Part shown: in pieces, positions 1 to 64,000 of the stretch
Position numbering within the stretch: position 1 is the stretch's first letter
How the letters are laid out: each line of letters opens with the position of its first letter
Origin: an uncultured archaeon
GTDB taxonomy: Archaea > Asgardarchaeota > Thorarchaeia > Thorarchaeales > Thorarchaeaceae
Assembly: GCA_964610875.1 (NCBI GenBank)
Contig: CAZSWP010000017.1
Span: 1-64,000, forward strand
Direction of reading: 5' to 3'
DNA: 64,000 nucleotides
Notes under the pieces: generated by a model
The model's input: the letters and a program-made list of their open reading frames with translations, nothing else
The model's database searches: none
What the model was told of the DNA's origin: nothing
Translations under genes and position numbers: made by a program

Positions 1-507
1 GAAGGAACAACCCTCTCAACAGTATATCCAAAGTTTGATTATCGGTTAATGGAAAATAGAAATACCATCTATGATATATCTGACCTTCCTGTTTCAGTCT
101 CAGTTGATGCAACCGTGATTGTTACGGATCCAGATGGGATTGATACAGTAATCTGTCAATATCATGTTGCTATTGACACTCCATATCAGGATGTAACCGC
201 TAGATTAGATTATGATTATGGGAATGGTACTGCTATATACAAGGCTCATCTACTTGATATTGAACTTAACGAGTCTTCAGACACGCATATCGGTATTTAC
301 ATCAAGACTTGGGCGAATGATACATCTGGGGACTGGCGGGATTCTGAAGAAATCTATCTGGAGATAAACATTCAATACCTCAATTTGAATTCAGGACAGA
401 ATATACTTGGATTCTGGCAAATGATAATTCTCTATTTTGCTATTGCAATCACCGTGATATCCTTGCCAGTCATATGGACGAAGAAGCTACGAGTAGGAAA
501 ACGCTGA
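1..507 (+). CDS. Hypothetical C-terminally membrane-anchored protein (5'-truncated by window edge)
   Basis: Frame is open from base 1; C-terminal hydrophobic helix (WQMIILYFAIAITVISLPVIW) followed by basic tail KKLRVGKR. Confidence 0.7.
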   Translation, partial: EGTTLSTVYPKFDYRLMENRNTIYDISDLPVSVSVDATVIVTDPDGIDTVICQYHVAIDTPYQDVTARLDYDYGNGTAIYKAHLLDIELNESSDTHIGIYIKTWANDTSGDWRDSEEIYLEINIQYLNLNSGQNILGFWQMIILYFAIAITVISLPVIWTKKLRVGKR

Positions 508-581
508 TATGAATCCCTCTTCGCTTTGCGTAGTGATTTCAAAAACAGAGATGCAAGTATTTTTCATTGATATTTGTCAAT

Positions 582-790
582 GTGATGACAATACAGGAGC
601 AAAAACATGAGAAGACATCAAAATCTGGCTAAGAAAACTCAGCTGAGTTCTATGACTATTTCGTAAATAACTCTGACATTCTCTTCCATATCAAATATGA
701 AAAAAGACAAGGATTTCCAATTCCTGATTTTGCAGCAGGTACTGGTGGAGTTTCTATTACATTAACCAATGCTGGATCTACTATTGTAGA
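582..790 (+). pseudogene. Degenerate 5' fragment of the SAM methyltransferase at 2398-3189
   Basis: Colinear nucleotide similarity to 2398-2607 (gagttctatgactatttcgtaaataactctgacatt vs gagttctatgattattttgcaaataactctgacatt); in-frame TAA at 630-632 where the intact copy has Tyr; similarity ends near 790. Confidence 0.85.
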
Positions 791-821
791 CTGTTCTTCT
801 CAGATCTTTAATCAGGTCCTC

Positions 822-1208
822 TTACACGATATCATGAATTACTGCAACACCTGTTAGTTCATTACTATGAACATTGACTGATAAGAATAATGTTGATTCT
901 TCTTCATTTCCCTGTGCCATAATCAAAGTAAATCTCTCAGTACCACCAATAAACAGTTCAATTCCATTAATACATCCATAGGACAATTCTCCTGATTCAC
1001 TCTTTGCTGTACCTATCTCAAAGGCTTTCATAGAATTGGAATGGCACATCGTGTGTATTTCGACCATCGACTTACTACCTATTCTGCACATTATCACAAA
1101 GTTATTCATTAAGAGAATTCTTCTGGTAATAGTAAAGGTGTCCGATAGTTCAAAAAAGGAGTCGATAATTGCATAAAAGACACTTGAGTTGGAAGAAAGA
1201 GTAGTCAC
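822..1208 (-). CDS. Hypothetical protein (true start possibly 1067)
   Basis: Only ORF filling the gap; no recognisable motif. Confidence 0.3.
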   Translation of the reverse strand: MTTLSSNSSVFYAIIDSFFELSDTFTITRRILLMNNFVIMCRIGSKSMVEIHTMCHSNSMKAFEIGTAKSESGELSYGCINGIELFIGGTERFTLIMAQGNEEESTLFLSVNVHSNELTGVAVIHDIV

Positions 1209-1211
1209 GAG

Positions 1212-1865
1212 GTGTATTCAATGAATGGCGAATCTCCATTTGACGACCATGCTGACCGATATGACAGTTGGTTTGATAATGAAGGGAAGCTGATATTCGA
1301 GATTGAAGCTAATGCGTTCAAAACCATACTGGACCAATTACCTAAACCTTGGCTTGAAATAGGAGTTGGTAGTGGACGGTTTGCTCAAGCTCTCGGGGTT
1401 CCTGTTGGTATAGATCCCTCAACCAAACTAATCCAGAAGGCAAAAAATCGAGGAATTGAAGTCAAGCATGGAAAAGCTGAGGATAGAATCTTTCCAGAGA
1501 ACTCTTTCGGAACAGTTTTCCTCATAGTTACTATTTGCTTCCTTGATTCTCCTGATAAAGCACTTCAAGAGATACATCGAATTCTGCATCAAGATGGCAA
1601 ATTGGCCATTGGCTTAGTAGTAGCGGAAAGTCCTTGGGGTCGTTTCTACATGAAAAAGAGAAACGAGGGTCATCTATTTTATAGATTCACGCATTTTCTT
1701 AAGTATGTTGAATTAACAAATTTGCTGACTGAATATGGATTCTCAGTTGGGCGGACCATATCCACACTTTTTCAAAAACCAAATGAGGTGACTCGTAATG
1801 AAGACCCACGTGAAGGCTATTGGCCAAATGCTGGGTTTACTATTGTCATTGCTAATAAAAAATGA
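1212..1865 (+). CDS. Class I SAM-dependent methyltransferase
   Basis: Motif I LEIGVGSGRF, GIDPS, FPENSFGTV, ALQEIHRIL. Confidence 0.9.
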   Translation: MYSMNGESPFDDHADRYDSWFDNEGKLIFEIEANAFKTILDQLPKPWLEIGVGSGRFAQALGVPVGIDPSTKLIQKAKNRGIEVKHGKAEDRIFPENSFGTVFLIVTICFLDSPDKALQEIHRILHQDGKLAIGLVVAESPWGRFYMKKRNEGHLFYRFTHFLKYVELTNLLTEYGFSVGRTISTLFQKPNEVTRNEDPREGYWPNAGFTIVIANKK

Positions 1866-1989
1866 TGACGCATCGATTTTTCTGTATCTTTACTACATTC
1901 TTTTCAACGTTATCATTACTCTTTCCGTATTTATGGATAATTCTCATCAGTATCTAAAATAAGATTGAAATGTGGTGGGAACAATAAGT

Positions 1990-2323
1990 ATACACTGCAT
2001 ATCAGGAGGAAACCACTCAACTGGATTACAAGTATGGGAATGGTACTGCAATTTACAAGAATCATCTACTGGATATAGAACTAAACCCATCTTCAGATAC
2101 TCGAATTTGCATTTACATCAAGACTTTGCTAAATGACACTTCCAGCGACTGGCGGGACTTTGAAGAAATCTATTTAGAGATAAACATTCAAGACAACACT
2201 ATAAATCCTAGACAGAATATTTTTGGGTTCTAGCAAATGATAATTCTCTATTTTGCAATTGCACTCATTGTGATATCATTGTCAGTCATTTGGATTAATA
2301 AGCTGAGAGTAGGAAAACGCTGA
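1990..2323 (+). pseudogene. Degenerate 3' copy of the gene at 1-507
   Basis: Colinear with ~175-507 and ends in the same gagtaggaaaacgctgatatgaa; TGG->TAG nonsense at 2231-2233; no start codon region. Confidence 0.85.
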
Positions 2324-2397
2324 TATGAACCGATTTTTGTTTAGTATATTAGATATAGTGTAAGAGATGATTCTTCTAAGAATAGATTCTTGTCAAT

Positions 2398-3189
2398 GTG
2401 ATGAATATGCGAGAGCAGGATAGCAATAAAACTCCCAAGTCTGGTTATGAAAATTCTGGTGAGTTCTATGATTATTTTGCAAATAACTCTGACATTCCCT
2501 TCTATACTGAACACGCAAAAAGAGAAGGCTCCCCGGTTCTTGACCTGGCGGCTGGTACAGGTAGAGTTTCTATCGCCTTAGCCAGGGCTGGTTCTACAGT
2601 GGTAGCAATTGAACAATCTCCTGCAATGATTCGAGTATTTGAGAAGAAGCTTAAACAAGAATCACCAGACGTGCAAAATAGAATCACCATAATCCAAGGA
2701 AATATGACTAATGTATCACTAGAACAGAAGTTCTCTCTGGTTATTATTCCAAACTCTTTCGGACATGCGTATGCAACTGAAGAACAACTGTGTCTTCTCA
2801 AGTCAGTTCATACACATCTCAAGGATGACGGACTCTTCATTCTAGATCTCTTCCAAGGTGGTGTACAACCAGAACGTGCATCATTTGGAGAGCGACCTGT
2901 GAAGATAGATGAGGAACACACTGTGTCAAGGTCCGGAACAATGCGCTCAGATTACGCAAAACAAATGCTCTACCTTGATCTAACCTTTACAGTGAGAGAA
3001 ATCGAAACCGGTAACATAGTTGAAGAAATACATGAAGAGTCCACTGTAGCGTTGATTTTCAATAGAGAGGCTGATCTTCTTGTTAGAATGTCTGATTTTG
3101 CAGTTGAACAAGAATTCGGTGAGTTTGATGAACGTCCTTTCACTCCGAATTGTGGAAGACGAATCATGATGTTGAGAAAACGAGTTTGA
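2398..3189 (+). CDS. Class I SAM-dependent methyltransferase
   Basis: VLDLAAGTGRV motif I, AIEQSPAM, QGNMT, HLKDDGLFILD. Confidence 0.9.
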   Translation: MMNMREQDSNKTPKSGYENSGEFYDYFANNSDIPFYTEHAKREGSPVLDLAAGTGRVSIALARAGSTVVAIEQSPAMIRVFEKKLKQESPDVQNRITIIQGNMTNVSLEQKFSLVIIPNSFGHAYATEEQLCLLKSVHTHLKDDGLFILDLFQGGVQPERASFGERPVKIDEEHTVSRSGTMRSDYAKQMLYLDLTFTVREIETGNIVEEIHEESTVALIFNREADLLVRMSDFAVEQEFGEFDERPFTPNCGRRIMMLRKRV

Positions 3190-3269
3190 GTGTGCCTTGT
3201 ACGGGGCACAGAGGCATGTACCCGAACGCGGCTTAGTGAACTTATGGCGGTTTGTTTGCGAGTATTTCT

Positions 3270-4535
3270 TTACCAATCATCATCAGATGATTTGGATTTT
3301 TTGAGGCTTTCAGGTGCAGGAAGTTGATCTACCTGCTTTGCTTCGCCTCTCACCGTCACACCTTCTTCAGCTTCATAGCTCTCTGTATAGAGAACATCGC
3401 CTTCAACGGTGACATCTCGCTCAATGTAGATTTGACGTCCGTAGACATTACCTACACGTGAACGTTCTTCGATTCTGACATCATCTCCATAGAGGTCCTT
3501 CGTTCTGGCTCTCTCTCTGACAAGTATTTCAGTTGATTCGACAAAACCAGTAACTTCTGATCTTCGGCCAACTCTGAATCCATCTGCTTTGACATATGGG
3601 GATTCAATTCGGCCACCAACGATTATTCGGTAGGTATGAATTTCTCCATCAACTGTGATGGTACCACCCACCTTGATCTTTGATTTACAGTGGAAGTTAC
3701 CTGTAACAGTTACTTTTCCACCAACATCAAGGTCTTCTTCCAGCTCGAGATTACCATCTACTTTTACAGAACCACCGACATCAATTGATTTTCCTGATGA
3801 GCTGCCGTCTAATTTGACAGATCCACCAACATCAATCGCACCAAAAGTTATTCCCCCGGAGGACTTGAAAGCACCTCCGACATCTATACTCTCGATCTTT
3901 GATCCGGCGCCAACTTTTACTGAACCTCCAACATCAATCTCTTCGACCTCTACTGGGCCTTCAGCTTTAAAGCTGCCTCCGATATTCACAATGCCAATTT
4001 TGCCGGTTCTGCATTTACCACTTCCACCAACACGGAGTTCCTGGCAGTCAATCTTACCTTCGACCTTTGCTGATCCTCCAGCACGGATCATTCCAACTTC
4101 TGCATCGCCTTCAACTTTCACAGAACCACCTGCTTCAAGTCGTTCAGCTTTTGCATTTCCACCAACCTTTAGCGAGCCTCCACCTCTTCCTGATACACAG
4201 GTCAGGTCTAGGCCTACAGAGAGGCTAGAGTCAGCACGAAACTCGCGTCCTTTTGCAGAACCTGCTACTTGCAAGGCTCCTTTTTCAACGCGAGCTGATT
4301 TATCAACGGTCAGGTCGCCTTCAATATAGATAGTATCTCTCGTCTTGGCAATTAGTCGATCGCAGCGAAGGTTTCCAAGTATCCTCAGCTCTTCCCTTAT
4401 CATAAGGGTACCACTGATAACGATCTCGTCACCTTGCTCTGGTCTAAGTTCACCGCAGGAATGGATTTCGACGTCACCCTCGATAATACCGAGTGTGACA
4501 GTTCTTTCGTTTTTGTAAACGAATTTTTCCGCCAT
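3270..4535 (-). CDS. Beta-helix repeat protein, polymer-forming cytoskeletal (bactofilin-like) family
   Basis: Many ~16-18 aa repeats of (I/L)xVGGS(V/F)Kx(E/D)G, typical of beta-solenoids. Confidence 0.75.
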   Translation of the reverse strand: MAEKFVYKNERTVTLGIIEGDVEIHSCGELRPEQGDEIVISGTLMIREELRILGNLRCDRLIAKTRDTIYIEGDLTVDKSARVEKGALQVAGSAKGREFRADSSLSVGLDLTCVSGRGGGSLKVGGNAKAERLEAGGSVKVEGDAEVGMIRAGGSAKVEGKIDCQELRVGGSGKCRTGKIGIVNIGGSFKAEGPVEVEEIDVGGSVKVGAGSKIESIDVGGAFKSSGGITFGAIDVGGSVKLDGSSSGKSIDVGGSVKVDGNLELEEDLDVGGKVTVTGNFHCKSKIKVGGTITVDGEIHTYRIIVGGRIESPYVKADGFRVGRRSEVTGFVESTEILVRERARTKDLYGDDVRIEERSRVGNVYGRQIYIERDVTVEGDVLYTESYEAEEGVTVRGEAKQVDQLPAPESLKKSKSSDDDW

Positions 4536-4643
4536 TTTTGTATCACTTCCAAGTGTATTTTCATATTATTCCAGACATTTTGATTATATAAAGCGGATTC
4601 ACATTTTAGGGTCACATATTGTTACTATTAAATTCATTCAATT

Positions 4644-4958
4644 TTACATCCCTATGATGGGTTCTGGAATGGGAATTCCAACAAGACCCGCCATCCTCTT
4701 GTAGAGTTCGAGGTATTGGTGTCCTCTGACAGTAACGCTAAATACCGTACTACCATCTTCTTCCTCTTCCTCTAAGAGTCCCCGCTCAACTAGTTCTCCT
4801 ATGCTATCCTTTGCCCTGTCTACTGGCATATTCGTAGAACGAGCTGCACGAGTCAATGGGCAATAACCATAGATCAAGATCACTCTGATGAGTTCTGCAT
4901 AGATGTCGTAACGAGTTCTTTTCACTCGCTTCCGCTTCTTCTTTTTCTTTTCAGACAT
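4644..4958 (-). CDS. Winged-helix transcriptional regulator (archaeal HTH_45-like)
   Basis: KRTRYDIYAELI...LTRAARSTNM...LVERGLL...FSVTVRGHQYL. Confidence 0.85.
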   Translation of the reverse strand: MSEKKKKKRKRVKRTRYDIYAELIRVILIYGYCPLTRAARSTNMPVDRAKDSIGELVERGLLEEEEEDGSTVFSVTVRGHQYLELYKRMAGLVGIPIPEPIIGM

Positions 4959-5114
4959 GGAGACTCGACCATTGCTCCAATATCGATAGTAGCTTAAAAA
5001 TTCGATGAAAGATGTTGAATTTCCCGCTTAATAGAGTATGAAGTAGGTACTAATCCAGACAAGTAATCCTTATGACCAAAAAAATGAAAGGGTCAAAGAG
5101 CCGGGGGACATACA

Positions 5115-5852
5115 GTGATACGCGCAGCCTATGTGATAAATCAGGATGGAAAGACACTCTATTCTGCGAAGTACAACCGCGGAGAAAAAAAAATCGAGAA
5201 TCGAGTACCTGCTCATATTCGAGCATGTGTTTCACTATTCCAATCGCGAGATAGTACTATTAGAAGAAATCCCTATGTCCTGAATCAAGATGATTTTGAT
5301 TACATCTACACGTTTTTCGATGATTTTGCAGTTGTATTAGAGACCACCGAAGAGGAAGAACTCGCGCAACTAAAACGAAAATCGGTCTCTCTAGGAATGA
5401 CTCTTGCACATTCGTACGGAAACCTGATCCCAATCTGGAACGGGAGTATGGGTGATATTGATGAGATTGATGCGATTGTAGACCACTTTGTAATGCTAGA
5501 CATTTCTGATCCCTCTAAGAAACAGATCAAAGCTATAGAATCAGTAATCATGGATACACTAGAATCAAGTAATCTTGCATACGTTGGAGTGTTTGACGCA
5601 ATTGGAAATATGGTGTCGGGTAACATTCCTGAGAATCATTTAGAAGAGATTCGTCCAGAGATAACAAGAGGTGTCATCAAGCCAGCCGCTGAGATAGTTC
5701 CAACTGCAATCGAAATCCGTGGTTATGATGTACAAATGCTTCGAGTTCAGTCATTTACTGTTGTGGCTGCAGCACACCGTGATGAGAGTAAGATATCTGC
5801 TACACAAGCAGTTGGAGATATGGCTCATGCTCTTTCATCTACACTCTCTTGA
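5115..5852 (+). CDS. Longin-like domain fused to roadblock/profilin-like domain
   Basis: Longin-type N-terminus MIRAAYVINQDGKTLYS; C-terminal YVGVFDAIGNMVSGNIP...VQSFTVVAAA...VGDMAHALS roadblock-like pattern. Confidence 0.6.
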   Translation: MIRAAYVINQDGKTLYSAKYNRGEKKIENRVPAHIRACVSLFQSRDSTIRRNPYVLNQDDFDYIYTFFDDFAVVLETTEEEELAQLKRKSVSLGMTLAHSYGNLIPIWNGSMGDIDEIDAIVDHFVMLDISDPSKKQIKAIESVIMDTLESSNLAYVGVFDAIGNMVSGNIPENHLEEIRPEITRGVIKPAAEIVPTAIEIRGYDVQMLRVQSFTVVAAAHRDESKISATQAVGDMAHALSSTLS

Positions 5853-5901
5853 GTCATAGACAAACTGTTATTTGCAAATTATGGAATAGTATTCAATCAG
5901 G

Positions 5902-6567
5902 ATGAATGCTGCTGAAGAATTAGTTGAGATAGAAAAACGCATAGAGAATGCACTCTGGGAAAGCGTTGAGACCGAGGATCAGGAAAAAGCGCTCAAAGCA
6001 TATACGACTGCAAAGAGTGAGTTGCTTTCATTAGAGATATCTGATTCTGACCTCCGCAAAGAAAAGGATAGGGTTCTGGCCTATTGCCTTATGCGAATAG
6101 ATGATACACTTGTTCGTTTGGGTGATGAAGAATACACTATTGAACGAGCCCAAGAAGCTTTACAGATAGCTGAACGCTCAGAAGATGTTGTTCAGATTGC
6201 AAGGTGTAAGATGATGCTTGGTGCCCGCTTAATGGGGATTGGCAAAATCTCAGAAGGCGAAAAATACTATGGTGAAGTCATTAAGGAACATTATGAGTCT
6301 GATGACAGGGACTTGAAACAAGTCGTAGGTTGGACACTACTTGCTCGAGGGCATCTATTGAAAGCAAAAAGTCTCCACAATCAAGCAAAGGCTGTATTGG
6401 AAAATGCAATTGGTATCTTGAGTGACATTGACAATTGGGCTGGATTGGCTAGTGCATATAGTGCATTGAGTCAAGTATTTTCTCTTCTCGGAGAATACGA
6501 GGAGGAAAAGAAAGCATCTGATATGAGCGAACACTACAGAGAACGCGCGAAGAAGGAAAAGCAATAA
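5902..6567 (+). CDS. TPR-like helical repeat protein
   Basis: Helical repeats such as GLASAYSALSQVFSLLGEYEE and AKAVLENAIGI. Confidence 0.75.
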   Translation: MNAAEELVEIEKRIENALWESVETEDQEKALKAYTTAKSELLSLEISDSDLRKEKDRVLAYCLMRIDDTLVRLGDEEYTIERAQEALQIAERSEDVVQIARCKMMLGARLMGIGKISEGEKYYGEVIKEHYESDDRDLKQVVGWTLLARGHLLKAKSLHNQAKAVLENAIGILSDIDNWAGLASAYSALSQVFSLLGEYEEEKKASDMSEHYRERAKKEKQ

Positions 6568-6630
6568 TTGGGATATTATCAGAAACATACAAGTACTGCA
6601 TCAATTCGATACCGGATAGAGGAATAAAGA

Positions 6631-7272
6631 ATGCTGATTGTTGGTATCTGTGGGTCCCCAAAGAAGGAAAAATCTAGCACTCGATTCTTACTACAGAAAG
6701 CACTGGAATCTGCATCAGATGTACTTTCTGATGGTAAGACCAAACTAGCTACAACACTTCTACTTGATATAAGTGATTTTGAGATTAGTCACTGTACAGG
6801 TTGTGATTCATGTGTGAGGAAAAAACCGTGTCCTGAGAGTGCACACGATGATATGAACAAGATTGAGGAGAAACTTCTCCAGGCTGATGGAATAATTATT
6901 GCTGCTCCCTCCTACTTCACCACCGTGCCAGGAGTGCTGAAAGATTTCATTGACAGGTCTAGATATATGAAGATGCAAGACCATCAACTGCAGGATAAGC
7001 TGTTTGGTGCCATTACCTACGGAGGATTAAGATATGGTGGACAGGAACACGTTATTGACTATCTTAATAGATATGCTCTTGGTCAAGGAATGATTGTTGT
7101 GGGAGCTCTAGGAAGTCCTGTCAAACATGGAACGTTTGGGTCTGGTGCAATGCAAAAGGATGAAGGTGGCTGGAGGACATCACAGGATGATGAACTAGCC
7201 ATTACCAACAGCCAGATTCTCGGTAAGAGAATGGCTAAGCTCTTACTGAAATTCAAAGCAGATGGTGAATAG
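6631..7272 (+). CDS. Iron-sulfur flavoprotein / NADPH-dependent FMN reductase family
   Basis: GICGSPKK, CTGCDSC-x5-C cluster, ADGIIIAAPSYF, LKDFIDR. Confidence 0.9.
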   Translation: MLIVGICGSPKKEKSSTRFLLQKALESASDVLSDGKTKLATTLLLDISDFEISHCTGCDSCVRKKPCPESAHDDMNKIEEKLLQADGIIIAAPSYFTTVPGVLKDFIDRSRYMKMQDHQLQDKLFGAITYGGLRYGGQEHVIDYLNRYALGQGMIVVGALGSPVKHGTFGSGAMQKDEGGWRTSQDDELAITNSQILGKRMAKLLLKFKADGE

Positions 7273-7274
7273 AT

Positions 7275-7835
7275 ATGAAACCAGAGATAGACGGGCAGGT
7301 GCAAGTCTATACTGGAAACGGTAAGGGGAAGACCACCTGTGCTCTCGGCGCAGGCCTACGTGCTGCAGGTCACAATCTTGAGGTTCTCATGATATCCTTC
7401 ATGAAAGCTAAGGTAGCTTGGCGGGGAGATGGAGAAGGAGTGAACTATGGTGAGTTCAAATCAGTGGAGGAAATACCAAATTTCACTATCATCCCAATGG
7501 GGCGAGAATCATGGGTGGATAAAGAGAATCCAGACCCTGAGGACATTCGACTTGCAGAAGAGGCTCTCCAAATGGCTCGTGATGCTCTACTGGAGAAAAA
7601 GTGTGACTTACTTATTCTTGATGAGATTAATGTCGCTGTCGAGTGGAATCTCATATCCGTTGAAGACCAGTTAGAGTTGATAAAGATGAAACATATTGAT
7701 GTCGAGCTCATCATGACAGGTCGATATGCTCGAGACGAGGTAAAGGAGGCTGCTGATCTAGTCACAGAGATGACTGAGATAAAGCATTATTTCACTACGA
7801 AGAAAATGCTTGGTCGAAAAGGGTTTGAGTATTAA
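7275..7835 (+). CDS. cobO: Cob(I)yrinic acid a,c-diamide adenosyltransferase
   Basis: YTGNGKGKTT, LILDEINVA, ELIMTGR, ADLVTEM, RKGFEY. Confidence 0.95.
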   Translation: MKPEIDGQVQVYTGNGKGKTTCALGAGLRAAGHNLEVLMISFMKAKVAWRGDGEGVNYGEFKSVEEIPNFTIIPMGRESWVDKENPDPEDIRLAEEALQMARDALLEKKCDLLILDEINVAVEWNLISVEDQLELIKMKHIDVELIMTGRYARDEVKEAADLVTEMTEIKHYFTTKKMLGRKGFEY

Positions 7836-7901
7836 CACCTGTTACACCGAATCGAACACTTAATATTCAGAGTATCTTGAGGTCACTCATTCAATCAGGG
7901 T

Positions 7902-9629
7902 GTGTCTGTCATGGGAGCTGACAAAGCAGGCAAACATAAACGTGAACATGAGGAACGAACCGATTTAGATGATATTGCTGCAGCAAAACAGAACTGGGAG
8001 GATAACGTCCTAGGTTCTCATCTTGAACGGCATAAGGAACGACGTTCTGAGTTTGTGACTACTTCAAGTAAACCAGTGGCTAGAATCTATACTCCTCTTG
8101 ATATCAAAGATTTTGACTACATGAGAGACCTCGGTTTTCCGAGTATGTTTCCCTATACTCGTGGTGTACAGCCTTCTATGTATCGCGGCCGTATCTGGAC
8201 CATGCGCCAATTTGCTGGAATGGGTACCGCTGAGGAATCAAATGAACGGTACAAGTTTCTGCTAGCAAATGGTCAGACTGGACTCAGTGTAGCTTTTCAC
8301 CTTCCTACAATCTTTGGACGTGACTCAGACCATCCATTCAGCCTGGGTGAAGTTGGGAAACTGGGTGTTGCTATTGACACATTGAAGGATATGGAGATTC
8401 TTTTTTCAGGAATCCCACTTGACAAGGTCACAACTTCTATGACAATCAATGCGCCAGCTTCTATCTTACTTGCGATGTACATGGTGGCTGCAGAAAAGCA
8501 GGGTGTTTCATCTGACAAGATTGGAGGAACAATACAGAACGACATCCTGAAGGAATACATGGCTCAGAAATCATGGATCTATCCACCTGAGCCATCAATG
8601 AGAATTATCACAGACATCATGGAATATGCGACCAAGCACATTCCAAGGTGGAACACAATCTCAATATCAGGGTATCATATAAGAGAGGCAGGATCCACCG
8701 CTGCCCAAGAACTTGCATTTACACTTGCAAACGGCATGGAATACGTCGGGCACGCAATCGCAGCGGGACAAGATGTTGATGCTTTTGCCCCACGATTGTC
8801 ATTCTTCTTCAATGCACATAATGATATCTTTGAAGAGGTTGCGAAGTATCGTGCAGCACGAAGGATATGGGCACGGAAGATGAAAGAGACCTTCAAGGCA
8901 AAGAAATCAAGGTCTCTGTGGATGCGATTCCATACTCAGACAGCTGGTTGCTCACTTACTGCACAACAACCAATGGTCAATATAGTCAGGACCGCATATC
9001 AAGCGCTAGCGGCGGTTTTGGGTGGTACTCAGTCACTGCATACAAATAGTATGGATGAAGCGCTGTGTCTTCCAACTGAGGACGCAGTGAGAGTCGCTCT
9101 ACGTACACAACAAGTGCTTGCTCATGAGAGTGGTGTGGCGAATACCATCGACCCTCTTGCAGGTTCATACTACATTGAAGCTCTGACCAACGAACTCGAA
9201 GAAGAGGCTTACAGTTACTTTGACAAGTTTGAATCTATGGGTGGAGTGATACCTGCTATTGAGAAAGGATTCCCACAGCGAGAGATTGCTGAAGCCTCCT
9301 TCCGATATCAATCAGAAGTAGATAGCAGAAAGCGAACCATTGTCGGTGTGAACGATTACATTTTAGAAGGTGAGGAGATCACCATTCCAGTGTTGAAGAT
9401 TGACCCCGAGGTAGAGAAGAGGCAAGCTGAGCGTACTCAAAATATACGCAAGGAGCGCGACAACAAGAAACTGCAGGAAGCGCTCGATGGGTTAAGAAAA
9501 GCATCAGAGGGCACAGACAATGTCATGCCTTACGTCGTAGAATGTGTGAAAGCATATGCTACCATTGGTGAGATCTGTGATGTCTGGCGAGAAGTATATG
9601 GTGAATGGGAAGAACCCAAAATATTCTGA
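7902..9629 (+). CDS. B12-dependent acyl-CoA mutase large (substrate-binding) subunit, isobutyryl-CoA mutase-like
   Basis: [44 protein letters not shown]; no C-terminal B12-binding domain. Confidence 0.92.
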
Positions 9630-9655
9630 ATTACACATCCAGTGCGAATTTCCCA

Positions 9656-10147
9656 TCATTCATCTCTATTCGATGACCATTGACAGAAGACACATACCGC
9701 CATTCCTGACTCCGACCAAACGAACTTTCGTGAATCACAAACTGGGCAGGGTTCTAATTGTGGATGAGTTTTCTTTGAGATTTGCTTCAGAAAGTTATTC
9801 ACGAACATGAACTGGAACACAAAAGCTAGCGACAGAGTAGAAATCACAGGCGGTCCCGATGTCCAGAAAGCAACAATACCAACTGGGATACATATTAGTA
9901 AAATGATTCCACAAATAAAACGCATGACGACTCCAGCGGAATTTACTTGATATCTTCCTCCACCTTGTGAATAAAACAAGTATAGTATCACATTGAATAC
10001 GGCAAAAACTGTACTGATAGTGAATACTATTCTGTCTATGAAGAAGACCATAATTGTGACTAGAATTACGATTGCAAGAAAATGCCGCGGTTTGATTTTA
10101 CCATTCCCATTTTTCTGATCCACCATGCTTATTCTTACCTCCTCCAT
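9656..10147 (-). CDS. Membrane protein with C-terminal zinc ribbon
   Basis: About four hydrophobic helices then CPVC...CVFC. Confidence 0.65.
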   Translation of the reverse strand: MEEVRISMVDQKNGNGKIKPRHFLAIVILVTIMVFFIDRIVFTISTVFAVFNVILYLFYSQGGGRYQVNSAGVVMRFICGIILLICIPVGIVAFWTSGPPVISTLSLAFVFQFMFVNNFLKQISKKTHPQLEPCPVCDSRKFVWSESGMAVCVFCQWSSNRDE

Positions 10148-10204
10148 TCAAATATCGACTGCATGATTGTATATGAATCCTGAGATTGTAGAATTCTTGA
10201 CCTA

Positions 10205-10846
10205 CTAGTTATGTAATGGATTGCCATCAAGAACAATTTCAACGTCATCACTCAGAAGCGATCTTTGTACTACTCTAAGTCTATTATTAGATAGGTCAAC
10301 ATTGTTGAGTTTTTCACAACTAGCTAAGGGATTCAGATCCACTTCACAAATTTGGTTTGCACTGAGATTGAGTTCAGAGAGACTCGAACATGAAGAGAGT
10401 GGTCCAAGATCAATGGAATCTATTTGATTTTCTTTCAAGTACAGACCAACTAGATTTTTACATGAACTAAGAGGTCCAAGATCTATCTCAATAAGCTCAT
10501 TTCTATTAAGAGAGATTGCATGTAGGTTCGTACAATATTTAATTGGGGTCAAATCAATGCAACGGAGTTTATTTCCAAAAAGATGCAAGTATCGCAGATT
10601 CTCACATGTTGCTAGAGGTTCCAAATCAATCTCAATTATATCATTAAGTCCTAGTTTCAATGAACGAAGTTCAGTGTGACCCGCAAGAGAATGCAAATTG
10701 ATTGACTGAATCATGCTTCTCGTTAGACTGACTTCTTCAGCAGCTGGGGCGACCTTTACCTCCCCCTTTCCATCTGCTGTTTCCATCTTGAGAATAAGTA
10801 AATCTGAATCATCCGAGTTCATTATATTTCCCAACACATCTATCAT
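10205..10846 (-). CDS. Leucine-rich repeat protein
   Basis: Repeats LxxLxLxxNxI/LxxIDLxPLxxC. Confidence 0.9.
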   Translation of the reverse strand: MIDVLGNIMNSDDSDLLILKMETADGKGEVKVAPAAEEVSLTRSMIQSINLHSLAGHTELRSLKLGLNDIIEIDLEPLATCENLRYLHLFGNKLRCIDLTPIKYCTNLHAISLNRNELIEIDLGPLSSCKNLVGLYLKENQIDSIDLGPLSSCSSLSELNLSANQICEVDLNPLASCEKLNNVDLSNNRLRVVQRSLLSDDVEIVLDGNPLHN

Positions 10847-10910
10847 CTAGAAGGTCGCTTATGTTTGAGCTATTTGCTTCTTCAATACACACATATTTCA
10901 ATCCGCCTCT

Positions 10911-11315
10911 TTGATGCATTGGATTCAAGGAGTGAATCAAATGATCACTGGTATAGATGTTGTGTATCTTCACGTTATAGACCATATCAAGATGGCTAAT
11001 TGGTATCGTGATGTCTTAGGTTTGAAGATTGGATTTCGTACCGATGATAAGCATTGGCAGGAGTTCCAATTCCAAAAAGAGAGAAGCCCGACAAGGTTCG
11101 CATTAGACGCAGTTGACAAACGCCCCTCTAAGATTGAGAAGCAGAGAGCTATGATATCATTCTCTGTGGAGGACATCAACCAATTTGTTGAATCAATGAA
11201 GTCTAAGAACACGGAATTCTATGGCGAGCCAAAGATTGTTGATACCGGTCGTACGCTGTTTGCAACTGCAAGAGACCCTGAAGGCAACTGGATTCAATTT
11301 AGTCAGAGAAAATAG
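10911..11315 (+). CDS. VOC/glyoxalase family protein
   Basis: WYRDVLGLK, ISFSVEDI, RDPEGNWIQF. Confidence 0.9.
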   Translation: MMHWIQGVNQMITGIDVVYLHVIDHIKMANWYRDVLGLKIGFRTDDKHWQEFQFQKERSPTRFALDAVDKRPSKIEKQRAMISFSVEDINQFVESMKSKNTEFYGEPKIVDTGRTLFATARDPEGNWIQFSQRK

Positions 11316-11337
11316 ACCTCTCCACCTACTCATGAGA

Positions 11338-11916
11338 TTATTTCTTGCCCTTCTTCTTATCTTCAACTTCAATCATGAGTTTTGTAAGGTCCATGAAGGT
11401 TTCATTGATGTTCTCGCCAGTAAGTGCTGATGTTTCTTTGAAGATTACAGGTACTCCCAACTTTTCGCCGTAATCCTTTGAGAACTGCAAACCCTCTAAT
11501 GGTGAAACTCTCTCCCTCTCTGGAACTGAGTCTCGCAAGTCTATCTTGTTGCCAATCACTGCACTAGGAGGTAGATCACCTCTGTTCCTGTAAGCCTCAA
11601 TAAGCCATTTTGAACTGTTATAGAAAGAATCGCGGTCTACAACTGAATATACCAGGATGATTCCACTTGAACCTGAATAGTAGTGATTTCGTACATTATC
11701 AAAAGATGGTTGACCTGCCAAGTCCCAGATAACAAGTCTCACGGTTATTGGTCCGATATTGAGGTACCTCTGAGCAAAATCAACTCCGATGGTTGCAAGA
11801 TGTTCACGAATAAAACTGCCACCCATGTAGCGACGTCTTATCGACGTCTTCCCGACAGCTCCCTCTCCAATGAGAACTAGCTTGAACATCCTATCTCCAG
11901 GTTGACCAAAGATCAT
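11338..11916 (-). CDS. Rab-like small GTPase
   Basis: G1 GEGAVGKT, G2 TIGVDF, G3 WDLAGQ, G4 NKID, G5 ETSA. Confidence 0.95.
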   Translation of the reverse strand: MIFGQPGDRMFKLVLIGEGAVGKTSIRRRYMGGSFIREHLATIGVDFAQRYLNIGPITVRLVIWDLAGQPSFDNVRNHYYSGSSGIILVYSVVDRDSFYNSSKWLIEAYRNRGDLPPSAVIGNKIDLRDSVPERERVSPLEGLQFSKDYGEKLGVPVIFKETSALTGENINETFMDLTKLMIEVEDKKKGKK

Positions 11917-12064
11917 CTTGCATTCCCCTCATTTGGCGTGTGAGAATATTCTCTCAGTGTAAGCACTCGCCTATAAGTCGATTCAACCTATCATAATTGG
12001 ATAAAATAAATGATTCTTGCTTGACCAAAGGCTTCTTAACTGATATTAACAATAGTAAATAAGT

Positions 12065-12715
12065 GTGTGGAAAATGGAAGTTGTATTTGACTACGGAGAA
12101 GTTCTTGAGTATATTGACAAAATTTACCGTGACAGTGATTATCCGCGAATGAATGAGTTTATTGAGAAATCCGGTGTCGAGGATTTTGATCCTACAATTG
12201 AAGATGACATCGCTAGGGTATTCAGATTATTGATGACTCTCACCCGTCCGAAGAAAGTACTGGAAATTGGAATGAGTATAGGCTTTTCAACAACAATTCT
12301 TGCTCTTGCCGTGAAGGACTTTGGCGGAAAAGTGACATCATTAGAATTGGACCCAGATATTGCTGAAGTTGCAAAGAAGAACTTCGAGCGGATTGGAATA
12401 CAAGACACTATTGAAGTAAAGATCGGTGATGCTAGCAATTTGTTGAAGGAGATACCAGATGAGAGTTTTGATGTGGTCTTCCAGGACTCCTCGAAGCGAC
12501 TCTATCCCGTAATGTTGGAAGATTGTCTAAGGGTGTTGAAGAAAGGTGGTATTTTTCTCATTGATGACACACTATTTCCAGTTATGACGCCAGAAGATGA
12601 TTGGAGCGAGTCTGATCGAGCCATTGATGAATTTAATCGAGACTTATTGAAGTACGATGTTGAGAGTGTATTGCTACCAATTGGTGAAGGCCTAACGGTA
12701 GTTGTCAAGAAATAG
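12065..12715 (+). CDS. O-methyltransferase (caffeoyl-CoA/YrrM-like family)
   Basis: PKKVLEIGMSIGFST, GDA, FDVVFQDS, LLPIGEGL. Confidence 0.9.
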   Translation: MWKMEVVFDYGEVLEYIDKIYRDSDYPRMNEFIEKSGVEDFDPTIEDDIARVFRLLMTLTRPKKVLEIGMSIGFSTTILALAVKDFGGKVTSLELDPDIAEVAKKNFERIGIQDTIEVKIGDASNLLKEIPDESFDVVFQDSSKRLYPVMLEDCLRVLKKGGIFLIDDTLFPVMTPEDDWSESDRAIDEFNRDLLKYDVESVLLPIGEGLTVVVKK

Positions 12716-12720
12716 AAACA

Positions 12721-12873
12721 TCATTTGACATCATCAGTGGGGTGATTATCATCACATCTTTGTGGTGGTTTGGTTTTGTCCTTCCAGCAGTCAATGCATA
12801 TTCTTCGTCCTGATTCTACTCTCTTTCCATATCGTAGAATTGTTGTACAGTGTTCACAGGACATGAATCTCAT
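12721..12873 (-). CDS. Small zinc-finger protein, 50 aa (below ORF-track cutoff)
   Basis: Hand translation MRFMSCEHCTTILRYGKRVESGRRICIDCWKDKTKPPQRCDDNHPTDDVK; two CxxC pairs. Confidence 0.55.
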   Translation of the reverse strand: MRFMSCEHCTTILRYGKRVESGRRICIDCWKDKTKPPQRCDDNHPTDDVK

Positions 12874-12925
12874 TTCAAATCATATAATTTCAATTCTTGG
12901 TTTTGTGATGAAATCCATGATGATA

Positions 12926-13087
12926 CTAACTTTTCCTTATTGTCAGAACAACTACTGCCAATATCACAACAACCTCAAGCCCATCTCCAATAAGGAGAAC
13001 TTCGATTGGAAATGGTGTCGTTTCTGGCTCATAGTCGTTGGTGATATTTCTCACATCGGTTCTACGTAAGTTCCATCTAGTCTGCAT
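12926..13087 (-). other. 53-codon ORF or gene remnant resembling a C-terminal membrane anchor
   Basis: MQTRWNLRRTDVRNITNDYEPETTPFPIEVLLIGDGLEVVVILAVVVLTIRKS resembles the tail of 18841-23562 (FDPIQLLLIGSIVGVVIIVVLVFLLKQRK). Confidence 0.45.
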
Positions 13088-13156
13088 TACTGATTCTTGG
13101 AATTAACATTCATTTGAATAAATAGAAGCCCTATAGAAAGATACTTCTAAGACTTA

Positions 13157-13693
13157 GTGATTCGCATTGGCAGAGAGGCAAACTTGATAATGGATGAAGA
13201 TAGAATTTCGATACGCGGATTGGGCATACTCTTCATTGTCTTGATAATAGTGAGTATTTTTTCATTCATTTTGTCCAGTATTGAGGGATTCTTAACTGGT
13301 GTTGTTGTAATCTTCATCGGATTCCTGTTGAGTTTCTTTCGAGATGATATCAAGAGTTTCTTAGGTATTTCTAAGGAAAAAGCCAAACCTGCTCCAATAG
13401 AAATCAAAAAAGATGATCCTATTACATACATCGAGAAGGGTATTGCGAAAGGTAGGAAGAAGCTAACCAAAGCGATTGTGAAGAATGAATCAGAATATAG
13501 CCCCGAAAAGAAAAAGAAGAGATCTCAAGATATCTTCTTTGAAGCATCTACACTTCTCACAGTACTTAATCAGGCTAAGGGATATGCTATCCAGAAAGGC
13601 AATCCTGAACTTGTTAGACATTATGAGGAGTTAATACGAGAGGTCGAAGCACAAAGGGATGCTGCTGCACAACAATTGAACATGGATGAATAG
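13157..13693 (+). CDS. Hypothetical membrane protein (2 TM plus helical cytosolic domain)
   Basis: Two N-terminal hydrophobic helices, then a charged helical region. Confidence 0.7.
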   Translation: MIRIGREANLIMDEDRISIRGLGILFIVLIIVSIFSFILSSIEGFLTGVVVIFIGFLLSFFRDDIKSFLGISKEKAKPAPIEIKKDDPITYIEKGIAKGRKKLTKAIVKNESEYSPEKKKKRSQDIFFEASTLLTVLNQAKGYAIQKGNPELVRHYEELIREVEAQRDAAAQQLNMDE

Positions 13694-13828
13694 CATCTTC
13701 AAATGGTACTCGCAACCCATCAGCTCTATGCTAGTGTTCTATTTCATTGATTTAGCCGGTTCTTAGATATGTTTACAGAGTCCTTTGTGAGTTTATTCTC
13801 TTCATTCATTGGAACTGCATGAAGAGTA

Positions 13829-14299
13829 TTACTCTGGTTTGAAGTATTCTATATCTGTAAGACCGCCTTTCCTTTGTGACTTGTCCTTCAGAACTGCAGT
13901 TACACGCATACCAATTTTTATATCACTGGTATCAATATCGCCAAGGTGGTGAATAAGCCCACCGTCGGTTTTATCAATCCTGATGAAAGCTACTGCAACA
14001 GGTTTAGCTAGCTTTTCGCCGTTTCTGTCCTCATATGTCACTGTATATGTATCAACGACACCATTTGTTGGAACATCCAAGTAGTCTTCAAGGCTTTCGA
14101 AACACCGTTCACAGTACATTCGGGGAGGCATGTAAGTAATACCACATTCTTTGCATGGTGTGGCAAGCATCTTTCCTTCATCCCTAAGTGCTTTGAAGAA
14201 CTTCTCACCAGCTACACCTGCAGTATAGATATAGTCAGCCTCCATATCTCCTACAAGATGGCGAAGTTTCAATGGATTCGTTATTTTATCGAACGACAA
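13829..14299 (-). CDS. DUF35 Zn-ribbon/OB-fold protein
   Basis: CKECG..YMPPRMYCERC, GVVDTYT, IKIGMRVTAV. Confidence 0.92.
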   Translation of the reverse strand: MSFDKITNPLKLRHLVGDMEADYIYTAGVAGEKFFKALRDEGKMLATPCKECGITYMPPRMYCERCFESLEDYLDVPTNGVVDTYTVTYEDRNGEKLAKPVAVAFIRIDKTDGGLIHHLGDIDTSDIKIGMRVTAVLKDKSQRKGGLTDIEYFKPE

Positions 14300-14301
14300 T
14301 T

Positions 14302-14817
14302 TTAGTCCTCCTCCAATGGTTCAAAATATGCAATGTCTCTAACAGACCCAACTCTCTCTTCCTCGGGCTTCCACACTGCACGGAGTTTCATTCCAATGTG
14401 CAAATCATCGGGTTTGCAGTTTCCTACAAGGTGGAGAATGCCAACACCTTCGCTTGCTCCATCAATATCAATAACTGCAACAAGAATTGGTTCTTCTATT
14501 CTGTTCGCATCAGCATCGAGATAGGATATAGAGTAGGTATTTATTGTTCCTGTATCTTTGACCTGAACCCACTCATCTGTGGAACGGAAACATTGCTCAC
14601 AGAACATTCTGGGAGGTACTATTATACGCCCACATTCTCGACAACCGCGTCCAATGATTTTCCCTTCTTTTAAGCCCTCTAAGAACTTACTATATGCAAT
14701 ACCTGCACTCCAGACATATTTTGCATTAGGCCGCCACCAGAATGCAATTGCATCATCTGCTTTGAGTTCAGAGTCACGAAGGTAGACACCGGGAACTTCT
14801 TTCATTTTCTCACTCAT
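14302..14817 (-). CDS. DUF35 Zn-ribbon/OB-fold protein
   Basis: CRECGRIIVPPRMFCEQC, GTINTYS, LHIGMKLRAVW; start moved to MSEKMKE to avoid overlap. Confidence 0.92.
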   Translation of the reverse strand: MSEKMKEVPGVYLRDSELKADDAIAFWWRPNAKYVWSAGIAYSKFLEGLKEGKIIGRGCRECGRIIVPPRMFCEQCFRSTDEWVQVKDTGTINTYSISYLDADANRIEEPILVAVIDIDGASEGVGILHLVGNCKPDDLHIGMKLRAVWKPEEERVGSVRDIAYFEPLEED

Positions 14818-14822
14818 CTCTT

Positions 14823-15986
14823 TCATCTCCTGAATACAGTAACTGTACCAACTTGCATGAGGTCTCCCCATGCTTGGCACACACCAGTTTCTGCTCCATC
14901 TACTTGCCGTTTACCAGCCTCATTTCTCAATTGCCAGAATGCCTCACAGCATTTCATCAATCCGGCTGCTGCTATGGGATTGCCAACTCCTAAGAGACCA
15001 CCCGAAGGACATATCGGAAGATCACCATCACGTTGAGTTACACCCTCAGCTGTGAGTTTGGGAGCTTGCCCTTTTTCAGCCAGAAGTAAGCCTTCCATAT
15101 GATGCAATTCTTTGTAGGTGAACGGATCATATGGCTCAGCAAAATCAACCTCTTTCGGAGGGTTATCGATTTTAGCCATCTTATAAGCCATCTTAGCCGC
15201 TTCAGCAACATATTGTGGGAAGTAGAGGTCTCTATTTGTCCAGTAGGAACTGTCAAGTGACCAGCCTACGCCATCAAGCCAAACAGGAGAATCAGTGTAC
15301 TTCTTTGCAACATCCTCCGAAGCTAGAATCAGAGCGGCAGCACCATCACTCGGTGGACTGATATCCAATCGTTGAACTGGCCAGACCATAGTTTCAGAAT
15401 TCATAACATCCTCAACAGTTATCTTGGCAGCCAATTGAGCACTTGGATGATCAAGAGCATTACCTTTGTTCTTTACGGCAACCTCAGCAATGTGTTCCTT
15501 TGGAATATTATGTTTCTGCATGTAACGATTCATTTCCAAGGCGAAAATCCAGACAAGATTCGGATTTAGAGGTCTAGTTATTATTGGATCCCAAATTGTA
15601 CGGAATGCTGTCTGAGGATGTGGTTGACATGGACTCATTTTCTCTTCAGCAACAACAAGACATGTATCAAACAGACCTGAAGCTACATGCCACCAACCTG
15701 CTATAGGTGAGAATACACCAGTGCCACCACCAACGAACGGTCTCATATATGGTCTTCCAACACCACCAGCACCATCCAATAGATTCTCTGATTTCATGTG
15801 GATACCATCAAAAGCATCTGGAGCAGTACCCATGACTACACTCTCAATTTCACTAAGATTCATCTCAGCAGAATCAAGTGCCATCTTAGATGCATGATAT
15901 GACAGTTCTTTGCCAGTTTCTTTCAATCTCCGCCTGAAAAGTGTGATTCCGGCTCCAATAACTGCTACTCGTTTCTTTTTCGTCAT
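14823..15986 (-). CDS. Thiolase-superfamily protein (SCP2/Ltp3-like, lacks nucleophilic Cys)
   Basis: RVAVIGAG, VAVKNKGNA, SDGAAALIL, EPYDPF, PSGGLLGVGNPIAAAG; GGAGGAG SD-like sequence upstream of MTKKK. Confidence 0.9.
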   Translation of the reverse strand: MTKKKRVAVIGAGITLFRRRLKETGKELSYHASKMALDSAEMNLSEIESVVMGTAPDAFDGIHMKSENLLDGAGGVGRPYMRPFVGGGTGVFSPIAGWWHVASGLFDTCLVVAEEKMSPCQPHPQTAFRTIWDPIITRPLNPNLVWIFALEMNRYMQKHNIPKEHIAEVAVKNKGNALDHPSAQLAAKITVEDVMNSETMVWPVQRLDISPPSDGAAALILASEDVAKKYTDSPVWLDGVGWSLDSSYWTNRDLYFPQYVAEAAKMAYKMAKIDNPPKEVDFAEPYDPFTYKELHHMEGLLLAEKGQAPKLTAEGVTQRDGDLPICPSGGLLGVGNPIAAAGLMKCCEAFWQLRNEAGKRQVDGAETGVCQAWGDLMQVGTVTVFRR

Positions 15987-15999
15987 TGTCCATCTCCTC

Positions 16000-17151
16000 C
16001 TATTTTTCACTCCCGAGGACCAGCATGCTGCCTGTTGCAGTTGGAACACCACGCCAAGATTGGGCAACTGCTGTATCTATATCATTCAATTGTCTCTTAC
16101 CTGCATGCCCTCTAAGTTGAAGAACACACTCTAATACTGATTGTAAAGAGGAAGCCTCGAGTAAGTTTCCTGCACCTAATCGACCACCGGAAATATTAAC
16201 GGGGATATCTCCATCTTTGTTAAGAGCTCCTTCTTCAAGCAGCTTGCCTGCTTCGCCTTTCTTACAAAGCCCAATAGCTTCCAAGTGCTGGAGTTCTTTG
16301 TATGAAAACCAATCATCTACTTCAAAGAGCCCAATTTCCTTTTTCGGATTTGAAATTCCTGCCATCTTGAACGCTTTTTCTGCAGTCTTGCGAGCGTAAA
16401 GAGCATCACTCCAATTCCGTGATTCTAACCATGGAGTTTCAGAAATCCAACTCATCCCATTCAGCCATATGGGATACTCTGAGAGTTCTTTGGCTTTCTC
16501 TTCTGAAGCGAGTACGAATACAATTGCACCGTCTGCTAATGGACTGATATCACGTTTTGTTAAGGGATCAGAAACCAGTTCTGCTTTCATCACCTCTTCA
16601 ACAGACATCACTGACGGGTATGCTGCAAGGGGATTATCCAAAGCATTTCTCTTGTTCTTAGTAACTACATGAGCACACTGTTCCCGGTTATTACCAGATT
16701 CAGAGAGCCATTTTTTCATCTCAAGTCCAGCTACAAAGAATGGATTCACATCCATGCTTCGATTGTATACTGGGTCAAGTGCATGAGTTACAATACCTGT
16801 GAATGATAACATATCAGATGCTTTGCTATGTGCTTCTACCGCGGCAATATCAAACAACCCTGTTTCAATCTGCATGGCTGCGGTTATCAATGCCTGCATT
16901 CCGTCTCCACTTATTGTACAGACCGAGCGAAGGACTGCACCTAGCTGGTCAGGTACGAACTCATCAAATATCGAGTAACCTTCCCAATAGTCCTCAGCAC
17001 CTGTAACGAAACTGCCTATATCTTTCCTAGGATTGACCCCAGCATCTTCATATGCTTTTAAGGCAGCTTCAAACATCTGTTCTTTGAAGGAAACGTCGGG
17101 TGTTGTACTCCTAAAATCAGTATGTCCAATTCCAATAATAGCAACTGTCAT
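16000..17151 (-). CDS. Thiolase-superfamily protein (Ltp4-like partner subunit)
   Basis: VAIIGIGHT, KNKRNA, ADGAIVFVL, EVDDWFSY, PVNISGG. Confidence 0.9.
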   Translation of the reverse strand: MTVAIIGIGHTDFRSTTPDVSFKEQMFEAALKAYEDAGVNPRKDIGSFVTGAEDYWEGYSIFDEFVPDQLGAVLRSVCTISGDGMQALITAAMQIETGLFDIAAVEAHSKASDMLSFTGIVTHALDPVYNRSMDVNPFFVAGLEMKKWLSESGNNREQCAHVVTKNKRNALDNPLAAYPSVMSVEEVMKAELVSDPLTKRDISPLADGAIVFVLASEEKAKELSEYPIWLNGMSWISETPWLESRNWSDALYARKTAEKAFKMAGISNPKKEIGLFEVDDWFSYKELQHLEAIGLCKKGEAGKLLEEGALNKDGDIPVNISGGRLGAGNLLEASSLQSVLECVLQLRGHAGKRQLNDIDTAVAQSWRGVPTATGSMLVLGSEK

Positions 17152-17269
17152 GGGAAGTACTTTCTCCTTCTCAAATTACCAAGCTTTCAACTTCCTAACC
17201 TTGGTGGATTTGGGAGGGATTGTAACCTCTATAAAGCCTTCCGGTAATTTGTGAGATACATTTTCAGCT

Positions 17270-17548
17270 TCAGTGAATCATCAACACATCTTCCTCTTTT
17301 GCAACATAGTAGTTGTAAATGAAGACAATAAGGAGACCAGGAATAGAGATACCTAGGGACACCAATGCAAGTTGGAATCTAAACAAACTGGGGTCAAGAG
17401 AATTATAAGTTAGCAGCCAGCCACCAAGAATGAAAATCAACGAGAAGATAACATAGAAGAAGCTGCGCCAGCTCTGTTTAAGTTTAGGCCTATTGGAAAC
17501 CTGCGTTTCAAAATCGGGACTTTCAATCGGCGTCCAGCTTCTAATCAC
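17270..17548 (-). CDS. Small two-TM membrane protein, possibly the 3' part of a decayed longer gene
   Basis: Two hydrophobic helices; upstream frame stays protein-like (EVLFDTSRLDVPDFHQWIEAEIEDEGN) up to an in-frame TGA. Confidence 0.45.
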   Translation of the reverse strand: MIRSWTPIESPDFETQVSNRPKLKQSWRSFFYVIFSLIFILGGWLLTYNSLDPSLFRFQLALVSLGISIPGLLIVFIYNYYVAKEEDVLMIH

Positions 17549-17929
17549 ATTGCCCTCATCTTCAATTTCAGCTTCGATCCATTGATGAAAATCAGGTACA
17601 TCTAATCGAGATGTATCAAAAAGTACTTCTCAAGTACTTAGGTCAAGTCCTTCAAGATACCATCTGGTAATTCTGACTTGTTATACACCTTACCTGTTAT
17701 GACTTCGAAACTCATACTCATACCCAAGAAGAATTCTGAAAAATTCGATATAGTTTTTTCGTGTCTAACTAAAACTAAGACAATAGACAAGATGCTTCAT
17801 CTTTTCCATAACCGGTCATAATTGAATAAAATTATTAATTTCTCACAATTGGCAATAAACACTTTTATGTTTTCAATAATCGATTCCAAAAAACTGGTAG
17901 AATGCTTTGACATGTATCCACTAGTAAAT

Positions 17930-18750
17930 ATGAGGAATACCAATGACAAAAAAAACTCAATGAAGAATCGTGGGACAAACTCTCGAAGCCATATCAATCA
18001 TCTAGGAGAATCTCTCTTGAAAACTACCATTACGGAGCATACGGTCCAGGTGAAAACGAACTCAAGATAATAGGAGATGTTTCTGGATTAGATATTCTGG
18101 AGGTAGGCTGTGGTGGAGGACAGAATTCCATCGTATTAAAAAAATGGGGAGCAAAATCAGTAGTGGGTATTGATATTTCTAATAAGCAAATTGAACACGC
18201 AAAAGATTTAGCAAAACAGAACAATGTTGATGTTGTTTTCATAAAACAAGACATGGATGATTTGTCGTGTTTCGAAAACCAGAAATTCGACCTTATTGTT
18301 TCATCACATGCAATCGGTTATGCTGAAGACTTTGATAAGGTCATGAGTGAGTGCAACCGCATTCTCAGAAAAGACGGACGTATTGTTGCATGTTTTGGGC
18401 ATCCCGTATGGCAGGTAATAGGAGAAGCAATGGCTAGAGAGGATTTTAGCAAAATTACCAGTTATTTCAAAAAAGATCGACTGGTTTGGGACTGGCCAGG
18501 TGCTGACAATAAACCCATAGCTACCTTTGAGGATTCCATTTTAACAATTAGTACTATTATGAATGGGATGATAGCAGCAGGATTCAAGATAATGAGAGTA
18601 GTTGAACCACACACGTATACCAAGCAGGAGATTCAAAGACTCCATCCTGATGCGATACCATACATAGACTATGAGCCACTAAATGAAGGATTCATTGCAA
18701 CAGGTCAGCTTCTACCCAGTGCTATAATAGTATCAGCAATAAATAATAGC
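17930..18750 (+). pseudogene. SAM methyltransferase paralog of 24431-25249, frameshifted at an A8 tract and lacking its stop codon
   Basis: Frame from 17956 reads LNEESWDKLSKPYQSSRRISLENYHYGAYGPGENELKIIGDVSGLDILEVGCGGGQNS (paralog NEDAWDSLSDYYQANTRISLENYHY...); candidate ATGs at 17930 and 17943 are out of frame across A8 17948-17955. Confidence 0.8.
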
Positions 18751-18840
18751 ATTACTTCGCTTAATACGACTGTACCTTTTGTTATTCAGAGGAAATATAT
18801 ACAACGAATACAAGGAAAAATGGAAAGGTCGCGTGGCACT

Positions 18841-21800
18841 ATGAGGATCAGGTTCTTTTCTATAGTTCTTATTCTATCTCTACTGGTGAATCCACTTATC
18901 GTAGCAATGAACTCTGATGTGGGCACCCAGTTGAGTGTTAAAACACACTCTCAAAAGATAGAACAAAGTTCAAGAGATGACGGATACCCAGCAAGTATCC
19001 TATTCAACCCAGATAATCAGATTTGTAGGAGTGCAGCAGAAAAGCTCTATCATGAGCTATCCCCTACAAGTCTTATCATTAATTTGATTCCAATCAAATC
19101 AGAGGAAATGCTCACACAAAATATGATTGACTCAAAGATGAACATCTATGTTTTTCATGGTACTGAGAACGGAATGGAAGTAGGATCAGAAATCATATCT
19201 TGGCTTACACTAAGTACCATTATCGATCAAACCGGTCCTGAACACAATATATTCCAAGTTTGTCATTCAAACCTTCTTGAAGACATGCTCCCTGACAAAA
19301 GTATTCATACTCTCAAAGGATCTATTGACACTGAGATAGCAATACTTGGAGCATTATGTGCCATCTATGATATTTTTGACTTGTCGACTGATTCAAAAGA
19401 AGAAGCATTGGCAAGCGAAATTTTTGATATCACCAGTATCTATCTACTAAGTAATCTAAACACTATAATACAACGAACAATGAATCCTCAAAACACACTT
19501 GATGGTTTTTACATAGATTATGGACAGGATGAAACAGACGCACGTGGACCTTGGGGATGGATCATTGACGTGTTCATGTACATCCTTCTAGTCACGGGAT
19601 ACACAAATGGTGACTGGTACGATTCAAATTCTACACATGTGAATTTTGATAAAGATAGAATCAACAGCGGTTCTACTGGAACAGGCTCCATGACCATGGA
19701 GAAGATGGGAGGAGGAGACAAAGATACAGGCGAGTTCCCATTTGAGATTCCCATTGATTTTGACGTTACCCCAAGAATTGGTACTGGACCCTGGTACATG
19801 CCAGACTATGTGGATTTGGTATTTACCGTGCAAGCTGAAGACGGAGCACTTGACTTAGCCAAGGTCCTTGGACTAAAACAAGTCTTCAAAGCTGCAGGAT
19901 ATGATGTTTCACTTGAACTCACACCAAAACTTAGTGCTACATTACGTATAGGTAACTTCATTCAACAAATAGCTGATGCCAACCCAACGGTAGCAGAGAA
20001 TCCTTTCAAATTCATGGGAGGGTCATTCTCAATTGAACTTGGTTTCGAGCTTGGGATTCCATTGGCAACGTTCTTGGATTACCTCATTCCTGGAACTGGA
20101 AAGACGGTTTCCACAATAATGGATGTCTTGAACATGAAGGTCAATTTGGTCAACTACTTGTCTCTTGCACTAGGGATGAACTACAATGCTACCACTGAAG
20201 CTTCAAAGCAAGATGTAACGTTGAAGGTTGGATTTGGACTAGACATAGCACTGAGTCTGCCTTCACCAGCATCATACATCAAAGAGGCAATAGGTGTCAG
20301 TCTACCTTTAGACTTCATAAAGCTTGGACTCCAACTGAAGGCAAAGACAGGTATCTTAGCACAAGCATCTTTTGGACACGAGGGTGATTCGTTCAAAGTC
20401 GGACTCTTCTATAATCTCTTCTTCAAGTTCTATGCTTCACTCTTCTGGATTTTCAAGTTTGATGTTACCAAGTCATGGAAAGGTACCGTTCCCTTTCTTT
20501 CAATCCAGTCAAAAAATAGTAACACCAATCCTCCAACAGACGAGCACGCAAACTTGGACCTCGATGGTGATGGGCTCTGGGACGAACTTGAGAAAAGCAT
20601 GGGTCTTGATCCTACTCAAGTTGATACTGATGGTGACCACCTCTCAGATGGAAATGAATTACTGAACTACTTCACTGACCCTTTACTAAGTGATACAGAC
20701 GCTGATGGGCTTTCCGACTCCGAAGAACTTGCGTTGTTTTACGCTGCTGGCCTCGACCCATTGGCAGACTATGACAATGATGGCAAACCTAGTATCATGG
20801 ATTATGACAGCGATGATGATGGGCTCAATGATAAACAAGAACTCAAGGGAATGAGCAGTGTGTATTGGCTTGAAGTCATTAAAACCAATCCTTCAGTAAA
20901 GGACAGCGATTACGATGGGTTTACTGATTCTGAGGAATGGGCTTTTGCTGGACATGATTTGGAAGATGCACATCCACACCCACTAAAGAAAGACTCAGAT
21001 CAAGATGGACTTTGGGATAAGTTCGAATATGATTGGTATCAGAATGAGTATGGTGTTCCATCTCCAGTATTATATATTCTAAATAGCGATGTTGATGGAG
21101 AAGGCTTGAATGATGGAGAGGAATTCGACTACGGCACTTCGCCACTCGATATTGATACAGACAACGACTTCGACCTCAATAATGATAACATCATTAATTC
21201 AACTGAACAAAATCTTGCCATCAATGACGGTAACTATGGCAGCTTCACTGATTACGGAGAAATTCAAGGGAATACTTGGCAAGCTTGGAATTTTGGTCTG
21301 GACGACTGCGTGCCACCAAACCCAACACCTACTAATCCTCTCAAGAAAGATTCAGATAACGATGGAGTCAGTGACGTTGCTGAGTACACAGCAAATACAC
21401 TTCCTGTTTCAGAAGATTCGGATGCTGACGGTATTGAAAATGTACAAGACTTCTTCTTCTTCCATGCTAATTGTACTGACCCAGATACAGATAATGACTA
21501 TCTAAGAGATGGAACTGAGGTCCAGTACTATAACCTGATAAGAGGTATATCCAATGAGAGCATTGCCAATCTACATTACTTGAATAACTCTGATGTTGAT
21601 GAAGATGGAGTGCTTGATGGTTTAGAACTTAGAATAGGGACTGATCCTCTCAATAACGATACTGACTCTGATGGGTTGCTGGATGGAGAAGAGCTTGAGA
21701 TAGGTTCCTACCCGCTGGTTAATGATACAGATGAGGACTCATTGTTGGATGGTGTTGAAGTACACTACTATAACACGGATCCACTCCGAAAAGACACAGA

Positions 21801-23562
21801 TAATGATGGACTCCCAGACCCAATTGAAGTAGTTGAGGGAAGCCTCTACATCCTGTACAGAGGTAATGTGACATACTTTACGAATCCAAATGATCCTGAT
21901 TCAGATGATGATGGAATCACAGATGGGGAGGAATACTATGGCTGGAACTGGGCAGTTGACCGGAAAGTAGCTCCAGGTTCTAATGATATTGATGAACCAA
22001 TCATAGAAGAGGATGACGAGTATATCCTCGACGAATTGTTTGGAGCTCCAGACCCATACCGTGCTCGTTTCCAGACACACCCTGCAGATCCAGATACAGA
22101 CATGGATGGACTTTCCGATGGCCTTGAGAAGGAAATTGTCCTCTCACCTTTGACAAATGACACAGATGCAGACAATTGGATAGATGTGGATGAGATTGAC
22201 TACATGATGAAAAGATTCCCCAGCACGTGGGAGAGCTATGACATTTGGCACTATCTTGACTTTGATAGAGATGGTGTGAGTGACTTTGTAGAAATGCAAG
22301 AAGGCACTGATATGTTAATGCCCGATACTGACATGGATGGGCTTGATGACTGGACGGAGCTATTTGTACCGAGTTCAGTGTCGAACGAAAGCACTGGTTC
22401 AATTGGCACAAGAGAGGGAGTCACAGTTACCGCTAACACAACTTTACCTGAGAATAGAAGGTACACTCTTGCAACGAAAGCAGATACGGATGAAGACGGT
22501 CTCAATGACTATTGGGAACTCATGAATGGGACGGACCCTCTTAATCCCGATTCGGACTTTGACGACCTCACTGATTATGAAGAGTTGGTCACATATCAGA
22601 CCTATGAGGGGTCAATAAAGGTTTCACTTGACCCTCTGAATAATGATACAGATGCAGATGGCATTATTGATGGAGTTGAAGTCCAATATTGTGAGGAACG
22701 TATGAGTGAAAGCGGTAACTCTGAACATGGCCCAATGGGTGACTTCGATAATGATGGTATCATTAATATCTTAGATTATGATTCAGACGACGATGGCATC
22801 TATGATGGATTTGAGGTTTTTGAATATCACGACCCATCTTTGAGTTGGCATCCCATTGGTACTGACATGTTTGATGGAGACCAAAACAACGACATGTGGG
22901 TTGATGGTATTGATACAGATTTCGATAATGATTCTCTATCAGACTATCATGAGCTTACTATGATTATACCCGGTTACACATACACCACTCTTGGAGATGA
23001 AAACACAACCTTCAGACATTACTCACATCTTATCAACCATACACTCTGTGTGCTTGAAGATACAGATTCTGATGGCTATAATGATGGTTGGGAGATCAAC
23101 TTTGGCTCGGATCCGTTGAATCCAAATAGTTTTCCGCAAATATTCAGCTGGCAAATCCCAGACTTCGGATACAACATTGGTTTTCAGACATCATCCAATA
23201 TTCAAAATCAGACTTTTAGTACTGAAGATGGTACTTTGGAGTTTGACATCAGTGGACCAGAAGGGACCATTGGTTTCTGCAATGTGACTATTCCTCATGG
23301 TCTTCTTTATGCAGCTCAGAATGAGTGGATTGTCCTCTTCGATGGTGATCCGATAAGTTATGTTGCTGAACCAAATGAAACTGCAACTATGATTTCCTTT
23401 TCTTATCAACACAGTGAACACCATGTCGTAATACAAGGTACTGATGTTCTATCACCTCCTAGTGGTTTTGACCCGATTCAATTACTACTCATTGGTTCCA
23501 TAGTAGGTGTAGTCATTATAGTTGTCTTAGTTTTCTTGTTGAAACAGAGAAAACAATCTTAG
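18841..23562 (+). CDS. Large secreted, C-terminally anchored protein with DxDxDG (thrombospondin type 3-like) Ca-binding repeats
   Basis: Signal peptide MRIRFFSIVLILSLLVNPLIVA; many D(T/S)DxDG(L)xDxxE...T(D/N)P repeats; C-terminal TM plus KQRKQS. Confidence 0.85.
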   Translation: MRIRFFSIVLILSLLVNPLIVAMNSDVGTQLSVKTHSQKIEQSSRDDGYPASILFNPDNQICRSAAEKLYHELSPTSLIINLIPIKSEEMLTQNMIDSKMNIYVFHGTENGMEVGSEIISWLTLSTIIDQTGPEHNIFQVCHSNLLEDMLPDKSIHTLKGSIDTEIAILGALCAIYDIFDLSTDSKEEALASEIFDITSIYLLSNLNTIIQRTMNPQNTLDGFYIDYGQDETDARGPWGWIIDVFMYILLVTGYTNGDWYDSNSTHVNFDKDRINSGSTGTGSMTMEKMGGGDKDTGEFPFEIPIDFDVTPRIGTGPWYMPDYVDLVFTVQAEDGALDLAKVLGLKQVFKAAGYDVSLELTPKLSATLRIGNFIQQIADANPTVAENPFKFMGGSFSIELGFELGIPLATFLDYLIPGTGKTVSTIMDVLNMKVNLVNYLSLALGMNYNATTEASKQDVTLKVGFGLDIALSLPSPASYIKEAIGVSLPLDFIKLGLQLKAKTGILAQASFGHEGDSFKVGLFYNLFFKFYASLFWIFKFDVTKSWKGTVPFLSIQSKNSNTNPPTDEHANLDLDGDGLWDELEKSMGLDPTQVDTDGDHLSDGNELLNYFTDPLLSDTDADGLSDSEELALFYAAGLDPLADYDNDGKPSIMDYDSDDDGLNDKQELKGMSSVYWLEVIKTNPSVKDSDYDGFTDSEEWAFAGHDLEDAHPHPLKKDSDQDGLWDKFEYDWYQNEYGVPSPVLYILNSDVDGEGLNDGEEFDYGTSPLDIDTDNDFDLNNDNIINSTEQNLAINDGNYGSFTDYGEIQGNTWQAWNFGLDDCVPPNPTPTNPLKKDSDNDGVSDVAEYTANTLPVSEDSDADGIENVQDFFFFHANCTDPDTDNDYLRDGTEVQYYNLIRGISNESIANLHYLNNSDVDEDGVLDGLELRIGTDPLNNDTDSDGLLDGEELEIGSYPLVNDTDEDSLLDGVEVHYYNTDPLRKDTDNDGLPDPIEVVEGSLYILYRGNVTYFTNPNDPDSDDDGITDGEEYYGWNWAVDRKVAPGSNDIDEPIIEEDDEYILDELFGAPDPYRARFQTHPADPDTDMDGLSDGLEKEIVLSPLTNDTDADNWIDVDEIDYMMKRFPSTWESYDIWHYLDFDRDGVSDFVEMQEGTDMLMPDTDMDGLDDWTELFVPSSVSNESTGSIGTREGVTVTANTTLPENRRYTLATKADTDEDGLNDYWELMNGTDPLNPDSDFDDLTDYEELVTYQTYEGSIKVSLDPLNNDTDADGIIDGVEVQYCEERMSESGNSEHGPMGDFDNDGIINILDYDSDDDGIYDGFEVFEYHDPSLSWHPIGTDMFDGDQNNDMWVDGIDTDFDNDSLSDYHELTMIIPGYTYTTLGDENTTFRHYSHLINHTLCVLEDTDSDGYNDGWEINFGSDPLNPNSFPQIFSWQIPDFGYNIGFQTSSNIQNQTFSTEDGTLEFDISGPEGTIGFCNVTIPHGLLYAAQNEWIVLFDGDPISYVAEPNETATMISFSYQHSEHHVVIQGTDVLSPPSGFDPIQLLLIGSIVGVVIIVVLVFLLKQRKQS

Positions 23563-23567
23563 TTGGC

Positions 23568-23597
23568 TGGCAGAGCTATTCTGCCACCACATTTTTT
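23568..23597 (+). terminator. Hairpin plus T-tract
   Basis: TGGCAGAG-CTA-TTCTGCCA followed by TTTTTT, directly after the stop codon. Confidence 0.6.
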
Positions 23598-23651
23598 CTT
23601 TATCAATGATAAATCAATTTACTCCGGGTTTGAAGTAATATTACATTGTAA

Positions 23652-24292
23652 CTAGTGATACTCAATAATATTTTCCAGTTCAATATTTGAAAGATGTCCA
23701 CATTCATTGAGTTTTCTTATAGTTCGTTCACCCAGACGATTCACTCGTAACCAAGTGATGTTACAGGTATGCTGTTCGTATGTGATTCTAGCTTCTAATG
23801 GGATGCCAAGCCAGGTAGATATCAGGCAGTGCAGCGTATTTCCATGACTGATGACAACAGCTCTTCTTTTTTCGACAGAGGATATCTGTTCCAATGCTTT
23901 TGTAGCCCTCTCGTATAAAATTCTCCAAGATTCACCACCTTCAAAGGGAATCCAATCCTCTATTGGTTCAATTAAGGGATTCATGATTCCCCTTGCTTCA
24001 TCGTTTGAAAGACCAACAGCGACGCCATTATTGAGCTCGCGGAGATCTTTTAGAAAAACCACCTCTGAGTTTAGAGATTTAGATATAATCTCAGCAGTCT
24101 GAGATGCTCTAAGGAGGTCACTTGAGAAGAGTGTGAATTCATCTTCATCTAGAACCGATTTGAGGCGCTTCGCCAGTGCAGCTGCTTGCTTGATTCCTCT
24201 CTCGGTGAGTGGAGTGTCAGTCATCCACCAGTCATGTCTTCAACAATATGCTTTGACTTTCCATGGCAAGATAATATCAATTCCTCAATCAT
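23652..24292 (-). pseudogene. Histidine phosphatase (phosphoglycerate mutase family), frameshifted
   Basis: Upstream frame MIEELILSCHGKSKHIVEDMTGG* joins TDTPLTERG after a 1-nt deletion (GGA TG[G] ACT GAC); FSSDLLRASQTA, LRELNNG, VISHG present. Confidence 0.8.
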
Positions 24293-24430
24293 GTGGTCAT
24301 CCCTTGATAAGATGAAACTATTCATTTACTTATAGATAGCTTATACTAAGAAGTCATTTTGTGTTCATGTGAGAATTCTTAATAGAAAGAATACTAGCGA
24401 TGGTTTTACAGAAGGTAGGTCAAAGAGAAT

Positions 24431-25249
24431 ATGACAGCTACAAACAGACGTAATGAAGATGCATGGGATAGTCTCTCAGATTATTATCAAGCCAATACAA
24501 GAATCTCCTTGGAGAACTACCACTACAATCCATATGGTCCGGGAGATAATGAACTCAAAGTAATTGGAGATGTCACAGGCTTAGATGTTTTGGAAGTTGG
24601 ATGCGGAGGAGGACAGAATAGCATAGTATTATCAAAACAGGGGGCAAAGTCCGTCACAGGACTCGATCAGTCAGTCCAACAACTGGATTATGCTAGAGAA
24701 CTCGCGAAACAGGAACATGTCGAAGTATCGTTCTTGAAAAGTGATATGGAAAAAATGTCTATGTTGGAGGACTCATCATATGACCTGATTGTGTCATCAC
24801 ATGCTATGAACTATGCATCAGATATTCATGCTGTCTTCAGAGAAAGCTATCGAGTTCTTAGATTTGAAGGCAGGATTATCACTTGTATGGCACATCCAGT
24901 CTGGCTTGTTGTTGGTGAAGCTCTTGAAGAGAATGATATCTCTAAGATTGCAAATTACTTTCAATCAGAGAGAGAAACATGGGAGTGGCATGAATATAGA
25001 GGCAAGAAAATTGGAAATTTTGAAACAACACCATGGACATTGGGAGATATAATCAATGGATTGATAGATGTGGGATTTATTGTTCAAAGGATTGATGAGC
25101 CTAAAGGATATACCTTTGATGAAGTGAATAATTTACCACTAGATGCTGTTCCCTACCGTGATAAGTTGTATACACCAAAGAAGTTCATCCGAGCTAACAC
25201 AATAGTTCCTAACTCAATCATAATCACTGCTATGAAGAAGAATTCTTAA
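24431..25249 (+). CDS. Class I SAM-dependent methyltransferase
   Basis: VLEVGCGGGQ, GLDQS, SYDLIVSS, YRVLRFEG. Confidence 0.9.
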   Translation: MTATNRRNEDAWDSLSDYYQANTRISLENYHYNPYGPGDNELKVIGDVTGLDVLEVGCGGGQNSIVLSKQGAKSVTGLDQSVQQLDYARELAKQEHVEVSFLKSDMEKMSMLEDSSYDLIVSSHAMNYASDIHAVFRESYRVLRFEGRIITCMAHPVWLVVGEALEENDISKIANYFQSERETWEWHEYRGKKIGNFETTPWTLGDIINGLIDVGFIVQRIDEPKGYTFDEVNNLPLDAVPYRDKLYTPKKFIRANTIVPNSIIITAMKKNS

Positions 25250-25312
25250 TTTACTTTAACATAAATAATCCCAGAAGTCTTTTCAGGAGGAGAAGATTCA
25301 ATTAAAAGGTAC

Positions 25313-26746
25313 TTGGTGGTCTTGATGCAACTATTTGAGATTCTTATGCTCATTGTCATTGTCCTGTTGATTCTGCAATATTTTAGCCCTAAGATGCAAA
25401 AGAGAATATTTGATGTCAATCTCTCGTTCTTTATTGATTTAATCAATATTGCATTTCTTGTATTGCATATACTTTTTGAAGGTGCACGATGGCAGCTAAT
25501 TCCACTATATCTTACAGTATTTGCATTATTCATAGCTGGGTTTTACCAAGAATTCACTTATAGAAAAGCAAGTTTACCTAGAGAAGGTCCAAAGAGTAGT
25601 AAAACCCCATCGAGAATTTCACGAGCTGTAATCCTCCTAATCATAATGATTGTCATATCATCGACTTTGTTCTTAGATCAACTATTTCCAATGTTTGATA
25701 TTCCAAATCCAAGTGGTTCATATAATGTTGGGACAGTTATTTTCGATTTGACTGATTCATCTAGGGATGAGGTTTTTACAGCAAATCCAGATGATAACCG
25801 TAGGATTTTGATTCAAGTATGGTATCCTACTGATGATGTCAGTATGGATACAAAAGCTCCGTATATCTCAGACATGGAAGCATTTGGTACGGGGATACAA
25901 CAATCATTTAGATTTCCGCCATTGCTAGTTAGTCATTTGAATAACATAAAGACAAACTCATACACTGGAGTTGAGGTTTCCGAAAACCAAGCAGAATATC
26001 CAGTGCTTCTCTTCTCCCATGGATATGGAGGATTGATAATGCAAAACACAATCCTGATGGAAGAATTGGCGAGTCACGGGTACATCGTGTTTAGCATCTG
26101 CCATCCATACGAATCTGCAGTAGCGAGTTTCCCAGATGGAACTGACATATTTGAAGGTGAAGCTCCAGAAGGGCATTTCATAAATGATAGTCTAACTATC
26201 TGGGCTAATGACTCAACATATCTACTTGACCAACTAGAGGTCACAGAGAATACTGTAATTCCTGGTGTTTTGTGGGGAAAGATGGACTTGGATAGAATCG
26301 GAGCTTTGGGACATTCCTTTGGTGGAACAACTGCAGAAGAGTTGTGTCTAACAGATGCCCGTGTAATAATAGGAATTAGCTTTGACTCTCCACATATTGG
26401 CGCATCGAGAGAACTTAACATGACAAAACCATTCATGCTATTCTTTGGCCCGGATTATGGAAATCCAGGATTGAATGATATAGTGTACAATAACGCACAG
26501 AATACATGCTACGGATTGTATGTCAATGATACAAGACACTACAACTTTGCTGACGTAGATCTCTGGTCACCAATCCTCCAGTCATTTGGCTTGATAGGAA
26601 AGATCAATCCATATAGAATGATGAATATCATGAACACGTACATCATCGAATTCCTTGACCAAGAAATGAAAGGTGAAGACTCCGCACTTCTTGATGAGCA
26701 GTCAACAGATTATCCTGAAGTCATGTTCTATTGGAATGGCATATGA
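25313..26746 (+). CDS. Membrane-anchored alpha/beta hydrolase (PAF-acetylhydrolase-like)
   Basis: N-terminal TMs; PSGSYNVG, VWYP, PVLLFSHGYGG, ELASHGY, GHSFGG, HYNFAD. Confidence 0.9.
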   Translation: MVVLMQLFEILMLIVIVLLILQYFSPKMQKRIFDVNLSFFIDLINIAFLVLHILFEGARWQLIPLYLTVFALFIAGFYQEFTYRKASLPREGPKSSKTPSRISRAVILLIIMIVISSTLFLDQLFPMFDIPNPSGSYNVGTVIFDLTDSSRDEVFTANPDDNRRILIQVWYPTDDVSMDTKAPYISDMEAFGTGIQQSFRFPPLLVSHLNNIKTNSYTGVEVSENQAEYPVLLFSHGYGGLIMQNTILMEELASHGYIVFSICHPYESAVASFPDGTDIFEGEAPEGHFINDSLTIWANDSTYLLDQLEVTENTVIPGVLWGKMDLDRIGALGHSFGGTTAEELCLTDARVIIGISFDSPHIGASRELNMTKPFMLFFGPDYGNPGLNDIVYNNAQNTCYGLYVNDTRHYNFADVDLWSPILQSFGLIGKINPYRMMNIMNTYIIEFLDQEMKGEDSALLDEQSTDYPEVMFYWNGI

Positions 26747-26787
26747 CCTTAGTAAGGAGAAATCTGACCCATCAGTACTCGGACCAG

Positions 26788-27939
26788 CTAAAAAAAGTTC
26801 GAAAACTGATTGCATATCTTTCGGATTATTCTCCGATTTGCTCTCTTGATACTTGTATCAACAGTTCTTTCTTCTTGGTCCTCAAGTTTCTCTTCATCTT
26901 CACCTTGCAGTCCAGTCAATGTTGCTCTAACACAAGGGCCAAGCACAAGTGGATTATATCCACCTTCTAATACCCAGAAAGTCCCATGTATACCCATAGA
27001 GGATGAGAGCTCATCAAGTTTATTGGCAATATACCAGTATGTTCGGGAATCCACATCCATATCTCCTAAAGGATCAGTGAAGTGCGCGTCGTAACCTGCA
27101 GAAACAGCAATCACATCTGGTTTGAAACTTTCAATCGCTGGAACTACAATTCTATCAATGGCACTTCTATATGAAGGATCAGGAGACTCTTCTCGAAGGG
27201 GGATGTTGATGTTTGTTCCAAAGCCATCTCCCTTACCCATCTCATGAAAATGACCAAGACCATAACTCACGTAATCGTATTCATGAATTGAAATGAATTG
27301 AACATCCGCATCTTGGTAGAATATCTCTGCAGTGCCATTTCCAAAATGATCATCAATATCTAAAATCGAAACGCGATGCACTCCGTCCTCTTGCAAGATT
27401 TTTTTCGTGGCAACTGCTACATTATTGAAATAACAAAGCCCGGTTGTTGAAGAGCTGGTGGCATGATGACCAGGTGGACGAATCAATGCAAATGCATGTT
27501 TACAGGACTCCTCAATAACCAGTTCTGCAGCAATAAGTGATCCACCAAGAGAATAGAGAGCTGAATTTAGTAGATTCTGGCTAGCATATGCGGATTCACC
27601 TAATTGACCACTACCAAAATCGGAAAGCAACTCTACGGAATGGACATGATAATCTGAATGAACTAGTAGCGCTTCTTCAATTGTTGCCATAGGAGTTTTA
27701 ATGTTGATCAAATTGCTGAGAATATTATTTTCTTCAAGATATTGCATTGTGATCAGCAAGCGTTCAGGATTCTCAAACGCCTCCATGTGTGGCTTAGGAA
27801 ATGGTGCAGAGTGCTGGTCCAATCCAACTTGGTCAATTACTGTAATGGGATTGCAAGACATAATGCCACACAATTCTTGCATAGATAATTCACTATTTAC
27901 CCTTTCACTGGATGGATTGAATCTTATTACCAATCTCAA
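26788..27939 (-). CDS. Histone deacetylase-family (class II/AcuC-like) deacylase; start likely 27861
   Basis: ENPERL, RPPGHHA, GLCYFNNVA, DIDDHFGNGT, SAGYDAH, LEGGY. Confidence 0.93.
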   Translation of the reverse strand: MRLVIRFNPSSERVNSELSMQELCGIMSCNPITVIDQVGLDQHSAPFPKPHMEAFENPERLLITMQYLEENNILSNLINIKTPMATIEEALLVHSDYHVHSVELLSDFGSGQLGESAYASQNLLNSALYSLGGSLIAAELVIEESCKHAFALIRPPGHHATSSSTTGLCYFNNVAVATKKILQEDGVHRVSILDIDDHFGNGTAEIFYQDADVQFISIHEYDYVSYGLGHFHEMGKGDGFGTNINIPLREESPDPSYRSAIDRIVVPAIESFKPDVIAVSAGYDAHFTDPLGDMDVDSRTYWYIANKLDELSSSMGIHGTFWVLEGGYNPLVLGPCVRATLTGLQGEDEEKLEDQEERTVDTSIKRANRRIIRKICNQFSNFF

Positions 27940-28004
27940 TTTAGAATTAGATTACATACAAACAGTATTCATTAGTAAGAATACGGCATATTGAATGAAA
28001 AAAA

Positions 28005-28916
28005 TTGACAAATCCAGATGCTTCACTAATAGATGCAGCAAAAAGAGGAAGTCTTGAAGAAGTAATAGCCAGTATCGAAAATGGTGCGGATATTAACTTC
28101 CAAGAAGAGGTCTTTAGAAACTCTGCATTCCATATTGCTGCTAGCAATGGATTTCTTAATATCATAAAGCATCTCTTCGAGAATGGAGCAGATATCACTC
28201 TGCAAAATGCTGTTGATATGACACCTCTCCATCTTGCAGTTCGAGATGGAAGATTCTCAGTCTTTGTTTATCTCTTAGAAAATTTGGATTCATTTCCTGA
28301 ACTTCTTCTCAATGATGTTATCACCGTTGCAAGAATGTCAGTGTATAGTAATCCAATGTTTGTTAAGATGCTCGAGCAATTCAGAATAAAAGTGGTGAGA
28401 CCTTCAACAGACCATCTAGATGAAAAAGATGCACTCCTTCTTAATGCGGCTCATGATGGACAAACTGAAGATGTTACTCGAGCTATTAATCAAGGAGCAA
28501 ATATCGAGGTTGAAGATGGACGGGGAATGAATCCCCTAATCTGGGCATCTTTGAGAGGACAGATTGATGTAATTCGAATTCTCATTTCTCGCGGAGCAAA
28601 CATCGAAGCTTATAATTTTGCAGGTTGGACAGCTTTGATACAAGCCAGTGCACATGGTCATGATTCGATTGTGAAGCTATTGCTCGAGAGCGGTGCAGAT
28701 GTGAATGCTTCAACAAGACATGAAGAAACAGCCCTCCATTTTGCAGCGGAAGAGGGTTATACCGCTATAGTCGAACTATTATTGGAACACGGTGCAGATG
28801 GGACTCTCAGGGATAGCGATGAACGCTTAGCTGCAGATATTGCACGTGAATTTGGTCATGAAGAATTGGGTAAACTCATTGAGGGCAAGATGAAAGAGAA
28901 ATTATCTCGTTTATAG
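28005..28916 (+). CDS. Ankyrin repeat protein
   Basis: TPLHLAV, TALHFAA, LLESGADVNA repeats. Confidence 0.95.
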   Translation: MTNPDASLIDAAKRGSLEEVIASIENGADINFQEEVFRNSAFHIAASNGFLNIIKHLFENGADITLQNAVDMTPLHLAVRDGRFSVFVYLLENLDSFPELLLNDVITVARMSVYSNPMFVKMLEQFRIKVVRPSTDHLDEKDALLLNAAHDGQTEDVTRAINQGANIEVEDGRGMNPLIWASLRGQIDVIRILISRGANIEAYNFAGWTALIQASAHGHDSIVKLLLESGADVNASTRHEETALHFAAEEGYTAIVELLLEHGADGTLRDSDERLAADIAREFGHEELGKLIEGKMKEKLSRL

Positions 28917-28963
28917 GATATGATATCCTATGAATGTCTCTAAGACATTTTCAAATTCGTGAA

Positions 28964-29572
28964 TTACTCAGACTCATATTCCAAACTGAATCTGTCAGAT
29001 ATCCATTCTTTGACATCCTTTTTCTCATCTGATTTTGGACTTGGAGGTTTGCCTGTTCCTTCTTCGCGCAGTTTCTTCATTCGCACAGACATATCTGTAA
29101 CAGAATTGATATTACCTTCATCGAGAACCAGTTCTAGAACGGTTTCATAACTTGATGCACTCTGAAAACCCATATGAACATAGTTTTCGCTTATGAAGTC
29201 CTTTGCTATGATTATTCGTCCAGTGAAAGGTACCTTGAAATCCAAATTCTTGTAGATGTACGGAAACATTACACCATTGCTTTCAGGTTCTACTCCATTG
29301 ACTGGTTTCGCCTCAGCACTGCTTAGATACATTGTATCAAGAGTAAGTTCATTGTTTGGACATGTATATATATTTTGAAATCCTCTCCAACAAGCAGTAG
29401 ATGCTGGACGAGGTGAAATCCCAAAGTCTTGGGGAGAAGGTAGTTTTGTACCATCAATTCCGGATAGATAATACTCTTCTCCTTCAAATATCACAATATC
29501 AGAAACCTGTCCGGTCATAAATAACGAGTTACAATCCATCTCTTCAATCATTCTGTTCTGTCTTTTTACCAT
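28964..29572 (-). CDS. Hypothetical protein (start likely 29518, MTGQVSD)
   Basis: Protein-like ORF with STACWRG and YVHMGFQ; function not recognised. Confidence 0.7.
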   Translation of the reverse strand: MVKRQNRMIEEMDCNSLFMTGQVSDIVIFEGEEYYLSGIDGTKLPSPQDFGISPRPASTACWRGFQNIYTCPNNELTLDTMYLSSAEAKPVNGVEPESNGVMFPYIYKNLDFKVPFTGRIIIAKDFISENYVHMGFQSASSYETVLELVLDEGNINSVTDMSVRMKKLREEGTGKPPSPKSDEKKDVKEWISDRFSLEYESE

Positions 29573-29870
29573 GTGACAGGGCGGATTTCGAGACCTCGAG
29601 TTCTTTCTTCAAACATCTAGAACATAACATGGATACTTGACTTCCTTTGAATCTCTGCCAATGAATCACCCATCTGCGTATAGAGTCGATTGGCCGTCCG
29701 CATTCAGAACAGGTATTGTATTCCAAGAGGGATTGATCCATCTCTTCTAATAGGCAATCCTCACAGAGAAGAGGATATTTCCCTCCAGATTTTTCCACGA
29801 TTTTTGAGGCAACTTCACTAACTAAATTGCCACAACGGACGCATTTTGAAATCAGAAATATCACTCTCAT
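29544..29870 (-). CDS. Double zinc-finger protein
   Basis: CVRC...CEDC and CSEC...CSRC. Confidence 0.7.
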   Translation of the reverse strand: MRVIFLISKCVRCGNLVSEVASKIVEKSGGKYPLLCEDCLLEEMDQSLLEYNTCSECGRPIDSIRRWVIHWQRFKGSQVSMLCSRCLKKELEVSKSALSHGKKTEQND

Positions 29871-30163
29871 CTAACCAAGCTACGGAATGTAAATTGTACA
29901 CTCCTTTTTTCCTTTTTCATTCATAGTAGGTATAATCCAGTCAGGGATGAACAATGATCTGATTCATTTTCTGGAGGTCATTAGTATTGGCAATGTCTGT
30001 CTGTACGCGATTTAGGATAGCCTTATGATCTTCGATTCATAGATATGAGATTGTTGGAATAAATCAATGAGTTCTATCCTTTTTTCAGGAGATATTTGAA
30101 ACAATAAGGCAATCAAAAGACTTCTAACCTAGTTTTGACTTCATAGTAAATGGAGAAAGAACT

Positions 30164-30586
30164 ATGCCATTCTATGAGAGTTCTGAGCAACTAAAAGAGG
30201 TATTCGAAGAATTCTGGAGTAGAGCACTTCAGGAAGAAGAAGTCTATGAGAAATTGGTCAAATCCGGGATAATTGTACGGTTTGATATTGAACAACCAGA
30301 GGTACATGTGACAATCAATTTTCGAGATCCGGGTCCTGATGGAAAACTTGGATCATTGAGCTTCGATTCAGATGTGGAACCAGAGATTGCTGTTTGGAGT
30401 ACTTCAGAAACTACGAACAAATTCTGGCAAGGTAAACTAAATACAACTATAGCTATGGCGAAAGGACAAGTGAAGATGGATGGTTCTATTGCAAAAGCCC
30501 TTGGACTCCTTTCGAAAATCAAGCCACTCTTCAAAATATTTCCGAAAGTTTTGCGCGATAAAGGCTTAGATCATATGGTTCTATGA
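30164..30586 (+). CDS. SCP2 sterol/lipid-binding domain protein
   Basis: FWQGKLNTTIAMAKGQVKMDGSIAKALGL. Confidence 0.85.
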   Translation: MPFYESSEQLKEVFEEFWSRALQEEEVYEKLVKSGIIVRFDIEQPEVHVTINFRDPGPDGKLGSLSFDSDVEPEIAVWSTSETTNKFWQGKLNTTIAMAKGQVKMDGSIAKALGLLSKIKPLFKIFPKVLRDKGLDHMVL

Positions 30587-30666
30587 TGTTGGAAAATATT
30601 GCTATCATAAAGCATAAAAGGGAAAACTCCAAGTTACAAATTAGAACTTAACATAGGTTAACTACA

Positions 30667-30882
30667 ATGGCGGAAATCACAAAAGACATGACAATTGCTG
30701 AAGTCGTAATGAAATGGCCAGAAACAGCTGGAACCTTCATGGAATGGGGGCTACACTGTTATGGTTGTGCTGTTGCGAAATATGAGAATGTCGAACAGGG
30801 CGCTATGGCACATGGAATCCCCGCAGACAAACTTGTTGAAGCACTTAATGAAACAATTGAGAAGAAAAAAGCAGAGGCGTGA
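30667..30882 (+). CDS. DUF1858 domain protein
   Basis: ITKDMTIAEVV..P...F...GLHCYGC....E.VEQGA.AHG. Confidence 0.9.
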   Translation: MAEITKDMTIAEVVMKWPETAGTFMEWGLHCYGCAVAKYENVEQGAMAHGIPADKLVEALNETIEKKKAEA

Positions 30883-30921
30883 AACTCCCGAGTTGCATCT
30901 TCTTCTTTTTTTCTACAGAAC

Positions 30922-31776
30922 TTAATCTTTCTCTGATTTTATTCTACCATAGAGACGACCAGTTTCTTCTTCACTCATCTCAAAACTATGTTCCTTGTCA
31001 GGAAACTTCTTACTTCTGACCTCTTCTACGTATTCTAGAACCGCATCTTTCATGATCTTACTGATGTTGGCATATTTCTTGACAAACTTGGGTTTGAAAT
31101 CTTCGAAGAAACCTAACATATCCCACAATACAAGAACTTGACCATCACAATGAGGTCCAGCGCCAATTCCTATCGTTGGTATTTCAACAGATTCAGTGAT
31201 CAGTTTTGCAGTTTCAGTTGGAACCAGCTCAATGACTAGGGAGAAAACACCTGCATCCTGTAGAGCTTTCGCTTGTTCTACCAATACTTCAGTTGCCTCG
31301 GCGGTCCGTCCTTGCACTCGATATCCACCTAAATCGAAGATGGACTGTGGTGTCAGACCTATATGGCCCATAACAGGAATCCCAGCATCAACCACTGCTG
31401 AAATAATATCTGTTACTCTGCCAGCACCCTCAATTTTAACGGCTTCGGCACCACCTGCTTGAAGAGCATAAGCACAGTTCTCTAGAGCCTGCTCAGTACT
31501 AATTTTACATGTCATAAATGGCATATCAGCAATAATCAGACTATCCGGATTTGCTCGTGAAACAGCAGAGCAATGATGCACAATATCATCCAATGTGACG
31601 GGAATTGTGCTTTCATATCCAAGCAGGGAATTACCTACCGAATCCCCAACAAGAATCATATCCACACCGCACTCGCTGAGGATTTTTGCAGATGGAGCAT
31701 CGTAGGCTGTTAGCATCACAATCTTCTTTCCTTTCGATTTCATCTGCTTTATCTTATGAGTAGTCTTTCGAGCCAA
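30922..31776 (-). CDS. panB: 3-methyl-2-oxobutanoate hydroxymethyltransferase
   Basis: MLTAYD, LVGDS, ADMPF, VKIEG, GHIGLTPQ, IGIGAG, DGQVLV. Confidence 0.97.
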   Translation of the reverse strand: MARKTTHKIKQMKSKGKKIVMLTAYDAPSAKILSECGVDMILVGDSVGNSLLGYESTIPVTLDDIVHHCSAVSRANPDSLIIADMPFMTCKISTEQALENCAYALQAGGAEAVKIEGAGRVTDIISAVVDAGIPVMGHIGLTPQSIFDLGGYRVQGRTAEATEVLVEQAKALQDAGVFSLVIELVPTETAKLITESVEIPTIGIGAGPHCDGQVLVLWDMLGFFEDFKPKFVKKYANISKIMKDAVLEYVEEVRSKKFPDKEHSFEMSEEETGRLYGRIKSEKD

Positions 31777-31859
31777 GATATTTCTCCATCCGCTATAATT
31801 CCATCTCTGTTATTTATAGAGTTTCTTTCTCAAATGTATATTGTATATACAATCTATTG

Positions 31860-33815
31860 TTAGCGGTTTGATTCTGTTAATATAAAGAATGTATCTGCAC
31901 CAGGGAGATAGCTTCCCTTAAACAAACGACGTAGTAAGCATATGAAAACAGAACGTTTCAAATCGATAGATTTTGCATGCTCAGTGACACGGAGTTGACC
32001 TTTCTCCATTCCTGTCTTCCTTAATTGGTCAACCCATTCAACAGTTACCACCACTCCACAAGCATCAATCAGGTATTGGCCATCTAACAGATTCGCCTCT
32101 AACTCAGATGCCAATACTGAATAGTCCATACCAAAAGCATCAGCACGCATACCTACATCAAACACACCCCTTTGTTTTAACCTTGAACGCATGGCATCAA
32201 CAAGAGCCTTTCTGCTCACAAGAACTCCTTTTGGGGTTCTAAGCGCGTTCCAACTCATTCTTGAGAGTATTCGTTGTATCTCTGTTAGATCGTAACCATG
32301 ATGCTTTGAAAATGCAATAGGATTGAGTATCCCGTGTTTCTTGAATTCTTCAGATAACTCAGCACGAATAACATCGTATGGGATTAATGCCCCTTCCGAA
32401 TTCATCATCGCTTCAGTTTCAATATCAGCTAGAATAGCCTCTGCTGTACCAATTTTAATGCCATAAGAGTCCATTAGACTTTGAGGATTTATTCTTTTAC
32501 CAGATTCCAGTTGTGCGCGAGCATTTCTTCTAGCCCATGCCAATGAGAGATAGTCGCCATCTCTTGTTATGGTGGTACGCAGACCAAATCGTTTCATGAG
32601 AGAGAGTATGTCTAAATTGGATAGCCCCCACTTCTCTTCTGCTTCACGAATATTTACCAAACCATTTTCTCTCACAGTTTCTAAGAACCATTCTCGTAGT
32701 ACGCGTAAAGAAATATAATGACCATTTGGATTCTTGCGATATCTTTCATCATCTTTGACCAATCCGATAATTGTAGTTACAGGAACCTGGTACCTATCAG
32801 AAAAGACTTGGGGATCAATAATTCCAAGAAGCTCAATATCATCATGAAACATGCGAGATATTTGAGACAGGGTCAGTATTGAATCATCTTCAGAGGTTAT
32901 CACTCTATGTCCAGATTTTGCAAGCAATCGTAAAGCCTGTTCCTTTGTTATATGCAACTGTTCATTTAGTGTGACAGGAGAGATTAAACCATCCTCAATG
33001 AACTCGACCAATTTCTCTTCAACCAAGTGTTCAGGAACTAGATTCCCTTCTAGAGTTTTAACCAATTTCCAGTGAAGAGCAATGGCTATTTTTGTGATTT
33101 CTTGCTCTTGTATTTCAAGGCGGATTGTTTCATCAGCGGGAGAGAGATATCCTTTCTTCCTAATCTCACTCTCTAGAGACCATCGCACCCATCTTAGAGA
33201 GATTATTTTTCCATTTCTTGTTTCAAAGGCATTCCAGTTCCATGAACGAATTAATTCGAGCAATTCATCTTGCTCTACCTGAAGCCGTTGTGACTCAGTC
33301 AGTGTATCAATACGTCCCTGAAGCTGAAGTGTATCGCGTAGTTTCTCCTTGAGGTCTGGAACTAAGAGATATTCACCAGATTTTGTCCTCAGAACATCCA
33401 ATTTCTCTTTCTGGCAGAGAGCTTCAACAATGTCTGCAACTTTGTCCTCGGTGATACTCCAATTCATTGCTTCCTTACCTGGATTCAAAACATGGGAATT
33501 GACTAGTTGTTCCTTGAACTTTGTTTCCATGACAGGTAGTGAAAGGATTGTCATCCCACTAAATGAGAGAATAGCGTTTTCAGCAAGTTCAACAATTCCT
33601 AATACACTCTTTCTATCAAGGGGTTTCCGAGAGAGCTCCTGTGATGCAGTAACTACACTAATATTTGATTGAAAATCCAGAATCTGATTGAGTTTTGCAA
33701 CACACTTCCTTTTGTTTTGAATACTCCAGTACGCGTATGCAACCAATGCCAGAATTGAGAGGCTTAATCCAATAAAGAGAGAAAAATAATCCTCATCTAC
33801 AAAGGGCAATTGCAT
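31860..33815 (-). CDS. Membrane-anchored tandem winged-helix repeat protein (UFL1/DDRGK1-like repeats)
   Basis: N-terminal TM; ~50-aa repeats with helix-G-x-(I/L)-x-P-HTH-...-TxxGxx(I/L)(S/P). Confidence 0.7.
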   Translation of the reverse strand: MQLPFVDEDYFSLFIGLSLSILALVAYAYWSIQNKRKCVAKLNQILDFQSNISVVTASQELSRKPLDRKSVLGIVELAENAILSFSGMTILSLPVMETKFKEQLVNSHVLNPGKEAMNWSITEDKVADIVEALCQKEKLDVLRTKSGEYLLVPDLKEKLRDTLQLQGRIDTLTESQRLQVEQDELLELIRSWNWNAFETRNGKIISLRWVRWSLESEIRKKGYLSPADETIRLEIQEQEITKIAIALHWKLVKTLEGNLVPEHLVEEKLVEFIEDGLISPVTLNEQLHITKEQALRLLAKSGHRVITSEDDSILTLSQISRMFHDDIELLGIIDPQVFSDRYQVPVTTIIGLVKDDERYRKNPNGHYISLRVLREWFLETVRENGLVNIREAEEKWGLSNLDILSLMKRFGLRTTITRDGDYLSLAWARRNARAQLESGKRINPQSLMDSYGIKIGTAEAILADIETEAMMNSEGALIPYDVIRAELSEEFKKHGILNPIAFSKHHGYDLTEIQRILSRMSWNALRTPKGVLVSRKALVDAMRSRLKQRGVFDVGMRADAFGMDYSVLASELEANLLDGQYLIDACGVVVTVEWVDQLRKTGMEKGQLRVTEHAKSIDLKRSVFICLLRRLFKGSYLPGADTFFILTESNR

Positions 33816-33835
33816 CGGTTGATATCACCAATTGT

Positions 33836-36766
33836 CTAGAGGAATATTCCTTTCTTCCTTAAGCTTCTCTTGTATATCTCCATTCCAAGAATCGCAGGTA
33901 ATGAGGCAAGTATGCAAACTAACCAATCAAAGGCAGTTAGAGGAATAATGTAGAATTCCAGTCCCGCCGTTGCCAAGAACAGCTGTACCTCAGGAATATA
34001 CATCAACAAAAGATGGGCAAGATAGATTAATCCAAGTAGAACAGCAAACCGTTCGATTCCAGGTTCACGAATTCCTTCATGAGCAGGAAGATTAATTCTT
34101 CGAATGATCAATACTAAGACGCTTTCAACAATTAGGATAATTGTGAGAAGCATGGTTGTCGCTTTCATTATCTGAAGGTTCCATTGGTCTGGTACTGGTG
34201 AAGCATTGCTATAGAAACCTGCTAGATTCTCTGGAACAATATCAAGAATGCCCATGAATCCAGTGAAAGCCATCCAGTACACAACAGCTGCACCAATCAC
34301 CATCAATACAACATTTAGTCCCATCAACTTTGCTAGACCACGCGTAATTAGGTCTTCACTGTCCCTAGGTTTCTCTTCCATAGCACGAGGTGATGTTTTA
34401 TCGAACACCAACGCCAGACCAGGGAACGAATGTGTTGTGGCAACCAGATAGAGACTCTGCCAACTTGTGAGCATATTGAATCCTGCTGGTAGGAGAAATA
34501 GTGCTCCAAAGAATATGATGCTTTCAAACAGGTTGATAGCGATATAGAAATAGACCATCATACGTATCTTGTTGAAAAGCCCTCTTCCCTCTTGCACACC
34601 AGTAACAATAGAGGCAAATGAATCATCAGTGATTACCAGATCTGCTGCTTCTTTGGCAACATCTGTTCCAGTGATGCCCATAGCGATACCTGCATCGCTC
34701 ATTGCAAGGGCAAGAGCATCATTCACTCCATCACCAGTCATCGCGACAACTTTTTTGTCATCCTGATAGCGTTCTACAATTATTTGCTTGTGTTCTGGGT
34801 TTACGCGTGCAAAGACATTTACATTTAGAAACGCTTCGTCAGTCAGTGCAGGGATGTCCTTTCCTTCGCACACCAGAGAATTCTCTTTGAAAATATTGAG
34901 ATTTTCAGCGATGGTTTTTGCGGTTGCAGACGCATCACCAGTAATCATTATTACGTTTATTCCCGCACTATGACAAGCATCAACTGCTTCTCTGACACCA
35001 TCACGTGCAGGGTCGACTATTGCGGCAAAACCGAGATATGTCAAATGTCGTTCGGTTTGTTCCCGTGCATTTGGTCCTGATGGGACATAGTCCATTTCAC
35101 GGTGAGCAAGAGAGATGACTCGATATCCACGTGCAGCAAACTCACTACTCAGTCGCATGATTTCTTCACGGATAGAATCAGTCAGGGGTTCGTCGGTTCC
35201 CGCTGTTTCTACCATTGTGCACATAGGAACAAGGACTTCAGTTGCACCTTTTACGAATGCGATGTGTTTATCCCCATTCTTTGCAATCTTTGCCATTCTC
35301 TTAAATTCTGAATCGAATGGGAATTCTTCCACTATACTATAATGGTCATCGACATTTAGTTGACTCTTGCGGTACAATGCAAGTAGGGCGGCGTCTGTAG
35401 GGTCACCCATTGGAATATACATTGAGCCTTGACCAGGAATTATCTTCTCAACGATTTCAGAGTCGTTGTTGATTCCACCACAAATCAATAACTGTGCAAG
35501 ACCCTGCGGCAGGTTATATTCATCCACCTTGAAGGAGTCTTCAAATGAGAGAGTATCGACTGATGAGAGGTCTTTGAGTTTTAGAATGTCACCACTGTGA
35601 GCATAACCAGCTCCAGTAACAGCAAAGATCTCCTCCGTGTCCCAGATAAATTTCACAGTCATTTCATTTCTGGTCATTGTTCCAGTTTTATCTGAACAGA
35701 TCACACTGACTCTACCAAGACTTTCTACAGCTGAGAGGTCTCGAATGATTACACCCTTCTTGGCCATGGCTAGTACTCCCGTCAGCAACACGATAGTCGT
35801 AAGTAATGGAATATTGATGGGCATGATCGTCATGGCCTTGGTGATTCCTGCGGAAAGTGTATTGACTATGATTTCCAAATCCAAGATAATCGGATCACCT
35901 AAAAGCATTGGACCAAAGAAGAGAGCCCAAGTGATTGATAGTACCATTAGAAATACTGCAGCAATTCCAAGATATTTTGCTAGAAGATTTACCTTCCTGC
36001 GTAGCGGGATATCCCCTGTATTTAACTGTTCAAGGGAACCCTGTATTTTTCCAATCTCAGTTCCGCTGCCGGTTGTTGTGGCGACAATTCTTGCAGTGCC
36101 AGTTGAAACATAGGTTCCAAAAAAGACTGTATTGATCATATCAGTAAGCGGAACATCTGATTCTATAGTAGCATTAGCATCCTTTGTAACAGGAACACTC
36201 TCACCAGTCAGAGATGCTTCGTTAGCAGAGAAGTTTGAGCACGTGATAACTCGCGCATCAGCAGGGACTCTATCACCTTGGTCTAATTTGATTATATCTC
36301 CAGGAACGATTTTATCGGGTGTTACTTGAAGCTCATGTCCATTTCTAATTACTCGTACATCTCCCGCACTGAGTTTCTCAAGCGCTTCAAGTTTCTTTTG
36401 GGCACGAAACTGCTGGAAAATAGCAACTAGACAATTCACAGCAACAATGGCCAACCAGAATAAAGCTTGATTCAACTGTGATTCGCTAAATGGAAATGCG
36501 TAAGCAATTATCACCAGCGCAAATGAGCTTAAAAGATAGATATTGATCAACCAGTTTAAGATGGGAGCTAAGTAAACTTTCCAGAAGGATTCTTTTGCTT
36601 TTGGTATCATATTTGGACCATATTGATCCAGACGTGTAGAAGCATCTTCCATTGAAAGACCATTATCAATATCCGTTTCCAATTCGGATACAACTTTGCT
36701 AAGAGGTACAGCATGAAAATTGTTCTTCAACAGAGATTCGGATACGATGGTTTCTTGCGCCGGCAA
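33836..36766 (-). CDS. P-type ATPase, P2-like scaffold with atypical transport site
   Basis: TGES, DKTGT, GDPTD, FDSEFKRM, KGA, MITGD, FARVNP, GDGVND; TM4 PINIP. Confidence 0.95.
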   Translation of the reverse strand: MPAQETIVSESLLKNNFHAVPLSKVVSELETDIDNGLSMEDASTRLDQYGPNMIPKAKESFWKVYLAPILNWLINIYLLSSFALVIIAYAFPFSESQLNQALFWLAIVAVNCLVAIFQQFRAQKKLEALEKLSAGDVRVIRNGHELQVTPDKIVPGDIIKLDQGDRVPADARVITCSNFSANEASLTGESVPVTKDANATIESDVPLTDMINTVFFGTYVSTGTARIVATTTGSGTEIGKIQGSLEQLNTGDIPLRRKVNLLAKYLGIAAVFLMVLSITWALFFGPMLLGDPIILDLEIIVNTLSAGITKAMTIMPINIPLLTTIVLLTGVLAMAKKGVIIRDLSAVESLGRVSVICSDKTGTMTRNEMTVKFIWDTEEIFAVTGAGYAHSGDILKLKDLSSVDTLSFEDSFKVDEYNLPQGLAQLLICGGINNDSEIVEKIIPGQGSMYIPMGDPTDAALLALYRKSQLNVDDHYSIVEEFPFDSEFKRMAKIAKNGDKHIAFVKGATEVLVPMCTMVETAGTDEPLTDSIREEIMRLSSEFAARGYRVISLAHREMDYVPSGPNAREQTERHLTYLGFAAIVDPARDGVREAVDACHSAGINVIMITGDASATAKTIAENLNIFKENSLVCEGKDIPALTDEAFLNVNVFARVNPEHKQIIVERYQDDKKVVAMTGDGVNDALALAMSDAGIAMGITGTDVAKEAADLVITDDSFASIVTGVQEGRGLFNKIRMMVYFYIAINLFESIIFFGALFLLPAGFNMLTSWQSLYLVATTHSFPGLALVFDKTSPRAMEEKPRDSEDLITRGLAKLMGLNVVLMVIGAAVVYWMAFTGFMGILDIVPENLAGFYSNASPVPDQWNLQIMKATTMLLTIILIVESVLVLIIRRINLPAHEGIREPGIERFAVLLGLIYLAHLLLMYIPEVQLFLATAGLEFYIIPLTAFDWLVCILASLPAILGMEIYKRSLRKKGIFL

Positions 36767-37071
36767 TTCAACAACCTCTTAACATGTACTTGCTTTGATA
36801 GCGTTACTACTGATAAATGAAATTGTGTGGAAGCCAGATGCATTCGATTCTTGGCGTGTCACTTTTTTCATTCCTGCCTCATGCCATGGCTCTTGGTTCT
36901 ATATTCATTAGCCCCATTGATATAACAGGCATGAATTATACTAGATTAAGCTTCCCCTTCCCCTTCCAATATGAAGGATTCTCTTATCAATATAAACCGC
37001 CTCAGTCGACAAGTTAAATTAGTTATATTCGAATCCTATCATGCCGCGAGTAGAAACCGAGGTGTTTTACT

Positions 37072-39063
37072 ATGAGATATCAATATTGGGAAGCTGATTC
37101 TACATATCGTAGAACACCTTCCTCATCAAACCCTACAAAGAAAATAATTGCCGCACTTGTCATTATTATTTTGATGATTTCATCAGGCATTATTCTAATG
37201 ATGCAGAATTACAATCCATTCACGCCGGGTACACCTACTGGTGAAGTGAAGGTTGCAGTTCTGGACTCTGGATTGGACATCGATTTCTCCATGCAAGGAA
37301 GAGTAGCAGAACAACAGAGCTTCATTTTACCAATGTATGGATATGAAGAAACCGATACTTCCACCACTGATTCGAATCCCAGTGATGGTGCAGGGAATAA
37401 TGTAAAACATGGAACACTTGTGACTCAAGCAGTCCTACAGGAGAGTCAAAGCGCGATTATAGTTAATGCTAAAGTCATAGGCTCTGACGGTGTCGCTACT
37501 GCGCGGGGTATAGAAGCAGCCATATACTGGGCTATTGAGGTCAATTGTAGTATCATCAATTTGAGTGTGGGTTCAAGTCCAACATACGGAGACCCACTAG
37601 AAAGAGCAGTGGACTATGCATTCTCACAGGGAGTGGTTGTGGTTGCTGCTGCGGGAAATGAAGGAGGAGAAGGATTAGCTGGAACGAGCATTAGCTCACC
37701 TAGTCTTTTCAGAAATGCATTATCAGTTGCTGCTCTAGATCAGAATGGTATTCCAGAGGGTTACTCGAGCACCGGGCCAATTGAATCACGATATATGAAA
37801 CCAGACATAGCAGCACCAGGTTATGTTGAAACACCATCAGCAAGATACTTCGGAACAAGTTTTGCATCACCACGTGTTGCGGGTATTGCGGCAGATTTAA
37901 TTAATTATCTAGACACAAATGGAATCAATCACACTCCAGGAATGATATATTCAGCACTCATGCTTGGAGCTGAGTCAATAGCAGCCGCAGAGTATGTTGT
38001 AGGAGCGGGTGAAGCTGACCTTCAAGGAGCAATAGACGTTCTTCAAACGGTAGGATATGAGAGAGGGTTTGCAGAGATTGCTTATGCTCACCCTAATAAT
38101 TTGCCAATTGATTATGAACAACTCTTCTATGGAGATTTATACTTCTTTGATATTACGATTTTCAATTCACAAGATACCACATATTCGGTATCCATTGAGA
38201 GCGAAACCCCCGAAATCTTTGATATTCCAATAACACTTCAGGTGAATCAAAGTGGAGTGTTACACATAGAACTAGAGGTTCCGGATTCTGGAACTGGTTC
38301 ATTTGAATCAACCATATTACTTGAGGCGACATATCATTCCACATCGGTAGAGATTGATTTCTCAGCGGAAGTACCGGATGCAAGAATTGCTTTTGATACA
38401 AGTCATTCTGCGTGGTCTATAGATAGTATCTACGGGCAATTCAGGGACTTCTATATAGAGCTTACAGACAACGATATCTCTGTGACAGAAATCAGAAATT
38501 CTTTATTACTAACATACTCATACCTAAGCGATTTTGATGCTGTGTTTATTTTAGATCCATGTTCATGGGACATTAACGAAACTATCCCTTCAAATCCCGA
38601 ATGGTATTATATTCCATATACTCAGGCAGAGAAAGATGCCTACATTCAGTATTATAATTCGGGTGGCGGAATCTTCGTAGCTGGTCTCTCTAATGAAAGC
38701 ATAAACATTGATGAAGTGAATAGCTTTCTTGATTGGACAGGAATCTCATTTGATCACGACACAGTTCCAGGTGATAAGAGCATCACACTTGTAACGAATC
38801 TATCACCCCATCCTGTGACATCAGGAATTCCAAACTTTGATTATGCAGGAACAACCCTGAATCACAATGCGACTGCTGATGTTTTGGCAACATTGAACGG
38901 TGAACCTGTCTTGGTATCTATAGAAACCGCAGGTAGGATAATTGTAACTGGAACCAATTTCTTCATTGACAATTGGGGTATTAATGGAATTGAACCTTAC
39001 CAATCATCAAGCAATGCAATTCTCGGATTAAGGATAGCATTATGGTTGGCTGATATGATATGA
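37072..39063 (+). CDS. Membrane-anchored subtilisin-like (S8) serine protease
   Basis: VAVLDSG, HGTLV, AAAGNEG, KPDIAAPG, GTSFASP; N-terminal TM anchor. Confidence 0.93.
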   Translation: MRYQYWEADSTYRRTPSSSNPTKKIIAALVIIILMISSGIILMMQNYNPFTPGTPTGEVKVAVLDSGLDIDFSMQGRVAEQQSFILPMYGYEETDTSTTDSNPSDGAGNNVKHGTLVTQAVLQESQSAIIVNAKVIGSDGVATARGIEAAIYWAIEVNCSIINLSVGSSPTYGDPLERAVDYAFSQGVVVVAAAGNEGGEGLAGTSISSPSLFRNALSVAALDQNGIPEGYSSTGPIESRYMKPDIAAPGYVETPSARYFGTSFASPRVAGIAADLINYLDTNGINHTPGMIYSALMLGAESIAAAEYVVGAGEADLQGAIDVLQTVGYERGFAEIAYAHPNNLPIDYEQLFYGDLYFFDITIFNSQDTTYSVSIESETPEIFDIPITLQVNQSGVLHIELEVPDSGTGSFESTILLEATYHSTSVEIDFSAEVPDARIAFDTSHSAWSIDSIYGQFRDFYIELTDNDISVTEIRNSLLLTYSYLSDFDAVFILDPCSWDINETIPSNPEWYYIPYTQAEKDAYIQYYNSGGGIFVAGLSNESINIDEVNSFLDWTGISFDHDTVPGDKSITLVTNLSPHPVTSGIPNFDYAGTTLNHNATADVLATLNGEPVLVSIETAGRIIVTGTNFFIDNWGINGIEPYQSSSNAILGLRIALWLADMI

Positions 39064-39139
39064 GAGAGCCAAAGTGCTTCCAGATGCACATAGATTGCGG
39101 AGTCTTAGATGTTTAAAAGGGATGGATGTATAGAAATAG

Positions 39140-39219
39140 CTACCAAAAAACACCGAGTCGAAGTCGGATGTGCTGATGATTGGATTCAACTAGTCATCAG
39201 CTTTCCGCACTGTTTTTTT
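39140..39219 (+). ncRNA. Candidate structured small RNA
   Basis: TTTAAAA at 39112-39118, 12-bp stem 39172-39183/39190-39201 with G-U pairs, T7 at 39213-39219, non-coding context. Confidence 0.35.
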
Positions 39220-39351
39220 CGTTTACAAATTTTCAACTCAAAATACTATGTTAATCATGTCTTCAATAATATCTTGAACTAGTGATACATATCATCACAT
39301 TTACATAGCACTGGTGTACCCGCCGGCCGTAGCAAGGAGTCTGGTTGATAA

Positions 39352-40569
39352 TTGGCAAAAGTCACGAAAGCATCCTACGCGGTGCTTATTGCTTGTACTA
39401 TTGCACATTTTATGAATCACGTTTACAGCGGTGCTTTATCTCCTTTCATGCCACTAATCAGAGACGAGCTCTCCCTCAGCTTGACAGAAGTTGGGATGAT
39501 CACTAGTGCAGTCATTGTTACAATGACATTAGCTCATTTCATAATCGGTTATCTAGGAGACCGTGGATGGCGGGACATCTTCATCTCGATTAGTGTATTA
39601 TCAGCATCTATTGTCATGCTATTCGCAAGTTTTGCAACAAGTTTTCTCTTTCTTCTTGGAACACAGATAGCACTTGGATTAGGTGTTTCAGGATATCATC
39701 CTTCCTCATTTCCTGCAATTTCAGATAGGTTCCCAAAACGAGAACGCGCAAAAGCTGTCGGTGTTAATGCTATGGGCGGTTTAGTAGGTATGGCTATGAT
39801 TCCTGCAATGGGAGTAGCATTCCTCGTGTTACTAGGAGGTTGGCGTGAGTCTGTTCTTGCATTAGGTTTCCTTGGAGTTCTCTTCTTCATACCTACATTT
39901 GCTTTGATGAGATATTCAGGATCCCCAAGACATGCGATGGAAGAGAACACATCTGAAGTCTGTGAAGGAACAAATGAATGGACACGGAACTACTACATCG
40001 TGATTCTATATGCAATGTTGAGAGGTATACCATTTCGATGTACAACACTACTCATGCCAATATATCTGGTAGACCAATATGGATACGAACCAGTTTGGGC
40101 AGGTTCATTGACCGCAGTTATGTTGGTTGCAGGACTAGCAGCAGAGATTATTTCAGCTCCAATCTCGGATAAATCAGGCAAAAGAGTCGCATTCATGGCT
40201 TTATCAATGGGTCTCTCAGTACCATTTTTCCTATTACTTAACTACTCTCTGAATCTACCCGCTCTCATTGCGGTTCTAATTGGAATAGGATTCCTATACT
40301 TTTTTGGTGTCCCACCTGGTCAAGCCTACGAAACGGAAGTGTGTCCTCAAAATGCCAAAGGGTTGGCATTTGGTGTATTGTTTTCACTAGGTGCAATTCC
40401 AGGAGCATTATCACCAATTGTTTTCGGTTATATTGGAGATGTATACGGGTTAGAGGTATCAATCCTCTTCTTGGCTGTTGTATCACTCATAGGAACAATA
40501 GTGACTCTCTTCTTGAGAGATATAAAACCACAACAAGACGAGATTTCTTTTTATCACAAAGAAGTTTGA
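39352..40569 (+). CDS. MFS transporter
   Basis: About 12 TM helices; GYLGDRG, ISDKSGKR, GYIGDVYG, YHP. Confidence 0.93.
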   Translation: MAKVTKASYAVLIACTIAHFMNHVYSGALSPFMPLIRDELSLSLTEVGMITSAVIVTMTLAHFIIGYLGDRGWRDIFISISVLSASIVMLFASFATSFLFLLGTQIALGLGVSGYHPSSFPAISDRFPKRERAKAVGVNAMGGLVGMAMIPAMGVAFLVLLGGWRESVLALGFLGVLFFIPTFALMRYSGSPRHAMEENTSEVCEGTNEWTRNYYIVILYAMLRGIPFRCTTLLMPIYLVDQYGYEPVWAGSLTAVMLVAGLAAEIISAPISDKSGKRVAFMALSMGLSVPFFLLLNYSLNLPALIAVLIGIGFLYFFGVPPGQAYETEVCPQNAKGLAFGVLFSLGAIPGALSPIVFGYIGDVYGLEVSILFLAVVSLIGTIVTLFLRDIKPQQDEISFYHKEV

Positions 40570-40642
40570 TTTTCTTCACGAATTGGTGTCAATGGTACAT
40601 TAGGCAATCAGTTCAAACAAACTTGGAAGTGAAAAAGAAAAG

Positions 40643-40840
40643 TTGTCAGCCAAACCAACAAAGGTAGAAAATTTACAGATGTGGCATAAGGAATTCAAAA
40701 CAGGCATTGGCGCACTGGCAAAAGCCAAGTTGATTACAGCAGATGAAAAGAAGGCGAAGCTCGCAGAGTACGATACAGCCTTCAAGGACCTAATCAAAGA
40801 AGAAAAGACTAAGATGAAGACTAAGGCCAAGAAGAAATAG
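40643..40840 (+). CDS. Small Lys-rich helical protein
   Basis: 65-aa ORF, stand-alone in the gap, followed at once by a strong hairpin/T-tract. Confidence 0.7.
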   Translation: MSAKPTKVENLQMWHKEFKTGIGALAKAKLITADEKKAKLAEYDTAFKDLIKEEKTKMKTKAKKK

Positions 40841-40871
40841 GAGTATTCGTACTCCTACTTCTCCTTTTTTT
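40838..40871 (+). terminator. UUCG hairpin plus T-tract
   Basis: TAGGAGTA-TTCG-TACTCCTA then T7. Confidence 0.7.
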
Positions 40872-40931
40872 GGTAGTTCATGCATGTTACTATAGTCAAG
40901 CCTTTAACGTTCTCTTTTTTCCCTCGACTCA

Positions 40932-41765
40932 ATGCAAGACTATCATATCCACCCCAATTATTCAATAGATGCAAAAGGCGAGCTTGACGAGTTTTGTGAA
41001 GCTGCACTGAAAGCAGGTCTTACAGAGATTGCATTCACTACTCATCTAGATAGTGACCCAGCCACAAATGATAATGTCGTTTTAGTCGAAGGAAAATTAG
41101 TTGATGTGAAGTCAGACTATTGGCTACAACACTATGAGCAGTCCATTAGAGAGATTGGAGATGTATATGCTGAACAGGGCTTGATTGTCCTGCTCGGAGT
41201 CGAACTTGAACTCTATCCAGGTGTTGCTGGTAATCTGCCTGATTGTTTCTTTTCAACAGACTTCGACCTCATTCTAGGTTCAGCACACCTAATTGATCAC
41301 TTGGCAATATCGGTAGAAAAGGAAGCAATGACCGTGTTCGCAAAGCATACAATGCAGGATTTAGGAGAGAAGTATTTCAATCTATTAATGGATGGGATTG
41401 ATGAAGGACTCGTGGATATACTCGCACATATCGACCTTTATAGAAGATATGGTGAACTCTTCTACGAGGAATGTATCAAAACACTCTGGGAACCGCATAT
41501 TGAAGAGCTCACGAAAAGAATGAAAAAACGGGATGTGGGTTTTGAAATCAATACATCCACGTGGAGAAAAGGACAAGTAGAACCAATGCCATCACCGGAA
41601 TTGGCATCAGTTCTGATTTCCAAAGGTATTGATAGGGTAACAGTCGGTTCTGATGCCCATGAACCCAGCTTCGTTGGCTCAGGTATTGAGAGGGCTATCA
41701 AAATCTTACAGGAGATCGGCATCGCTAATCCGACCAGAATGCGTCACCGTAAGAGAATCATTTGA
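40932..41765 (+). CDS. PHP-family histidinol-phosphatase-like protein
   Basis: DYHIH, FTTH, LGVE, LGSAH, LAHID, FEINTS, GSDAH. Confidence 0.88.
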   Translation: MQDYHIHPNYSIDAKGELDEFCEAALKAGLTEIAFTTHLDSDPATNDNVVLVEGKLVDVKSDYWLQHYEQSIREIGDVYAEQGLIVLLGVELELYPGVAGNLPDCFFSTDFDLILGSAHLIDHLAISVEKEAMTVFAKHTMQDLGEKYFNLLMDGIDEGLVDILAHIDLYRRYGELFYEECIKTLWEPHIEELTKRMKKRDVGFEINTSTWRKGQVEPMPSPELASVLISKGIDRVTVGSDAHEPSFVGSGIERAIKILQEIGIANPTRMRHRKRII

Positions 41766-41816
41766 CTTTATGAGAAGGAATACTGTGATAAGTAGGCTTG
41801 CATACTGATTTAGAGT

Positions 41817-42239
41817 ATGAATAATCGAACTCCCTTCCTACTTTGTCTAATCGGTGGAATCCTATTGATTATCACTAGTATTGCAGGAAGCATTGGTTTC
41901 TTTGGAGATCTAATTGCTTATGCTGCTGCAGCATTTCCAGGTTTCGCAGGAATATTGGAATGGATATTAGTTATCCTGAGTTTCATAGCTGGACTTGGAG
42001 GTGTAGGTGTCATAGTTGGGGGTTTCTTGCTTACAAGAAACCGTGTTGGAACTGGCAAATTTATCATTGGTATAGCAGCAGGGATGGGACTAATTGGTCT
42101 GATAATCAACCTAATACAGATTTTCCTAGTTGGAGGAGCTTTGGGTACTCTCAACATTGTTGCTTTGGGACTTCAGTCACCCGGATGGATTGGTGCGTTC
42201 ATCACAATTCCAGCTCGAAGAATGGCTTCTGGTGAATAG
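41817..42239 (+). CDS. Gly-rich small membrane protein
   Basis: About four hydrophobic Gly-rich helices. Confidence 0.75.
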   Translation: MNNRTPFLLCLIGGILLIITSIAGSIGFFGDLIAYAAAAFPGFAGILEWILVILSFIAGLGGVGVIVGGFLLTRNRVGTGKFIIGIAAGMGLIGLIINLIQIFLVGGALGTLNIVALGLQSPGWIGAFITIPARRMASGE

Positions 42240-42262
42240 TTACTTCACAATGCTTATTCCAG

Positions 42263-42940
42263 TTGTTTCAGAACCATAATACGGTAGATATGAACACGAA
42301 AGATGGAACAACTCTTCAGAGAGCAATACAACTAATGGAAAATGGTGATTTCAGTACAACAGTTGATATCTTACAAGAATTTCTTGAGAATAATCCTACA
42401 TCTCTGGAGGGATGGTATAATCTTGGATATGCTCTATCGGAGATAGATAAGGAAGAAGATGCTATCAAAGCATATGATGAAGCTTTGGCAATTGATAACA
42501 TGATCTTTGAAATCTGGTTCAATAAAGCAAATGTGTTGTATAATTTAGGTGATTTCGGGAAAGCACGTGAGTGCTATGAACGAGCAGTAGAGCTAAACCC
42601 GGACGATGCAGAAGCTTGGAACAATTTGGGTAATTGTTATTCACGATTGACAGAGGGAGAGAAAGCAATCGAAGCATACACCAGAGCTGTGGCTGCTAAA
42701 CCAGACTATGCAGAAGCATACTATAACAAAGCAAACGCACATTTCATCGAGGAACAAGATGAACAAGCAATAGTCTATGCAGAAACAGCTGTGAGATTAA
42801 AGCCAATTCTTGGAAAACTTGTTGATGAATGGATACAAGTTGCTAGAGACCGGCTTGCTGCTCGTGAGGCGGAAAAGATTCATAGAGAGAAACAGAAAAT
42901 ATTGAGTAGAATCTCTGATGAGAATGAACCAGACGATTGA
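42263..42940 (+). CDS. TPR protein
   Basis: WYNLGYAL, WFNKANVL, AWNNLGNCY, AYYNKANAH. Confidence 0.93.
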   Translation: MFQNHNTVDMNTKDGTTLQRAIQLMENGDFSTTVDILQEFLENNPTSLEGWYNLGYALSEIDKEEDAIKAYDEALAIDNMIFEIWFNKANVLYNLGDFGKARECYERAVELNPDDAEAWNNLGNCYSRLTEGEKAIEAYTRAVAAKPDYAEAYYNKANAHFIEEQDEQAIVYAETAVRLKPILGKLVDEWIQVARDRLAAREAEKIHREKQKILSRISDENEPDD

Positions 42941-42998
42941 TTTCGTAATTCATTACTTCTAAAAGGGAAAGAAGTGTCAACAGAAGTGGTGCAGTACC

Positions 42999-43550
42999 TT
43001 GATGGGTGTAGCAGCAGATGTTGATATGAGTAGTAACAAAGTAAAGATGATAGGATTGGCTGCAGTTCTAATAATCGTAGGCGGAATTATTACAGCATGG
43101 TTGACTGGATGGGGTTATCTCCCATTTGTCGCACAGTATGCTAATCCAGCAGCCATTTTGGGAATCACAATCCTGACTGGAAGCATTTTGATTTGCTGCA
43201 CTGCATCAATGTTGACTGGCTCCTTTGCTTCAAGGATTCCTGAATATGGAGAAATGGAAATCGCATTTGAGAAAGGTATGGACCATTACAATGCAGAAGA
43301 GTGGGAGGACGCGCTTGAAGTTTTTCAAAAACTGATGGGGCCCGAGCTGGATCATAAGCGTGCACTCTACTATGGTGCAAAATGCTGTGAGAAGCTCGAT
43401 AACACTGAATGCGTGATAAAGTACTTAGAACGATATGTTGAGCTGCAATCAAAAGACAAAGAAGCCTGGTTAATGCTTGCAAAGGCGCATAAGCGTTTGT
43501 TCCAATACGAAGAAGCTCAAAGAGCAGAACAGAAAGCTATGGAATTGTAA
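42999..43550 (+). CDS. Membrane-anchored TPR protein
   Basis: Two TM helices then TPR-like ALYYGAKC and AWLMLAKAH. Confidence 0.8.
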   Translation: MMGVAADVDMSSNKVKMIGLAAVLIIVGGIITAWLTGWGYLPFVAQYANPAAILGITILTGSILICCTASMLTGSFASRIPEYGEMEIAFEKGMDHYNAEEWEDALEVFQKLMGPELDHKRALYYGAKCCEKLDNTECVIKYLERYVELQSKDKEAWLMLAKAHKRLFQYEEAQRAEQKAMEL

Positions 43551-43614
43551 GTAGTCGGGCAAAGAATAAGTGCAGAATTGTTCTCCAAACAGGTAGCTTG
43601 GAGGACCATGTGAA

Positions 43615-45906
43615 TTGCATAACTTGAATGATATCTGCAAAATCGAAGTGTCAGATGATGCAATCAGTCTAAGTAACGAAACAATTACAGTAACATATGA
43701 CACTAGATTAGGTACTATAGCATTACACCATCATGAGAAAAAAGTGAAGATCTTTGACCGATCATATATCCTCGTGCATACTGATACACAGGTCTTTGAC
43801 TCAAGAAAAATGATTTACAAATCCTTCAGTGCTTTAGATTTCAAAGATGAAGGGCTGAAAGGTAAGTCAGTTATTCTCCGTGTTCAAGATATGGACGGCA
43901 CAGCTGAGATGAACATTAGACTCTCAGTGATTGAGAGAACAATGGGATACATGTGCAGGATTCAGTTCAAAAACAAAGCTGCTGAACTGAGAATGAAAGC
44001 GATTGATACTCTGGTCCTTGATGTTGATGACTCATCAAGGATAATCACAGGATGGGACGGTTCTAAACTAAGATTATTCCATAACGGATTTCATTCTTGG
44101 GAACTCAGTCAGGCGAAACAAATTAAACAGGGAGAGAATTTGAGTCATTTCTATTCAGTATTGAATAATATTCAATCACATGATGCACTAGTAATTGGCT
44201 ATACCACGTTTGATAACCAACTCTCCGAAGTTTCAGCCTTCGGAAGAAAGGAGGAAGAAAAACGTCTTGCACAAATTGTTGCAACATGTAAACTTGATGC
44301 AATTCCTCTCACTGAAAAAGATACTATTCTATCAGAAGAGATGCAAGTACTTGTATCCGAAGACGCGCTAACATCACTTTCTCTCTATATGGATATTGTT
44401 TCTAACCGCATGGAAGCACTGACCTGGGAGAAGGTTCCAACGGGGTGGTGTACATGGTATTTCTATTACACACAGGTCGATGAAATTGAAGTAATGGAGA
44501 ATACAGAATTCCTTGCAAAGAGGTATCCAGAGAAGATTGAGTGGATACAGATCGATGACGGGTTTCAAAAATCAGTAGGTGACTGGGAGGAGAATCAGCG
44601 GTTTAGTAGTGGATTGGAAGGACTAGTAGAAAAAATAAAGATAGAAGGTTTCAGACCAGGAATTTGGCTTGCACCTTTTGTCGCAGCAGAACATTCGGAG
44701 GTTTTCAAGGATAAACCGGATTGGTTTATCAGAAATTTGGATAATATACCCATAATAGCAGACCAAAATCCATTATGGCTAGGCAACTATTACGCACTTG
44801 ACCTTTCCAATCCTCATGTAATCAACCACATCAAAGATATGTTTGCCAAATTCAAGGAATATGGATTTGAATACTTCAAGATCGATTTTCTCCATTATGC
44901 AACAATGGAAGGTATACGCTATGATATGAAAATGACTCGAGCTCAAGCATTCAAGCAAGGAATGGATGCTATCAGAGAAGCAGTTGGCAATGATATGATT
45001 TTAGGCTGTGGCGCACCAATAGGACCTTGCGTCGGAAAAGTCAATATGATGAGAATTGGAACAGATATAGCTACTAGCTGGCGCTATGATTGGGGAGCCG
45101 GAGTCTACGAGTGTTCAATAAATACAATGACACGTGCAGTAATGCATGATCGACTCTGGATAAATGATCCAGACTGTGTTCTTGTACGCCAAGATGATAA
45201 CGAACTCACTCTGGATGAGATTCGACTGTGGCTTTCAGTGGTTGCTTTGAGTGGAGGAGCTGTATTGCTAAGTGATAGAATGACAGAAGTTTCGGATGAA
45301 CGACTTGCCTTACTTGATAAAATCTTACCATCCTATAGAAAGAGTGCTTTGGCTCTAGACAGCCTAGAAATTGAAGAACCACGCATCTTCGCTCTTCCGA
45401 TTGAAACTGAACACTCCAGCTGGGCAGTAGTGGCGGTCGTGAATCTATCTGAGAACCCAATAGATGTTTCAGTCTCAATGGAAGACCTTGGTTTTCAAGA
45501 TGACGACAGATTCCATGTATTTGAATTTTGGACGGAGAAATATCATGGAGAGTCTGAGCCAATAATCAACATAACTGGATTGAAGCCTCATAGCTGCAAA
45601 TTATTGGTCCTTCGACCTGTTGTAGAAGAGCCTTGTCTACTAAGTACCAGTATTCACTTCACACAAGGTGCAATCGAAGTTACAGACACAGATTGGAATG
45701 CAGGTGGTAGTGAGCTTTCCCTGACTGTTAATACTAACACACGTAATCCCGAATCATTGTTTTTTGTCTTTAGTAAGAAGTGGACTCCTTTAGCTGGATA
45801 TGTTGATGAAAAGAAGATAGAGTTTGATGAAATTGCTCCTGAAGTAATTGCTTTGAAACAGCAGTTCAAGAAAGGTCAGACTATTAGGATTAAATTTTCA
45901 CATTGA
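43615..45906 (+). CDS. Glycoside hydrolase family 36 (alpha-galactosidase-like)
   Basis: GWCTWY, IQIDDGFQ, GIWLAPF, YFKIDF (nucleophile), MRIGTD (acid/base), NDPD. Confidence 0.9.
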   Translation: MHNLNDICKIEVSDDAISLSNETITVTYDTRLGTIALHHHEKKVKIFDRSYILVHTDTQVFDSRKMIYKSFSALDFKDEGLKGKSVILRVQDMDGTAEMNIRLSVIERTMGYMCRIQFKNKAAELRMKAIDTLVLDVDDSSRIITGWDGSKLRLFHNGFHSWELSQAKQIKQGENLSHFYSVLNNIQSHDALVIGYTTFDNQLSEVSAFGRKEEEKRLAQIVATCKLDAIPLTEKDTILSEEMQVLVSEDALTSLSLYMDIVSNRMEALTWEKVPTGWCTWYFYYTQVDEIEVMENTEFLAKRYPEKIEWIQIDDGFQKSVGDWEENQRFSSGLEGLVEKIKIEGFRPGIWLAPFVAAEHSEVFKDKPDWFIRNLDNIPIIADQNPLWLGNYYALDLSNPHVINHIKDMFAKFKEYGFEYFKIDFLHYATMEGIRYDMKMTRAQAFKQGMDAIREAVGNDMILGCGAPIGPCVGKVNMMRIGTDIATSWRYDWGAGVYECSINTMTRAVMHDRLWINDPDCVLVRQDDNELTLDEIRLWLSVVALSGGAVLLSDRMTEVSDERLALLDKILPSYRKSALALDSLEIEEPRIFALPIETEHSSWAVVAVVNLSENPIDVSVSMEDLGFQDDDRFHVFEFWTEKYHGESEPIINITGLKPHSCKLLVLRPVVEEPCLLSTSIHFTQGAIEVTDTDWNAGGSELSLTVNTNTRNPESLFFVFSKKWTPLAGYVDEKKIEFDEIAPEVIALKQQFKKGQTIRIKFSH

Positions 45907-45907
45907 G

Positions 45908-46816
45908 TTATGCTCGATCTACGTGATTTTTCAGAGTACCAATCTTGTCTATGTGCATTTCAACTTCATCTCCCGGTTTCAAGAATTCCTTTGGATCACG
46001 TGCATTTCCAACGCCTCCAGGAGTTCCAGTAGCTATGACATCACCGGGTTCAAGTGTGAATGACTGAGATAAGTAAGAGATTATCTTGGGTACATTGTGA
46101 AGTAAGTTTGATGTGTTTGATTCCTGCTTAATGATGTCGTTGACTTTTGTGTACATATAAAGCCCAGAAGCATCTCCAAGCTCATCGGTCGTTACTATCC
46201 TTGGACCCATTGGACAGAATGTGTCCATTGATTTTGAACGTACAAATTGTACGTCAGCGAATTGAAGGTCTCTTGCACTTACATCATTGATGATAGTGTA
46301 TCCCGCAACATAATCCAGTGCTACACGTCCTTTTACATCTTTACAGTCCTTTCCGATTATTATTGCAAGTTCAATTTCCCAATCAATCTCTTTTGCTATT
46401 CTTGGAATTCTAATTGCATCATTAGGACCAATAATGGTCGATGGAAATTTAGCAAAGATGACTGGAAAATCTGGTACTTCACTACCAGTTTCTTCGATGT
46501 GCTCCTCATAATTCAGACCCAGAGCCACTATCTTACCAGGTTGAAGTAAAGGTGCTTTGTATTTTATTTTGGAGTAATCATATATCAGAGGACGGACTGC
46601 ATCACTGGTTCCAGAATATGATTCAACTATCTGGCGAACCACATTCAATCCGGATTCCCATTTCAGGAGTTCTATCATTGTCGATGGGAAGGGTTTACCG
46701 TGTATCTGGTATTTGCGTCCAAATCGCGACGCAGCCTCAGGAATATCCAGAACACCACCTTCCATCTCAACACCGATGGAAGGAACCCCAAGACGAGTGT
46801 AGGTTACTAGGCGCAT
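45908..46816 (-). CDS. Fumarylacetoacetate hydrolase family protein
   Basis: LGLNY.EH, DWEIEL, NDVSARD, KSMDTFCPMGP, TGTPGGVG. Confidence 0.95.
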   Translation of the reverse strand: MRLVTYTRLGVPSIGVEMEGGVLDIPEAASRFGRKYQIHGKPFPSTMIELLKWESGLNVVRQIVESYSGTSDAVRPLIYDYSKIKYKAPLLQPGKIVALGLNYEEHIEETGSEVPDFPVIFAKFPSTIIGPNDAIRIPRIAKEIDWEIELAIIIGKDCKDVKGRVALDYVAGYTIINDVSARDLQFADVQFVRSKSMDTFCPMGPRIVTTDELGDASGLYMYTKVNDIIKQESNTSNLLHNVPKIISYLSQSFTLEPGDVIATGTPGGVGNARDPKEFLKPGDEVEMHIDKIGTLKNHVDRA

Positions 46817-46880
46817 GTGTTAATACAGAGGAAACGCTTCATTTATGGGTAGTGGTGTAATGTTTCTCAACGGTGATAAT

Positions 46881-47210
46881 ATGTCTGAAGCGCGTACCCT
46901 CGATGAACTCCCAGATCAGGTCTTTGTTCCTCTTGGTAGAAGAGGAATGGAAGGTATTCCATTGAAAGAGTGTGCCTATGAATGCGATGGTAAAGAGATC
47001 AGATTACTAGATGTTAAAAGCTCACCTCTTGAAAAGGATGATGATGGACTTGACCAGCATATTGAAGACTGGTATGTTACCTGTGAAAAATGTAAGAGGA
47101 AGTTCACAATCAGATGCAAGACGCGTTTCAAGGATGATGAACGCCTTGATACCTATGTTTCAATTATCGATGATGAAGGAACTAATTTGGGATGGTTAGG
47201 TAGTTACTAG
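46881..47210 (+). CDS. Hypothetical protein with Cys pairs (possible Zn ribbon)
   Basis: CAYEC...CEKC; abuts the leuB-like gene. Confidence 0.7.
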   Translation: MSEARTLDELPDQVFVPLGRRGMEGIPLKECAYECDGKEIRLLDVKSSPLEKDDDGLDQHIEDWYVTCEKCKRKFTIRCKTRFKDDERLDTYVSIIDDEGTNLGWLGSY

Positions 47211-47211
47211 G

Positions 47212-48369
47212 GTGAAAATAATGAGCGGGAGTTTCAAGATTGCGGTGCTTCCCGGAGACGGTATCGGAAAGGAAGTAGTTGATCAAGCACTGAGGATACT
47301 AAAGAGTGTTCAAGAACTCGTTGATGGGTTCTCATTGAGCTATCATAAGTTTGATTGTGGAGGAGCATATTATGCGAACACTGGCCGCGAATGGGATGAG
47401 GAAGCGGAGAAGTTTGTGAAAGAAGAAGCTGATGCAGTTCTACTTGGAGCAGTTGGTGCTGAAGGAAGTGATGGAAACCCAATTAGAAGACCTGATGGAC
47501 ATCTTGCAGGATATAGTATAGTGATTGGTCTGAGAATGGATTTGGACCTATATGCAAATGTTAGACCCGTAGAACTTTATGAAGGCGTACCAACTCCTCT
47601 GAAGGTACCTAGTTCTGATGTGAAAATGACAATAATTAGGGAGAACACTGAAGGTTTGTATGCACCTGCAAGAGGTGGTCTCGATAGAAAAGGAGAACGC
47701 GAGATAGCCATTGACAATCGGATAATCACAAAAAAAGGAAGTAGAAGAGTAGCTGAATTCGCATTTGAACTAGCACTAAAAGGATCTGGAGCTCCAGAGG
47801 ATGAAAAGAAACGTGTGACATGTGTTGATAAGAGTAATCTCCTGGCAGGATGTCAATTATTCAGAGAAACATTCAGACAGGTAGCAGGTTCCTATCCCAA
47901 AGTCGAAGCTGATTATGCATATGTTGATGCATTTGCACAGTGGATTGTGAAAAACCCAGCACATTATGATGTTGTAGTAACTCCTAACGAGTTCGGAGAC
48001 ATACTCACAGACCTTGGTGCGGCCCTTCAAGGTGGATTAGGAATGGCTCCTGCTGGAAATATTGGGGAGTCTAAGGGTGTCTTTGAACCTGTCCACGGCT
48101 CTGCTCCAAAATATGCGGGGAAGAATTCTGTGAATCCGACAGCAGCAATATTGGCTGCTTCAATGATGCTCGAGTGGTTGGGAGAAAAATATGGAAATAG
48201 CAAGTGTATTGATGCAGGACGACGGATTAAGCATGCAGTGAAGGCGGTTCTCATAGAAGGTAAGATTCGAACATTCGACCTTTGTGTAGACAAATGGGAT
48301 TCAATTTCTCCGGCATCCACTAGTAAGATGGCTGATGCAATTATTGATCAAATGAAAAGACAAGCGTAA
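47212..48369 (+). CDS. leuB: Isopropylmalate/isocitrate dehydrogenase family
   Basis: PGDGIGKEV, YANVRP, RENTEGLY, DKSN, FGDILTD, EPVHGSAP. Confidence 0.85.
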   Translation: MKIMSGSFKIAVLPGDGIGKEVVDQALRILKSVQELVDGFSLSYHKFDCGGAYYANTGREWDEEAEKFVKEEADAVLLGAVGAEGSDGNPIRRPDGHLAGYSIVIGLRMDLDLYANVRPVELYEGVPTPLKVPSSDVKMTIIRENTEGLYAPARGGLDRKGEREIAIDNRIITKKGSRRVAEFAFELALKGSGAPEDEKKRVTCVDKSNLLAGCQLFRETFRQVAGSYPKVEADYAYVDAFAQWIVKNPAHYDVVVTPNEFGDILTDLGAALQGGLGMAPAGNIGESKGVFEPVHGSAPKYAGKNSVNPTAAILAASMMLEWLGEKYGNSKCIDAGRRIKHAVKAVLIEGKIRTFDLCVDKWDSISPASTSKMADAIIDQMKRQA

Positions 48370-48372
48370 GAG

Positions 48373-49647
48373 GTGTATATAGTGGGGAAGACACTTGCTG
48401 AGAAACTAATGGCAGCTCACACTATAGAAGGGTCTGCTGAAGCTGGAGAGATCATTGAAGCGGAAGTCGACCTAATTATGGTTCATGAAGTTCTGGGTTC
48501 TCGAATCATACCTGTGCTTGATGAGATGGGAGTTGAGGAAGTTTGGGACTCAGATAAGATACTTGTTGTAAATGACCACTGGGCACCTGCATCAGACATT
48601 CAAAGTGCTGAAATTCATATGAGAAATAGAGAGTTTGTAAAGAAACACAATATCATGCATTTCTGTGATGTTGATTGTGGTATATCACATCAAGTACTCC
48701 CAGAGATGGGTTTGGTAACACCAGGTGACTTCATCATAGGCAGTGACTCACACTCGACTACATACGGAGCTTTCAATGCTTTTTCAGCAGGGCTTGCGGC
48801 AACCGACAGTGCATTAATCTTGGCTACTGGTAAGTGTTGGTTCAGGGTACCTGAGTCAATTAAGGTGACAGTGACAGGTGACCTACAGGACCGAGTTATG
48901 AGTAAAGACCTCATACTCGGAATTATTGCTGATCTTGGTCCAGATGGAGCAAATTACCAATCACTCGAATTCACTGGCGATACTATTGACAAGATGAGCA
49001 TCGGGTCTCGAATGACTATGTGCAATATGAGTGTGGAAGCAGGAGCAAAGTGTGCACCCATGACTGTCAATTATGCCGTTGAGGAATGGATGAATGAATG
49101 GGCACCGATGAAAAAATGGTCAACAACCAACCCGGATAAAGATGCAGAGTATGCTGAGAGTCTAAGCTATGACCTTGCAGAGGAAAAGCTTGAACCAATT
49201 GTGGCAATACCACATAGTCCTGCTAATGGAAAACCTATCAGTGAAGTTTTAGGAATAGAAATAGATCAGGCATTCCTTGGTTCTTGTACAAACGGACGTC
49301 TGGAAGACTTGGCAATTGCGGTGGAGATACTAAAAGGTAAGAAGATTCACAAAGATACTAGATTGATAGTAACTCCGGCTAGTAAAATAACATACATGAA
49401 AGCTTTGGAATTAGGTTATGTTCAGGAACTAATGAAAGCTGGAGCAATCGTAACAAATAGTACATGCGGAGCCTGTGTGGGGGGACATCTTGGTGTGCTT
49501 GGACCCGGAGAAGTATGTATCTCAAGTACTAATAGGAACTTCAGAGGTCGAATGGGAGATCGTGAATCTTTAATCTATCTGGCGAGTCCAGCGACTGTAG
49601 CTGCTAGTGCAATCAATGGTGAGATTACCGACCCAAGGGAGGTATGA
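48373..49647 (+). CDS. leuC: 3-isopropylmalate dehydratase/homoaconitase large subunit
   Basis: DH, GSDSHS, FLGSCTNGR, CGACVG, STNRNFRGRMG, LASP. Confidence 0.88.
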   Translation: MYIVGKTLAEKLMAAHTIEGSAEAGEIIEAEVDLIMVHEVLGSRIIPVLDEMGVEEVWDSDKILVVNDHWAPASDIQSAEIHMRNREFVKKHNIMHFCDVDCGISHQVLPEMGLVTPGDFIIGSDSHSTTYGAFNAFSAGLAATDSALILATGKCWFRVPESIKVTVTGDLQDRVMSKDLILGIIADLGPDGANYQSLEFTGDTIDKMSIGSRMTMCNMSVEAGAKCAPMTVNYAVEEWMNEWAPMKKWSTTNPDKDAEYAESLSYDLAEEKLEPIVAIPHSPANGKPISEVLGIEIDQAFLGSCTNGRLEDLAIAVEILKGKKIHKDTRLIVTPASKITYMKALELGYVQELMKAGAIVTNSTCGACVGGHLGVLGPGEVCISSTNRNFRGRMGDRESLIYLASPATVAASAINGEITDPREV

Positions 49648-49650
49648 TTC

Positions 49651-50160
49651 GTGAGCCCGGATTTTTCAAGTATCAAGGGCAAGTGTTGGGTATTTGGAGA
49701 TAACGTTGATACCGACCAAATCATCCAAGGACGATATCTTACTATGCTTGATTATTCCAAGATGGCAAAGCATACCTTTGAAGTGATTCGTCCAGATTTT
49801 GCTGCTTCTGTGAAAGAGGGAGACGTCATTGTTGCGGGGAAGAATTTTGGTGCAGGCTCATCAAGAGAGGAAGCCCCAATGGTACTTAGAGAACTCGGTG
49901 TCAATTGTATTGTAGCGGAGTCATTTGCAAGAATATTCTATAGAAATGCATTCAATGTAGGACTACCAGTTATTATTGTCCCAAAAATTTCTGATAATGT
50001 AAGAGAAGGAGATGAACTTTCAATAGACCTTACAAGTGGTGAGGTCAAGAACCTTTCATCTGACACTATTCTGCAGGGCTCGAAGACGCCAAAGATGATG
50101 CTAAGAATGCTCAAAGCAGGAGGAGCTGTAGCCCTCTATCGAAAAGAGTACAATTCATGA
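49651..50160 (+). CDS. leuD: 3-isopropylmalate dehydratase/homoaconitase small subunit
   Basis: GDNVDTDQII, NFGAGSSREEA, SFARIFYRNA. Confidence 0.88.
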   Translation: MSPDFSSIKGKCWVFGDNVDTDQIIQGRYLTMLDYSKMAKHTFEVIRPDFAASVKEGDVIVAGKNFGAGSSREEAPMVLRELGVNCIVAESFARIFYRNAFNVGLPVIIVPKISDNVREGDELSIDLTSGEVKNLSSDTILQGSKTPKMMLRMLKAGGAVALYRKEYNS

Positions 50161-50230
50161 TTACTCAGGAAATGTAAGAAAACACTAAAAGCACTCAAGA
50201 TGATTCCAATATCAATAGCGCTCCGCTAGA

Positions 50231-52036
50231 GTGTGGAAAAATATGAATATTATGCTATTCTTACTCGTATCGCTGATTGTCCATGCGATACCTATTCCAT
50301 ATACTCCAGGAATGCTTAGGATAAATCGCTTGATCAAATGGCTTCCATTCAGGTTGTTCTGGGGATTGCTTTCATGGCTCTTCATCTGTTTCTTCGTGGC
50401 CATGACACTACCCTGGGCTTTGATTACTCTTGTAATGAGCTTTGGTATACTCCTGCTCATCACTAGTGGTTTTCGACCCGGAGATGTGGAAGAGATGATT
50501 CAAGGTCTTAGATTACCCTTTGCATGTCTAGGATTCATCATGATTATTCTAGTCCCTGGGTTTACTGGAATCATTACATGGACATCAGATGTAGCAAATG
50601 CACAGACTGTTGATGAGTTAATCACAGTGAGTGAACCGCCCCTTTTCGACAATCCAATCCCTGATAATCAAGTCAGATTAGTCACTGATGCTTATGCATC
50701 ATTTGTCGCAAGGCAACAATTTGCAAGTATTGGATCAAACATAGAGATAGCTGCGACTCATATCACAACGCGGAATAACCGGTTGGTCTGGGTGTGTGTC
50801 GTGGTTTCTACAAATGTGCTGTCAGAGAACTTTCTCAAAGCTTTGATTGTTGTTGATGCAAACGATCCTTCAATGGTCGAGGTCATCGACTTCAGTGAAT
50901 ATGATATGGAAATTCAAGTTGGAGAAGGACTATTCTATGATAGAAATATCCAGTTTGGTAATTACATGGAGGACATGACCAATGCGTATGAATACGCATA
51001 TCCTACATGGGACCCATTAGGTGAGCTCTGCTATATACAGACGCGAACAAACCTCGGATGGGACTTTGTTGAGAGACCTCTTGGTCCTAAAATCTATTTT
51101 GAGAATGGTAGTGTGGTAGCCTACAACACAGTTGAAGAAACCCCTGAATGGGTCACTCAAGCATATAGTGAGGAATGGTTCGAACGTCAGATATATCGTT
51201 GGGGTGGTTACCAAAGAAGTGATGGATTTGACCTCTTTGCAGGCGGATTCCTTTGGATTATCCCACCATCAAATGACCGTCTTGAGATGACTGAAGATAC
51301 ACGATATATCTTGAATCCTGACACCGGGCTTGTTGAAGCATTCCTGGCAGTTCATCCACCTGGAGAAAGCTCAAGCTCTCTATCCCTCAGTGGTATGGTA
51401 AGAGGCACGAAAGATCAGATCTTTTATTATGACCTCAGTGATGCAGGTTTTTCCAGCGGTGAGGCAGCGATAAATGAGGTAATCAAAGCATTTCCCGACC
51501 CGAACACTGGGACCTACTTTGGTGCAATGCCACTCATCTATCCTGTTGTCATTGATTCTACTAGAACCGAGTATGCATGGTATTGTCCAATATATTGGTG
51601 GGATGGTTACTATGATTCAGATGCTGAAGAGTACTATGTTTCAGATATTCGGCTTCATGCTCTAGGGATGGCTTATGCCAAGGATGTATCTACCAATTTC
51701 GTTCTTACCAGACAGGGTGCTGTCACTGGTGCAAATCTAGTGAAAGAAGTACGAGAAGGATTCGTAGAAGAAATGGGTGGAGTTATAGAAGACACAACAG
51801 ACACATTTGAGATTACAGCAGATGTTGTGGGAGCAAGCTCCTATGTATATGATGGAGATACTCATATCGTACTTGAAACGAACAATGCATCATATCAATA
51901 CCTAGAGGGATCTCTAGCTTGGATGAATCAGACTGATTGGTATGTGTTACTTGGTCTTGAGGACGGCGATAATTTCACTGCAACAGTGAAATTTGTTGGT
52001 GACCAATATAGAATAGTCGCTATCACTAAGAACTAG
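50231..52036 (+). CDS. Hypothetical membrane protein with large extracellular domain
   Basis: Several N-terminal TM helices then a ~480-aa acidic, aromatic-rich domain. Confidence 0.75.
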   Translation: MWKNMNIMLFLLVSLIVHAIPIPYTPGMLRINRLIKWLPFRLFWGLLSWLFICFFVAMTLPWALITLVMSFGILLLITSGFRPGDVEEMIQGLRLPFACLGFIMIILVPGFTGIITWTSDVANAQTVDELITVSEPPLFDNPIPDNQVRLVTDAYASFVARQQFASIGSNIEIAATHITTRNNRLVWVCVVVSTNVLSENFLKALIVVDANDPSMVEVIDFSEYDMEIQVGEGLFYDRNIQFGNYMEDMTNAYEYAYPTWDPLGELCYIQTRTNLGWDFVERPLGPKIYFENGSVVAYNTVEETPEWVTQAYSEEWFERQIYRWGGYQRSDGFDLFAGGFLWIIPPSNDRLEMTEDTRYILNPDTGLVEAFLAVHPPGESSSSLSLSGMVRGTKDQIFYYDLSDAGFSSGEAAINEVIKAFPDPNTGTYFGAMPLIYPVVIDSTRTEYAWYCPIYWWDGYYDSDAEEYYVSDIRLHALGMAYAKDVSTNFVLTRQGAVTGANLVKEVREGFVEEMGGVIEDTTDTFEITADVVGASSYVYDGDTHIVLETNNASYQYLEGSLAWMNQTDWYVLLGLEDGDNFTATVKFVGDQYRIVAITKN

Positions 52037-52040
52037 TAAA

Positions 52041-52063
52041 GGGGGTATCCTACCCCCACTTTT
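52041..52063 (+). terminator. Hairpin plus T-tract between convergent genes
   Basis: GGGGGTA-TCC-TACCCCC then TTTT. Confidence 0.6.
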
Positions 52064-52094
52064 CTTATTTTCCAAACATCTGTCTAGAGAAGAT

Positions 52095-52649
52095 TCAGGA
52101 TTTTCCAGTCATTTTTGCTTTCAGTGCACTGTACTTGCTTTTGACCATGCTCCACACTTTCTGACGCCGTGACACGAAAGCATTTGTATGAATTGGGCAA
52201 CGGTCACCAAGCGGGCATTCATCTGAAAATCCACCATGTTCCTCAAGTGCTTTCACAAGGGCATTTTGAAGAAGTTCCTCTTCAAAATCGTTCATCACAT
52301 CGCTTGTTATATGAATCCATTCGATTTCCTTGAACCTGTCCTGTTCAAGCACAGCAGATACTGCTTTGAATACTTTTTCGGCAACCTCAGGATTGTCCTC
52401 CCCCAGTCCGACAACAACGCTGTGACCAGTTGGGGTGGTTTTTGAGAACCGCATCTGAGTTGGTCCCATCTTTATTGACTCTAGAGAAAGCCCATCCCCA
52501 ATTGTCGGAGGGATAGTTTCTATTGCAGAGAGAAAACCTGATAGTAATTCAGGATTCTTGAATGCAGTTTTACAAAACATTCCATAGCATTTGCTGTAAA
52601 TAGGCAAGCCAGCTTCAGTATAGACCATGAGATATTCAAGGATTGGCAT
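52095..52649 (-). CDS. Longin-like domain protein with C-terminal Cys/His motif
   Basis: YLMVYTEAGLPIYS and LLSGFLSAI longin-type motifs; CPLGDRCPIH. Confidence 0.7.
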   Translation of the reverse strand: MPILEYLMVYTEAGLPIYSKCYGMFCKTAFKNPELLSGFLSAIETIPPTIGDGLSLESIKMGPTQMRFSKTTPTGHSVVVGLGEDNPEVAEKVFKAVSAVLEQDRFKEIEWIHITSDVMNDFEEELLQNALVKALEEHGGFSDECPLGDRCPIHTNAFVSRRQKVWSMVKSKYSALKAKMTGKS

Positions 52650-52756
52650 GGTTTGACTCTCCAGTAATCAACCCCCAGTACTCAATATATATTGATATAA
52701 TTTGCGTAATTCTAAGAAAATGGAGAAATATGGGAGAAAACCCCCAATTTCTCAGT

Positions 52757-53920
52757 TTATAGCATTTGTTTGAACACTTCACGTTGTATCAAGAAACGTA
52801 ATATCTCAGCAGTGCCGCCACCAATTGTCATTAGACGCGCATCTCTCAGGAAGCGCTCTACCGGATAATCAGTGGTATACCCCATTCCTCCAAGTATCTG
52901 GAGAGCATCATTAGTTATCTGTATGGCAGCTTCGGTTGTGAATAGCTTTGCCATAGCGCCCTCCTTAGTGATTTTCTGGCCTTTATCATACATCCTAGCA
53001 GCTGTAAGTGTCAGAGCTCGTCCTGCTTCTAGCTTTGTGGCCATATCAGCTATCTTAAAGCTCACACCTTCAAAGGCTCTAATTGGACGACCAAATTGAT
53101 GTCGTTCATTGGAATACTTCACCGCTACTTCATATGGTGTGCGGCCATAACCAATTGCCTCTGCAGCAATTGCAGTCCTCTCACTATCAAGCTCATCCAT
53201 AAGAATTGGGAATCCTTGTCCTGGTTCACCGAGAAGCTGTCCAGGTTTGACACGCACATTATCGAGTTTCAGCCATGATACTCTTGCTGATTTCATTCCT
53301 AAGAGTTCGTGATCCTGAACCACGCTGAAACCATCAGATTTTGTATCAACTATGAATGCGCTCATTCCATCCTTAGATTTCACACTTGGATCAGTTATCG
53401 CGAATGCACACATGAAATCTGCTTGGCTACCATTCGTGATGAATCGCTTCTCTCCATTGAGAATCCACTCATCACCATCTTTCTCAGCTGTTGTCTTCAT
53501 TCCAGCTGTATCAGAACCCACTTCAGGCTCAGTGATACCAATACAGCCAATATTGTCACCTTTGATGATAGGTTCTAGGTACTTTTTCTTCTGTTCACTG
53601 GTTCCAAAGACACTGATAGGCATTCCATAGAGTGTAGTTGATGCCATCCTGGCCATATCGAGACCACCATTTGCTGCAGAAATCTCTTCAGCAACAATGA
53701 TTTCATACGAAAGCCCACGAGCAGTGCCCCCTACTTCTTTCTCATGGTGCACACCCATATATCCCGCTTGACCTATCTTCCTGAGCAGTTCCCTAGGATA
53801 AGGGCCCTTGTCAATGTCATCGGAAATAGGATAGATCTCTTTGTCACAGAACTCTCGAATTTCTTTTCGGAATTCGATTTCTTCTTCGGTCCACAGAATC
53901 GAACTGAGATAGTCAACCAT
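52757..53920 (-). CDS. Acyl-CoA dehydrogenase
   Basis: ITEPEVGSD, LNGEKRFITNG, RHQFGRPI, LQILGGMGY, RDARLMTIGGGT. Confidence 0.95.
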   Translation of the reverse strand: MVDYLSSILWTEEEIEFRKEIREFCDKEIYPISDDIDKGPYPRELLRKIGQAGYMGVHHEKEVGGTARGLSYEIIVAEEISAANGGLDMARMASTTLYGMPISVFGTSEQKKKYLEPIIKGDNIGCIGITEPEVGSDTAGMKTTAEKDGDEWILNGEKRFITNGSQADFMCAFAITDPSVKSKDGMSAFIVDTKSDGFSVVQDHELLGMKSARVSWLKLDNVRVKPGQLLGEPGQGFPILMDELDSERTAIAAEAIGYGRTPYEVAVKYSNERHQFGRPIRAFEGVSFKIADMATKLEAGRALTLTAARMYDKGQKITKEGAMAKLFTTEAAIQITNDALQILGGMGYTTDYPVERFLRDARLMTIGGGTAEILRFLIQREVFKQML

Positions 53921-53987
53921 TGTCTAAACCTACCCGCCGCAGGAATTATTCCCTTAAATCAGTAACGAGCGAGGAAATATACTAGAT

Positions 53988-54323
53988 TCAATTAATTTGC
54001 TGAACTATCAAGCGCTTAGAGGAATCATATCCTATTGTTACGCGACTGTCAACTTTGATTGATTCAATAAGCTCGGGAGCCACATGACATAGTGCTTGTA
54101 GTCCTTCATCCAGTTCTACCAGTGCAAGGAAAACATGTGACTCAAAACCTTCAGGAGGTCTATGAAGAGTAGTATGACTCTTTATAGTACCAATTGGTTT
54201 CATTAGAATCAATTCAGTCTTTTCTTTTGTGTCAGGACAAAATGGACAAGTTTCCCGAGGGGGGATTACATTTCTCCCACAGAATCTACAATGAGATGCT
54301 TCTATTCCATCAGAAACCAACAC
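53988..54323 (-). CDS. DUF35 Zn-ribbon/OB-fold protein
   Basis: CRFCG...PPRETCPFC, GTIKSHT, ALVELDEG. Confidence 0.85.
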   Translation of the reverse strand: MLVSDGIEASHCRFCGRNVIPPRETCPFCPDTKEKTELILMKPIGTIKSHTTLHRPPEGFESHVFLALVELDEGLQALCHVAPELIESIKVDSRVTIGYDSSKRLIVQQIN

Positions 54324-54369
54324 AGCGACCTTCCCATATCTTACACCAATAATGAGAAGAGAATCTGTA

Positions 54370-54708
54370 TTAACCCTTTTTCGTTTTCAAGGTGCGAACG
54401 ACAGTTTTCATATGTTTCTTAATGAATTTCATAAACTTGATATCCTCAGTCAGATGAAGCTGAGTTCCATTGGAAAGAGAATTGATATCTCCATCAATCT
54501 CAATGGCTTCACCAAGGTCAATAATATCCTGTTTGAATATCCCCTCTATTGCATGAGGAGAGAATCCTTCTTTCTTGTAAACTGGGAAAATCTGTCCTTT
54601 TGTCGCACTACCACCCATCTTTACAAGTGATAGAACCATTAGCCAATGATGCCAAGCTAACGTATAGTTCTCAAGAAATCTCATTACTTCATCAAGCGAC
54701 TTTGTCAT
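54370..54708 (-). CDS. Hypothetical protein, possible winged-helix fold
   Basis: LSLVKMGGSATKGQI pattern; last gene of a tight operon. Confidence 0.7.
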   Translation of the reverse strand: MTKSLDEVMRFLENYTLAWHHWLMVLSLVKMGGSATKGQIFPVYKKEGFSPHAIEGIFKQDIIDLGEAIEIDGDINSLSNGTQLHLTEDIKFMKFIKKHMKTVVRTLKTKKG

Positions 54709-54722
54709 TTGTATTATCCACC

Positions 54723-56114
54723 CTAATCTGTATCATTGTTTTCTTCTGCTTGACCTGTTTCTTCATCTTCTGTACTAGTATCTACTTGTTCTGTTACTTC
54801 TTTAATTGCTTCTTCATCCATACCCGCAAGATTCTTTGCCACTTCTGAAAGGTTCATGGGTCGGATTTTGTCATCCTGAATCTCAACCAGACCTGCATCA
54901 ATGAATTTCTGTAGTTGTCGCTTTAATAACACCATAGGAACACCTAGAGCTGACGATAGGTGTTGTATGGGGAACCAATGCGTCTTCCCAGCAACTACAA
55001 AATACGCTTTGAATGCGGGTTCATCCTCTGCGACTTGGTAAAGCATTTCCCAACGGGCTTGCATTTCTGCAACATCTGCTTTTGCTGACCCAAATTCCTC
55101 TTCTAATGATGTAATTTCACCTTCCAAATTTGCAATTCTGGAAGAATAGGTTATATTTTCAGATTCTATTGTTTGAATTCGTCCTTTAGATTTCGCAAGC
55201 TCATCTTGAAGAGATTGGATATACTTCTCTTTTTGAAGCGTTATCTCTTCCAATTCACTGATTCTTCCTCTTGCTTCAGCAAGCTCAGTTGATTTATGTT
55301 CGAATTCTTCCACTAAATCAGCAGCAGTATCTAGTTTTTCAATCAAGTTTCTCTGTTGTTCAATCTGAGATTGAGCTTGACTCAATTCGCCTTTGGTAGC
55401 GGATAGTTCATCGTTTCGTTCAGAAACAGTTTTTTTCGCTTCTGCAAGAGAAGTTTTTAGGTCATCAATTTCTTCCTGTAATTGAACCATTGAAACATTC
55501 TTTTGCTGAACTTGAGTTTCTAGCTCTTTTGCCTTGCTCCTCCATTTTCTTGCCTCAGCCTGTGCAAGTTCGAGATTTTTTTCGGTTTCATTAATCGAAG
55601 CATAAAGTCGCAGTAATCTCTCTTGAAGAGAACCTGTTGATTTACCGATTGTCTTGGCAGTACCCCGACTAGCTTTAGTGAGAACATCTTCAACTTGTTC
55701 TTTTGCATCCGAAATGGCTTCTTGAATAATTTTGAGAATCTTCTCTATGGAAAGATTTTGTTTTAGCTCCTGATTCACAATGGATACAGCACGATTAGCA
55801 AAGACGCCCAGACCAGCTCCCTTCAGTTTTTCACTTAGCCTTTGTGAGATCCCTTCCAATTGCTTTTCAATTTCTGGTTCAGTGTTACTTAGACTATCTT
55901 CAATATTGGAGAGAATATCATCCATACGAACTTTGATTCTCTCAAAGGTTTCATCGACTTGTGACATGCCTTGGTCCGAGAAGGAGGTTTCCCCTGGTTT
56001 TTCATCCTCTAAAGGAACACCTTCTTGAATTGCTTGTTCCATAAGGATACGAGTCTTTTCTTCAATATCCTCTGGACTTTCCTCTTCAGGTTGGTCCTCC
56101 TTTCGACCTGACAC
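54723..56114 (-). CDS. Long coiled-coil protein with C-terminal winged helix
   Basis: ~200 aa of heptad coiled coil; IQHLSSALGVPMVLLKRQLQKFIDAGLVEI. Confidence 0.8.
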   Translation of the reverse strand: MSGRKEDQPEEESPEDIEEKTRILMEQAIQEGVPLEDEKPGETSFSDQGMSQVDETFERIKVRMDDILSNIEDSLSNTEPEIEKQLEGISQRLSEKLKGAGLGVFANRAVSIVNQELKQNLSIEKILKIIQEAISDAKEQVEDVLTKASRGTAKTIGKSTGSLQERLLRLYASINETEKNLELAQAEARKWRSKAKELETQVQQKNVSMVQLQEEIDDLKTSLAEAKKTVSERNDELSATKGELSQAQSQIEQQRNLIEKLDTAADLVEEFEHKSTELAEARGRISELEEITLQKEKYIQSLQDELAKSKGRIQTIESENITYSSRIANLEGEITSLEEEFGSAKADVAEMQARWEMLYQVAEDEPAFKAYFVVAGKTHWFPIQHLSSALGVPMVLLKRQLQKFIDAGLVEIQDDKIRPMNLSEVAKNLAGMDEEAIKEVTEQVDTSTEDEETGQAEENNDTD

Positions 56115-56125
56115 CTATGTGCACC

Positions 56126-56503
56126 TCAGTGCAAAATTCCACGATATCCCATAGATGTAAGTTTTGCAGCTGTTTCCTTCAACTCTTCAGAAACAGTTGC
56201 TGCTTCCTGAATTCTAGACATCAATTCTTTGCGGAATTCAATTGCTGTCAGTTCACCTTTGTCAAGCCGTTCTGTAAGAGCACTGCGTTCATCCTGAAGT
56301 TTTTCTCGTCGTTTTTGAAGTCGCTCATAGTCCGCAACTAATTTCACCAACTCACCCTGTGTCTCCGGATCAAGTTCATCCACATCAGGAGGTGTTATAC
56401 CTTTCTCAGGCATCGGGGTAGATGGCGTCATAATTTCACGTGCTTTCACAGTAGTTCGTGATTTCTTTTTCTTTCGTCTTCTCCAACTGTCAAATAGACC
56501 CAT
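56126..56503 (-). CDS. Small coiled-coil protein
   Basis: MGLFDSWRRRKKKK N-terminus, helical hairpin C-terminus; GGTGGAG SD-like motif upstream. Confidence 0.75.
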   Translation of the reverse strand: MGLFDSWRRRKKKKSRTTVKAREIMTPSTPMPEKGITPPDVDELDPETQGELVKLVADYERLQKRREKLQDERSALTERLDKGELTAIEFRKELMSRIQEAATVSEELKETAAKLTSMGYRGILH

Positions 56504-56515
56504 TGTTCTCCACCT

Positions 56516-57082
56516 TTACATGTTTTCGATTTTTTCTTGTATCTCTTTCAATTGAATTTCAAATTCCTTGCGCATTTCAGAGGCGACTCTCGCTTTATCG
56601 GCATATTCATCTGCACCAGCAGGGTCATTTAACTCCATTTCAGCAAGTTCATTCTCTTTTTCAAAAAGACGCGCAATCTTTGTCCGAATTTCATCAGCTT
56701 CTCTGAGTAATTCGTCCTTTGAAGCATCATGCGATGGTTCAATATCCTCTGAGGGTGTTTCCTCCCTTTCAATGATTACTTCATCATCTGATGTATCCTC
56801 AGCTGATTCTTTGTAGGACCTAAGACGGACAGATATACCCTGCTCCAATTCTTTCTCCAGTTTTTCCATTCGGCTTACAATATCATCCATCTTGGATTCA
56901 AATCGTTTTATCGTGACTGTCTGTCTATCAATAGTTTTGAATAACTCATTAGCAAAATCCTCAAAGTTAAGGCCATACTTGAAACTATCAAGGGTTTCTT
57001 TCATCTTCCCAATTTCTGTGATTAATCTGCGGCGTTCTTCTTCATTAACAATAGACTTGGATTCATCACTGTGTTCACTCAA
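56516..57082 (-). CDS. Coiled-coil protein
   Basis: Heptad-rich acidic protein; TTG start at 57082 after a GAGGTG SD-like motif avoids overlap. Confidence 0.75.
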   Translation of the reverse strand: MSEHSDESKSIVNEEERRRLITEIGKMKETLDSFKYGLNFEDFANELFKTIDRQTVTIKRFESKMDDIVSRMEKLEKELEQGISVRLRSYKESAEDTSDDEVIIEREETPSEDIEPSHDASKDELLREADEIRTKIARLFEKENELAEMELNDPAGADEYADKARVASEMRKEFEIQLKEIQEKIENM

Positions 57083-57083
57083 T

Positions 57084-57965
57084 CTACTCCACCTCAATAT
57101 CTCCCACAATTCTAAAATCAATTGTTTCGAAAGCCAAAGCTTTCAGTAATTTCAACCATCTATCCCGGAAATCTCGCTGGTTTGCTTGCATGCCATAAGC
57201 AGGTACATCAAGTCGTTTTCCAACCTCTTGGGGTGATAAAGCACCCTTCAAGTCCTGTTTATTTGCGATAGCAATTGCTCTCGCATAGGGTAATTCCTGT
57301 TTCAATACAGGATATGCCACACGTTTGGTCCATGCTAGATTTTCCTTTGTTGAATCTGCAACAATTACCACCATACTCCCAGCACGGATAATTTTTCCCC
57401 ATTCTTGGACAAACCTATCCTGACCACCAAGGTCGAATATACTGAAAACATACGGATCAAAATCTGCTTTCAATAGCGATTTGTCACCAAAGAATGTAGG
57501 CACATATTCTTGAGGAGGTCCCTGTGATGGTAATGTCGCCAGTTCAAGCAAGGTTGTTTTTCCAGTACCGCCATGCCCTGCAAGGCATAACTTGACTGGA
57601 ATTCTTCCTACAATGTTCCTGAAACCTGTCTTGAAAGGTGAGAAATCTGTTGATTTCCATTCATTAGATTCTAATGTACTCTCAAATGCTGTCATGAATT
57701 TTGATACTAGATTCATTATTGCTTCTTCTACTTTGGACAATGAAGCTTGACGATCCATGGTTACAATAAATTGTGTATCATGGCTGTTCATGTAGACATA
57801 TCTGAACCGTTCGATTTCCATGGAATCAATTTTCCATTCTTGAAGTTTCTTTGCAGAAGATGATACGAGCATCATGACAGCACTGCCATCAAGATCATTA
57901 TTGGGTACAATGATATCTTGAAAGAGAACTTGTCCGTCTTTAAACACATTGATCTCTCGGAGCAT
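57084..57965 (-). CDS. Longin-like domain fused to Arf-like small GTPase
   Basis: N-terminal MLREINVFKDGQVLF...FRYVY...TQFIVTMD; G1 GHGGTGKT, G2 PT, G3 DLGGQ, G4 NKQD. Confidence 0.88.
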   Translation of the reverse strand: MLREINVFKDGQVLFQDIIVPNNDLDGSAVMMLVSSSAKKLQEWKIDSMEIERFRYVYMNSHDTQFIVTMDRQASLSKVEEAIMNLVSKFMTAFESTLESNEWKSTDFSPFKTGFRNIVGRIPVKLCLAGHGGTGKTTLLELATLPSQGPPQEYVPTFFGDKSLLKADFDPYVFSIFDLGGQDRFVQEWGKIIRAGSMVVIVADSTKENLAWTKRVAYPVLKQELPYARAIAIANKQDLKGALSPQEVGKRLDVPAYGMQANQRDFRDRWLKLLKALAFETIDFRIVGDIEVE

Positions 57966-58124
57966 TATCTAAACACCTTCATGGCCAGCAACATAATCGG
58001 AACTAACGCATAATGTATGTGAATTGTTTTCATAATAGACTATTGTGTTTGGAATGTGCTCACTAGTATCATTTGATGTTTTATTTGGGAGTTGATACTT
58101 AACACACATTCTGAACACATTCCT

Positions 58125-58158
58125 TAAAGAAATAAATAAGGGAGGATTGAAATCCTCC
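58125..58158 (-). terminator. Hairpin plus T-rich tract after the giant surface protein
   Basis: GGAGGATT-GA-AATCCTCC (58141-58158), then CTTATTTATTTCTTT on the minus strand. Confidence 0.6.
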
Positions 58159-58172
58159 AATATTCTCCAAGT

Positions 58173-61100
58173 CTATTCTTCTTCTGGTTCTTCTTCAGCT
58201 TCAGACACTGCCTCCTTTTCTTCTTCGGATTCCGATGTTTCTTCAGATTCATCCTCTACTTCCTCCAGGTCAGATTCCGATTCCTCCTCGATCTCTTCAT
58301 ACTCAGGAAGTGTATCGTCATCAGAACTGGTAGATTCATCATCAATGTCTACTTCTTCATCGGTTTCGCCCATATCGGCTTCTTCAACCTCAGGTCCCTC
58401 AGCTTCAGATGAAGTCTCTTCAGGTTTCTCTGAAACCTCAGCATCAGCAGATGATGTGTCCTCAATATCCTCGGTTTCAGAATCATCAGTTTCAATTGAG
58501 GCATCGTCCGTTTCATCAATTTGCTCAGCTTCTTCAGCTTCTTCTGCTTCCTCAAGCTCAGCACCTTCAGACTCATCATCTTCAACGACTTCTTCAGCTT
58601 CAGTTTCCTCAACATCTTGTGATACTTCAGATTCATCAACATCAGATGCTTCATCAACGGGCCTTTCTTCTACAATGGAATCGAGTTCAGCTTCTAACTC
58701 AGATTCATAATCCTCAGATATGTCCTCCTCAGGAGCTTCGTCGGCACCAATCTCATCAAGAGCGTCTAGTTCGCCCAAGAGATCATCGGTTTCTTCTGCC
58801 AGAACATCGTATTCATAGCCCGGACCAACATCAATTGCTGGAGCAGAGATATCAAGTTCAGCAAGTCCTGCTGCAAGAAGTTCAGAAATAACTTGACCCA
58901 TAGACTTGATGTTCTCAACCTTCGCGGTCTTCTGATCTTCAATTGCACTGACTGCCTTATTGATCTGTTTGATGACTACAGGTATCTTCCAACGACGATA
59001 GCCTACCGCGGCACCAGCAACAGCACCGAATAATACAGTCATGTACAGGATTGTCATCAATAGAGAAACAGGAACGACTAGAAAACCAGATAACCCAATT
59101 GGACTTAGGATATCTAAAGTCTGTTCTGAGATTGTTACCTGGATAGCCACATCCGTCTTATTCTCGTACATCGGTGCAGTAGCACTGAGATATACAGAGT
59201 ATGGTTCTGCACGAAGCTCACCAATCTGTTCTGTGACAAGACTGATGAGATAGTGTGAACCATTGTATGTAATTTGACCTGCTGACAGTGTATATGTAGC
59301 AATAGGAGTTGTTACACTCACATCAATAACATTGTTTGTTCCAATCGGAACTTGATTAGCTAGGTCAAAGTATTGGAACACAATCCATAGTGTACTTCCT
59401 TCCTCTGCAACCACTGAAGGTCCAGTTAGAGAGGTCCTTGCATAGATGGTCAAGCTTGGATGAATAGTTATAGTGGTATAGTTCACAAGTGTAGCAGTGA
59501 TGTTGAGTTCAAGCACACCAGGGATGTAACTAAGATCGATATCAGAGGGATCAAAGTTCAGCTGATATTGACCAGTGCCTGCTTGGTAAGTTGCAGTATA
59601 GTCAGTACCGGCATATGTCATGGTTATGGTAGCCCCCACAAGATTGCCAGATAGACTGACTGCAGTGTCTGATATAGAGAACGTCAGCAGGATGTCAAGA
59701 CCTGTTGCATCGGTATATACTGTGTAGCTTGTTGCATCTGCACTGAGTTCAGTATCTACTGTTTCGATCGTGATATCGAGTACATAATCTGGTATGGTGT
59801 AGTTCTCATTTATGACTCGGATGTAGAGTTCATACACTCCTGCAGGTACTTCTCCCGCATTTATGACGACGAAATAGTCATCATTGTCATCATAGAATGT
59901 CAAAGGATGGAGCGTTATGTATCCACTCCAGAGATAGAACACATCCGCAAACTCAATTGGGACATTTCCTCTGTAAATATCATTGACTCCGACACGGACC
60001 TCGAATGTGTTTGACCACTTTACTGTGATGGAATCATCACTGGGCATTGTGAGTTCATCAGGAATAATTACTCCCTCAATTGGATTGACAATTACACTCG
60101 TTGTATTGAAGCTGTCAACATAGTTCGGTAGAGTATAGTTCAAAGTAAGAACATACCCCTCATCCCGGGCTGCGAACCATAAACTAGATGTGAAATTAAC
60201 TCTGAATGTTCCATTCTGATAGTTTATCATATTCTCGGAATACGGTCCATAGTATACCGTGATTGATGCACTCTCCCATATCATACCTCCGTGCAGTGCA
60301 TCGTAGAGTGTAGCAGTGATAAAGATATTATCAGACCAATAGACATCCTCAACTACGTCTATTAAGAGAGAAGTATCGGTCTCTCGCATCAACACGAATA
60401 CGGTTTCTGGAATATCGTGTGTCTGAAATCCTTCAAGGAAGATATCAATTTGAATGATGTAGAAACTCGCACTCACAGCAGCTGTCATTCCAAGAGTCCT
60501 AGTATCAATCAATAGACTGTAGGTGCCATTCTCATGGTTAAACAAGCCCATTATTTCTACAGCAGGATTGACAATTTGAGTTATTGAACTATCATATGTT
60601 TCAATTCCATCCCCAGTCAAAGTATTATTCCAGAAGAAGCGAATCTCGAATATGTCCGCATAGTATTGTTCAAAGTATTGCTGTTCAAGGATAATCTCAT
60701 TTGGTACTGCAAGAATCCTCACAAAGATTGTTGTTACATCGGTGGTTGCTCCTGCATCAGTTGCAGTAATAATAATCTCGTAGAGTTCAGATTGTGGTAC
60801 CGCATCAAACGCATTCAATGAGATATTGTAAAATCCACTGCCTTGTCCATCCAAACCACCTTCAAGGTCTACAATGGACTCAAGATACCAGTCATAGCTG
60901 ATTGTTGCTGAATCCACAGGTGTAGTTGTCCTTGATTGGTCCCATAAGAAGACCTCGAGTACAAACGATTCGGTCCAATATACCTCAAGAGGATTCTCAG
61001 AGGAACCAAATTCGGTCTCAATGAGTAATGGTACACGTATATTAACTGTCAGCTGGAATGCTGCATTATCGTGGTTATCTTTTGAGAATGTTATATCCAA

Positions 61101-64000
61101 GACGTAGCTACCAGATTCAAGGTTAGTACCCAACGATATTGAGTACTCCCCATCGCCCATATATGCTACATTAATTGAGTCTGTCCAGTTGTGTGTATAT
61201 GACGCTCCAGATAATGGAACAGAACCTGCAGTTCGTTCATAAAATATCAAGAAATTAGCTGTTCCCAACCAATCAACTGTGATATCACTAGACCCAGTGA
61301 CACCCATCGTTATGGGAGCTGGAGACACAGTTAGCAGACTTGCTAAAGCTTTTGTGGCTTGAGCATAGTTTGCTTTGGAACATGTGATAGTTAAGTTCCA
61401 ATCACCAACTGGAAGTAAATCACTTGAGAATGTATAGGTAAATGTACCACCTGAGGCAGAAAGTGTCTTCGTTGCATTGAGATATGACACACCTGCATCA
61501 GTGTACCATCTTAGAACCACTGTAACACTGGAAAGTCCAGGATTGGTTGTGTTGTCTGGATCGAAAATGTAAGTGAATGTGATATCCTGAGTCGTTCCTA
61601 CATTCCAATCATAACCTGAAACTGGTGTGATGATTACCTGCATTGGAATTTCTTCTACAGTTATATCACCAGTGATTGATTGACTGATATAGTTCTGTTT
61701 CTCCAAGCTGATAATCAATGTGTAGAAATCAACATTGAGTTGGTTTAAGACACTCTGTGGAAGAATGAACACATCTCCGCTTGGATTAAGGTCACCAGAG
61801 GCAATTGTTGTTGATCCTCGTTTGATAGTATATGTATAGATGTCTAAATCTGTCACATTCACATTATTGGTTGTATCCTCTAGCCAGAACTGGTAATCAT
61901 TATGAGACCCATAGTAATCAACTATCGAGGTTGTTTCAGATCCATCATCTGTCAAAGCATTTTGAACTGTGACATAGAGAGTGATTGGCGCTGGGTCATC
62001 ATAGGTATCAGTATGAGCGCTCACCCGTATTGTATATGGAGTTTCAGAAGCATTCATCAACCAATAGTCAGTATCAATAATGATTGTGAAATTGATAGTT
62101 CCATCATTGGTTACATAGAAGTACCCTGAGTTATTCCAAGTACCTGAACCAATAAATGTGGATTCGAAGAAGATACTGAAGTTGACCCAGGTAGTGACAT
62201 AGGAAGATATCTGACTTGTATCATTATCACCATCTCTATCATAATATCCCACAATAGCAGTGGCATTCCTTCCCCACCGTACATTGAGGAAATATGCAGT
62301 AGAGTTGAGTTCGGTATACTGCTCATTATATGTAGGTGCTATGATGTAAATAACATTCTCATAGGTCCAATCAAAGTCACATTTTACTATGACAGATGAT
62401 TCGGACTGATCGCCTGAAATGACGTCCACAGTGTATGATAGAGAATATGGACTACTCATGTTTCCATGAATGTAGAAGAATGTGACCTGACCTGAACTAT
62501 TAGTGTTTCCTTGAGCAATAAGACCAACACCCACTAGAGTTACGTTTACCTGAGCATTTTGAACAACTGCTTCAGTTCCTTCCTGTCTTACTTCAATGTT
62601 TAGTCTAGTGATAGCAAGATTTACCGTGAAAGTAATCTCACCCTGTACATTTGTCTGAATGATATCTGCAGTATTATTGCGAGCGGTCTGAGTCAGAGGA
62701 TAGTCATCGTCCTTCCAGACATCCATCTGCCATGTACCATTCACAATACGATAGAACTCAAAGTACCCATTCTCATCAGAAGTTGCAGTAATAGAGTATG
62801 CATTCTCATTTAGTGTGTTATTGATTTTAATGGTGGCACCTTCCACAGGTTGGTCATCCCAGCTATTAACGTAGATGTTCATGGTAACAAGTGGTAGTAC
62901 CCAATCGGGATGGCTGAAAGAACCTCCTATAAACTCAGTCTGACTTATTGTCCAAGCACCGAAATTGGTCATATCATCGTAAGTATAGCTGTCTACTGGA
63001 CCATCATATCTTACAAAGACATCGTAATCACCAACAGGCACGCGATAGAAATACGCCCAACCAGTACTGTTCACTACATCATAGTCTGTGAAGTTAGCTG
63101 TATTGCCATCCGGAGATAATCTTACGGTCGTTGTTTCGTCTGGATTATCATTCATAGAATCGGACATTAGATCATCAAAGTGAATTTCAATTGACGCTAG
63201 GTCTAGAGTTATTGTCACAGGTGTAACAGAACCAGTGATTGCTTGGTTTGTGGAGTCTGTGCTTTCCCAGACCTGTGAGGAAGATAACCAAGTTGCAGTA
63301 ATGTTTGTACGGATATCATAGGTTATGTTGCTCAGACCTTCGAAGATTATCAAACCATTTGCATCAGTAGTGCCAGTCCGAGTTCTTCCATTGTCATCTT
63401 CCCAAACATCACCAGTTGTATTGTATAGTGTAACGGTGGCGCCTTCAACAGGTACACCATCTAGGTCTACTACAGTTACATCCAACTCGAAGAGGTTTAC
63501 CTCCTCTCCAAGGTCAATTGAGAATCCATTCTGGTCATTTTCAGGAGAATAAGCTGGTACCATCCATCCAAATCCCGTATCAGAAGTTGGATAATACGGA
63601 GATGTGGTTGAGAATTTGCCAACATCAACAACGCCGACTGTTGCGTTTGATGTGATGTGATAGAGTGTCATGCTTGTAGACCAAGGCATGAAATATGTCA
63701 TTCCACCCTTAGGAATCTCAAGTGTTTGGCCGTTATAGCCTTCAATGTCCACTTCTGCATTCTCAAGAGCAACAATCATGAATTTGTAACTTCTAGTTCC
63801 CCAGAGTTTGTAATTACTACCGTAACGATCACCAGTGATTGTGGGCACCCAATCCCCTGCATCTGTTGCAGAAGTTGGATTGTAGAGTCCCTCTACCATA
63901 ATCATGTAATTCTCCTCTGCTACAATGTGGAGGATATCTTCAGTATTGGTATCACTTGCCGTGCCACGAGCGATAAGCTGTGAGCTGTTTGCCGCTATAG
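58173..64000 (-). CDS. Giant type-I membrane surface glycoprotein (>1940 aa, continues beyond the window)
   Basis: Frame open to 64000; beta-sandwich/carboxypeptidase-regulatory-like repeats (DGVPVEGATV, GTTDANG), many NxT/S sequons, one TM then RRWKIP, very acidic tail. Confidence 0.9.
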   Translation of the reverse strand, partial: IAANSSQLIARGTASDTNTEDILHIVAEENYMIMVEGLYNPTSATDAGDWVPTITGDRYGSNYKLWGTRSYKFMIVALENAEVDIEGYNGQTLEIPKGGMTYFMPWSTSMTLYHITSNATVGVVDVGKFSTTSPYYPTSDTGFGWMVPAYSPENDQNGFSIDLGEEVNLFELDVTVVDLDGVPVEGATVTLYNTTGDVWEDDNGRTRTGTTDANGLIIFEGLSNITYDIRTNITATWLSSSQVWESTDSTNQAITGSVTPVTITLDLASIEIHFDDLMSDSMNDNPDETTTVRLSPDGNTANFTDYDVVNSTGWAYFYRVPVGDYDVFVRYDGPVDSYTYDDMTNFGAWTISQTEFIGGSFSHPDWVLPLVTMNIYVNSWDDQPVEGATIKINNTLNENAYSITATSDENGYFEFYRIVNGTWQMDVWKDDDYPLTQTARNNTADIIQTNVQGEITFTVNLAITRLNIEVRQEGTEAVVQNAQVNVTLVGVGLIAQGNTNSSGQVTFFYIHGNMSSPYSLSYTVDVISGDQSESSVIVKCDFDWTYENVIYIIAPTYNEQYTELNSTAYFLNVRWGRNATAIVGYYDRDGDNDTSQISSYVTTWVNFSIFFESTFIGSGTWNNSGYFYVTNDGTINFTIIIDTDYWLMNASETPYTIRVSAHTDTYDDPAPITLYVTVQNALTDDGSETTSIVDYYGSHNDYQFWLEDTTNNVNVTDLDIYTYTIKRGSTTIASGDLNPSGDVFILPQSVLNQLNVDFYTLIISLEKQNYISQSITGDITVEEIPMQVIITPVSGYDWNVGTTQDITFTYIFDPDNTTNPGLSSVTVVLRWYTDAGVSYLNATKTLSASGGTFTYTFSSDLLPVGDWNLTITCSKANYAQATKALASLLTVSPAPITMGVTGSSDITVDWLGTANFLIFYERTAGSVPLSGASYTHNWTDSINVAYMGDGEYSISLGTNLESGSYVLDITFSKDNHDNAAFQLTVNIRVPLLIETEFGSSENPLEVYWTESFVLEVFLWDQSRTTTPVDSATISYDWYLESIVDLEGGLDGQGSGFYNISLNAFDAVPQSELYEIIITATDAGATTDVTTIFVRILAVPNEIILEQQYFEQYYADIFEIRFFWNNTLTGDGIETYDSSITQIVNPAVEIMGLFNHENGTYSLLIDTRTLGMTAAVSASFYIIQIDIFLEGFQTHDIPETVFVLMRETDTSLLIDVVEDVYWSDNIFITATLYDALHGGMIWESASITVYYGPYSENMINYQNGTFRVNFTSSLWFAARDEGYVLTLNYTLPNYVDSFNTTSVIVNPIEGVIIPDELTMPSDDSITVKWSNTFEVRVGVNDIYRGNVPIEFADVFYLWSGYITLHPLTFYDDNDDYFVVINAGEVPAGVYELYIRVINENYTIPDYVLDITIETVDTELSADATSYTVYTDATGLDILLTFSISDTAVSLSGNLVGATITMTYAGTDYTATYQAGTGQYQLNFDPSDIDLSYIPGVLELNITATLVNYTTITIHPSLTIYARTSLTGPSVVAEEGSTLWIVFQYFDLANQVPIGTNNVIDVSVTTPIATYTLSAGQITYNGSHYLISLVTEQIGELRAEPYSVYLSATAPMYENKTDVAIQVTISEQTLDILSPIGLSGFLVVPVSLLMTILYMTVLFGAVAGAAVGYRRWKIPVVIKQINKAVSAIEDQKTAKVENIKSMGQVISELLAAGLAELDISAPAIDVGPGYEYDVLAEETDDLLGELDALDEIGADEAPEEDISEDYESELEAELDSIVEERPVDEASDVDESEVSQDVEETEAEEVVEDDESEGAELEEAEEAEEAEQIDETDDASIETDDSETEDIEDTSSADAEVSEKPEETSSEAEGPEVEEADMGETDEEVDIDDESTSSDDDTLPEYEEIEEESESDLEEVEDESEETSESEEEKEAVSEAEEEPEEE

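Follow-up and report, generated by a model that had tools for sequence, protein, structure and literature searches.

A membrane-anchored tandem winged-helix protein of Thorarchaeota distantly related to UFL1 and DDRGK1

Locus and domain architecture

The window under study, a stretch of 64,000 nucleotides from a thorarchaeal genome, carries on its reverse strand a gene for a membrane-anchored, UFL1-like protein of 651 amino acids built from tandem winged-helix (wH) domains (P0001; positions 31,860 to 33,815), recognized by its open reading frame, a match to the Pfam family PF09743 and its orthologues. The reading frame was present as given in a preliminary description of the sequence, and it is not due to chance, because 10 or more further genomes conserve the gene, with 27 to 41% identity. 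Directly upstream, also on the reverse strand, lies the gene for a type IIA (PMR1/SERCA-like) P-type cation ATPase of 976 amino acids (positions 33,836 to 36,766; Pfam and NCBIfam matches), and the same arrangement was found in 10 of 10 orthologous loci from several genera. The 20 nt between the stop codon of the ATPase gene and the ATG harbor a Shine-Dalgarno-like motif, GGTGA (positions 33,825 to 33,829, reverse strand, read off the sequence), 9 nt 5' of that ATG, and leave too little room for a separate promoter; the two genes are probably co-transcribed. On the downstream side, domain matches and gene-order comparison identified panB, encoding ketopantoate hydroxymethyltransferase, on the same strand (positions 30,922 to 31,776).

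The protein contains a single hydrophobic segment at residues 10 to 31 (positions 33,723 to 33,788; Kyte-Doolittle hydropathy of 2.0), and a hydrophobic N-terminal segment is kept in nearly all members of the ~650-aa family. The preceding tail (residues 1 to 9) is acidic and the stretch that follows is basic, a pattern likewise conserved across the family. In the AlphaFold2 (AF2) model, the transmembrane (TM) segment forms part of an unbroken helix from residue 8 to 48, the predicted cytoplasmic continuation of which (residues 32 to 48; positions 33,672 to 33,722) has a family mean net charge of +2.6. By the positive-inside rule, this charge pattern implies an N-out/C-in topology that would place the short acidic N terminus outside and the bulk of the protein in the cytoplasm. 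The N-terminal anchor that had been likened to that of DDRGK1/UFBP1 is thus borne out by the hydropathy at residues 10 to 31 and the conserved charges.

Following this helix, the AF2 model (pLDDT of 88.6) consists of 11 wH units of ~55 amino acids, each of them a complete wH domain within one chain, that fill the protein up to residue 648, and a helical bundle is not seen; a first count of roughly ten repeats was therefore right, the structural count from AF2 being 11. When the units were compared with each other by hhalign, probabilities of 54 to 98% were obtained among units 2 to 9, while units 10 and 11 gave weaker signals and unit 1 the weakest. Unit 1 (residues 49 to 107; positions 33,495 to 33,671) is the most divergent and basic on average. 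Units 2 and 3 (residues 108 to 221; positions 33,153 to 33,494) carry the matches to the UFL1 N terminus and to Pfam E3_UFM1_ligase in HMMER and profile alignments. Units 4 to 9 (residues 222 to 549; positions 32,169 to 33,152) represent the core repeats, which are mutually recognizable by profile, are delimited by the hhalign matrix and the AF2 model, and align to a family of ~790-aa Asgard proteins. Units 10 and 11 (residues 550 to 648; positions 31,872 to 32,168) form the distal end, distinguished by profile matches and charge, and this module also matches the UFL1 N-terminal region (8c0d versus profile positions 505 to 622). Acidic or neutral units prevail (family means as low as -5.4; overall pI of 6.0), with unit 11, like unit 1, being consistently basic across the family. 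With a pTM of 0.50 for the model and an rmsd of about 14 Å across long alignments, the global curvature of the wH array is uncertain.

Relationship to UFL1 and DDRGK1

The Pfam model PF09743 (E3_UFM1_ligase) matches the 651-aa protein with 35.7 bits (E = 9.9e-9), above the gathering cut-off of 23.2 bits. It is also matched by 10 of 12 orthologues (best E-value, 6e-12), and none of 14 control genomes contains a match. Model positions 20 to 115 align to residues 120 to 211 (positions 33,183 to 33,458 in the genome scan), and residues 94 to 161 of the PDB 8b9x chain were aligned by HMMER to residues 114 to 179 at about 30% identity. A stretch around residues 120 to 170 (positions ~33,458 to 33,306) had been noted by eye to resemble the N terminus of human UFL1. 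HMMER aligns exactly that stretch, and the human sequence used for that comparison agrees with the text of the 8b9x chain. Searched against the PDB, the family profile retrieved UFL1 chains only at E <= 1 (8b9x, 2.1e-6; 8c0d, 3.6e-4). An NCBIfam search of the 651-aa protein assigned no family, and a word-indexed homologue search yielded 3 proteins. An exhaustive profile search returned 35 proteins with no eukaryotic UFL1 among them, so that the connection to eukaryotes is drawn from the Pfam match, the profile search of the PDB and the structure comparison. A protein atlas gave a lead to a eukaryotic UFL1-domain cluster (score of 0.75), which was not counted as evidence.

Structure comparison pointed in the same direction. 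With the full model as query, Foldseek ranked UFL1 first (8qfc_B, 5.1e-13; 8ohd_A, 4.3e-12; 9gy4_E, 2e-11), together with the engineered DDRGK1-UFL1 chimera 8b9x (4e-8), and the best non-UFL1 match, SelB, followed at 2e-4 and ESCRT-II at 9e-3. In VIA-align, 8b9x_B reached a Z score of 13.0 with 230 residues aligned and UFL1 Z scores of 9.4 to 10.9 with 345 to 348 residues aligned, compared to at most 8.7 for single-wH matches; 8b9x is hence both the best VIA match and the best PDB sequence match of the archaeal protein and its family profile. When the N-terminal 225 residues were folded alone, 8b9x again came out on top (Foldseek, 3.1e-7; VIA Z score, 11.2), with ESCRT-II at 5.2e-4. The predicted structure therefore superposes best on UFL1 and the chimera. 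The C-terminal wH1 to wH4 of SelB, Vps22/25/36 of ESCRT-II and the PCI domains of CSN, eIF3 and the proteasome lid are tandem wH proteins as well, and single units match them with Z scores of 6 to 8. However, these families reach Foldseek E-values of only 2e-4 to 9e-3, which puts SelB roughly 8 orders of magnitude behind UFL1; they give no family-profile signal in the PDB, and the 651-aa protein has no PCI match in Pfam. The repeats are thus closer to UFL1 than to SelB, ESCRT-II or PCI proteins. Judged from profiles and predicted fold, the protein is a true and specific but distant homologue of the UFL1/DDRGK1 wH backbone.

The exact register is less clear-cut, as the UFL1 partial wH (pWH) falls on unit 2 by sequence alignment and on unit 1 by structural alignment. 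A one-to-one pairing of the archaeal units with UFL1 WH1 to WH5 or DDRGK1 WH1' was dropped because the registers differ by one repeat. The counterpart of unit 1 could be DDRGK1 WH1' by the sequence register or the composite pWH by the structural register.

With human UFL1 (PF09743; 8qfc_B, 8ohd_A, 9gy4_E and 8c0d) the archaeal protein shares a tandem array of PCI-like wH domains, long joining helices and the lack of a catalytic cysteine. In contrast to UFL1, which consists of a partial wH plus five, it has 11 contiguous wH domains and bears its own TM anchor. Its N terminus leads from the TM helix into a complete wH, with no free amphipathic helix before the UFL1-aligned unit, and thus lacks the N-terminal α1 helix and hinge that bind UFC1 in UFL1 (PMC10937380). 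Also missing are the PTC loop and the helical domain at the C terminus (human residues 515 to 786), with which UFL1 occupies the tRNA sites of 60S. Whereas the N-terminal partial wH of UFL1 is completed in trans by the pWH' of DDRGK1, the archaeal wH domains are complete in cis.

DDRGK1/UFBP1 (PF09756) resembles the protein in its N-terminal TM anchor, its cytosolic bulk and the helix that links the membrane to the first wH, but in the archaeal protein this helix is short and extends only about 17 residues past the membrane. The likeness to the chimera 8b9x lies in a complete wH at the place where the chimera joins pWH' to pWH; the natural archaeal form is one chain, while the eukaryotic form is a complex. 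Sequence comparison gave no signal for DDRGK1 itself, contrary to what the preliminary description had led one to expect: PF09756 has no match at E <= 10 in the 651-aa protein, nor at E <= 0.1 in 12 orthologues, and a regular-expression search across 12 family members found no DDRGK motif, which lies in the wing of WH1' in DDRGK1. Other DDRGK Pfam matches in the genome were rejected as DDRGK1 partners; all are below the cut-off and fall in an eS25-like protein or in small, unrelated proteins of the membrane or wH type, and the model also matches in 9 of 14 control genomes. Of the proposed single-chain likeness to UFL1-DDRGK1, the homology to the UFL1 wH domains, the DDRGK1-like topology and the one-chain wH array stand, but the DDRGK1 half is a likeness of architecture alone. 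The protein is not a UFL1 orthologue in function; it is devoid of a DDRGK signature, of the helix that binds UFC1 and of the C-terminal ribosome/PTC domain.

A homologous wH array was found in Asgard proteins of ~790 amino acids with the order Zn-ribbon, DDRGK, E3_UFM1_ligase, PCI and VPS28-C (hhalign probability of 92.9%, E = 3.6e-7, 283 columns). Units 4 to 9 align to their DDRGK, UFL1 and PCI region. Like the 651-aa protein, they span the DDRGK/UFL1 boundary in one chain and are limited to Asgard archaea, but they are soluble and without TM segment, with Cys-rich N termini and a VPS28-like C terminus. Their DDRGK (46 to 56 bits) and UFL1 (63 to 74 bits) scores are much above those of the 651-aa family. 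This fusion type, to which Liu et al. (bioRxiv 10.1101/2020.10.19.343400) had already drawn attention, occurs in 62 of 68 genomes of a different Asgard family. By their profile scores, the soluble ~790-aa proteins are stronger candidates than the 651-aa protein for the eukaryotic lineage.

UFM1 machinery and gene neighborhood

UFMylation of ER-bound ribosomes is an essential quality-control pathway of eukaryotes. To our knowledge, the evolutionary source of its scaffold-type E3 is not obvious. A Pfam search of the host genome, which is 95% complete, revealed no Ufm1, UFC1, Peptidase_C78 (UfSP), CDK5RAP3, UQ_con (E2) or ubiquitin; a UFC1 match at E = 0.32 was discarded since it contains an in-frame stop. 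The sole E1-like enzyme is a 260-aa ThiF protein of the MoeB/UbaA type, and four to five ThiS/MoaD-type beta-grasp proteins are encoded. UFM1, UBA5 and UFC1, which the preliminary description had named as partners to look for, thus did not turn up by these models. However, the Pfam Ufm1 model scored 0 above cut-off over 301 Asgard genomes, although Ufm1 homologues have been published for nine Asgard clades (PMC12962969), and because it misses these, the host genome may still encode a divergent Ufm1-like modifier.

The protein could accordingly be imagined as an E3-like scaffold for cryptic ubiquitin-like conjugation, which would bring an activated modifier, either divergent Ufm1-like or of the SAMP/ThiS type, to membrane-proximal substrates as UFL1-UFBP1 does. 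Its homology to the UFM1 E3 scaffold, the Asgard Ufm1 homologues that escape the Pfam model, and the E1 and beta-grasp proteins of the genome are in line with this idea. Nevertheless, we consider it improbable, as no E2, UfSP protease or CDK5RAP3 was found, no counterpart of the UFL1 α1 helix and no DDRGK motif exist, and the beta-grasp and E1 genes are all distant from the UFL1-like gene.

In a different explanation, the protein would be translated from one mRNA with the neighboring P-type ATPase and act on this pump in the membrane as its accessory or regulatory subunit. This view draws on the conserved order of the two genes, the short gap with its GGTGA ribosome-binding motif and no space for an own promoter, and the fact that both products are membrane proteins. 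In 5 of 5 related genomes without the gene, however, the orthologous ATPase (63 to 67% identical) directly adjoins panB, so the pump does not need the wH protein, and a single insertion or deletion in a conserved gene order would explain the adjacency. The wH protein also evolves much faster than the ATPase (27 to 41% versus 62 to 71% identity across loci), and wH arrays related to it are carried by unrelated proteins of receptor-like type. Because the sister genomes keep the ATPase beside panB, the linkage says little about function, and a role as pump subunit is hardly likely.

Proposed role at the membrane

We infer that the protein most likely acts as a UFM1-independent, non-catalytic docking scaffold on the cytoplasmic side of the membrane, a remote UFL1/DDRGK1 homologue with 11 wH domains in one chain (probability of about 0.68). 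This reading is preferred because the protein, like UFL1, has no catalytic residues, because a helix for UFC1 binding and the C-terminal domain of UFL1 are both missing, and because no UFM1 pathway was detected. The single-pass protein would expose its acidic N terminus outside and a chain of eleven PCI-like wH domains in the cytoplasm, forming one unbroken chain where eukaryotes join partial wH domains from two proteins, and this arm would tether a large partner in the cytoplasm to the cell membrane without UFM1. The mostly acidic or neutral units favor protein docking over general nucleic-acid binding. A membrane-tethered RNA- or DNA-binding protein that uses its wH domains like SelB or transcription factors, with the UFL1 likeness reflecting a shared ancient wH repeat, is very improbable: single units do match many DNA/RNA-binding wH domains (Z scores of 7 to 8.7), SelB is the best non-UFL1 structural match and units 1 and 11 are basic, but charge and pI of the array speak against it, UFL1 alone is detectable in the PDB by sequence and far ahead of SelB in Foldseek, and the wH domains of UFL1 bind ribosomal proteins, not rRNA (PMC10937380).

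For the docking scaffold, a large ribosomal subunit at the membrane is a guess at the partner, made by analogy and in our view rather unlikely. In human UREL, nearly all wH domains touch ribosomal proteins, with the helix of UFBP1 docked next to the exit tunnel (PMC10937380). UFL1 owes its 60S specificity to a C-terminal domain that sits in the tRNA sites, to the PTC loop and to its partner CDK5RAP3; all of these are absent here, which counts against the ribosome. The gene is furthermore optional, found in 12 of 24 sampled genomes of the host's taxonomic family, which one would not expect of a core factor of the ribosome or the translocon. More doubtful still is that the protein is a surviving pre-UFM1 form of UFL1-DDRGK1, a tethered wH arm that docks the large subunit of the ribosome, untagged, at the membrane of the archaeon or at its Sec translocon. 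If this were true, membrane ribosome handling would be ancestral, and both UFM1 conjugation and the separation into two proteins would have come later, in the eukaryotic stem.

An origin of UFL1 and DDRGK1 in Asgard archaea has already been published (Picchianti et al. 2023, PMC10183829; Liu et al. 2020), and since Picchianti et al. also consider a UFM1-independent function possible, the precursor idea is less new than the preliminary description assumed. Residing in a genome without detected UFM1 machinery, the protein may reveal the scaffold's job before UFM1 tagging. It represents a clean test object, consisting only of an anchor and wH repeats with a predicted fold of high confidence. The binding partner of its cytoplasmic arm would tell that earlier role and help to test whether an ancient gene fission left its trace in the composite wH of UFL1-DDRGK1. 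Should this partner not be the ribosome, the proteins would still constitute a lineage-specific family of membrane-proximal wH scaffolds. Other Thorarchaeota proteins carry large ectodomains and a TM segment followed by the same wH array on the cytoplasmic side, an arrangement consistent with a scaffold module close to the membrane, and the module of units 10 and 11 is common to receptor-like Thorarchaeota proteins (profile positions 545 to 646 in P0019, P0026 and P0028) and to short proteins.

Gene, membrane anchor and fold

The gene for P0001, a protein of 651 amino acids, lies at 31860-33815 on the minus strand, with a GGTGA motif 9 nt upstream of its ATG. The only strongly hydrophobic stretch of the protein covers residues 10 to 31 (Kyte-Doolittle, 2.0), and this membrane anchor is kept in nearly all relatives of ~650 amino acids. 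Averaged over 12 family members, the stretch of 9 residues ahead of the segment is acidic, with a charge of -1.2, and the stretch of 17 residues behind it is basic, with a charge of +2.6, so that, following the positive-inside rule, the short N terminus should face outward and the bulk of the protein should be cytoplasmic.

An AlphaFold2 model built on a 12-sequence alignment (mean pLDDT, 88.6; pTM, 0.50) revealed a continuous helix at residues 8 to 48, followed by eleven winged-helix (wH) units of ~55 amino acids, each closed by a long connecting helix. These are units 1 (residues 49-107), 2 (108-166), 3 (167-221), 4 (222-275), 5 (276-330), 6 (331-384), 7 (385-439), 8 (440-494), 9 (495-549), 10 (550-605), and 11 (606-648). 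In profile-profile comparisons, units 2 to 9 recognized each other at 54 to 98% probability, units 10 and 11 were connected to the rest via units 5 and 9, and unit 1 was the most divergent. The roughly ten repeats noticed in the preliminary description are thus borne out by the model and by the similarity between the units.

The closest named relatives are hypothetical proteins of "Candidatus Thorarchaeota archaeon" with 39 to 41% identity. Whole-genome searches covered 24 sampled genomes of the same taxonomic family, 12 of which have a full-length ortholog, and 16 further genomes from the phylum sample, none of which has one. When the family profile was run exhaustively with HMMER against 1.84 billion representative proteins, it yielded 35 matches in all, about 17 of them full-length proteins of ~650 amino acids. 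Identity within the family is 27 to 41%, versus 62 to 78% for the flanking ATPase and panB. The family is therefore small, restricted to Thorarchaeota and fast evolving.

Relationship to UFL1

Four independent tests, using sequence profiles and the predicted structure, favor a specific relationship of P0001 to UFL1, beyond a generic winged helix. The Pfam model E3_UFM1_ligase (PF09743) matched residues 120 to 211 with 35.7 bits (curated cutoff, 23.2) as well as 10 of 12 orthologs (best E value, 6e-12), and it had no matches in 14 control genomes. In the reverse test, all PDB sequences were searched with a profile built from the archaeal family, and just two entries came up at an E value of ≤1, both UFL1: the engineered DDRGK1-UFL1 chimera 8b9x (2.1e-6) and 8c0d (3.6e-4). 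The stretch previously aligned with UFL1 by eye is exactly the one covered by this alignment. Foldseek placed ribosome-bound UFL1 at the top (8qfc_B, 5.1e-13; 8ohd_A, 4.3e-12; 9gy4_E, 2e-11), with 8b9x at 4e-8; the best match outside UFL1 was SelB (2e-4), and ESCRT-II scored 9e-3. VIA-align gave Z scores of 13.0 for 8b9x_B (230 residues) and 9.4 to 10.9 for UFL1 (345 to 348 residues), and single-domain wH matches reached at most 8.7. The concern that the repeats might resemble SelB or ESCRT-II just as closely as UFL1/DDRGK1 therefore does not hold. The N-terminal 225 residues modeled alone (pLDDT, 87.8) again matched 8b9x best (Foldseek, 3.1e-7; VIA Z, 11.2).

No match to the Pfam DDRGK model was found in P0001 or in 12 orthologs, and no DDRGK motif in 12 family members. 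According to Makhlouf et al. (2024, PMC10937380), the human ligase comprises seven wH domains (WH1' of UFBP1, WH1-5 of UFL1 and the composite pWH-pWH'). Its other elements are the UFC1-binding α1 helix, the PTC loop and the helical C-terminal domain (515-786) of UFL1, the last lying in the tRNA sites, and a helix of UFBP1 next to the exit tunnel. In contrast, P0001 has none of the non-wH elements, and its AlphaFold2 wH repeats run through residue 648. The register relative to UFL1 is ambiguous by one unit, with pWH falling on unit 2 in the sequence alignment and on unit 1 in the structural alignment; in either register, the domain assembled from two chains in eukaryotes is one complete domain in P0001.

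UFM1 pathway, gene neighborhood and possible functions

Searches of the genome carrying P0001 (95% complete) found no match for Ufm1, Peptidase_C78, CDK5RAP3, UQ_con (E2) or ubiquitin and no accepted match for UFC1; a UFC1 candidate at an E value of 0.32 was rejected due to an in-frame stop. The ThiF-family enzymes are of the short MoeB/UbaA type, and ThiS/MoaD-type β-grasp proteins are present, as in most archaea. A second ThiF-family match (L049:1282-1755:-, contig C4) has an in-frame TGA and an open reading frame of only 158 amino acids, which could mean that an E1-like gene is truncated or broken here. The Pfam Ufm1 model found nothing above its cutoff in 301 Asgard genomes, yet structure-guided profiles detected Ufm1 homologs in nine Asgard clades (Köstlbacher et al. 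2026, PMC12962969), so the genome may encode a divergent Ufm1-like protein. Subthreshold Ufm1 matches (18 to 19 bits) at L021, L022, and L024 in other Asgard genomes (family f27) fall within large open reading frames of 703 to 918 amino acids from one Asgard family and might represent embedded Ufm1-like β-grasp domains such as those that PMC12962969 mentions.

The evidence best supports reading P0001 as a noncatalytic docking scaffold that sits tethered at the membrane and acts independently of UFM1; a cryptic E3 appears improbable. The wH units are mostly acidic or neutral, which favors protein docking over general nucleic acid binding. Ribosome binding, suggested by analogy to the human ligase complex UREL, is weakened by the missing UFL1 C-terminal domain and the patchy distribution of the gene. 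A nucleic acid anchor would fit the basic terminal units 1 and 11, the only basic ones, but the charge of most other units makes this role unlikely.

The stop codon of a P-type ATPase gene (33836-36766, minus strand; 976 amino acids) lies 20 nt ahead of the P0001 start, and panB follows 83 nt after its end. The order ATPase, UFL1-like gene, panB was found at all 10 orthologous loci, and ATPase and panB are directly adjacent in 5/5 related genomes without the UFL1-like gene, which is thus an insertion/deletion polymorphism within a conserved gene order. Cotranscription with the PMR1/SERCA-like pump is likely. A functional dependence is not supported, and we assign little probability to P0001 as an accessory subunit of the ATPase. 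The top-scoring models for the ATPase are eukaryote-style PMR1/SERCA Ca2+ pumps, yet it stays under their equivalog cutoffs, and two to three paralogs occur in the genome family. A short distance downstream of panB, the other (plus) strand encodes an SCP2 sterol-carrier-family protein (30164-30586; 140 amino acids) and a DUF1858 protein (30667-30882; 71 amino acids).

Related winged-helix proteins in Asgard archaea

PF09743 was above its cutoff in 102 of 301 Asgard genomes. In one Asgard family (62/68 genomes), the carrier is a soluble protein of ~790 amino acids with a Cys-rich N terminus, DDRGK, E3_UFM1_ligase, PCI, and a VPS28-like C terminus, corresponding to the E3-UFM1-ligase domain fusions reported by Liu et al. 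Both DDRGK (46 to 56 bits; cutoff, 27.8) and E3_UFM1_ligase (63 to 74 bits) exceed their Pfam cutoffs; the two signatures follow one another directly within a single chain and are stronger than in P0001. The two families align with an hhalign probability of 92.9%. The Cys-rich N termini of these proteins (L028-L039 in other Asgard genomes, e.g., L028:436-2799:-) are Zn-ribbon-like. According to Picchianti et al. (2023, PMC10183829), UFL1 and DDRGK1 arose in Asgard archaea and may have had a role independent of UFM1. No description of the membrane-anchored, all-wH Thorarchaeota architecture was found in the searchable literature.

P0001-type wH arrays also occur, on the cytoplasmic side behind a transmembrane segment, in the Thorarchaeota proteins P0019, P0026, and P0028, which have large PKD/Ig or NosD-like ectodomains. 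These receptor-like metagenome proteins (2867, 919, and 1208 amino acids, respectively) carry a signal peptide, and the last two units of their arrays form the module that P0001 has as units 10 and 11. Tethering of wH domains to the membrane seems to recur in the genome carrying P0001. The 544-amino-acid product of L005:31-1662:+ (contig C40) combines an ectodomain and a single transmembrane segment with a short PCI-type wH tail on the cytoplasmic side (34.4 bits for PCI, above cutoff). Small membrane proteins that pair two transmembrane helices with a single PCI/DDRGK-like wH domain or two of them, none of which reaches the Pfam cutoffs, are found at L003:1045-1758:+, L006:1234-1668:-, and L007:1231-1692:-, one with a C-terminal zinc ribbon. 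Finally, L004:1387-2400:+ (contig C14; 338 amino acids) encodes an unusual fusion in which an eS25-like wH (Ribosomal_S25, 39.4 bits, above cutoff) is joined to a long repeat region rich in Lys, Glu, and Pro and to a helix-hairpin-helix domain at the C terminus.

Follow-up and report, generated by a model that had tools for sequence, protein, structure and literature searches.

The five co-directional genes g1 to g5 on the minus strand of the 64,000-nucleotide stretch of thorarchaeal DNA analysed here (the window) are the lineage-specific downstream part of a larger module that occurs across Asgard archaea. In its extended form the module runs in the order of a gene for an NPRL2-like longin–winged-helix protein (LW), a gene for a giant surface protein and then g1 to g5, and among these five only g1 and g3 are, together with LW, conserved Asgard-wide. 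The module is, in our view, best explained as a GTPase switch close to the membrane that is accompanied by a regulator, an anchor and scaffolds, a tentative reading to which we assign a probability of roughly 0.4. Its core would comprise the switch g1, a longin-fused Arf-like GTPase, LW and the small helical protein g3. LW would pair with the longin domain of g1, controlling its nucleotide state as longin GAP/GEF complexes do, and g3 would place the complex on the membrane via its invariant Met-Gly and its basic or amphipathic N-terminus. Effectors or scaffolds would be added in Thorarchaeales by g2 and g4, both acidic coiled-coil proteins, and by the orphan g5, which would together connect the g1 switch to the conserved juxtamembrane segment on the cytoplasmic side of the giant protein.

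Gene organization and conservation

The five open reading frames form a real block in the ORF listing (Table 1), with intergenic gaps from g1 to g5 of 1, 12, 11 and 14 nt. GGTG is found at −11 to −14 upstream of all five starts, compared with a background of 3% of window positions at the same spacing, and the three genes downstream of the block are without the exact motif. For g2, the start is the TTG at 57082; an alternative TTG at 57121, which gives the longest ORF, leads to an overlap with g1, and the alignment of g2 homologues begins at residue 1, right behind the g1 stop. The tight GTPase-centred gene block with GGTG Shine–Dalgarno-like motifs that was described in the first-pass annotation is thus borne out by gaps, motif spacing and conservation.

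Table 1. Features of the module in the window and their coordinates
Feature	Position	Strand	Description
g1	57084..57965	-	293 aa; longin and Arf-type G domain
g2	56516..57082	-	188 aa; acidic, helical
g3	56126..56503	-	125 aa; Met-Gly start, helical hairpin
g4	54723..56114	-	463 aa; coiled coil and winged helix
g4 winged helix	54804..55073	-	conserved part of the g4 family
g5	54370..54708	-	112 aa; basic orphan
Giant surface protein	58173..64000, continuing to contig 65336	-	2387 aa; upstream of g1

The LW gene lies just outside the window (L033:2338-3501), upstream of the giant surface-protein gene, which in this genome separates LW from g1. This upstream half of the module, LW and the giant surface protein, was overlooked in the earlier reading, which had been made from the sequence only.

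At 47 of 87 non-redundant Asgard loci, the gene directly upstream of the g1 homologue is LW, and at 5 LW is downstream; this adjacency extends to Jord-, Frey-, Baldr-, Atabey- and Hermodarchaeia, and it is also seen in a paralogous module of the genome studied here. A g3-type gene is present behind g1 at 29 of the 87 loci; in Thor-, Jord-, Frey- and Atabeyarchaeia, the g3-type protein encoded behind g1 has the invariant Met-Gly and an amphipathic or basic N-terminus, and g3 is the partner most widely retained beside the GTPase. Gene order, on which the first-pass annotation had staked its proposal, holds far more than chance would allow: g1 to g5 are kept in order in at least 10 Thorarchaeaceae genera, and the order g1-g2-g3-g4...g5 is also seen in a second family (G025), where the flanks differ. 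The composition of the cluster varies, with the giant protein, g2 and g4 vanishing jointly or stepwise and LW, g1, g3 and g5 retained; the giant surface protein and g2 are lost together in reduced cluster forms, and several genera dispense with g2 and g4.

The longin-fused Arf-like GTPase g1

In the AF2 model of g1 (pLDDT 86.7), residues 1-119 adopt the beta-beta-alpha-beta-beta-beta-alpha-alpha topology of a longin domain (DSSP: E2-9, E12-18, H27-40, E47-51, E54-61, E64-71, H76-99), the end of which coincides with an Arf-like linker helix (aa 111-119) that leads into an Arf-type G domain (aa 124-293). The longin domain connects to free-standing longin-like proteins in an iterative search. Every G motif and the catalytic Gln are present, and the motifs GHGGTGKTT, T157, DLGGQ and NKQD are kept in 20 homologues. 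The protein matches Pfam Arf (7.6e-12; 45.5 bits, cut-off 22.3), and a PDB profile search returns GerdArfR1 (1.5e-24) and Arf1 (1.6e-23). The top Foldseek match is GerdArfR1-GTP (8oum, 3e-11), followed by Arl1 and Arf1, with Arl1–golgin complexes also among the fold matches. The AF2 topology, the Pfam match and the GerdArfR1, Arf1 and Arl1 matches confirm the identity as longin plus Arf-like GTPase assigned to g1 at first pass. Between genera, g1 is 78-87% identical, much above g2 to g4 (37-68%).

The defining feature of the Arf family is an amphipathic helix at the extreme N-terminus (bioRxiv 10.1101/2024.02.28.582541). In the AF2 model of g1 such a helix is absent from the extreme N-terminus, which is occupied instead by the 119-aa longin domain; helix 111-119, which aligns with Arf1 residues 5-13 in the PDB profile search, is internal in g1. 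Classification as a Rag/Gtr GTPase was rejected, as there is no C-terminal roadblock: the G domain extends to the C-terminus and the extra domain is the N-terminal longin.

Longin–Arf fusions of Asgard archaea have been on record since 2016 (Klinger et al. 2016; summary in PMC4917890), and g1 shares the architecture of the Asgard longin-fused Arf-like or ‘Rag-like’ GTPases (N-terminal longin, Arf-type G domain, DxxGQ, NKQD), the Asgard ArfR GerdArfR1 being its nearest solved relative. The accounts drawn on here (PMC4917890; Tran et al. 2024, PMC10933270) describe the fusion and no conserved operon, whereas g1 stands in a conserved module alongside five to six partners. In MK-D1, operons generally do not combine GTPase genes with genes for roadblock, longin or TRAPPC3 proteins (PMC10933270).

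LW, g4 and g5: protein contacts or DNA binding

LW is composed of a longin domain and two winged helices (AF2 model, pLDDT 88.8). By fold, the longin domain is matched best by a GATOR1 subunit (8fw5_B; Z 10.9, rmsd 2.7, 121 residues), but a Lokiarchaeal longin, SEA and VAMP7 tie with this match, which weighs against NPRL2 identity; FLCN scores Z 8.6 and SMCR8 Z 8.1. GATOR1 chains are also among the Foldseek matches, and in the Atlas search the NPR2-like protein comes first among the named eukaryotic families (TM 0.32). An NPRL2-like family has been reported for most Thor MAGs (bioRxiv 10.1101/2020.10.19.343400). In GAP longins, a GP motif is located at the start of strand 2 (PMC12290439), and residues G15-P16 of LW occupy this position (strand E15-22). 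G15 is invariant in 33 LW sequences, and P16 is limited to the 7 that belong to Thor type A. The longin domains of these 33 sequences share no conserved Arg, so a conserved arginine finger is missing. The candidate loop, which precedes strand 5 and is deleted in other LW subfamilies, contains K78 (R in one genus), a position that we take to be the equivalent of NPRL2 R78. Pfam searches with the 33 members return HTH and winged-helix families only, with no match to NPR2 or Folliculin.

g4 consists of an acidic N-terminus, a coiled coil of about 250 aa, a winged helix and an acidic tail. Its orthologues are 37-42% identical, and shorter relatives (157-239 aa) with the same C-terminal domain are found at Atabey, LC30 and Baldr loci. 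The winged-helix profile matches the ArsR-type proteins 2p4w (5e-5) and 1uly (7e-4) as well as LrpA (1i1g, 2e-3), in agreement with the long coiled coil and C-terminal winged helix proposed at first pass; against Pfam and NCBIfam profiles, g4 as a whole gives coiled-coil-type hits only, below threshold. g5, an orphan of Thorarchaeales with conserved WHHWL and EGF motifs, has no significant family or fold match in Pfam, NCBIfam, PDB sequence, profile or Atlas searches, and its Atlas feature hits to DUF2551 and MarR_2 score <0.9; the winged-helix-like fold suggested for g5 at first pass is putative. It is present in 46 of the 85 genomes of family f1 and in the single genome of family f2; beyond these, one borderline case (E 9e-4) is found among 313 other Asgard genomes scored, and 1.84 billion representatives contain only 11 matches.

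The module could alternatively be a signalling system with transcriptional output, in which the GTPase would steer LW, g4 and g5 as DNA-binding proteins, resembling prokaryotic small-GTPase operons with HTH-like proteins such as the actinobacterial conservon CvnA-D. LW matches HTH_20 (2e-8) and HTH_5 (1.6e-5) in Pfam, and public records list its orthologues as regulators of the ArsR, HxlR or MarR family; the g4 profile matches the archaeal regulators Phr and LrpA, g5 is basic (pI 9.2) and a neighbour in a Baldrarchaeum has a weak DUF742 match. The bona fide ArsR-type HTH signatures of LW and g4 make a DNA-binding output possible and count against the explanation we prefer. However, the ArsR-type winged helix of LW is acidic (net charge −7) and that of g4 is about neutral (−1) with strongly acidic segments on both sides, which fits protein–protein use; the nearest structural analogues, NPRL2/3 and ESCRT-II, employ their winged helices for protein contacts; and the module is tied to a giant membrane protein and an anchor-like protein rather than to a target regulon. 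We consider a transcriptional output unlikely.

The giant surface protein

The giant surface protein has a signal peptide, beta-sandwich adhesin-type domains (Pfam matches to CarboxypepD_reg, SdrD_B and DUF6795), one transmembrane helix and a polyacidic tail with a net charge of −107. Its cytoplasmic juxtamembrane segment is conserved despite an ectodomain identity of just 30-50%: the motif IP-x-x-IKQI-N..MG.V.SELLAPGLAELD is found across Thor genera, and its first part also in Atabey/LC30. On a more speculative reading, the module would be an archaeal receptor-tail signalling or sorting device, in which a giant type-I adhesin-like protein would be coupled via its juxtamembrane helix to the Arf-like switch, with the membrane-binding helix outsourced to g3, an NPRL2-like regulator in LW and coiled-coil effectors in g2 and g4. 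This more specific proposal is, to our mind, less likely still than a transcriptional output; if true, it would represent a prokaryotic forerunner of GTPase-controlled cargo-tail recognition or membrane tethering.

The helical partners g2 and g3

g2, an acidic protein always encoded directly behind g1 where it is present, is helical in its N-terminal part and ends in a helical hairpin, the two being joined by an acidic linker; its orthologues are 49-57% identical, and searches of Pfam and NCBIfam return coiled-coil hits only, all sub-threshold. In g3, a basic or amphipathic N-terminus is connected by a Pro-rich linker to a helical hairpin, and the protein ends in a conserved LG-x-G tail. Full-length relatives are present in Thor, Jord, Frey, Atabey and further lineages, and the search for look-alikes gave no named protein. 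An alignment of 23 orthologues shows M1, G2, L55, G83 and G119 to be invariant, the first 30 aa have a net charge of +8, and muH is 0.6 in the Jord/Frey forms. The invariant Met-Gly and the charge agree with the polybasic MGLF..W N-terminus pointed out in the first-pass annotation, and g2, g3 and g5 do lack a recognisable family, as had been stated. Relatedness among g2, g3 and the coiled-coil protein of the paralogous module is weakly supported (hhalign E 4e-4 to 0.03), a point against the preferred explanation.

Two further candidate identities are not supported. The likeness of g3 to ESCRT-III/PspA proteins found no backing: neither g2 nor g3 contains a Snf7, PspA or CdvA domain at threshold, Snf7 and PspA_IM30 give no match at E up to 1, and g3, with 125 aa, has only about 60 helical residues compared with a helical core of ~200 aa. 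An SMC/Rad50 identity of g4 is likewise not supported, as g4 has no ATPase head or hinge and its weak matches to SMC and Rad50 (TIGR02169, 6e-11, far under its cut-off) are confined to the coiled coil, for example with 40.7 bits against a cut-off of 729.

That g1 to g5 have no joint function and are unrelated genes, packed together and co-inherited in one family, is very improbable. The flanking metabolic genes are likewise syntenic within Thorarchaeaceae, so that close relatedness accounts for much of the family-level conservation, which by itself says little; however, the second family keeps the order between other flanking genes, distant classes again show LW-g1-g3, g5 goes together with type-A g1 in every one of the 24 family genomes compared, and the motif spacing is the same at all five starts. 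Least probable of all is a chromosome-segregation or cell-division machine with g4 as an SMC- or CdvA-like rod, g5 as a kleisin-type winged-helix protein and g2 and g3 as ESCRT-III/PspA-like remodellers, a role put forward in the first-pass annotation to which the weak g4 matches, sub-threshold CdvA coiled-coil hits of g2-like proteins of other lineages and the basic g3 N-terminus could be related, but against which stand, besides the missing domains, the dispensability of g2 and g4 and the absence of the cluster from about half of the family genomes, several of them at least 90% complete.

Relation to known systems

For the proposed GTPase switch with regulator, anchor and scaffolds, a close eukaryotic comparison is with GATOR1 (NPRL2-NPRL3-DEPDC5), FLCN-FNIP and C9orf72-SMCR8-WDR41, the longin GAP complexes for Rag/Arf GTPases. 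LW combines a longin with winged helices, has GATOR1 among its best fold matches, carries Gly-Pro at the start of strand 2 as GAP longins do, and is encoded in a module with an Arf/Rag-like GTPase that bears its own longin. In contrast to these complexes, the module is without a DEPDC5, DENN or WDR41 counterpart, LW has neither a conserved arginine finger nor an NPR2/folliculin profile match, and the GTPase has an N-terminal longin instead of a C-terminal roadblock; LW is also encoded outside the five-gene block.

g3 resembles the Arf N-terminal amphipathic helix and LAMTOR1/Ego1 of Ragulator/EGO in being small and helical, with Met-Gly followed by a basic or amphipathic stretch, a likeness of pattern only that makes g3 a candidate anchor; we know of no report of N-myristoylation in archaea. 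g4 is reminiscent of the GRIP-domain golgins that act with Arl1, being a long coiled coil with a small C-terminal globular domain encoded in an operon with an Arf-like GTPase, but its C-terminal domain is an ArsR-type winged helix, unlike that of GRIP/GRAB golgins. Among prokaryotic systems, MglA-MglB-RomRX and the conservon CvnA-D follow a similar operon logic (a Ras-superfamily GTPase with a roadblock/longin-fold regulator and HTH-like proteins). Unlike MglA, g1 has an Arf-type G domain, unlike the conservon, the module is without a sensor-kinase-like CvnA, and profiles reveal no relationship of g2, g3 or g5 to RomR/RomX.

Significance

Asgard genomes encode hundreds of small GTPases and longin/roadblock proteins, whose pairing as regulators and effectors is mostly unassigned. 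Genome layout has been of little help in pairing GTPases (PMC10933270), and the question has been raised which of them pair with the GP-motif FLCN/NPRL2-like Asgard longins (PMC12290439). The module described here is a conserved pairing of an NPRL2-like longin–winged-helix protein with a longin-fused Arf-like GTPase, to which it adds a candidate anchor (g3), lineage-specific coiled-coil partners and, in the giant surface protein, a candidate membrane client. It thereby provides a testable partner set for proteins related to controllers of eukaryotic membrane traffic, the products of which, apart from the giant protein, are of a size suited to expression and testing. If the proposed contacts hold, the module would join the small number of Asgard GTPase systems whose partners are defined and could reveal a pre-organelle role of Arf/Rag-type switches.

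A conserved longin GTPase core with lineage-level additions

The core of the cluster is formed by LW (a gene for a longin and double winged-helix protein), the longin-Arf GTPase gene g1 and a gene for a small helical partner, whereas g2, g4, g5 and a giant surface protein are lineage-level additions to it. This view is based on arrangements that recur across Asgard lineages and on a paralogous module on contig C14 of the same genome (see table). Beyond the window end and on the same strand lies LW (387 aa), directly followed by the gene for the giant protein, which ends 207 nt before g1. Neighbours were counted in 87 non-redundant Asgard loci that contain a g1 homologue: in 47 of them the gene immediately upstream encodes an LW homologue, another 5 have LW on the downstream side, and a g3-type gene comes after g1 in 29 of the 87. 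The order is LW-g1-g3 in Jord- and Freyarchaeia, giant protein-LW-g1-g3-short g4 in Atabeyarchaeia and LC30, and LW-g1-coiled coil-longin+wH (winged helix)-short g4 in Baldrarchaeum, while in Hermodarchaeia LW comes after g1. Such cross-class synteny contradicts pure chance adjacency. In the 178-aa protein of the C14 module the ends are helical, the linker is rich in Pro and Ala, and the motif DLRFDYMRGYIPEEEY is present. In Baldrarchaeum yapensis, the 303-aa longin+wH protein has weak NPR2 and DUF742 matches and the winged helix of the 157-aa protein is of g4 type; one operon with two longin-wH subunits is reminiscent of the NPRL2/NPRL3 pair.

Coordinates of the GTPase module, related modules and neighbouring genes. 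Positions are those of the window unless a contig or one of the DNA stretches outside it (L033, L031, L026) is named; identities are to the window protein, within Thorarchaeaceae.
Feature	Position	Strand	Description	Identity
g1	57084-57965	minus	ORF, head to tail with g2-g5	78-87%
g2	56516-57082	minus	ORF, start TTG 57082	49-57%
g3	56126-56503	minus	ORF	44-68%
g4	54723-56114	minus	ORF	37-42%
g5	54370-54708	minus	ORF	59-72%
Giant protein	58173-64000 and on to contig position 65336	same as g1-g5	2387 aa, adhesin-like, type-I	
LW	L033:2338-3501 (contig C17 65338-66501)	same as g1-g5	stop abuts giant-protein gene start	
Paralogous module, same genome	L031:5271-7875 (G000 contig C14)		LW-like (368 aa), longin-GTPase (283-286 aa), 178-aa protein	
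Baldrarchaeum yapensis variant	L026:4091-7858		LW, longin-GTPase, 180-aa coiled coil, 303-aa longin+wH, 157-aa protein	
DUF35-type gene	53988-54323		OB-fold/zinc-ribbon (ChsH2-like), just downstream of g5	
Thiolase-like gene	L033:3742-4923		just upstream of LW	
Longin-like protein	52095-52649	minus	184 aa, free-standing, C-terminal Cys/His cluster	
Membrane protein	50231-52036	plus	601 aa, no Pfam family	

Organization and distribution of the five-gene block

A tight block with gaps of 1-14 nt and GGTG-type motifs had been described in the first-pass annotation, and the reading frames, gaps (1, 12, 11 and 14 nt) and motif spacing confirm it. The longest g2 frame begins at a TTG overlapping g1, and g2 homologues align from the start listed in the table, one base past the g1 stop. 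GGTG, the core of the archaeal Shine-Dalgarno sequence, is found 11-14 nt ahead of all five starts, compared with 3% of window positions, and the exact motif is missing from the three genes next downstream of g5. The idea that g1 is preceded by a conserved archaeal promoter was rejected, as the intergenic regions are unalignable and share no common TATA-like box. The stretch was found in sequencing runs of one microbial-mat study, all of them DNA runs.

The window is part of contig C17 of a Thorarchaeota (Thorarchaeaceae) metagenome-assembled genome, and close orthologues (74-87% identical) come from Candidatus Thorarchaeota. The g1-g5 order, proposed as a check on the block, is kept in every full-type Thorarchaeaceae locus examined, across more than 10 genera; inside the family the flanking genes, too, are in synteny, and conservation at this level alone therefore proves little. 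It is also kept, with different flanks, in a genome of the second family of the order, as g1-g2-g3-g4-[510-aa longin protein]-g5. g5 is present in 46 of 85 Thorarchaeaceae genomes and in the single genome of the second family, and the other 313 Asgard genomes scored gave one borderline match (E 9e-4). In 24/24 family genomes compared, g5 is present or absent together with type-A g1, the subfamily found in this cluster; this is not an independent statistic because the genomes are kin. Several genomes at least 90% complete are missing the cluster, which is therefore accessory. Reduced forms are LW-g1-g3-g5, in seven Thor genomes, and LW-g1-g3-g4-g5, in one. On the g1 tree, whose backbone is unresolved, a supported trio (87/96) unites full, intermediate and minimal forms and suggests that loss was stepwise, the giant gene and g2 going first and g4 later.

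The 12-kb GTPase module lies between a DUF35-type and a thiolase-like gene, which usually work as neighbours; the same genes flank the reduced clusters. Further downstream, and conserved there in the family, is a free-standing longin-like protein linked to the g1 N-terminal domain by iterative search. The 601-aa membrane protein, encoded convergently towards the cluster region, is kept nearby in both Thorarchaeales families (43-67% identity, full-length matches) and not in other lineages.

The GTPase and its predicted regulator

That g1 is a longin-Arf-like GTPase is borne out by a Pfam Arf match (7.6e-12), by a profile of 20 homologues whose best solved relatives are the Asgard ArfR GerdArfR1 (1.5e-24) and Arf1 (1.6e-23), and by an AF2 model (pLDDT 86.7) in which a β-β-α-β-β-β-α-α unit of longin topology precedes the G domain. 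For the latter, GerdArfR1-GTP is the top fold match, followed by Arl1 and Arf1, and the P-loop, switch-I Thr, DLGGQ and NKQD are conserved. Several profile alignments reach Arf1 residues 5-13, paired with g1 residues 112-120; the interdomain helix (g1 residues 111-119; 57609-57635) is therefore probably the counterpart of the Arf N-terminal amphipathic helix, now internal, which suggests that a longin domain was fused in front of an entire Arf with its helix.

In the AF2 model of LW (pLDDT 88.8), a longin domain (1-132) leads into a winged helix, and a helical spacer connects this to a second winged helix of ArsR type. In an exhaustive structural search with the longin domain, the GATOR1 subunit 8fw5_B came first (Z 10.9, rmsd 2.7 over 121 residues), tied with a Lokiarchaeal longin, the yeast SEA complex and VAMP7; FLCN scored Z 8.6 and SMCR8 Z 8.1. 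Several GATOR1 chains are among the weak Foldseek matches, and the first named eukaryotic family in an Atlas search was an NPR2-like protein (TM 0.32). Strand 2 of the domain opens with Gly15-Pro16, and a GP motif specific to GAP longins has been placed at the start of this strand (PMC12290439). Gly15 is invariant in all LW sequences, but Pro16 occurs in the Thor type-A subfamily only. No conserved arginine finger was found among LW sequences, no LW member matched an NPR2 or folliculin profile, and hhalign gave no significant relation between the longin domains of g1 and LW. Public records call LW 'hypothetical', 'ArsR family regulator', or an HxlR or MarR regulator; these regulator assignments were set aside, as the names mirror its winged-helix domains only.

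Partner proteins and the giant surface protein

At its N-terminus the g3 protein has an invariant Met-Gly; the stretch there is basic (net +8 in 30 residues) and, in other lineages, amphipathic. A Pro-rich linker leads to a helical hairpin, and the protein ends in a conserved Gly-containing tail. g2 is acidic, its helical ends joined by an acidic linker, and g5 is basic with a WHHWL motif. g4 had been read as a long rod with a C-terminal winged helix, which its layout (acidic N-terminus, ~250 residues of coiled coil, wH-type domain, acidic tail) and a profile match of the domain to ArsR-type winged helices (2p4w, 5e-5) support. g2, g3 and g5 have no match at threshold in Pfam or NCBIfam, in line with the earlier failure to recognise a family. 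For g5, a profile search against PDB sequences gave no significant match, hhalign found no relation to the g4 wH or to LW, and a profile searched exhaustively against 1.84 billion representatives returned 11 proteins only, from its own narrow family or chance repeats; Atlas feature searches with g5 and g3 gave only rows that were unnamed or below 0.9. None of these searches bears out the wH-like label given to g5 in the first-pass annotation. That g2, g3 and the coiled-coil protein of the C14 module have one C-terminal hairpin domain in common is not claimed, since the motifs align at the expected place with E values of only 4e-4 to 0.03, and a SHOCT-like nature of this hairpin was dropped as no Pfam match supports it.

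The giant protein carries a signal peptide, domains of the prealbumin-like/CarboxypepD_reg/SdrD-B type and a single TM helix, and its cytoplasmic tail is 275 aa long with a net charge of -107. Whereas the ectodomains are only 30-50% identical, the first ~60 tail residues, with the juxtamembrane motif IP-x-x-IKQIN...MG.V.SELLAPGLAELD, are conserved across Thor genera, and the initial part of this motif is found again in Atabeyarchaeia and LC30 proteins. In some genomes, no more than 10 nt separate the giant-protein stop from the g1 start.

A model for the module

Most likely, the module combines a switch, a regulator, an anchor and a scaffold. g1 would act as the switch; LW would pair with it through their longin domains, in the manner of eukaryotic longin GAP/GEF complexes, and set its nucleotide state; g3 would carry the complex to the membrane via its N-terminus; and g2, g4 and g5 would be effectors or scaffolds that tie the switch to the giant protein's cytoplasmic segment. 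This mechanism is favoured because LW-g1-g3 is widely conserved and because the giant protein, g2 and g4 are gained and lost jointly. A complex prediction for LW, g1 and g3, with g3 as the scored partner, gave 0.00, a score that carries no verdict for or against binding. The winged helices may instead serve a transcriptional output, a reading in line with their genuine ArsR-type signatures and the basic character of g5; however, the winged helices of this type in LW (net -7) and g4 are acidic, which argues against DNA binding and for the switch mechanism. The ESCRT-III/PspA likeness and the division or segregation role suggested in the first-pass annotation did not hold up, as every defining feature is absent and the distribution is patchy, an SMC/Rad50 reading of g4 was rejected because its matches stay within the coiled coil and far below the cut-offs, and a CdvA reading of g2 and g3 because neither has a match at threshold.

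Longin-Arf-like fusions are on record since 2016 (PMC4917890; PMC10933270), and g1 by itself is of a known kind. Likewise already known is the NPRL2-like family in Thorarchaeota, reported earlier in most Thor MAGs in a study that placed most eukaryote-like Asgard genes outside conserved neighbourhoods (bioRxiv 10.1101/2020.10.19.343400). In the literature searched, we found no report of a conserved pairing of an NPRL2-like longin-wH gene with a longin-Arf-like GTPase gene, of the g3 family with its Arf-like N-terminus, of the Thorarchaeales-specific partners g2, g4 and g5, or of a link between the GTPase module and a giant surface protein. Which GTPases pair with GP-motif Asgard longins has been explicitly raised, without an answer (PMC12290439), and the LW/g1 module makes this question directly testable by experiment.
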